Part shown: positions 1 through 28,883 of the stretch, one piece after another
Layout: every line of letters begins with the position of its first letter
How positions within the stretch are numbered: the stretch's first letter is position 1
Origin: a virus
Lineage: Duplodnaviria > Caudoviricetes
DNA length: 28,883 nt
Direction: 5' to 3' (one strand)
IMG/VR virus record: IMGVR_UViG_3300032330_001930
Span: 1 to 28,883 of that record
Made by a program: the position numbers and the translations under genes
Notes under the pieces: model-generated
Database searches by the model: none
What the model was told of the DNA's origin: nothing
What the model saw: the letters and a program-made list of their open reading frames with translations, nothing else

Positions 1-1
1 A

Positions 2-814
2 AACTTCCTTACCATACGACATTAATTTCTCAGCATGTTTAAGGGCATCTTTTTTAGCATCATTATCTAGTGCAATGTAAATTCTATCAACGCTTGATTT
101 AACTAGTTTTTCCATTAGTTTGTCGTGTAATACTTTACCTAATAATGGAATTACGTTTCTTTTAATTGTGATTGCATCAAACATACCTTCACAAAGTATG
201 ATTGGTGCATCCCAATTTATGTATAGTTCTAAACCTATAACTTCCTTAGATGCTACAGGTGGATTTTTATATTTGCGATCTGATTCTTTATAAGCACGAG
301 CAACAAAATAATTTAATATTCCGTTTGAATCATATGATGGGATAATAACACGACCACCATACGAACCATCTTTACAGAAACCAATATTGTATTTTAAAAT
401 ATCATCTTTAGTTACGCCTCGTTTTGTTAAAAATCTTAAAGCATGTTTAGCCTCTATTTGAGCGATCTTGTCCGAGTAAATACCGTCTAATGCGATAAAT
501 TCGGCGGGTAAAGCGAGTACCTCAGTAGATACAATATCTTCTACATTCGTAGGTTGAATGAGTAGATTTAGGTCTTGAAATTTGTCTGGTGTTGCTTTTG
601 CTTGTTTAAATAGGGTACGTATGGTTTTACCCTTAGTATCACACACCCAACAATGCCAAAAATTTTGTTTTTTAGCTGTGGTACGTAATGATACTTCTAG
701 TTTGTTCTTATGATGAGAACAGAATGGACACTTGAAAGCATAGTTACCTTTGCTAGTCGGTGTTCCTTTTCCTAAAACAGATTCTACTAATACTAGTAGA
801 GCAGCATTTTCCAT
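2..814 (-). CDS. DNA primase (Zn-finger + TOPRIM), 3' end runs off the window
   Basis: Not in the ORF track. Manual translation from ATG 814: MENAALLVLVESVLGKG...CPFCSH...WHCWVCD (Zn finger)...RVIIPSYD...ILCEGMFDA...IYIALDND (TOPRIM EG and DxD motifs). Confidence 0.92.
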   Translation of the reverse strand, partial: MENAALLVLVESVLGKGTPTSKGNYAFKCPFCSHHKNKLEVSLRTTAKKQNFWHCWVCDTKGKTIRTLFKQAKATPDKFQDLNLLIQPTNVEDIVSTEVLALPAEFIALDGIYSDKIAQIEAKHALRFLTKRGVTKDDILKYNIGFCKDGSYGGRVIIPSYDSNGILNYFVARAYKESDRKYKNPPVASKEVIGLELYINWDAPIILCEGMFDAITIKRNVIPLLGKVLHDKLMEKLVKSSVDRIYIALDNDAKKDALKHAEKLMSYGKEV

Positions 815-819
815 AACCT

Positions 820-851
820 GGAATATAATAAATTATTCTGCCTCAATCAAA
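820..851 (-). promoter_or_regulatory. Bacteroidota-type promoter for the primase gene
   Basis: Minus strand TTTG-ATTGAGGCA-N11-TATATTCC; 20 nt between -33 and -7; overlaps the upstream gene end. Confidence 0.55.
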
Positions 852-1288
852 TCTTTGCGGAAGAATTTACCTAAGATATTATCATTTAGGTAGCGATCAT
901 CTTCTAAAACGTTATGTTGAAATAGGTATTTTGTTTCCCAATAAGTTAATTGCTTACTAGTTTTACATAACTTATACACGTAACGTACTAAATTTTCTTT
1001 AGGTAATTTTTTTACTTCCTCTGATGAGCCATAATATGTTTTCCAATCACTTTCAGATATAACTAATTTTTTGCTTGGTTTTTTACCACGAGCCGTAGGT
1101 AGTGCAGCTAATTCTTTCTTACCTAATTTTTTATTTTGTTTGTGAAAGAAAGCTTTTTTACCAATATATTCTTTACCTGTAGTTGGATCTACAGTGCAAT
1201 AAACATATCCATAATATTCGGAAGGATCAAAACTAGGATCATTAATTAAATCCTCTACTTTAGGGACAGGTCCTACTACTTGCATCAT
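833..1288 (-). CDS. GIY-YIG family endonuclease (Seg/DenA-like, T4-like phages)
   Basis: YGYVY...KEYIGKK, ESDWKTYYGSS, conserved Glu and YLNDNI. Confidence 0.8.
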   Translation of the reverse strand: MMQVVGPVPKVEDLINDPSFDPSEYYGYVYCTVDPTTGKEYIGKKAFFHKQNKKLGKKELAALPTARGKKPSKKLVISESDWKTYYGSSEEVKKLPKENLVRYVYKLCKTSKQLTYWETKYLFQHNVLEDDRYLNDNILGKFFRKDLIEAE

Positions 1289-1305
1289 AACTATTATTTT
1301 ATTTT

Positions 1306-2169
1306 TTAAGTATCGTATTTAACTACGAATGTCATATCTGTATTTGGGGAAATTAATATTGGTTTACCAAACTTAGCAACCGCTAATAATTCATCATTAT
1401 CGTTATATAAACCAATTGATGTAGCATAAGGATGGAAATCAGAACCTGTTGCAAAATTCTTAATAGAACCACTTGCATAACTTCCTGATACTACAGTTGG
1501 GTTATAAGTTAAATTATAATCACTTTCTTTAACCAAACAACGAACTTCATTTTCATAAATAGTATGTTCGTTTGCAAAATATAAAGTAAAGGTATTTGTA
1601 AATAAACTCTGATAGGATTGATTTGTGATAACAAACATACCATGAGCATAAAATAAATTACCTACATGAGTTTTAGTAGAATAAGTATTGTATAGATTTC
1701 CAAAACCATCATCAATAATATTAATAGAAGTTCCTGTTAATAAAACACTATTTGGTAATACTTTATTACCATAAACATCTTGATTAATAGCTAATACTTG
1801 AATAGTTTGATTAGCTCCTGTTGGATAATTGTTTACAAAATTATCATTATCATTATATATAAAATATGATGATGTAGGACGTTGTTGAGATGCTGATTCG
1901 TAATTATTAAGAGAACGAGCTAAAGAAGATGTATCTAAAGATCCAGTATATGTTTGATAAAACAAATGATTAATACTGTTATAAACTAATCTTTCATATT
2001 GTCCTGCAGTTATAGGATCACTACTTGTAGAAAATGTTCCTGGAACATTAGTACCTTTGTAAATAGATGAATATGTCGTTGAAGTTGATCTTGAAAAACT
2101 CCATTGTTTGTTAGCATAGTAAGGTACTACCGTAACATCTGATTTGCTTAGTTTCTTGAATGAAGACAT
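1306..2169 (-). CDS. Virion structural protein (tail/baseplate), paralogue of 2173-3168
   Basis: S/T/N-rich; C-terminal YATSIGLYNDNDELLAVAKFGKP resembles tail-collar/fibre-attachment domains. Confidence 0.65.
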   Translation of the reverse strand: MSSFKKLSKSDVTVVPYYANKQWSFSRSTSTTYSSIYKGTNVPGTFSTSSDPITAGQYERLVYNSINHLFYQTYTGSLDTSSLARSLNNYESASQQRPTSSYFIYNDNDNFVNNYPTGANQTIQVLAINQDVYGNKVLPNSVLLTGTSINIIDDGFGNLYNTYSTKTHVGNLFYAHGMFVITNQSYQSLFTNTFTLYFANEHTIYENEVRCLVKESDYNLTYNPTVVSGSYASGSIKNFATGSDFHPYATSIGLYNDNDELLAVAKFGKPILISPNTDMTFVVKYDT

Positions 2170-2172
2170 GCA

Positions 2173-3168
2173 TTAATAATCTAATTTGATTCTAATTAAA
2201 GCTTCTTTAGTAAAATCTTTTGTTAATGGTCTACTTAATTTAGATACAGCTAATAATTCGTTATTATCATTATACATACCTACTGTTGTAATGTATGTTT
2301 GAGGATTATTAATTAATGTTGTATATAATAAGTTACCATTATCATCTATAATAGATGGGTTTGTAGTATAGTTAAATTCACCATTTTTAATTCTTGTAAA
2401 GAAGTAACGAGATGAAATTGTTTCAGATGATTGTAAACCAAAACTTCCACCATTTACAATTGAATCAGCTAATTTTTTATGATTGTATTGTGCAGATCCT
2501 GTAGATGTACCTAAAGGTGCAAAATAATTCTTTAAATTAACTGTTGCTGATGATGAAGCATTTAATACAACAATATTAAGATTAGGGAACATCATACCAT
2601 ATATTGAAGCAGATGCTGCTGGAGTATATGCATTGCCATTACTTCCACTAATAATATAAAAAACTTCATTTTCACCTATATAACGAGTTAAACTTGTAGT
2701 TTTACTATCGTCTGTTAATTTAATAGTGTTACTACCACTAGTTAAAGTTAAATTAAATGAACCTGGTAATAAAGATTCTTTATAGCGAGCTCTAGAAATG
2801 TTAATTACAAAGATATCATTTGCGGTTGTAGTTCCACCATCAAAGCTAAAGTTTGTAGTTTCAGTTCCATAAACTAAGTTTCTGTATTGTCCATAAACAA
2901 CACGAGAAGGAGTATAGTTAGCAACTGCTGAATTTATAAGTGCAGATCCAGATCCGTACAAGTTACCATATTGGATATCAAATTGTACAGTTGAATTAGC
3001 TGAATTGTATATTCCGTTATATACATCTAAATAATATTCAGTGTAAGTACTAGAAGTATAAAAATAGTTTAATGTATTAATATCTCCATTGTTATATAAA
3101 AACAATCCACGTACTACGGTTTCTGAGCTAATTACTGAATCTTCTGGGTTATATCTTGAAAATGACAT
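2173..3168 (-). CDS. Virion structural protein (tail/baseplate)
   Basis: C-terminal YITTVGMYNDNNELLAVSKLSRP is shared with the neighbouring gene; structural module context. Confidence 0.65.
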   Translation of the reverse strand: MSFSRYNPEDSVISSETVVRGLFLYNNGDINTLNYFYTSSTYTEYYLDVYNGIYNSANSTVQFDIQYGNLYGSGSALINSAVANYTPSRVVYGQYRNLVYGTETTNFSFDGGTTTANDIFVINISRARYKESLLPGSFNLTLTSGSNTIKLTDDSKTTSLTRYIGENEVFYIISGSNGNAYTPAASASIYGMMFPNLNIVVLNASSSATVNLKNYFAPLGTSTGSAQYNHKKLADSIVNGGSFGLQSSETISSRYFFTRIKNGEFNYTTNPSIIDDNGNLLYTTLINNPQTYITTVGMYNDNNELLAVSKLSRPLTKDFTKEALIRIKLDY

Positions 3169-3184
3169 ATTATTTTAAATTATT

Positions 3185-3850
3185 TTAGTATGTTGATACT
3201 TTTTGAATGTTCAATGGAATAGTAACTCTTGCTCCACTATCTCTACCAATTACTGTAATTGTAGTAGATAATTGTGATAATGTAGAACCAAATAACGTAT
3301 TAACTGTAGTACCTGATAATGAGAATGAAGTACCAACTTGGCTTACTGAAAGTACAGCACCTGTTGTTGTATTTAAACCTGTAATACCTGGAGTAGTAAC
3401 TGTAATACCAGTACCACTAAATGAAGATACTAAACGAGAATCAGCAATTGTTGCAATGTATCCATTAGCTTCAAATGTACTTGTAGAACCTAAGTAATTA
3501 AGTGTTTGTGGGGTGATTGTTAATGAAGCACCTTGACGTAATGAGATAGTATTGTATCCAAGATTAATAACTGGTAATTTAGATGTACCACGAGGTAATG
3601 TTACCAATTTATAACGCATGATCTGTGATTCATTAGGGAATGCTTCTAATACTGGAGTATTTTCAATTGCTTCACCGTAGAATGCAGATCCTGATGGGTG
3701 GTTTGGATTATACAAGGTATAATCAACTTCATCATCAGCTAATGCGAATTGTGTAATTTGAAATGAACCATCATTACGAGCCAATAATTCGCGGCCCTTC
3801 GTGGTTAATATTGCATCTACAGTTATTGTTGTAGGGTTTAAAATTGCCAT
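3185..3850 (-). CDS. Virion structural protein, tail-collar-like N-terminus
   Basis: AILTTKGRELLA...ITQFALAD motif; beta-rich C-terminus; late motif upstream. Confidence 0.6.
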   Translation of the reverse strand: MAILNPTTITVDAILTTKGRELLARNDGSFQITQFALADDEVDYTLYNPNHPSGSAFYGEAIENTPVLEAFPNESQIMRYKLVTLPRGTSKLPVINLGYNTISLRQGASLTITPQTLNYLGSTSTFEANGYIATIADSRLVSSFSGTGITVTTPGITGLNTTTGAVLSVSQVGTSFSLSGTTVNTLFGSTLSQLSTTITVIGRDSGARVTIPLNIQKVSTY

Positions 3851-3872
3851 AGTTCTTTATGTTGTATATACT

Positions 3873-3880
3873 ATAAATAT
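3873..3880 (-). promoter_or_regulatory. Putative late promoter ATATTTAT
   Basis: The same octamer lies 4-22 nt upstream of six start codons in the late region. Confidence 0.55.
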
Positions 3881-3887
3881 ATTAAAT

Positions 3888-4640
3888 TTAGAAGCTTCCA
3901 CCACTAATATCATTTATTACTGATTGATCATTAAGTAGTTTTTGTTTAACTTCTTTAGTTATTGTGTCAATGTTTGCTAATACTTCTTTACCAAGATCCT
4001 CAGGTATCAAGAAACCATACGATGTTTTACCATCACGTTTTGTAAAGTTTAATATAACGTTAGTTTCATCTGATTGTCTGGATATTATTAAGAATCGTGT
4101 ATAAGTTTGGTTTGCTAAATCACTTTTTAAAATAGCAGACAATTGAGTATTTAATTTTAAATGCAGTTTTGCTGGAGAACCGTCTAGATATGCATTTACT
4201 ATTCTAGATTCTATATAAGTTCCATCTGACAAATATACTAATAAAATATCTGAATTATTAATTACAAAAGGGTAATCTACATCACCATAATTGTATGTTC
4301 CTGCATATAATGTATTTATTGAACCTGTTAGTGGATTAGGGACAAAAGTATAATTACCACCATAAAAACTACTAATATTTGATGATAATACAATCTCATC
4401 AGTATTAGATCCTAAAGATATAGAAGCAGAGTCAAAATATGAAGGTACTGTTGTATTATAACCTGTTGAAGCAGCTAATGATGATACTTCTAAACTTCCT
4501 GCTCCAATAGATGCTGTAAAATTACTACCTGTAAGTCCTGTAACTCCATCTAAGTGTAACTTAAATATAAGTTTTTCCCCAGCGCCTAATGGTGTTGAAG
4601 GAATATTTAAATTAAAAGTTGTACTTGTTGTTTTTGACAT
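3888..4640 (-). CDS. Virion structural protein
   Basis: S/T/G-rich beta protein directly downstream of the large wedge gene. Confidence 0.6.
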   Translation of the reverse strand: MSKTTSTTFNLNIPSTPLGAGEKLIFKLHLDGVTGLTGSNFTASIGAGSLEVSSLAASTGYNTTVPSYFDSASISLGSNTDEIVLSSNISSFYGGNYTFVPNPLTGSINTLYAGTYNYGDVDYPFVINNSDILLVYLSDGTYIESRIVNAYLDGSPAKLHLKLNTQLSAILKSDLANQTYTRFLIISRQSDETNVILNFTKRDGKTSYGFLIPEDLGKEVLANIDTITKEVKQKLLNDQSVINDISGGSF

Positions 4641-4650
4641 TTTATTTTAT

Positions 4651-7600
4651 TTAGTTTGCATAATAAAGACAAACTCCTAAGTCTGGTATGCTTAAAGTTA
4701 CTAGAGTAGATCCTATCATAAATGTATTTCCATTCATTTTTGTTCCTACTCCTTGGATATCTACTGTAACATTTTTCTTATAACGAGTAATACCTGTACT
4801 TAATCCGTATCCGTTAGATCCAAGTGCAGCTCCAAATGTTGATCCTGCTGGGATAGTTAAGGAAGAACCTGGTGTAAGATAATCACTATCTTCTGATCCT
4901 CCTATACAAGTACCTGCAACATAACCATCAACACCAGCAGCAACAATAACTATATCAGTAGATGGAATTGGATTATCTAAATCAAATCCAAAGTAACCAG
5001 CTTGATAATCAAGGAATGTTAATGTTGCTGTTGGAGGATCACCTGCTTTAAAGTATTGAGTATCTTGACTTATAAGATGTTCAGTTCCTCCAACATCTTT
5101 TCTATATACTTGTAAAGACCAAGTAGCATCGTTTATTGGATTTGTTGGTTGTTCATAAGTAAATGGTAAAGATGCATTAATTATATAATTACCAGTTTCA
5201 GCAACAGAATATGTTGGGAAATGGTTTGAAGATCCTGGTGTAAATACATTATTAGAATCTATAGTTTCTGTATCAAATATATTATAAACATATCCTGAAT
5301 TTAAAGGGTATGCTGGAGATGTACTACCACTAATAAATGCATTTGGAGATAAACTATTGTTAGCTACTACTTTATAAGATACAGCTTGATTTACATTTTG
5401 AAAATACAAAATAGAATCAGAACCTGTAGGTCCAAAATATAAAATTGGATTATAGCTATAACCACTATCAAATATTATTTTTTCACCATCAGTAGTTTTT
5501 TGGTTGCTATATAATTGATTATTAAATAAAGATACACTACCTGTATGACCAGCAACAAATGTATTTTGAATTTCAGGCCAATGTCTATTACGTAAGTTTA
5601 ATTCAGTTAAATTACCATCAATATCAACTAAATATTTTAATACAGCGTTATTACGCTTTGGTAAGAATTTATTTAAAGTAACTTCTGAGAATAGTCCTAG
5701 TTTAGTAGAATTTCTATCTATAACAGCTGTTTTACCAAAAGAAACATCTCCATCATAATTAGCAGAGGCACTAGTATAGTTGTTGTATAACAAACTATAT
5801 ATTTTAGAACCTTCATAACGTGATAATTGATGTGTTCTTAAAGAATCATATGAATCTTGTAATTGAGCAGGGAAAGTAATGTATTGGTTATTAGTACCAA
5901 AAATATATTCTATATCTCTTTTATTCCCAGATACTCTACTTTGGCTGATATTATTAAATAATATATTAAAATCAGAGTGAACAAAATCATTAGAATCAAA
6001 TGATGAAGGAACATATTGTGAAAACCAATAACCACCACTTATGTAATATTCGTAAGTATAACTTTCATAATCGGAGTTACTATAGCCTGGTAATAGATAA
6101 GGATTAAAATTACCACTTACAAAATAATTATAAACATTAATTCCACTACCTGTAAAATTACCATCGTAATAAGGTAATTTAGTTCCTGTTAAACCATCAT
6201 ACAAATCAGTATATTCAGATCCAATTGTAGAACCACTTATAGAACCTGTAGTAGCATTAATTTTAGAAGTAGCATTTGGCTTAGCAACTACAAATTTATT
6301 TCTTTCAAGTATTGGTGAATTAATTGTAACTCCTGTTGATAAATTAGCTCTTGCAGGAACATAATCCTTTATCATTTTAAACAATGAGTTATCAAAAAAT
6401 TGTATTAAGCGAATAAAACTATTATAGTCTGTAGCTCCAATTGATCCACTACCTGCTGAACCTGTAAATGGAATAATAGAGGCAGTAAGTGGAGAATAAT
6501 ATGTTTGTTTTTCAACTAATAAATCAGCATAAGAACTACTGTATTGTTGCCTAGGATCACCTATGTAGTTATCTAAATTCCAAGTTGGATTAGATACTGC
6601 AATTGATGCTGAAGTAAATTGATCAATTTTATCTTGAGGTGAAAATGAAACATCTACATAATGTAAATCATTTGTTCTAAATAAAGTTGATGATGTAGGT
6701 TGTTGTTGTAAACTAATATAAGGTGATAAAACACTACCTGTTACTATACTATTAGATATTATTCTAACTTTATCTGAATTTTGTTCAAATATATTATTAG
6801 TTTTTAAACTACCACCATATTCTTTAATAGGCAATATACTACCAGTAATACCAAAAGTTGAAATTAATGTTTGTAAACCATAATTAGTACCTTTTGTTTT
6901 TAATAATAAAGGTAAATTATGATAAATTCTTTTATAAGATTCAGCTAATAAATCTTTATGTGGGATCGTATTTAAATAAGAACCTGTAGATGTAAAGTTA
7001 TTATCCCAATTAGCGCTACCACTATTACCTATTAAAAAATCAATATTACTTGAATCACCATATTGGTTATATAGTTTAATTCCTAATGATTGTAAAACAT
7101 GGTATACTAAATCTTTAGAAACACCTTTATCTAGATTATTATTTGATAAATTAGTGTCAGTAACAGCAGATAAGAAAATCCAAATATTGTCAAAATAATG
7201 ACCAATCATATTAAGAAAAGTAATATATTGGCTATTATTATCATCATCCTTAACAAAAGCAGGTAATGTATTTACAATATAATTTTGATTATCACCATCA
7301 TATAAATTAGCACTAGATGTAGTAGCATTATACCAAGTTAAAGCTGATGATGTAGAAGCTAATGTATATGGAAGTGATGAATTGGTTTTTGGCCAAGTAT
7401 ATGAACTAGAATCAAAATATAGATAATATTCATATCCATCAAAATTAGATATAATATCATTAATACTAGCAGTAGCCGTATTAATATCACTAAGCATACT
7501 AGGGAATAAAGAAGATGAAATAGTGTACTTATTTATACTATTTTTATAATCTTCTATTTGTTTTATCTTAGTATAAAACTTTTTAACTCTTTGTTCTGCT

Positions 7601-8499
7601 GAACTAAAAAATATAAAATTATTATAGCTAGTATAATCTACATTTATATCAATACTTTGTGAAGTAACTAAACTTAAAAGTTGTTGGTATGAAGAAGTAG
7701 AAACACTTTGTACACTACTTACTAATCCCTCATAGGTTTGATATGAAGTTGCAACGTTATTTTGATCAGCAATTTCAATACCAAAATTAGGACCTCTTAA
7801 TTTAGGACCTGAGGGTAATGTTATTAGTTTATCTAAGTTAATATCAAAAGAAAATGGATTAGTTTTTTCTTCTACAATCCATAAACTAGATTTTTCTTGT
7901 ATATTTAAATCTAATGGTTGATATAATTTAAATAATATCTCATATCCTGGTTCAGCTTTATTTAAAGCAATATTAACAGCTAACGCCTGAGTATTTTTAC
8001 CAAAATTAACAATATATTCTGTAAAGTAAGCTGATCCTGTATATTGATTAATAAGTTCAATAGATTCACTTTCAATCTGTTCGTTAGTTAAAATAGTAGA
8101 TCCAACTCTAATTTCAGTTCTGTCTGATGATATTTCTTTTAAAAATAATTGAGCGCTAGGATTAGAAAGCTTATTTGTAAAAAAGTTATATTGAGTTTTA
8201 AACTCACCAGATGAATAACCTAAATTTTGAAGATCCATAACAGGATCAATCTCAATTATAGGTAAGCTACCTGAAGGGGTAACAAATGAGGTTGAAGGTG
8301 ATTTAAAATCTTTATAATTATAATTTAAATTTAAAAGATTACCTACAGCGTCATAAATAAAATATTCTATATAGTCACCAGTATGACCAAAATCTTTTTG
8401 TATTTTTTGAGACGTAAGTAATCTAGTATCAGTAACATCATAACGAGATATTTCCTGTGTACTTAAAATTTCACCTACTATTTTAATATTATCTGCCAT
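4651..8499 (-). CDS. Large baseplate wedge/tail structural protein (gp7-like region)
   Basis: 1282 aa; LPAFVKDD...FLNMIGHYFD...KRIYHNLPLLLKTKGT...IKEYG resembles wedge proteins; near gp6/gp25-like genes. Confidence 0.65.
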   Translation of the reverse strand: MADNIKIVGEILSTQEISRYDVTDTRLLTSQKIQKDFGHTGDYIEYFIYDAVGNLLNLNYNYKDFKSPSTSFVTPSGSLPIIEIDPVMDLQNLGYSSGEFKTQYNFFTNKLSNPSAQLFLKEISSDRTEIRVGSTILTNEQIESESIELINQYTGSAYFTEYIVNFGKNTQALAVNIALNKAEPGYEILFKLYQPLDLNIQEKSSLWIVEEKTNPFSFDINLDKLITLPSGPKLRGPNFGIEIADQNNVATSYQTYEGLVSSVQSVSTSSYQQLLSLVTSQSIDINVDYTSYNNFIFFSSAEQRVKKFYTKIKQIEDYKNSINKYTISSSLFPSMLSDINTATASINDIISNFDGYEYYLYFDSSSYTWPKTNSSLPYTLASTSSALTWYNATTSSANLYDGDNQNYIVNTLPAFVKDDDNNSQYITFLNMIGHYFDNIWIFLSAVTDTNLSNNNLDKGVSKDLVYHVLQSLGIKLYNQYGDSSNIDFLIGNSGSANWDNNFTSTGSYLNTIPHKDLLAESYKRIYHNLPLLLKTKGTNYGLQTLISTFGITGSILPIKEYGGSLKTNNIFEQNSDKVRIISNSIVTGSVLSPYISLQQQPTSSTLFRTNDLHYVDVSFSPQDKIDQFTSASIAVSNPTWNLDNYIGDPRQQYSSSYADLLVEKQTYYSPLTASIIPFTGSAGSGSIGATDYNSFIRLIQFFDNSLFKMIKDYVPARANLSTGVTINSPILERNKFVVAKPNATSKINATTGSISGSTIGSEYTDLYDGLTGTKLPYYDGNFTGSGINVYNYFVSGNFNPYLLPGYSNSDYESYTYEYYISGGYWFSQYVPSSFDSNDFVHSDFNILFNNISQSRVSGNKRDIEYIFGTNNQYITFPAQLQDSYDSLRTHQLSRYEGSKIYSLLYNNYTSASANYDGDVSFGKTAVIDRNSTKLGLFSEVTLNKFLPKRNNAVLKYLVDIDGNLTELNLRNRHWPEIQNTFVAGHTGSVSLFNNQLYSNQKTTDGEKIIFDSGYSYNPILYFGPTGSDSILYFQNVNQAVSYKVVANNSLSPNAFISGSTSPAYPLNSGYVYNIFDTETIDSNNVFTPGSSNHFPTYSVAETGNYIINASLPFTYEQPTNPINDATWSLQVYRKDVGGTEHLISQDTQYFKAGDPPTATLTFLDYQAGYFGFDLDNPIPSTDIVIVAAGVDGYVAGTCIGGSEDSDYLTPGSSLTIPAGSTFGAALGSNGYGLSTGITRYKKNVTVDIQGVGTKMNGNTFMIGSTLVTLSIPDLGVCLYYAN

Positions 8500-8834
8500 T
8501 ATTTTTTAGTCAAATCTTTAATTATTTGTTGCGAGTCCAATATTTCTTGTCTCAACGATGTAATCTCATTTAAAAGAGCTTGAATATCATCTTGACTAAT
8601 ACTTACACCTAAATAATCAGCTTCTTTTTGTAAAATGTATCTATGAGAGTTTGTATCTCCTTCTTTTGGAATTTGATAAAATAGATCTTCATATAATTGA
8701 AAAAAATCATCTACTGTAAACGAAGGTACACTTTCTTGAGTACTTTGGTTTATTAATTGATGAAATTGAGTATCAATTACTTTACTATAAGTATCTTTAT
8801 TAAATACAGTTTTTTGTACTGATATTTGTGACAT
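8499..8834 (-). CDS. Hypothetical protein in the structural module
   Basis: Start and stop overlap both neighbours; C-terminal coiled coil. Confidence 0.7.
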   Translation of the reverse strand: MSQISVQKTVFNKDTYSKVIDTQFHQLINQSTQESVPSFTVDDFFQLYEDLFYQIPKEGDTNSHRYILQKEADYLGVSISQDDIQALLNEITSLRQEILDSQQIIKDLTKK

Positions 8835-9940
8835 TATCTTATAACTTTAAAATAATAATTGTTATCAGATATTACTGTTTCACCATTAGCAAACACAGTC
8901 TTAAATAATAATTTATAGTAACGTTCAGGTTCCAACCCGTTCATATACACATCAAAATAACTACCACTAGCATCACAGCTAATTTTAGTATATTTCGTAT
9001 CGTAATCTACGACAATTTCCTCAGTATCCAAATCTTTTATTGACCAATATGAAGAAGATGGTAATGCTTTATTAGATACATAAAGTGAAGATGTTTTAAA
9101 TACTCTAGCAGGAAACTTGTCTCTAACATTTACTCTAAAACGTTGTACAGAATCTTGTTGGTATTCACCTTTATTATTACCTAATGAAGGTACAAACAAA
9201 TCCGATGTAATAACAGATAATGAACCAGTATTATATGTTGAATCATCCCATCTAAATTCCAAACTTGGAGGATAAATAGTATGAGTATTATCTGAGAAAT
9301 ACTTTAATTCAAATTTAGAAGATGAATTAAATTCTATTGATGGGTTGTGTTTTAAAATAAAACCGTAATTAGGTATAGTAGCAAGATATTGAGCAAAAAC
9401 AGCATTTGTAACTTTTAATTCAATATCTTTAGAAGTAGAATAAGTAAATGATTGAGAAGCAGCATATTGAGAACCAGTCCACCATAAACCGCCTCCTGCA
9501 GTACCCCCATTTCTGTAGGTACCTGTAGTGCCTGTTGGGAATGACCCAGAAGTGAACCAAACACTACCACTTTCTTCATCTTTATATTTCCAACTAGCCC
9601 CGTCACTAGTAATAGGTAAATTACCTAATCTACCTGTACCTTTATTCCAATCAGTTGCTAACGGATAAGTATATAAGGTATAGTTTGTAGGTAATGATGA
9701 TGCATTTGCTAATGATAGTTTAATATAAGCATCGTAGGTATGATTACCAATACCCAAATTATCAAATGTTGATTGAATTTGATCACTAGGAAACTTTAAT
9801 AGAATGCGTGATGATTCATTAGTTCCGTTAATGGAATAATAGGTATTAACCTCTAATATTTCATCTAACCCTGTATTTAATGTAGGGTAAAATGAATATA
9901 GAGTAGCACTCTTTTCGGGAAATATTTTATATACAGACAT
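8834..9940 (-). CDS. Structural protein with DNRLRE/CBM96-like domain
   Basis: SRILLKF...AYIKL...PLATDWNKG...ASW...LKVTNAV...NYGFILK...FSDN...PSLEF pattern. Confidence 0.55.
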   Translation of the reverse strand: MSVYKIFPEKSATLYSFYPTLNTGLDEILEVNTYYSINGTNESSRILLKFPSDQIQSTFDNLGIGNHTYDAYIKLSLANASSLPTNYTLYTYPLATDWNKGTGRLGNLPITSDGASWKYKDEESGSVWFTSGSFPTGTTGTYRNGGTAGGGLWWTGSQYAASQSFTYSTSKDIELKVTNAVFAQYLATIPNYGFILKHNPSIEFNSSSKFELKYFSDNTHTIYPPSLEFRWDDSTYNTGSLSVITSDLFVPSLGNNKGEYQQDSVQRFRVNVRDKFPARVFKTSSLYVSNKALPSSSYWSIKDLDTEEIVVDYDTKYTKISCDASGSYFDVYMNGLEPERYYKLLFKTVFANGETVISDNNYYFKVIR

Positions 9941-9958
9941 AGTTAGTAATTACTACAT

Positions 9959-9966
9959 ATAAATAT
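9959..9966 (-). promoter_or_regulatory. Putative late promoter ATATTTAT
   Basis: Intergenic, 18 nt upstream of ATG 9940. Confidence 0.55.
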
Positions 9967-9984
9967 GGCAACTACTAAACTGTT

Positions 9985-10584
9985 TTATGCTAATAGTGCG
10001 TAAAACTCATTAAAATGTTTGATACGATCATCTAATCCAATTGTACCACCATTAACACGTTTAGTAATAGACGTAACAACTGCTGTAGTTGCACCGCCAT
10101 CTGCCATTTTGTGTAAACCATTTTTATTAAAGAACCACGCTGCTGATAATAATGGATATTGAGTTGCAACTAATGTTGGGTCCGTATTAACATCAGCACC
10201 AATTGATTTGAAAAATGCTTGATAGTTAGTTTTACCAGTTAATTGAATATACCCACGACCACAAAACTTAGCACCGTCACCACTTGCTTCATCACCATTA
10301 CCCATTCTACCACCATAAACCTTATTTGCAATTTTTTCAGGTTTGCGTTCGTATTGTTTAGCTAATGCTTCATTTGGGAAATATTTTTTAAATATACCCA
10401 TTAAACCTTTAGCACTATAATTTAAGTTTTCTTTTACTAATCTGAAATTACCTGACTCATGACCACATTGAGCTAAAAAATGAGCTAAACGTAGTGGAGT
10501 ATTAATTTCAAATTTTTCCATAACTCCTGGGATTTGAGTTATAACTGTATCAGGAACATGTCCTTTTAATTTTTCTAAATTCAT
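9985..10584 (-). CDS. Glycoside hydrolase family 19 lysin (chitinase-like muramidase)
   Basis: AHFLAQCGHESG, ENLNYS, GRGYIQLTGKTNY, TKRVNGG..GLDDR motifs. Confidence 0.93.
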   Translation of the reverse strand: MNLEKLKGHVPDTVITQIPGVMEKFEINTPLRLAHFLAQCGHESGNFRLVKENLNYSAKGLMGIFKKYFPNEALAKQYERKPEKIANKVYGGRMGNGDEASGDGAKFCGRGYIQLTGKTNYQAFFKSIGADVNTDPTLVATQYPLLSAAWFFNKNGLHKMADGGATTAVVTSITKRVNGGTIGLDDRIKHFNEFYALLA

Positions 10585-10594
10585 ATTTTTAATT

Positions 10595-12424
10595 TTAACT
10601 TACTACTACTCTACCTTGTATATCTGTGTTAGGATATCTAACTTCAAATATAGCTGGATCTAATGAAGGATAAATATTATTTTTTCTTGTTGCACCAGCA
10701 ATATCATATCCATATTGAGAATATGTTGCTCCCGTAGAATCTTGTTTATTTACTATTTCTAATTTTGGTACTGATTGTACTCCTTTAATTTGCAAAAGTT
10801 TAGATTGAATTTCTGAAAGAGAAATTGGTTGATTTATCTGCCACAAATCTATATTAAAATGGCTTTGTAAAGTGTTTATACAATTAGTTAATATATCTTT
10901 ATTAGAATATCCACTTAAAATAGTAATATCAAAATTAACTCCAATATTAATATAAAAAGCATCTCTAATATTGATAGCATCAGTAACCATTCTGTATTGA
11001 TTAAGATATGTTACTAAATTTTGTTTTAAAGTTGTTGATGCTGTAGTTATTTGTTTTTTACTATTGTATGATAAAACATACAGATCTAAAGATAACGGAT
11101 TAAATTGTTGAGTATGAGATACTGTTTGTTGAGGATTAGAATTAAAATCTTGTGAAATATAGGCTTTAGAAACAACACCATAATTTGAAGGCATAGATAA
11201 TGCTCTAACTATATAGTCATCTTTAGTTACAGCTCTTAATTGAGTTGAGTAAGCATATAAAGCATTTTGTCTAATTTCGTCGATAGTATCTCCATCTCTA
11301 CCACCTGAAGATGGATCTGCATTATTAGAAGCAATACTTGATAATACAGAACCTGATAAAGGACCTGCAGTATTTTTAAAGTAAACTTTTGAAGCATCCA
11401 ATATAGTTAAATCATTAGATGGGATATTTGATGAAATTCCCCCACCTACAAGATATTGTACTGTTAATGAACCTGAAGGAGCTAATCCATACTCTTGAGT
11501 AAAGAAAGTAGAAGCATCATTGTAGTTACTACCTAGCAATGAAATTCCAGGTACACTTCCTGCTTTAATACTATCAGGAGTTGGAATAATTTGATTATCT
11601 GTTTTATTAGTTGATAAACCTGCTCCAAATTCTAATTGTAAAGTTCCGTCTGATAAAAATCTAGATACAAAACGTCTAGGTACTCTTTGTAATTGTAATA
11701 AATAAGGTACTTGATCTGTGCTATATGAAGGGTTAGCAACTTTTTGAAATATAGAAGATTGAGCTAAATAAGGTACTTCATACCAATTATTACCATTACT
11801 ACCTGTAACATTTAATATTTGTAATATGTTTGTATCACTTATAGTTGCTGTGGCAAATTTTTGATTTGCAGGTATATTAATTGTACTTGATTTTAATTCA
11901 GCTGAAATAGCATCAACTTGTTTTTTAAATAAAAAATAGTTACTATTGTAATAAGTAATTTCAGTACTACCCGTATCTGTAAAATCTACTTGATCTAAAG
12001 TTATAAATTTAGTACCTGTACTAACTGAAGTAATAGTTGTCGATTCAGGAATTATTAATCCATAAGTATTATAATCTGGAGTTGTGACACTACCGCTAGT
12101 AATAGCAGGAATTAATTGATATAAATCAATAGTAGTACTAGAAGCATATGATGCTTTAGGGCGATAACCCATTACATATGATTGAGCGTATAAATTTTCT
12201 TTTTCTTTAGCGTACAATAAAAAATTCTCTTGTACTTGAGTATCTAAATAAAATGACATTACATCACCCACATAAGAAGACATTTCAATAAACATATTTC
12301 CTGGTGTTGCTTCTGAGAAGTCATTATACGTTGTTGGAAAATATGTTTTAGCATATTGTTGTAATGCTGATTTAAAATCAGTAAAACTTTTATTTAAATA
12401 GGATACGTTATTATCGTTAGTCAT
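10595..12424 (-). CDS. Baseplate wedge subunit (T4 gp6/baseplate J-like)
   Basis: YLNKSF..FK..L..YAKTYFP..YNDF, SYVGDVMSFYLD, GGRDGDTIDEIRQNA, QLRAVTKDDY. Confidence 0.88.
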   Translation of the reverse strand: MTNDNNVSYLNKSFTDFKSALQQYAKTYFPTTYNDFSEATPGNMFIEMSSYVGDVMSFYLDTQVQENFLLYAKEKENLYAQSYVMGYRPKASYASSTTIDLYQLIPAITSGSVTTPDYNTYGLIIPESTTITSVSTGTKFITLDQVDFTDTGSTEITYYNSNYFLFKKQVDAISAELKSSTINIPANQKFATATISDTNILQILNVTGSNGNNWYEVPYLAQSSIFQKVANPSYSTDQVPYLLQLQRVPRRFVSRFLSDGTLQLEFGAGLSTNKTDNQIIPTPDSIKAGSVPGISLLGSNYNDASTFFTQEYGLAPSGSLTVQYLVGGGISSNIPSNDLTILDASKVYFKNTAGPLSGSVLSSIASNNADPSSGGRDGDTIDEIRQNALYAYSTQLRAVTKDDYIVRALSMPSNYGVVSKAYISQDFNSNPQQTVSHTQQFNPLSLDLYVLSYNSKKQITTASTTLKQNLVTYLNQYRMVTDAINIRDAFYINIGVNFDITILSGYSNKDILTNCINTLQSHFNIDLWQINQPISLSEIQSKLLQIKGVQSVPKLEIVNKQDSTGATYSQYGYDIAGATRKNNIYPSLDPAIFEVRYPNTDIQGRVVVS

Positions 12425-12426
12425 TA

Positions 12427-12837
12427 TTATGTGAATTGTACTGTTACTTGGTCTGGTGTTTGAGATATATTTAAGAAGTAGTTAATAGTTAAACTTATTG
12501 TGTTATAGTCTGTATCAGGTTCTATAACTATTTCACTTACTGTAACTTCAGGAATATATATTGATATACTATTTAATATGTTACTTTTTAAAGCATCAAT
12601 ATTTTGGCTAGTAATCCCCTCAAATAAAAATCTTTTTAAATTACACCCAAAATTAGGATTCATAACTCTTTCACCTATATCAGTTAATAATAAATTAACT
12701 AAATTAGATTTAATTTGATCTTTAGTTGAAAAAGTTGATCTAAATACTCCAGGTCCATCAAAAGGCAATGCTACCCCAATAGCAATATTCTTCTGTAAAT
12801 CTAACGGATTTACTCGTATCGTTTGAGGTATTGGCAT
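12427..12837 (-). CDS. Baseplate wedge/sheath initiator (T4 gp25-like)
   Basis: QIKSNLVNLLLTDIGERVMNPNFGCNL..FLFE motif. Confidence 0.92.
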   Translation of the reverse strand: MPIPQTIRVNPLDLQKNIAIGVALPFDGPGVFRSTFSTKDQIKSNLVNLLLTDIGERVMNPNFGCNLKRFLFEGITSQNIDALKSNILNSISIYIPEVTVSEIVIEPDTDYNTISLTINYFLNISQTPDQVTVQFT

Positions 12838-12838
12838 A

Positions 12839-13204
12839 TTATCCTAAATTTCTTAATCCTTGTCTATCCATTGGAGTCATATTAGCAGCAGCATCATTAA
12901 TGAAGGCTAAATACGGATTTACAGGTTCACCTGTACTTTCGTCAACAGCATTAATTACTTCTAATTTTGGTGCCGATGGTTGGAAGCCAAATGCTTCACC
13001 CATTTGTGCTGCTAATTGGCTACGTACTCCACCTGGTAATGGGTTTGTAGGTACATTAGCGCTAGTAAAATTCATTACTTTACCTTCACGTAATGTTTTT
13101 TTATCTTGTTTAGCCATATGCTCTTCAAGAATGTATGGTAACTCTTCATGAATAGCATCAATTACTGCTTCTTTAATTAACTTTTTAAATACTTTGATGT
13201 TCAT
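12839..13204 (-). CDS. Hypothetical protein
   Basis: Tightly packed ORF with ATATTTAT immediately upstream. Confidence 0.75.
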   Translation of the reverse strand: MNIKVFKKLIKEAVIDAIHEELPYILEEHMAKQDKKTLREGKVMNFTSANVPTNPLPGGVRSQLAAQMGEAFGFQPSAPKLEVINAVDESTGEPVNPYLAFINDAAANMTPMDRQGLRNLG

Positions 13205-13208
13205 AGTT

Positions 13209-13216
13209 ATAAATAT
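13209..13216 (-). promoter_or_regulatory. Putative late promoter ATATTTAT
   Basis: Occupies most of a 13-nt intergenic gap. Confidence 0.55.
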
Positions 13217-13217
13217 T

Positions 13218-14495
13218 TTATCCTTGTAAATTCTTTTGGTCTATTATAAGTTTTAATTGTTCTACTAATGTTTGTGGGTCTTGAGTAAATGAATATTCAC
13301 TTCTTAAAACACTAACTCCATCACGGTTAATCGCTACGGCATAGTGTCTTTTAATTCCTTTTACAGTAACGGCTTGGTGTGCTCCTAATGTTTGTTCTTC
13401 CTTAATTTCAAATTTAAACCCTTTATATTCAGGTACATTATTAAAATCACCTAAACTTAATGAATCTTTTAAACTAGTTAATTCTTGATTATCTAAAAGA
13501 TTAGTTTTATCATCTAATAATTGATTAACATCGTGTAATCTACTAATTAATTCTTCTAAATTAGCAATTTCATTTTCTAATATTAATGTAGCTATAGCTG
13601 TTATAACGTTTAAAGAAACTATTAATGCAGATGCTTTTTCTAATTGCTTAATAATTCTAGTAATTAAACTTACTGGTATACCAATACCTGGAGGTATAGA
13701 TGTTGGGATAGGGATTGCTGATAATATTGCAACTATTATTGTAAATATAGTTATATATAAATCCAGTTGTTGAATTACTTTTTCTATATTTTGTAATTTT
13801 TTAATACTATTATTAATTAAAGCAATCGTATTGTTTCTTAAATTAATCGCTATTTGAATTGTTTCAGGAGTATTAGCTTGATCAATATAATCATTTACTT
13901 GGTTTACTAAATCTTCTAATTTACTTCTTTGAGATAAAACAGATGCAAATTGATTTGATAATTGTAAGGCAACAATAGGAGCTAATGTTTTAGCTGCGTT
14001 TTTTAAAACCTTTTTAATTTTACCTCTTTTAGCTAATGTACGTTTCTTTTTAAGATTTGTTTTAAGAGATTTAATATTAGTTTTTAATCTTAAAGCAGCA
14101 TCTTTAGCTTTTCTATAAGGATCAGCAATTATATTTGCTATATCTTTTTTAAGTTTTGTTATTTGATCATCTAAAATTTTTACTTGAAGATCATAAGCTT
14201 TATTTTCTGCTGCTACTGCTGCATTATATTGTTCATCTGTGATTTCTTTATTCTTATGAAGAATCTCTAATCTTTTTAATTCATTAGGATGATCTAATTT
14301 TAATTGAGACTCTGTAGCTATTATATTAGTAAGGTCTTTTTCTAATTGAGCTAACTTACCTATAGCAACAGCCAATACAACTTGTTTAGCTTTATTTACT
14401 GCTTGATCTCCAAAAGTTTTAATAGCAGTAGATGATGATATATTTTTTAATACATCAGGAGAAATAACAGAAGATACATTTGTATTAGTAGACAT
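13218..14495 (-). CDS. Coiled-coil protein with hydrophobic hairpin, probably virion-associated
   Basis: Long helical heptads; YITIFTIIVAILSAIPIPTSIPPGIGIP hydrophobic segment; coupled to the gp5-like gene. Confidence 0.6.
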   Translation of the reverse strand: MSTNTNVSSVISPDVLKNISSSTAIKTFGDQAVNKAKQVVLAVAIGKLAQLEKDLTNIIATESQLKLDHPNELKRLEILHKNKEITDEQYNAAVAAENKAYDLQVKILDDQITKLKKDIANIIADPYRKAKDAALRLKTNIKSLKTNLKKKRTLAKRGKIKKVLKNAAKTLAPIVALQLSNQFASVLSQRSKLEDLVNQVNDYIDQANTPETIQIAINLRNNTIALINNSIKKLQNIEKVIQQLDLYITIFTIIVAILSAIPIPTSIPPGIGIPVSLITRIIKQLEKASALIVSLNVITAIATLILENEIANLEELISRLHDVNQLLDDKTNLLDNQELTSLKDSLSLGDFNNVPEYKGFKFEIKEEQTLGAHQAVTVKGIKRHYAVAINRDGVSVLRSEYSFTQDPQTLVEQLKLIIDQKNLQG

Positions 14496-15670
14496 TATGC
14501 TGTAAAGTTTTGTTGTGAAACAATTGCATTTAAATTATTTGCTATCCTTTCTAGATCATTCATAAGGTTTTCACCAGCAGTATTAACGTCAAGAGCAGGA
14601 GCACCTTCAGGACTACCTACTACAGCAGATAAACTACAACCTAAATCAAATAATGCTAATACCATATTTGATAATAAAGCAACTGTTTTATCTCCTAATA
14701 ATAAAGGTTCAGTTGGTAAAGTGTTATTTACAGTACCTAAAAAAATCTTTCCACTATTAAGATGTATTCTTTCGTCTGCATTTAAGTTAATAATATTTTT
14801 AGTACTTAACTCAATATTAGTTTTAGCAAACAACATTACTTCATCCTTTTTAGAATTTAAAACTATTCTATCACTATTAACAATAATTTGTGAATCAATA
14901 TATTTTGAAATTTCTATAGGATTAGTAAGTGGGTTTACAGAACCTATTTTATCAACTTGTAGAGGAATACTTTGAGCTGAGGTTAGGTAGATTGAAGATA
15001 AATCTTTATTAATTTGTTCTGTATAAGTTAAACTACCAGATTTAAATGCAAACCCATTAGTTAATATAGTAATAGGATCAGTACCATTACCTACAGAACT
15101 CCATTCATTTAAATTTCCAAAAACTTTAGATGTTGTACTAAATCTTAATCCAGAACCTTGTCTTCCTTGAACTATATAATCTCCTTGAAATGGAAATAAA
15201 GGTCGAACATTTGGGTTTTGAATAAAATCTAACCACTTTCCATCTCCTGTAGTTGCATTTTGTTGAATACTACTCCAAGCCCCAATAACATTTAAATAAT
15301 AAGATTTAATAGCAGTCTTATTAACTTTAGCATCAGCCGATGGAAAATCTTTCTTAATCCAAACTAGTTCACTCTTTAAAGGAACATGAGATGTTTGAAA
15401 AGAAATTGGGTATGCTATATCATATTTGTTATAATCAACATCTGTTAAACTTCCTGTAATTCGTACAGGACCGTTAGTATTCACCTCAGCATAAAGTACA
15501 GCCCCTATAACTTTATTAGCTCTATTATATTGTGATGGTGTAGGTAAATCAACACCACTAATAACTTCTACTACTTGACCTATAATAGAAGGTAAATTAT
15601 TAGATTGAAAAGTACTTGGTATACTATTTAATATGTTAACTAATCCTTCTGGACGAGGTGAACTTCCCAT
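14495..15670 (-). CDS. Baseplate central spike/hub (gp5/gpV-like)
   Basis: N-terminal OB-like AYP...PLKSELVW; GDYIVQGRQGSGLRF; C-terminal beta repeats IIVNSDRIVLNSK...INLNADERIHLNSGKIFLG...EPLLLGD. Confidence 0.7.
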   Translation of the reverse strand: MGSSPRPEGLVNILNSIPSTFQSNNLPSIIGQVVEVISGVDLPTPSQYNRANKVIGAVLYAEVNTNGPVRITGSLTDVDYNKYDIAYPISFQTSHVPLKSELVWIKKDFPSADAKVNKTAIKSYYLNVIGAWSSIQQNATTGDGKWLDFIQNPNVRPLFPFQGDYIVQGRQGSGLRFSTTSKVFGNLNEWSSVGNGTDPITILTNGFAFKSGSLTYTEQINKDLSSIYLTSAQSIPLQVDKIGSVNPLTNPIEISKYIDSQIIVNSDRIVLNSKKDEVMLFAKTNIELSTKNIINLNADERIHLNSGKIFLGTVNNTLPTEPLLLGDKTVALLSNMVLALFDLGCSLSAVVGSPEGAPALDVNTAGENLMNDLERIANNLNAIVSQQNFTA

Positions 15671-15671
15671 A

Positions 15672-16055
15672 TTATTTTTCTAATTGAATGATTGGAGTTT
15701 GTTCTAGTAATTTTTGTCCTTGTTCTTGTACTACTTTTTGTTCTTCTAATAAAGCTTCAATTTCACTCATATCAAACAATTCCCCACCATTATTATTGCT
15801 AACAGTAGCAGCACGTTGTGCTATAGCTGCCATTTTAATTAATTGTTCGTTATTCTTTACGTTAACATCAATTAAATCTTTAACAGTAGGCATCAACATT
15901 GTTGCGGAACCTGCGTTAGCGGTTGCCATAGGTTTCATAGTATCAATGAAATCACCGATTTGCTTATCAATGTCTTTATTATTCTTATGTATTTGTTTGA
16001 ACAGATCCGATAAAGACGTGTTACCGAATACTGTCACGTCGTCAAAATTAGCCAT
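15672..16055 (-). CDS. Helical hypothetical protein
   Basis: ORF with the late motif upstream; function not recognised. Confidence 0.75.
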   Translation of the reverse strand: MANFDDVTVFGNTSLSDLFKQIHKNNKDIDKQIGDFIDTMKPMATANAGSATMLMPTVKDLIDVNVKNNEQLIKMAAIAQRAATVSNNNGGELFDMSEIEALLEEQKVVQEQGQKLLEQTPIIQLEK

Positions 16056-16070
16056 AAATTGCGTTTATCA

Positions 16071-16078
16071 ATAAATAT
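16071..16078 (-). promoter_or_regulatory. Putative late promoter ATATTTAT
   Basis: Intergenic, between the sigma gene and the structural operon. Confidence 0.55.
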
Positions 16079-16084
16079 AAACAA

Positions 16085-16867
16085 CTAAATCTTTATATAT
16101 CCATGCTCATAATACTCATTATACAGTCGAGTACGTAATGTATCTAACTTTTTAATAATTTTAGTTATCTGAGGAGTAGATACATCTGTCATTTCACGAA
16201 TGTATATATATAGAGCCTTTTTATTAAATATCTCTAGCGTTTCACGCTTACGAAATAATTCAATAATAGCATCTGCTGTTTGAGCATCGTGTTGTTTAGG
16301 GAATAATGTGTGGATGTGTTTATCAATGTATTTGATATACTGATTGATGAATAGATTTGGAGAATGCATCTCGTCAATAGCATCCATTGATTCGTATAAT
16401 TGAGTTTTGTCCTCATCAATTTCCTCTACATCAGCTTTTTCTTGTAATTTCTTGTAATTGTTCTCATTATATACAATTAAATAACGTTTAGCAATAGTAC
16501 CAAAGTAACTAAATGCTTTACCTTTTTCAGCCTTATATAAATGGAGTTTTTCAAGAAGGAATGTAATAACCTCATGTTTTAATTCCTCAATTGTATCTGT
16601 ATCGGTATAATAGAATTTAAACGTATGAATAATATTCTCCGCTAACTTATAAAAACCATATTTAATACGATCATTATAAATTTGATTACGTTTAGCCGTA
16701 TCGACAGTAGCTAAGTACTCGATAATAGCATCCTCAGTATCTTGAGTAAAATAAATTCTTGGTTCTTTCGGTTTACGCTTACGAGGTTTACCGTGTTTAG
16801 TTAAAGCGATTACTTCGTCATCACTACCGAAAATATCGTAGTCATAATCTTCTTCATAATATGCCAT
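16085..16867 (-). CDS. Phage RNA polymerase sigma factor for late transcription (T4 gp55-like)
   Basis: YF....E.AIIEY...YKLAENII..FKFY...ELKHE...KL..Y...KGKAFSYFGTIAKRYL (sigma region 2-like). Confidence 0.8.
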   Translation of the reverse strand: MAYYEEDYDYDIFGSDDEVIALTKHGKPRKRKPKEPRIYFTQDTEDAIIEYLATVDTAKRNQIYNDRIKYGFYKLAENIIHTFKFYYTDTDTIEELKHEVITFLLEKLHLYKAEKGKAFSYFGTIAKRYLIVYNENNYKKLQEKADVEEIDEDKTQLYESMDAIDEMHSPNLFINQYIKYIDKHIHTLFPKQHDAQTADAIIELFRKRETLEIFNKKALYIYIREMTDVSTPQITKIIKKLDTLRTRLYNEYYEHGYIKI

Positions 16868-16887
16868 CTGCTATTGTAGTTTTAATA

Positions 16888-16919
16888 ACAGTATACGAAA
16901 AGAAAGGAACGTAACCAAA
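16888..16919 (-). promoter_or_regulatory. Host-type promoter for the sigma gene
   Basis: TTTG-N20-TATACTGT on the minus strand. Confidence 0.55.
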
Positions 16920-17198
16920 TTAGTTTTTACGAATATTGAATTGACTTACAAGAGTTTGTATTTCCTTTAAATTTTGAAAGAAAGTACCTACTTCATCATC
17001 CGCTTGGAATGCTCCTTGTAAATCCAATTCCTTTAATCTAGCCTCACCATCAGCAGCAATAATACCAATTGCATCAATATATTCTTGTTGTTGTGTAAAA
17101 GCCTTTTCTAAAGCATTGTTACGTCTAATAAGTAAAATAGCTCCAATAATAGCTATCTCAATTAAGTGGATTATAACCACCCACAAAGCAATTATCAT
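16920..17198 (-). CDS. Small membrane-anchored coiled-coil protein
   Basis: N-terminal hydrophobic helix followed by RR and a helical region. Confidence 0.75.
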   Translation of the reverse strand: MIIALWVVIIHLIEIAIIGAILLIRRNNALEKAFTQQQEYIDAIGIIAADGEARLKELDLQGAFQADDEVGTFFQNLKEIQTLVSQFNIRKN

Positions 17199-17204
17199 AA
17201 TAAA

Positions 17205-17408
17205 TTATTGTCTAGGTGCAAATTGTTGTTCAAAATCATCAGATTCAATAGAAACTATTTCACGAATAGATTCAATTTGTTCTTTTAATTTTTCAATAGA
17301 TTCATTTACATCGTTTTGTGAACCACCTCTATTTACTTGAATTTCAACTCTGTTTACAGTTGTTCCTAATTGTACTAATTTATCAAGTACATTGTTTTTA
17401 TATCTCAT
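17205..17408 (-). CDS. Hypothetical coiled-coil protein
   Basis: ORF with ATATTTAT at 17424-17431 upstream. Confidence 0.7.
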   Translation of the reverse strand: MRYKNNVLDKLVQLGTTVNRVEIQVNRGGSQNDVNESIEKLKEQIESIREIVSIESDDFEQQFAPRQ

Positions 17409-17508
17409 AGTATATGTTTATATATAAATATATGTGTTTTTCTGTTCCCGCAATCCCGGCTACCATTCCCGTTTTTCCCCATCCTACCTATTCAAACCAA
17501 CCGTAGGT

Positions 17509-17540
17509 GTAAGTTACAAAAGAAATTTTATACTTCCAAA
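17509..17540 (-). promoter_or_regulatory. Host-type promoter
   Basis: TTTG-N20-TAACTTAC directly after a terminator. Confidence 0.55.
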
Positions 17541-17548
17541 TTTTTCAT

Positions 17549-17576
17549 AAAAAAAGCCGCTTGACTAGAGCGGCTT
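17549..17576 (-). terminator. Rho-independent terminator
   Basis: AAGCCGCT-CTAGTCA-AGCGGCTT hairpin running into a T7 tract on the minus strand. Confidence 0.85.
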
Positions 17577-17607
17577 ATCTTTTATATGACTACCTATTTG
17601 CAAAAAG

Positions 17608-17859
17608 CTATTTTTTATAATTTTTTAATTCTTCACGAACCATTGCTCTAAGTTGTTCTTTAACTTGATTAATTTTAGGAGAGCGCTTTAAAACAGTATT
17701 AATTGTATTAATTGTTTCGGGATCTTCAACAGTAAATTCAAACGTATCGTTTAATTTATTATCTGTTATTTCAAAGCTATCAACATTAACACCTAAATGT
17801 TGCATGTGATTAAGAAAAGCTGCTTTGTCTTCTAATTTTATTGTGTAATGTTTTGCCAT
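17608..17859 (-). CDS. Hypothetical protein (start revised to MAKHY)
   Basis: ATATTTAT at 17864-17871 precedes ATG 17859; terminator downstream. Confidence 0.75.
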   Translation of the reverse strand: MAKHYTIKLEDKAAFLNHMQHLGVNVDSFEITDNKLNDTFEFTVEDPETINTINTVLKRSPKINQVKEQLRAMVREELKNYKK

Positions 17860-17934
17860 GTCTATAAATATCAATTTTTAATTTCCTGCTCAAGTTGCTG
17901 TTGCCTTCACTTAGACTACTCTTATACGTATATA

Positions 17935-18198
17935 CTATAGGTTTAAGTTTTTTAGGTCCTCTAACCAATCGTTTTCGGTCCTATTATCCCATCTTACACT
18001 CACACCGTCAATAGATTTACGAACATATGTAAACGAAGTATCACCCAACATACGAAAATAAGTAATTATATCCCACTTTGGATCGAGTGGATCGGGGTGA
18101 AGAGCATAATAATTAGCTTTCTGACACACGAGTGGATCTGTATTGGGAACTATCTCATACAACCCAGTATTTAAATCATCTGATGTAATACGTTTCAT
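17935..18198 (-). CDS. Hypothetical protein
   Basis: A-rich leader; GGCA-N11-TATATTAC promoter at 18222-18244. Confidence 0.7.
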   Translation of the reverse strand: MKRITSDDLNTGLYEIVPNTDPLVCQKANYYALHPDPLDPKWDIITYFRMLGDTSFTYVRKSIDGVSVRWDNRTENDWLEDLKNLNL

Positions 18199-18253
18199 TA
18201 ACTTATTTGTTTATTTACTGGGTAATATAGGTAAGAGTCGTGCCGTACACACA

Positions 18254-18433
18254 CTATTCCATCGAACCCGATATATGATCGTGTATTTGTTGTACAACAT
18301 CTTGATGTAGTATTGCGGCGTCCCACTCTTCAAGTGTAAGACCATGTTGTTTTGCTGTTTCCTCACGTAATTGACGCGCGTATATTTCAAACGCTTCTTT
18401 CGTCAATAATATTTCACCTGTATATTTTTTCAT
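18254..18433 (-). CDS. Hypothetical protein (start revised to MKKYTGE, 59 aa)
   Basis: The longer version in the track extends into a non-coding GC-rich island. Confidence 0.6.
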   Translation of the reverse strand: MKKYTGEILLTKEAFEIYARQLREETAKQHGLTLEEWDAAILHQDVVQQIHDHISGSME

Positions 18434-18589
18434 ACCAATACATATATACTTTTGTCGACACAAAAGATCGTTTAAAAGGAGATTTTGGAGTTTTATAAAT
18501 GTGGCGCAAAGGGGTTTAAATGGACTTGTGGATATGCGTATATACTGTCGGGGTGTAGAGATTGTATTTCTGTTGAGAATACACCCAGC

Positions 18590-18754
18590 TTTGCCCTTTT
18601 TTGTGCGCGCCGTCGATGGACCGCAATTGGCGTGGGAGCGATCCGCGCACATCCCGCTATCGGGTCGCTATCATCCGCGATCGTCTCGATCTAGCGAACC
18701 TTTTTGTACGCCGCGCGGTGCCGCGCGTCCTTTTGTACGACGCGCGCTTGCCGG
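18590..18754. repeat. GC-rich palindrome/repeat island
   Basis: Three CCTTTT(T)GTRCG-type repeats followed by CG-rich tails; inverted repeats GTGCGCG/CGCGCAC, CCCG/CGGG, TCGCTA/TAGCGA, CGCGCGTC/GACGCGCG. Confidence 0.7.
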
Positions 18755-18883
18755 TTACTCGTGCATATTCTTGTCATGCTTGTACTCAGTGGCGATAACC
18801 ACTATTAATCGCGCTACACCGTATAGGAACCCAACGAATAATGTTAATTGGAATATTGCTAATGATAATTGTAATGTGCTCAT
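18755..18883 (-). CDS. Small membrane peptide (42 aa), not in the ORF track
   Basis: MSTLQLSLAIFQLTLFVGFLYGVARLIVVIATEYKHDKNMHE with an A-rich leader. Confidence 0.65.
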   Translation of the reverse strand: MSTLQLSLAIFQLTLFVGFLYGVARLIVVIATEYKHDKNMHE

Positions 18884-18904
18884 TATATTTAATTTATTAT
18901 ATTA

Positions 18905-19120
18905 TTATTTTAATTTGATACCTACCTCAGCCATCATACGTTTATACTCGTCAGGTGATTCATCACCGTAGCCGTCTGGGTTGCTATTATCATCACCCAT
19001 ACCTAGTTCATCTAGTATCATTTGCGCTTCTGCTTTTGATACCCATCCATTACCATCTACATCAACTATGTTTCCTACATAGTACATGTCGTTCATGTTC
19101 ATTAAATCGTTTACGTTCAT
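18905..19120 (-). CDS. Small acidic hypothetical protein
   Basis: Own promoter (19149-19180) and AAAATTAAAACAT leader. Confidence 0.8.
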   Translation of the reverse strand: MNVNDLMNMNDMYYVGNIVDVDGNGWVSKAEAQMILDELGMGDDNSNPDGYGDESPDEYKRMMAEVGIKLK

Positions 19121-19148
19121 ATGTTTTAATTTTAATTATTTATTATAC

Positions 19149-19180
19149 CGTGAATATACACTGTTAGTTTTGACCATCAA
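19149..19180 (-). promoter_or_regulatory. Early promoter repeat
   Basis: TTG..GTCA-N12-TATATTCACG. Confidence 0.7.
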
Positions 19181-19409
19181 CGGTTTGTTTACTTACCATT
19201 CGAATGCGCTTAATCGCTTCATTATACTCAGTCGCTACCGACTTCAGGTTACTCACTAGCTCGCGTTTAGCGTCTGCGAACTTGAAGAACGTGGTGTGTA
19301 GGTTGTCTACGTGCTCTCTGGCTACCATCTTCACCACTATATTACTGTAGCACCCATCATGATCGATGCTATATGCTTTAACTACTTTAGTCCAATCTTT
19401 ACGTTTCAT
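19164..19409 (-). CDS. Hypothetical protein (start revised to MKRKDW)
   Basis: Promoter and leader lie within the N-terminal extension given in the track. Confidence 0.8.
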   Translation of the reverse strand: MKRKDWTKVVKAYSIDHDGCYSNIVVKMVAREHVDNLHTTFFKFADAKRELVSNLKSVATEYNEAIKRIRMVSKQTVDGQN

Positions 19410-19430
19410 ACTGTTTAATTTTAATTGTGA

Positions 19431-19456
19431 CGTCAATATACGAACCGAACTATGCC
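19431..19456 (-). promoter_or_regulatory. Early promoter repeat
   Basis: GGCA-N12-TATATTGACG. Confidence 0.75.
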
Positions 19457-19737
19457 GCAGCACATTTCGGTGTATACTGAGTATTATAACGCTCGATAAT
19501 CGGTTTCATGTGATCATTGATCTTATCAGCATCGGCCTTCGTCTCATCACTAGCCCAATTAAACGTTACTGCGTCTTGATAACTACGGTTCCATTCAATC
19601 GATTCATCAATGTTGTTCTCTGGTTTACAGAATGATATTGAACCATGGAATCCATCGTCCTCGATCACATAACCTAACAACTGAGCATACGCACATACTT
19701 CCCTTGTAATAGCGTTTTTAATTTCTTTCTTATTCAT
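19450..19737 (-). CDS. Hypothetical protein
   Basis: Own promoter and leader; stop codon lies inside the next promoter. Confidence 0.8.
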   Translation of the reverse strand: MNKKEIKNAITREVCAYAQLLGYVIEDDGFHGSISFCKPENNIDESIEWNRSYQDAVTFNWASDETKADADKINDHMKPIIERYNTQYTPKCAAA

Positions 19738-19755
19738 ATTTTAATTTTTTAACAC

Positions 19756-19785
19756 CGTCAATATACGAGTGGGGCCTTGCCCCAC
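19756..19785 (-). promoter_or_regulatory. Early promoter repeat overlapping a 7-bp hairpin
   Basis: GGCA-N12-TATATTGACG; GTGGGGC-AAG-GCCCCAC stem at 19769-19785. Confidence 0.7.
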
Positions 19786-19794
19786 CCCATTCCA

Positions 19795-20073
19795 TTAACA
19801 ATCTTTCCAATATTCTTTCATAACCATATCTACATCTTCTTTACTTAATTTTAATCCATCTTCTAACATTCCACCTATAAATTCACTATCACCACCTTCT
19901 TCACCTACTTTATACCAATAACCATTTACTTTATCTAACCACTCTCTTACACTTACATCTTCATCACTAAAATTACTCTTAACCCATTCAATATTTTCTA
20001 AATAATTATCATCTAATATATCATTTTCTACTTCAATTAAATACTCTTTTAACCACTTTAAACTTAAATTCAT
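19795..20073 (-). CDS. Cytosine-free gene encoding an acidic, Trp-rich 92-aa protein
   Basis: No G on the + strand from 19780 to 20110; the protein lacks P, A, T, H and Q; own promoter at 20107-20138. Confidence 0.85.
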   Translation of the reverse strand: MNLSLKWLKEYLIEVENDILDDNYLENIEWVKSNFSDEDVSVREWLDKVNGYWYKVGEEGGDSEFIGGMLEDGLKLSKEDVDMVMKEYWKDC

Positions 20074-20106
20074 AATTTATACTTTTTAATTATTAATATT
20101 ATATAT

Positions 20107-20138
20107 TAAAGATAAATAAATAACTTTGACTTTTCAAA
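20107..20138 (-). promoter_or_regulatory. Promoter of the C-free gene
   Basis: TTTG-AAAAGTCA-N12-TATCTTTA (20-nt spacing). Confidence 0.75.
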
Positions 20139-20159
20139 GATCAACATAACTATTTTAAA

Positions 20160-20320
20160 GTAAAGTGTTGGGTGAGGGACCCGTGAGCAGGAGGTACCGT
20201 AGTCCCCTCAACGGAGCTGGAGCCAGCCCTAGCAGCAATTGAGCCGGGTAGACACCCAGCTCGTTCGCCATTAAAAATTAAAAGTATGAACCGATTTTAA
20301 GCCTCGTGGGCTAATATTTT
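20160..20320 (-). ncRNA. Candidate structured ncRNA
   Basis: Promoter TTTG-N20-TATATTGT (20325-20356); hairpins GAGCTGGGT/ACCCGGCTC (G-U pair favours the minus strand), GCTGG/CCAGC, TGAGGGGAC/GTCCCTCA. Confidence 0.55.
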
Positions 20321-20343
20321 AACCACAATATACACTTGAGGGA

Positions 20344-20544
20344 CTAACACTCCAAATACACTTGCTGTCTTACTCCATGCAAGCTACTCACGCGGTGTTC
20401 CTCCATCCAGCTGTACTGGTCTGGTTGCTCACTAGGGGCGTACGTGCGCTTGGGTTGCTCAACACCGTACTCCAAGTCGATCCACTCACCTTGAGCGCGC
20501 TCACCAAATAATAACGTTAACAATAATACAATAATTTTATTCAT
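20344..20544 (-). CDS. Small hypothetical protein with hydrophobic N-terminus
   Basis: AAATTAAAATTAAGTTT leader; MNKIIVLLLTLLF. Confidence 0.7.
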   Translation of the reverse strand: MNKIIVLLLTLLFGERAQGEWIDLEYGVEQPKRTYAPSEQPDQYSWMEEHRVSSLHGVRQQVYLEC

Positions 20545-20560
20545 AAACTTAATTTTAATT

Positions 20561-20647
20561 TAGAGCTCCACCTTGGGGATCGAACCCAAGTCTTCACTAG
20601 CTGCTAAGAACGCGACGCCAGTGTGTGCAACCTACACTTAGTGGGCT
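20561..20647 (-). ncRNA. tRNA-like RNA / pseudo-tRNA with extended anticodon arm
   Basis: T-arm TTGGG-TTCGATC-CCCAA; acceptor GCCCACT/GGTGGAGC with one bulge; short D-arm; 7-bp CACTGGC/GCTAGTG arm enclosing 15 nt. Confidence 0.6.
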
Positions 20648-20654
20648 TGGTTGA

Positions 20655-20894
20655 CTAGGCTTCAACCGCATCGGCCTTCACCTTCTTAGGTGCGCCACGC
20701 TTGATCTCAATACCTGCTGCGATCTTAGCTGCTTTAGCTGCTAGCTTCGCTTGACGAGCACTGGTTGCACTCGCTGGACGGCCTCTACCTGTTGATAACC
20801 CTTGAGCTGCTCTTTGAGCACGCGCATCTAATCTTGTTTGACGAGCTGATCCAGCTACTACTGGACGACCTCTTTTACCTGTTTCTTTTGACAT
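20655..20894 (-). CDS. Basic AT-hook repeat DNA-binding protein (start revised to MSKETG)
   Basis: KRGRP, GRGRP and KRGAP motifs in an Ala/Lys/Arg-rich protein; promoter at 20927-20958. Confidence 0.75.
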   Translation of the reverse strand: MSKETGKRGRPVVAGSARQTRLDARAQRAAQGLSTGRGRPASATSARQAKLAAKAAKIAAGIEIKRGAPKKVKADAVEA

Positions 20895-20926
20895 AACTGT
20901 TTTTTTTTTATTTTTTAATTTTATAT

Positions 20927-20958
20927 TGTGAATATCGGAACAAAACCTTGCCAATCAA
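20927..20958 (-). promoter_or_regulatory. Early promoter repeat
   Basis: TTG-ATTGGCA-N12-GATATTCACA. Confidence 0.65.
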
Positions 20959-20960
20959 CC

Positions 20961-21182
20961 CTAGTCATATTTGGGTCTGAATAACTCAACCCCACGATCA
21001 TAACCAGCGTGATAACCAGCGTGAAAAAGCTCTAGTAAATCAATTGGACTACTAATTTTAATCTCAAAGTGCACCCAGTGAGTATCACTATCAGTTTCTT
21101 CTTTCTCAATAACCACTCTATCACTCATTCTCCCATTTAAAGCATCAAAACGCTCTTTGTTCATAACTAATTTATAATTCAT
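20961..21182 (-). CDS. Hypothetical protein
   Basis: Own promoter (21203-21235) and leader. Confidence 0.8.
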   Translation of the reverse strand: MNYKLVMNKERFDALNGRMSDRVVIEKEETDSDTHWVHFEIKISSPIDLLELFHAGYHAGYDRGVELFRPKYD

Positions 21183-21202
21183 AATTTTTAATTTTTATTA
21201 TA

Positions 21203-21235
21203 CATAAATCTACACAAAAAATTGTGCCAAACCAA
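21203..21235 (-). promoter_or_regulatory. Early promoter repeat
   Basis: TTG-GTTTGGCA-N12-TAGATTTATG. Confidence 0.7.
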
Positions 21236-21241
21236 TCGTAT

Positions 21242-21466
21242 CTAGTTGTTAAATCCAATTACTTTATTCACATTGTCATTTAACTCAACATACAAAGAAG
21301 AGTGTATAATTGCATTATTCCATCTTTCAGGATCTTCATTTATACTTTTTACTGTAGCATTCATCATCACTACTATACGTTCTCTCAATATTGCATTTAG
21401 CATTGGAGAATTTGACTTTATTAACTCGATCAACATTTGATCATTTGTTTTGCTTTTAGGCTTCAT
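21242..21466 (-). CDS. Hypothetical protein (start revised to MKPKSK)
   Basis: Promoter at 21484-21516 and leader AAAATTAATAAGT. Confidence 0.8.
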   Translation of the reverse strand: MKPKSKTNDQMLIELIKSNSPMLNAILRERIVVMMNATVKSINEDPERWNNAIIHSSLYVELNDNVNKVIGFNN

Positions 21467-21483
21467 ACTTATTAATTTTATAA

Positions 21484-21516
21484 CGTGAAGATATAAACAA
21501 AACAGTGCCAAACAAA
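21484..21516 (-). promoter_or_regulatory. Early promoter repeat
   Basis: TTTG-TTTGGCA-N12-TATCTTCACG. Confidence 0.75.
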
Positions 21517-21518
21517 TC

Positions 21519-22169
21519 TTAACGTGTTGATTTAGGTCTGCCGCGGCGCCCACCAGAGCGTGCTCTAGTAGCTGCCTTCGCGGTTGCCTTAGCGGTCACC
21601 TGGGCTGCGGACAAAGCCGGGCGCCCGCGCTTACCTCCACTAGTGGGTTTGATCGCAGCTGGTTTCGTAACACCAGATGCTGGTCTACCACGCTTGCCTC
21701 CACTGCGTGCTGCACGTGCAACACGTTCCGCTTCGCGGGCAGCCTTCACTGCTGGATCAATCGCTGGACGTCCCCTGCGGGCACCAGGTACCTTCTCCTT
21801 CGCGGGCTTGCTACCGCGCTTAAGCTGACGGTCACGTTGCTTAGCTGCTTTCTCGGCTACGCGGGCCATCTTATCCAACGTCTTCTTGTGCTTGATCACG
21901 GCTGGGTGTAAAATGATCTGGTCGAGATCATAGCAACGGATGCCACCAGACTCGTCACGCACCTCATATCCGCCGTTAGGCCAGAACGGTGTTCCTGGCT
22001 CGTGACGCTTGATTAAGAAAAAAAACAAACGCTTCTCATAAAAAAACGGTGCGGGGAGAACACGTTCGCGTGGTTGAGGGCTGGCTAATACATCTTCAAC
22101 ATCAGTGTACGCTAGATACTTACCCAAATTCGCACCACCCACTATAAAATCTTTTTCTATTACTTTCAT
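21519..22169 (-). CDS. Protein with N-terminal globular domain and four C-terminal AT-hooks
   Basis: RRGRP, KRGRP, KRGRP and RRGRP separated by Ala/Lys-rich linkers. Confidence 0.8.
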   Translation of the reverse strand: MKVIEKDFIVGGANLGKYLAYTDVEDVLASPQPRERVLPAPFFYEKRLFFFLIKRHEPGTPFWPNGGYEVRDESGGIRCYDLDQIILHPAVIKHKKTLDKMARVAEKAAKQRDRQLKRGSKPAKEKVPGARRGRPAIDPAVKAAREAERVARAARSGGKRGRPASGVTKPAAIKPTSGGKRGRPALSAAQVTAKATAKAATRARSGGRRGRPKSTR

Positions 22170-22186
22170 ATCTTTAATTATTATGA

Positions 22187-22218
22187 CGTAAATCTACGAA
22201 AAAAACAGTGCCAACCAA
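22187..22218 (-). promoter_or_regulatory. Early promoter repeat
   Basis: TTG-GTTGGCA-N12-TAGATTTACG. Confidence 0.75.
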
Positions 22219-22241
22219 CACACAATAAAAAAAAAAAACAA

Positions 22242-22275
22242 ATTGGTGTGGCAAAACAATTCACGTATCTTCATG
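22242..22275 (+). promoter_or_regulatory. Plus-strand copy of the early promoter (the only one found)
   Basis: TTG-GTGTGGCA-N12-TATCTTCATG; no credible ORF downstream. Confidence 0.65.
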
Positions 22276-22372
22276 GCGTTCAATTGAACAGGCGCACAAT
22301 GAAACGTGTGGAGAGATCAGAGGTATGCTGCTTAAAACTCCCCCCACCCCCCACCACATACGTAGCCCCCAC

Positions 22373-22404
22373 TCAAGTTACGAAAAAGTTTTGACAAAAC
22401 CAAA
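22373..22404 (-). promoter_or_regulatory. Promoter convergent with the plus-strand copy
   Basis: TTTG-GTTTTGTCA-N11-TAACTTGA. Confidence 0.6.
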
Positions 22405-22902
22405 AAAAATTGTGCGCCAAAAAATGTGCACAAACAAATTTGGCTACTACACTACTTAGTAGTACTACAAAATGTAGACCCAGACAAATTTCCTGTTGAA
22501 ACAAAAAATAGCAGGAAGTATTGCTGTGGAGAGTTGTTGTCGACGAAAAAAGTGTGGAGCGGCACAGAAAAAGCAGACGACCACTAATCACACCACACCC
22601 CATACACAACAAACAGGTCACATACTATCGCACTAAAAAACGTAGTTACTACAAAACTACTACAATGTCTACTACACGCTTGAGTAGTTTGACATACGTT
22701 ATTCGTATAGTGGCGAGCAAAAAAAATCGCATTTACCGCGCATATAATGCGAGATAAACGCGCTATTTCATTTATACAATACGTTGTAGGCGCAAAAAAA
22801 GTTGGCCATTACACCGCCTTATTTCCCAGTTATCGTACTACAAAGATATGTACACGTAACAAAATGAATGTTGCTAATAAAAAACCGAATAGGAATCCCA
22901 TA

Positions 22903-23319
22903 TTATTTAATTTTAGTTTGTTTTGGTTTTGGTTTGTAGTAACGTTTGTTACGTTTCTTAGTCTCACCCGTATGTTTGTCTGAGTTATTAGATTTATCCT
23001 TACCCACACGTTCGCCATAGTCATTGAATGCATCCTCGTCTGCTTCCTCGTTTGACACGTAGTGTATTCCTTCGTTGCCGTTTTGACCAATGATGTCCAT
23101 TCGTTTGTTTAATTCTGCTTCGTGTTCCCAACTCGCTGCGTCGTGTCCTTTACATGGTGCTACCTTTTCATTGTATAGGCCTGCTGCTTTTAGTAGTGCT
23201 ACGTTTGGTTCATCATAACCACTGTAGATATTATCATCATCATACTCGTGTAACGCCTTAATTACTGCGTCTAATTTCGCCTCGATTCGTTCTAAACGTT
23301 CTATAAAATTACTGCTCAT
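22903..23319 (-). CDS. Hypothetical protein with basic C-terminus
   Basis: Promoter variant at 23340-23370 (TTG..GACA-N12-TATCTTGT); contains the RMDIIGQNGNEGIHY peptide. Confidence 0.8.
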   Translation of the reverse strand: MSSNFIERLERIEAKLDAVIKALHEYDDDNIYSGYDEPNVALLKAAGLYNEKVAPCKGHDAASWEHEAELNKRMDIIGQNGNEGIHYVSNEEADEDAFNDYGERVGKDKSNNSDKHTGETKKRNKRYYKPKPKQTKIK

Positions 23320-23449
23320 TTGTTTTGTTTATTTCATATACAAGATACTTACCTTTCTCTGTCTCTCCAACTCTTGTTGGCGTTGGTATTTTAAATTGTG
23401 GGTTACCATTCGCTATTAATGCTATTGTTTGCATCATGTATATTATCAT
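23309..23449 (-). CDS. Possible 46-aa protein, not in the ORF track
   Basis: MIIYMMQTIALIANGNPQFKIPTPTRVGETEKGKYLVYEINKTNEQ fills the gap between its neighbours. Confidence 0.4.
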   Translation of the reverse strand: MIIYMMQTIALIANGNPQFKIPTPTRVGETEKGKYLVYEINKTNEQ

Positions 23450-23451
23450 CC

Positions 23452-23688
23452 TTAATTTAATATGTTTATTTTAGGTATGTTTGGGTATGCATCATCCAAA
23501 CATTCCTGTATGAATTGTTTCTGCTCACTTGTGAAATCTGCTATACATTCTCTTATGGCTGGTAATCCCGCCATGAAATGTTTGTAGTGACTATCGCCGT
23601 TTACTTTATTATCCGCCTCGTTCCATCGCTCCATAAATGTAGCTAATGTTTGTACTTGGTCGGGTGTCATTTTATCTAATACGCTCAT
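23452..23688 (-). CDS. Hypothetical protein
   Basis: Abutting ORF in a tightly packed run. Confidence 0.75.
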   Translation of the reverse strand: MSVLDKMTPDQVQTLATFMERWNEADNKVNGDSHYKHFMAGLPAIRECIADFTSEQKQFIQECLDDAYPNIPKINILN

Positions 23689-23955
23689 TTATTCTACGTT
23701 TATGTATCTGACCTTATTATTTAATATTACGCTCATTTGTTTCTTATGGTTTTCTATCTTTGTAAGCGCTTCCGCTTCGCTGTAGTATGGGTAGTCTGAT
23801 AAGTTTACCCAACCGCTCCACCAACCACGGTAAATTTGAGGGTGGTATGCTTTCCTTACATCCACTATTTCCATTATTATCATACTATTCTCATCTCTCT
23901 TATAGTCGTGAACGTATTCTTCGTATTCCTTAATTCTATATTTTGTTTTATTCAT
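23689..23955 (-). CDS. Hypothetical protein
   Basis: Abutting ORF; KYRIKE...YHPQIYRGWWSGW. Confidence 0.75.
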   Translation of the reverse strand: MNKTKYRIKEYEEYVHDYKRDENSMIIMEIVDVRKAYHPQIYRGWWSGWVNLSDYPYYSEAEALTKIENHKKQMSVILNNKVRYINVE

Positions 23956-23956
23956 A

Positions 23957-24151
23957 TTATTGATTTATTCCTAATTCTCTATTGAATAAGTCGTCTGCCT
24001 GTTGGTTCCATCGTTGCTGTCTATTCATTTCCCATTTAGCCCATAACATGATGCTTTCTAACACTTTAACACGTTCATCCCCATCTAATCGATCATAGTA
24101 ATCATGATCCATTGTTATGAGTCCATTTGTTATTTCGTTTATATCTGTCAT
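23957..24151 (-). CDS. Hypothetical protein
   Basis: Abutting ORF. Confidence 0.7.
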   Translation of the reverse strand: MTDINEITNGLITMDHDYYDRLDGDERVKVLESIMLWAKWEMNRQQRWNQQADDLFNRELGINQ

Positions 24152-24157
24152 CTGTTA

Positions 24158-24394
24158 TTATTTTTCAATTACTGTATAACCACCACCTAATTCAATGCTG
24201 TTACCATTTTCATCATTGAACCATATTCTACCGGTTCCATGTCCTATCCTCGTTGTATGATATATTGTTCCATCTGCACTGTGTATCTCATAGTTATGAT
24301 GTTCTGGTGGCATTTTGGATATCATGAAGAATACCGCTCCTACACCTAATATGAATAATGTCCACTGAAGTATAGTTTTTAATTTTTCGTTCAT
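24158..24394 (-). CDS. Small membrane-anchored protein
   Basis: N-terminal TM helix and a small beta domain. Confidence 0.75.
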   Translation of the reverse strand: MNEKLKTILQWTLFILGVGAVFFMISKMPPEHHNYEIHSADGTIYHTTRIGHGTGRIWFNDENGNSIELGGGYTVIEK

Positions 24395-24504
24395 CTATTT
24401 CGTTTTAATCGTTTAATCATATTCTTACCCTTAACGCTAATATTTAGACGTTGCCATCCCAATCTTGATACTGTTACCATTCTAGTTGTTATTGTATGTC
24501 TCAT
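24391..24504 (-). CDS. Possible 37-aa basic peptide, not in the ORF track
   Basis: MRHTITTRMVTVSRLGWQRLNISVKGKNMIKRLKRNR; ATGA overlap with the next gene. Confidence 0.4.
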   Translation of the reverse strand: MRHTITTRMVTVSRLGWQRLNISVKGKNMIKRLKRNR

Positions 24505-24572
24505 CGTATATACGGATATTGGTAGTGTGGTGTGCGAACCGGCCTTTTAAAGCTGAATTTTAGGGTTGCTAT

Positions 24573-24950
24573 TTAGTATTGCTTGTTGAATACTCTTATA
24601 ATTCTAGTTAGTAGTGAGGCTTCAGTATACTCGTTAAATGCCTTCGATAGACCCGCAAATCGTTTTTCTTCTAATTCATAATGTCTTTTTGATTCATCTC
24701 TTAATTCGTTAAGTTCTTTCTTTACACGATTATACTCACATCTACTTTCAATAGCCTCTAGTTTAATATTTTCTACTGCTGTATGTTCGTCGGTAATAAA
24801 GTAACGAGTCCAAGGACCGCCTATATGGCTACTTGTATATACTACCTTACGTTCATTAATTGCTTTGGTTAGTTGCTCTGCGTTTTCTTTCATTACTAGA
24901 TATTCCTCTAACGGTAATGTTACTGTACGCTGTTCGTTTGTAGTTGACAT
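24573..24950 (-). CDS. Hypothetical coiled-coil protein
   Basis: TVTLPLEEY N-terminus followed by heptads. Confidence 0.75.
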   Translation of the reverse strand: MSTTNEQRTVTLPLEEYLVMKENAEQLTKAINERKVVYTSSHIGGPWTRYFITDEHTAVENIKLEAIESRCEYNRVKKELNELRDESKRHYELEEKRFAGLSKAFNEYTEASLLTRIIRVFNKQY

Positions 24951-24951
24951 G

Positions 24952-25140
24952 TTATCTATTATTTAGAATTAATTCTGCTATAATTACTAATACTATTACT
25001 ATTGCTAATGGTATCCATAGTGGGGATGTTACCCACCACCAACTCCAATCAATTACATTTGTTAGTTTTAATACTAGAAATACTATGAATGTTAATCCAC
25101 TTAATGATATTCCACCTGAATTGTTGTTGTTATTTGACAT
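24952..25140 (-). CDS. Small two-TM membrane protein of a type common in phages
   Basis: LTFIVFLVLKLTNVIDWSWWWVTSPLWIP. Confidence 0.85.
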   Translation of the reverse strand: MSNNNNNSGGISLSGLTFIVFLVLKLTNVIDWSWWWVTSPLWIPLAIVIVLVIIAELILNNR

Positions 25141-25141
25141 G

Positions 25142-25729
25142 TTATTTTGCTTTAATTAGTTCTAAATCACATGCTCTAACTATATATCCTACCCAACCTA
25201 TTTTAAATAGATCTCCATCATAATCTGATTCGCCGTTCCAAGTATCAGTAATGGTGTGTATTGATCCTAAGTCATATCCATGACCATTGGAGTTACCTAT
25301 GATTTTTACTTTGTCTTTAACTTTGAATTTGGTTGGTTTCTTTGGGGTAGTAACCTTTGCTCCTTTATTTACTAATTCGAATAATTCATTAACCTTATCA
25401 AATGGAATCTTTTGGCATCCTACCTCAACTATTTTCTCTCCTCTATTAATAACTGCTGTGTAGTCACTAGTTAATTCTAATCTATCAGAACGATCATAAT
25501 TCTCTAATAATTCAATCATTTCCTCTAATGTTACTTCTTCATCTCCAAGTGTTCTTTTCTGACCAGATATTTGTGTTTCGTCTTTAGGGTTAAATACGAA
25601 TAGAGGCCATTCTTTAATTCCATCTTCAATATATGATTCACATACTGTTATCTTTTTACTTTTAGCTATTGATAATAGCATTCCAAATACATGTTGGTTT
25701 GATACTTTGGTTAATCTTGCTTGGCTCAT
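25142..25729 (-). CDS. Modular hypothetical protein with C-terminal SH3/KOW-like domain
   Basis: KFKVKDKVKII...HGYDLGSIHTIT...DLELI; promoter at 25748-25773. Confidence 0.8.
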   Translation of the reverse strand: MSQARLTKVSNQHVFGMLLSIAKSKKITVCESYIEDGIKEWPLFVFNPKDETQISGQKRTLGDEEVTLEEMIELLENYDRSDRLELTSDYTAVINRGEKIVEVGCQKIPFDKVNELFELVNKGAKVTTPKKPTKFKVKDKVKIIGNSNGHGYDLGSIHTITDTWNGESDYDGDLFKIGWVGYIVRACDLELIKAK

Positions 25730-25747
25730 ATTTTATTAATTTTATAA

Positions 25748-25773
25748 CGTGAATATATGACTGTGGCTTTGCC
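25748..25773 (-). promoter_or_regulatory. Early promoter repeat
   Basis: GGCA-N12-TATATTCACG. Confidence 0.75.
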
Positions 25774-25781
25774 TAATCGAC

Positions 25782-25961
25782 TTAATAATTTGCTTGATTA
25801 ATATATGCTGTTTTGAATTGCATATCGTGATTTAATTTGTCTTGTTCTAATATACGTTCTTTATTTTGCTCCCACCAACGTTCGTAGTCACTACTTGATT
25901 GTGATTGCTCTTGTTCCCATTGTGTAACGTTTGGGTCTATATCGTTATTATATATTGCCAT
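25782..25961 (-). CDS. 59-aa hypothetical protein, not in the ORF track
   Basis: MAIYNNDIDPNVTQWEQEQSQSSSDYERWWEQNKERILEQDKLNHDMQFKTAYINQANY fills the gap. Confidence 0.65.
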   Translation of the reverse strand: MAIYNNDIDPNVTQWEQEQSQSSSDYERWWEQNKERILEQDKLNHDMQFKTAYINQANY

Positions 25962-26160
25962 GTATTATATTTTTATTTGCTACTTCAATTGCTCTGTTTA
26001 GTAATACCATTAATTCATCAATTTTAGTTTTCAATTCCTTAATATGTTCATTGTTGATATTAATTGTTTTATCCTTTAATTCAAGCATTTGTTCCATTAT
26101 TTCAATTCTCTCTTCTAATTTCTTAGAATATTCTCGTTGTAGTAGTAAATCGACTTCCAT
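25948..26160 (-). CDS. Coiled-coil hypothetical protein
   Basis: Heptad pattern; abuts the upstream gene. Confidence 0.75.
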   Translation of the reverse strand: MEVDLLLQREYSKKLEERIEIMEQMLELKDKTININNEHIKELKTKIDELMVLLNRAIEVANKNIIHGNI

Positions 26161-26161
26161 A

Positions 26162-26371
26162 TTATTTATTTATAGGGTTAAATACATATTCGTAAGTAGT
26201 GTCACGTTGCCATTTGCGTTTTGGTTTGGCTTCCATTTCGAACTTTAAATTGTGCTCTGCTAATAATGCATCTACATTCTTCACTGTTTCAAGTACATTG
26301 TTTCTACTACTGAATGGTACTTTATTTAGTCCTATTCTGATTGTCTTTAAATCCTCAATTGTTAAATTCAT
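26162..26371 (-). CDS. Hypothetical protein (start revised to MNLTIE)
   Basis: Promoter at 26391-26416 and leader AAAATTAAACAGT. Confidence 0.75.
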   Translation of the reverse strand: MNLTIEDLKTIRIGLNKVPFSSRNNVLETVKNVDALLAEHNLKFEMEAKPKRKWQRDTTYEYVFNPINK

Positions 26372-26390
26372 ACTGTTTAATTTTAATATA

Positions 26391-26416
26391 CTTAAATCTA
26401 CGCTTTTAATCTTGCC
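26391..26416 (-). promoter_or_regulatory. Early promoter repeat
   Basis: GGCA-N12-TAGATTTAAG. Confidence 0.7.
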
Positions 26417-26529
26417 CACTCACGTTTGGCTTGCTTCTTTTTATCTATTATTACTCGTTGTTTGAAGCGGCCATCGAATGCACCTGCTGCTTTCTGTTCG
26501 TCGCGTTTAATTTTGTGTTCATATCTCAT
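26398..26529 (-). CDS. 43-aa basic peptide, not in the ORF track
   Basis: MRYEHKIKRDEQKAAGAFDGRFKQRVIIDKKKQAKREWARLKA, with its own promoter and leader. Confidence 0.7.
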   Translation of the reverse strand: MRYEHKIKRDEQKAAGAFDGRFKQRVIIDKKKQAKREWARLKA

Positions 26530-26552
26530 AACTGTACGTTTTAATTTCATAG

Positions 26553-26578
26553 CATCAATATACGAACGGAACTGTGCC
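26553..26578 (-). promoter_or_regulatory. Early promoter repeat
   Basis: GGCA-N12-TATATTGATG. Confidence 0.75.
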
Positions 26579-26823
26579 TAATTAAATGATGCTAACTTCA
26601 TCATTGTATTAATTATACATTCATTAGCTTCATATGTCTCAAATCCTCTACCTTCATATATATGAATTAAGTCTAATAGTGTTTTAGCATCATGGAATTG
26701 TCTAAATAGTTTATCAGAGTGGAATTCAAATTGTTCACGATTTAATTCATCGATATAATCATCTTGTAATATTTCAATTTCACCTTTTAATAATACTTCT
26801 TTTAATTGTTCAAATGTTATCAT
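26578..26823 (-). CDS. Acidic hypothetical protein (start revised to MITFEQ)
   Basis: Promoter at 26841-26868 and leader AAAATTAAAACAT. Confidence 0.8.
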   Translation of the reverse strand: MITFEQLKEVLLKGEIEILQDDYIDELNREQFEFHSDKLFRQFHDAKTLLDLIHIYEGRGFETYEANECIINTMMKLASFN

Positions 26824-26840
26824 ATGTTTTAATTTTATAA

Positions 26841-26868
26841 CGTCAATATACGACCACAGCTGTGCCAA
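26841..26868 (-). promoter_or_regulatory. Early promoter repeat
   Basis: TTGGCA-N12-TATATTGACG. Confidence 0.75.
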
Positions 26869-26871
26869 GCA

Positions 26872-26901
26872 CTAAGGAAGCGCCTAAATGGCGCTTCTTA
26901 G
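26872..26901 (-). terminator. Stem-loop, probable terminator
   Basis: GAAGCGCC-ATTTA-GGCGCTTC shortly after the stop at 26911; weak U tract. Confidence 0.6.
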
Positions 26902-26910
26902 TTGGTTGGA

Positions 26911-27966
26911 TTAGAATTCGATTAACTCTAATTCTTCTGTATCGTCACATAACATTTCGAGATCATCTTCACTTATGTTATTATAATCATCTACTGGTAT
27001 TGTACGTGATTCGATCATACCTGTATTTAGGTTAGCTAATGCTACGTGTTGGTGTTCACCTACTAATAAGTAAGTATTGCCATCACTATGTTCGTATCTG
27101 TTACCTACTTTATGTTTTACTTCAGGTTCGAATAACTCTGGGTATTGAGCCATGATTTGCTCTTTAACACTTGGGATTAACTCAGCGATTGCTTTGATTT
27201 GCTCTAAATCTGTAATCGCGATTGCACTTAAATTGATGTTCATATTTTTTTCTTTTAATTTTTTACTATCTTTATTTTCAACACCGTCAATGTACGACTT
27301 GGACTTTGCCTCCCCAGTTACTAATAATAAATCATGAGTATCGTAACTATTTGATGTACCATTTTCCCACTCAACATGAATACCTAAGGAATCATCATAA
27401 ATTTTTATAATTTTACCAACTGTGTTAATTGGATTAGTTTCATCATCATCACTATACCATTGTGAATCATCACTAATCATTACTTTATCACCTACTTTGA
27501 ATTTATATTCTGATTTGGTTTTTTCAGTGTATGGTTTAATGTCATTTTTTTCATCTATAAAATATTCATCCACATCACCTTGTTTTGTTTTACCTTTACA
27601 AGTATTAACCTCACCATCAGTATCTAATGAAGTTACTGTTACAATTGTACCAATTTCAAATTGATGACTTGTGATATTATCAATAATTTCAACCTTATCA
27701 CCTATCTTATATTTTAATTTAGGTTTTGTTTCAGCTTGTTTTTCTGCTGGGATGAAATGTGCCATGAATTTATCTAATGGGCATGAAATACTAGTACCTT
27801 TACCTGATGCTTTATCCATTACGTAATAGCCATTGTGTTGGGCATTATCTAAATCACCATCAAAAGTAAATTTTTGACCTACTCTACAACGATCACCATA
27901 TTGATCTGTAAAACCTTTATAACACTCATAAACGATGCCTTGTTTTGGCTTAATTACTGTACTCAT
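26911..27966 (-). CDS. Multi-domain protein with repeated SH3/KOW-like modules; probable internal start at 27243
   Basis: KYKIGDKVEI, KFKVGDKVMI, KHKVGNRY repeats; embedded promoter at 27285-27310. Confidence 0.8.
   Translation of the reverse strand: MSTVIKPKQGIVYECYKGFTDQYGDRCRVGQKFTFDGDLDNAQHNGYYVMDKASGKGTSISCPLDKFMAHFIPAEKQAETKPKLKYKIGDKVEIIDNITSHQFEIGTIVTVTSLDTDGEVNTCKGKTKQGDVDEYFIDEKNDIKPYTEKTKSEYKFKVGDKVMISDDSQWYSDDDETNPINTVGKIIKIYDDSLGIHVEWENGTSNSYDTHDLLLVTGEAKSKSYIDGVENKDSKKLKEKNMNINLSAIAITDLEQIKAIAELIPSVKEQIMAQYPELFEPEVKHKVGNRYEHSDGNTYLLVGEHQHVALANLNTGMIESRTIPVDDYNNISEDDLEMLCDDTEELELIEF
27285..27310 (-). promoter_or_regulatory. Intragenic early promoter repeat
   Basis: GGCA-N12-TACATTGACG followed by an A-rich leader and an in-frame ATG at 27243. 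Confidence 0.7.
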
Positions 27967-27993
27967 AACTTATTGTTTTAATTTTTTATTATA

Positions 27994-28022
27994 CTTAAAT
28001 CTACGACTATTACTCTGCCAAA
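27994..28022 (-). promoter_or_regulatory. Early promoter repeat
   Basis: TTTGGCA-N12-TAGATTTAAG. Confidence 0.75.
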
Positions 28023-28028
28023 CACATT

Positions 28029-28247
28029 CTAATAGAAGAATGAGTTCCAAGCAGTTGAATTAGGTACTTTATATTGCACACCTATTTCATAACCTAACAA
28101 TCCAATAGTTGATTGATATGGTGATTGTACTGATTCGAATACGCAATTCGATTTACCTACTTTAACTAACTTTGCTCTAAGTGTTGGTGATTGGTTCTGT
28201 GATGTTTCTTTACCAATTACTGACTTTAATTCACTGATCTTATTCAT
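28029..28247 (-). CDS. Hypothetical protein flanked by 22-bp direct repeats
   Basis: Own promoter and leader; repeats at 28009-28030 and 28280-28301. Confidence 0.75.
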   Translation of the reverse strand: MNKISELKSVIGKETSQNQSPTLRAKLVKVGKSNCVFESVQSPYQSTIGLLGYEIGVQYKVPNSTAWNSFFY

Positions 28248-28264
28248 ACTTATTAATTTTATAA

Positions 28265-28293
28265 CGTGAAGATATGACCATTACTCTGCCAAA
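28265..28293 (-). promoter_or_regulatory. Early promoter repeat
   Basis: TTTGGCA-N12-TATCTTCACG. Confidence 0.75.
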
Positions 28294-28874
28294 CACATTC
28301 TTTGAGCATTATAATCTGCTACTGGATTATCCATTGCCAATACTTCATAGTTATCCATTGTGTTGTTGAATATCTCATTTAACGTCATGTTAGCGTTTTC
28401 ACCCATCCAACGAGCGAATGAATTATTTGAAATATCTACTACCTCTTGAGGTGTATCAGGTAAACCACAGTAAAATGCTTCAGCTACTTCACTAATAAAC
28501 ATACCACTATATAATCCTTTTAAGTTATGTTTCTTAACGAATTGGTCTGCATTACACCAAATGTAAATACATTCTTTATTTCGCAATAATTCAACTGTAG
28601 TATGATCAATAATATTACCATGACTCCAACCACTATATACAATATCTGCTATGTCTAAATTACGCTTATTATCAGGTAAAAATTTACCTATACTAAATAA
28701 ACCACCAGGTGAACCATGTCCCATCATATAGATGCGATCGTGTTGTTCTATTAATTGATGTACTTCGCTTTTAGTTAACCCACCTGTTACAACTGTAGCG
28801 TCAGTTACATTCTCGTATATCGGCTTTAAAAAATCCGTACTGCGATCATCGGGGTGTATAATTAATGTTTTCAT
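28281..28874 (-). CDS. Putative clan CD (caspase/gingipain-like) cysteine protease-fold protein
   Basis: IYMMGHGS and IYIWCNAD: His-Gly and Cys, each following a hydrophobic strand. Confidence 0.5.
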   Translation of the reverse strand: MKTLIIHPDDRSTDFLKPIYENVTDATVVTGGLTKSEVHQLIEQHDRIYMMGHGSPGGLFSIGKFLPDNKRNLDIADIVYSGWSHGNIIDHTTVELLRNKECIYIWCNADQFVKKHNLKGLYSGMFISEVAEAFYCGLPDTPQEVVDISNNSFARWMGENANMTLNEIFNNTMDNYEVLAMDNPVADYNAQRMCLAE

Positions 28875-28883
28875 AACCTATTT

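Follow-up and report, generated by a model that had tools for sequence, protein, structure and literature searches.

A naturally cytosine-free early gene in a swappable slot of an Immutovirus-related phage: a candidate counter-defence cassette

A protein-coding gene without a single cytosine on its coding strand was found in the window, that is, the whole 28,883-nt stretch of DNA analyzed here, a 28.9-kb virus fragment that carries baseplate and endolysin genes. Four things were directly observed: the absence of C, its persistence across the protein family, the limits of the C-free tract, and a slot in related genomes where unrelated C-free genes replace one another. We tentatively favor, at a strength just short of probable, the reading that the gene is an early counter-defence cassette that would stay readable under a cytidine-directed block, through loss or poisoning of CTP or a C-cutting RNase. 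In a broader form that we consider rather probable, such genes would make up a three-letter emergency set encoding small proteins of unrelated families, sometimes as many as four side by side, which would be the sole genes expressed during a still undescribed base-specific host defence.

The + strand was devoid of G over 331 nt (111 A, 83 C, and 137 T), and the coding (−) strand is thus C-free. No longer G-free run exists on the + strand of the whole window, where the runner-up measures 64 nt and the longest runs free of A, C, and T are 28, 52, and 29 nt, respectively. The tract begins 37 nt ahead of the ATG, directly past the C of a −7-type promoter element, and ends 15 nt beyond the stop codon, at the first C of a 9-bp hairpin (Table 1). 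All synonymous codons are C-free (Ser AGT, 6/6; Leu TTA, 10/10; Arg AGA, 1/1), and the coding strand of the gene contains 33% T and 26% G. With the 24 other small ORFs of the window as background, the probability of a protein lacking Pro, Ala, Thr, His, and Gln is about 1e-9, and that of finding every synonymous codon C-free, given this protein, is about 1e-9.6. Among 51 minus-strand ORFs, it was the only one below 8.9% C. These counts bear out what a first-pass annotation had described, namely, a + strand without G over 331 nt, a product devoid of five amino acids whose remaining codons are all C-free, a tract bounded by the C of the −7 element (20111) and the post-stop hairpin, and neighbors using C normally (at least 8.9% in each of the 50 other minus-strand ORFs). 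Its statement that the entire transcription unit is C-free stood for the leader, CDS, and trailer, which the tract covers, but the extent of the unit is doubtful, because the start is only predicted and the hairpin, which lacks a U-tract, lies partly within the promoter that follows. The hairpin corresponds to the upstream portion of the ordinary early promoter of the next gene (−7 element 19765-19758), and the true mRNA could extend into C-containing genes. In two of four RNA runs from a single study, contigs extended over the 3′ half of a closely related allele; such contigs show neither strand nor transcription and give a weak hint of expression.

Table 1. Features of the C-free gene and its surroundings, and multi-gene C-free cassettes of relatives (window coordinates unless a locus is named).
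Feature	Coordinates	Strand	Basis or remark
Marker ORF for collecting relatives, no family match	16085..16867	−	48% identity to a Flavobacterium phage immuto protein, its best match
Ordinary C-containing early gene, downstream slot edge	19450..19737	−	Locus comparison
Hairpin, 9-bp G/C, first post-stop C at 19779, no U-tract	19767..19787	−	Folding
C-free tract: end of −7 element, leader, CDS, 15 nt trailer	19780..20110	−	Base count
ORF, 92 aa, acidic, without P/A/T/H/Q	19795..20073	−	ORF translation
Leader, C-free, A/T-rich, 33 nt	20074..20106	−	Base count
Predicted promoter, Bacteroidota-type: TTTG (20138-20135), 20-nt spacer, TATCTTTA (20114-20107)	20107..20138	−	Bacteroidota consensus, start predicted
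Conserved non-coding element, upstream slot edge in 10 related loci	20190..20290	−	Locus comparison
Multi-gene C-free cassettes	L186 1043-2932 (1,890 nt); L249 5896-6974 (1,079 nt)		Immuto-side relatives
Multi-gene C-free cassettes	L250 22-1098 (1,077 nt); L248 1-987 (at least 987 nt)		Immuto-side relatives

The position of the boundaries was then compared with the promoter of the gene, whose −7-type element was assigned with the Bacteroidota promoter consensus. This promoter contains Cs at 20128 and 20111, and a further C lies immediately upstream at 20139. In 10 promoters of C-free genes, the leaders held 4 C in 283 nt, versus 193 C in 2,131 nt for 96 ordinary early promoters, while the C of the −7 element was kept (0.6 per element versus 0.75), a comparison that omits L039, where no motif matched. 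The 30 nt upstream of the −7 element were partly C-poor (2.6 versus 4.6 C, p 0.02), three of the low values coming from promoters that lie within an upstream C-free transcript. Among the 22 promoter matches listed for immuto, 15 continue with a conserved ATCAATAATTAAAA, which places a C just after the predicted start; in the promoter of its near C-free gene, this C is replaced and the −7 element C is kept. In L031, a second promoter located inside the predicted transcript of the first is C-free, whereas the first promoter is not. On the other side of the genes, at least 12 C-free nt follow the stop codon in 21/21 low-C ORFs versus 22% of 2,573 ordinary small ORFs, a count in which genes sharing multi-gene C-free tracts are non-independent. 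An extension of roughly this length beyond the stop codon spares a truncated message from ribosome rescue. Given the C-free leaders and trailers and the retention of C in the −7 element, the rule thus concerns the positions that serve as template or are incorporated into the transcript, in agreement with the earlier view that the constraint tracks the mRNA, as the boundary falls at the predicted transcription start and not within the promoter.

The few residual Cs were also unevenly distributed. T was the next base in 23 of 31 cases versus a 30% background, including two promoter Cs of one mis-started ORF. A hand count of the four cleanest genes found T after C at 9/10 independent sites (p 3e-4), the bias having been spotted post hoc with few genes behind it. 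CpU is the context in which U can replace C through template misalignment, and it is also the slowest CpN step of RNase A-type enzymes.

The 92-aa protein has a net charge of −14, and its AlphaFold model is a small helical fold (pLDDT 90). Pfam, PHROGs, and PADLOC returned weak matches only, so that no family was assigned; the Atlas held zero matches, Foldseek found none at E 0.001 in BFVD or PDB, and tblastn against cultured phages, immuto included, gave no match. The best VIA match of the model (Z 5.8, rmsd 3.0, 78 aligned) is at a level common among helical models. The family comprises 11 proteins at 63–96% identity and 5 others of similar length at 39–47%. Together with the query, these 17 proteins contain 8 C-requiring residues out of 1,604; 14 have none and the three exceptions carry 1–4, a count that omits P0018 (a 24-aa fragment) and P0019 and P0020 (both longer and of ordinary composition). 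The comparison with homologues that the first-pass annotation had proposed was thus in its favor at the protein level, with 14 of 17 members devoid of P/A/T/H/Q in a family reaching down to 39% identity. DNA of one other allele only was available, from L002 (same contig as L031), L007 being identical over the aligned region. This L002/L031 allele is C-free over 435 nt and has a doubled promoter with the second copy inside the tract. A metagenome scan, covering 18 of 64 parts, returned at least one locus, identical to the L002/L031 allele. Since homologues, synonymous sites, leader, and trailer are all C-poor, the data support a purifying selection against C that keeps the gene C-free. Separately, P0019 (140 aa) is 40% identical to the window protein, contains 17 P/A/T/Q residues and an N-terminal extension, and may represent the four-letter source of the family.

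The marker ORF matched 6 of 50,697 phage records, with immuto as the best match, and gene order around it is the same in immuto and in the window. By these sequence comparisons, the window derives from a large Immutovirus-related phage, and its host probably belongs to the Bacteroidota, given the relatedness to immuto and the promoters. In PP395634.1, annotated as 'Microcystis phage Mel-JY01', genes of the baseplate region come after the marker ORF, an arrangement shared with the present phages, whose hosts are likely Bacteroidota, and the stated host may deserve a check. The window also encodes two basic early proteins with repeated RGRP motifs and no Pfam match (20655-20954 and 21519-22169), which presumably resemble AT-hook DNA binders.

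Eighty loci were gathered with the marker ORF, and 10 of them hold the conserved element upstream of the slot. In these 10 relatives, the slot contained a C-free gene in four cases and an ordinary gene in three, and was empty in three. The four C-free genes belong to three unrelated families, i.e., the window family (L031), a family designated B (L013 and L039), and a third one (L024). Family B proteins are basic, 123–126 aa long, and have 344 database relatives; the 120 of these that were listed, up to 26% divergent, contain 1 C-requiring residue out of 14,744. When L037 (930-1060) was compared with L039 (520-1275), both flanks were common and the family B C-free cassette with its promoters was found in L039 alone, from which the difference appears to be a clean insertion or deletion. 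Judging from these alignments, the gene is small, accessory, and swappable, and sits with its own predicted early promoter in a variable region. Counter-defence genes tend to occupy accessory, swappable positions, and the location fits the earlier proposal of a candidate counter-defence gene.

The first-pass annotation had also proposed a scan of related phages for genes lacking one nucleotide. The survey covered 5,046 distinct ORFs of the collected loci and genomes. Of these, 21 had less than 1.5% C, none fell between 1.5 and 2.5%, and none had less than 5.5% G, so that no ORF without G was found. The 21 low-C ORFs formed 10 BLAST clusters, two of which align as one family, giving about nine families with net charges from −28 to +8; no family match was found for those other than the window family. 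In other relatives, C-free genes occur at further places of the early region, and one tract of 1,890 nt contains four of them. Immuto itself has an early gene that is almost C-free, immuto26A_128 (357 nt, of which 5 are C), and near C-free homologues tolerate 4–5 Cs. In the most distant set (78 loci), a single ORF out of 1,908 was low in C, and it was the allele already known; the trait is therefore patchy.

Several side observations were made during this survey. The multi-gene cassettes include a basic family of 154–176 aa with an invariant YNFRSxRW...RFExWCRRSG stretch and no family match, which from its sequence may be an enzyme. Two unrelated near C-free genes (L004 18678-18686 and L186 2929-2940) have their last Cs in the final codons, which read Thr-Ala-stop and Ala-Asp-stop, respectively. 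Partly C-depleted early genes, with 2.6–7.4% C, were seen in L249 (2925-3824), L216, L171, L070, and L068 (2001); some are homologous to fully C-free ones, and they may be on their way into or out of the C-free state. Two candidates were discarded, a 172-nt run in L132, which is the antisense of a Thr/Pro repeat, and a 104-nt run in Mel-JY01, which looks non-coding.

Taken together, the accessory position, the exchange of unrelated proteins, and the all-or-none purging of C fit a counter-defence cassette expressed during a base-specific block. In this scheme, host RNA polymerase would read the gene early, from its own promoter; a defence present in some hosts would block C-containing messages, via CTP loss or poisoning or a C-cutting RNase, and only C-free messages would be completed. 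The 12 or more C-free bases beyond the stop codon would allow a normal end of translation, the small acidic protein would bind and switch off the defence or its sensor, and ordinary genes would then resume. Starvation for CTP or its poisoning is a doubtful route when taken singly, and a C-cutting RNase is an unlikely one. A block that acts on CTP or on RNA is favored because the boundary lies at the predicted start, the −7 C is kept, the coding strand is G-rich, and CpT is tolerated. Against it count the partial C depletion upstream of the −7 element, the tolerance of 4–5 Cs, and the wide charge span of the C-free families, and it does not predict the association with guanine modification described below. 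The base concerned is by itself of little help: AUG and the stop codons contain the other three bases but never C, which makes C the one base that a gene can do without altogether, and its omission is therefore poorly informative as to the agent. The literature searched yielded no ribo-CTP-depleting defence, and a term search returned no passage on a C-specific defence RNase, nor any on C-specific cleavage in two Csm6 papers.

Seen from the template strand, the same tract is free of G, and selection for a G-free template, mentioned as an alternative in the first-pass annotation, is stronger than was put there, because close relatives encode 7-deazaguanine DNA and glycosylases against 7-deazaguanine have been published. 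In this view, the phage likely replaces G with a 7-deazaguanine derivative, and host glycosylases of the Dag type or other G-directed enzymes would damage these bases, whereas a G-free template would stay readable and could not take a double-strand break, with an inhibitor, perhaps an acidic DNA mimic, still being made; we regard this as rather unlikely. According to the accessible text of 10.1101/2023.04.13.536721, immuto DNA has no canonical dG and that of Campylobacter phage CP220 and Cellulophaga phage phiST shows full G substitution. G001 and G002, the closest long relatives of the window (proteins mostly 45–90% identical), encode QueD, QueC, FolE, and a DpdA 35% identical to immuto DpdA3, and pathway genes are present also in G012, a close relative. 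In the accessible part of 10.1101/2025.10.29.685425, Dag1 removes 7-deazaguanine derivatives from DNA and nicks it there, and homologues of the enzyme occur in Bacteroidota. The modeled window protein, small, helical, and acidic, would suit such an inhibitor. Among marker-bearing genomes complete or at least 90% complete, a near C-free ORF was found in 4/5 with the pathway (immuto, G001, G012, and G017, the fifth being G018) versus 0/3 without it (Mel-JY01, LR756508, and G035; Fisher p 0.07). Dropping G012, a genome that had been picked up by way of its C-free gene, raises p to 0.11, and adding G034 (78% complete) lowers it to 0.04; G002, which lacks the early region, and G031, whose contig begins just past the expected Dpd cluster, were omitted. 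The immuto DpdA query missed the phiST DpdA3, so an absence by this query alone carries little weight; QueC, QueD, and FolE profiles or tblastn were used in addition. However, the pathway-negative genomes are all distant (marker about 36–41% identical to that of immuto), and the association may reflect kinship. The 28.9-kb window has no DpdA, FolE, QueD, QueE, or QueC gene, that region lying outside the fragment. Moreover, the G-rich coding strand (26%) would be attacked too, the −7 element keeps a template G even in the rarer variant of immuto, and G018 has the whole pathway and no C-free gene. Neither CP220 nor phiST, both fully G-substituted, shows a gene-sized C-free run: phiST has none of 90 nt, and CP220 has one A/T-rich C-free stretch, its reading frame left aside. 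Finally, abasic-site bypass favors A, which would spare CpA and not the observed CpT.

Some features of these genomes are recorded here in their own right. G001, the closest complete relative, encodes QueD, DpdA, QueC, a QueE-like ORF, and FolE at 176833-179381 and 1-2589, with no QueF match. G017, a complete immuto relative, encodes QueD, QueE, FolE, and a DpdA 27% identical to that of immuto at 108954-116246, with no QueC or QueF match, and likely makes another G derivative. The marker ORF of G012 (reverse strand, 3634-4596) aligns over 323 columns versus 260 aa, as would fit some 60 inserted codons.

The remaining explanations appear much weaker. If host RNA polymerase could not read modified G, a first G-free template might make a factor that adapts it, as would suit the full replacement of G in immuto and the finding, in the accessible text of PMC4838386, that 7-substituted 7-deazaguanines inhibited bacterial RNA polymerases most among the bases tested. 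The same text places this block in vitro at initiation and not at elongation, whereas the C-free tract spans the transcribed part. This idea is largely refuted by G018, which is 100% complete, has a full immuto-type pathway with a DpdA 84% identical, and contains no ORF below 7.2% C; a phage of this kind can thus have its own modified DNA read without such a gene. Furthermore, the slot has no C-free gene in 6/10 close relatives, the L012 contig has no C-free run over the upstream 13 kb, and the C-free proteins are mutually unrelated; we therefore regard it as very unlikely. Equally improbable is a strand-specific C-to-T mutation, with a deaminase attacking the displaced strand, or else an artefact of assembly or conversion, even though one base is missing from one strand in a highly transcribed early region. 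T stands at 33% and not at the approximately 42% estimated from neighboring genes for plain conversion, G is at 26%, Ser is retained through AGT, neighbors with equally good promoters keep C, the listed family B proteins remain all but devoid of C-requiring residues despite their divergence, and the trait recurs in independent assemblies and in a cultured phage. An mRNA without G-C pairs, selected for very fast translation, would be expected to fold poorly, and two 146-nt pieces of the tract do fold more weakly than 200/200 and 192/200 shuffles, with open centroid structures. Nevertheless, weak structure is a consequence of C absence, a single C adds little structure whereas the distribution is all-or-none, and five amino acids were given up; this explanation is hardly credible. 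Avoidance of particular tRNAs or anticodons and C-to-U recoding of the mRNA were rejected, as both would leave the C-free third positions, leaders, and trailers unexplained, and strand-blind modification-dependent nucleases were set aside since the coding strand is G-rich. A cause outside all of these readings is quite unlikely.

Nothing relevant on a natural cytosine-free gene was found in the literature searched, which covered few subscription papers. The occurrence of the trait in about nine unrelated protein families of one phage group implies a strong and recurrent pressure, and the likely source is a host activity directed at either the cytidine of RNA or the guanine of template DNA. Such a gene exists in a cultured pair, immuto and its host Flavobacterium sp. 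LMO8, and the question can therefore be tested immediately. The locus supplies a swappable slot, a complete genome ruling out the need for the gene in reading modified DNA, the CpT bias, and a cultured phage for testing. The trait would give a purely compositional route to counter-defence genes, and it would provide cases from nature in which 15 amino acids suffice for a folded protein. If the emergency-set reading is true, base composition alone would point to a new kind of immunity and to its inhibitors.

Among known systems, nucleotide-depletion defences (dCTP deaminase and dGTPase) and prokaryotic viperins share a host activity on one nucleotide that could select a message without it. As agents, those named in the first-pass annotation fit poorly. 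The dCTP deaminase defence leaves CTP unchanged (accessible part of 10.1101/2021.04.26.441389), prokaryotic viperins are mostly promiscuous and not C-specific (accessible part of 10.1101/2023.09.13.557418), and these two texts, as far as accessible, describe no base-omitting phage gene. Two CARF-HAD phosphatases were inactive on CTP (accessible part of PMC12715507). MazF and other motif-specific RNases were also rejected, since ACA cutting would not demand the loss of every C, whereas all C contexts are purged. Dag glycosylases are a defence against single modified G bases that targets a modification encoded by close relatives of the window phage. The authors of that work expect phage inhibitors and describe escape by loss of DpdA activity, and the accessible text of 10.1101/2025.10.29.685425 describes no inhibitor or G-free template. 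Among the DpdA3 phages, immuto shares with the window the gene order, the marker ORF, and one near C-free early gene, but has no match to the window protein, while CP220 and phiST show no C-free gene; C-free genes are not mentioned in the accessible part of 10.1101/2023.04.13.536721, which deals with all three. The window protein also recalls Ugi and Ocr in being small, acidic, early, and rich in aromatic residues. These phage inhibitors are DNA mimics; no sequence or fold match to them was found, and the window protein is modeled as helical, whereas Ugi is beta-rich. Finally, G-less and C-less cassettes are used for in vitro transcription and ACA-less genes for single-protein production with MazF. 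They share with the present gene a template that can be read without one NTP or a message that escapes an RNase, but these designs are engineered, whereas the trait described here is natural, protein-coding, and present in about nine unrelated families.
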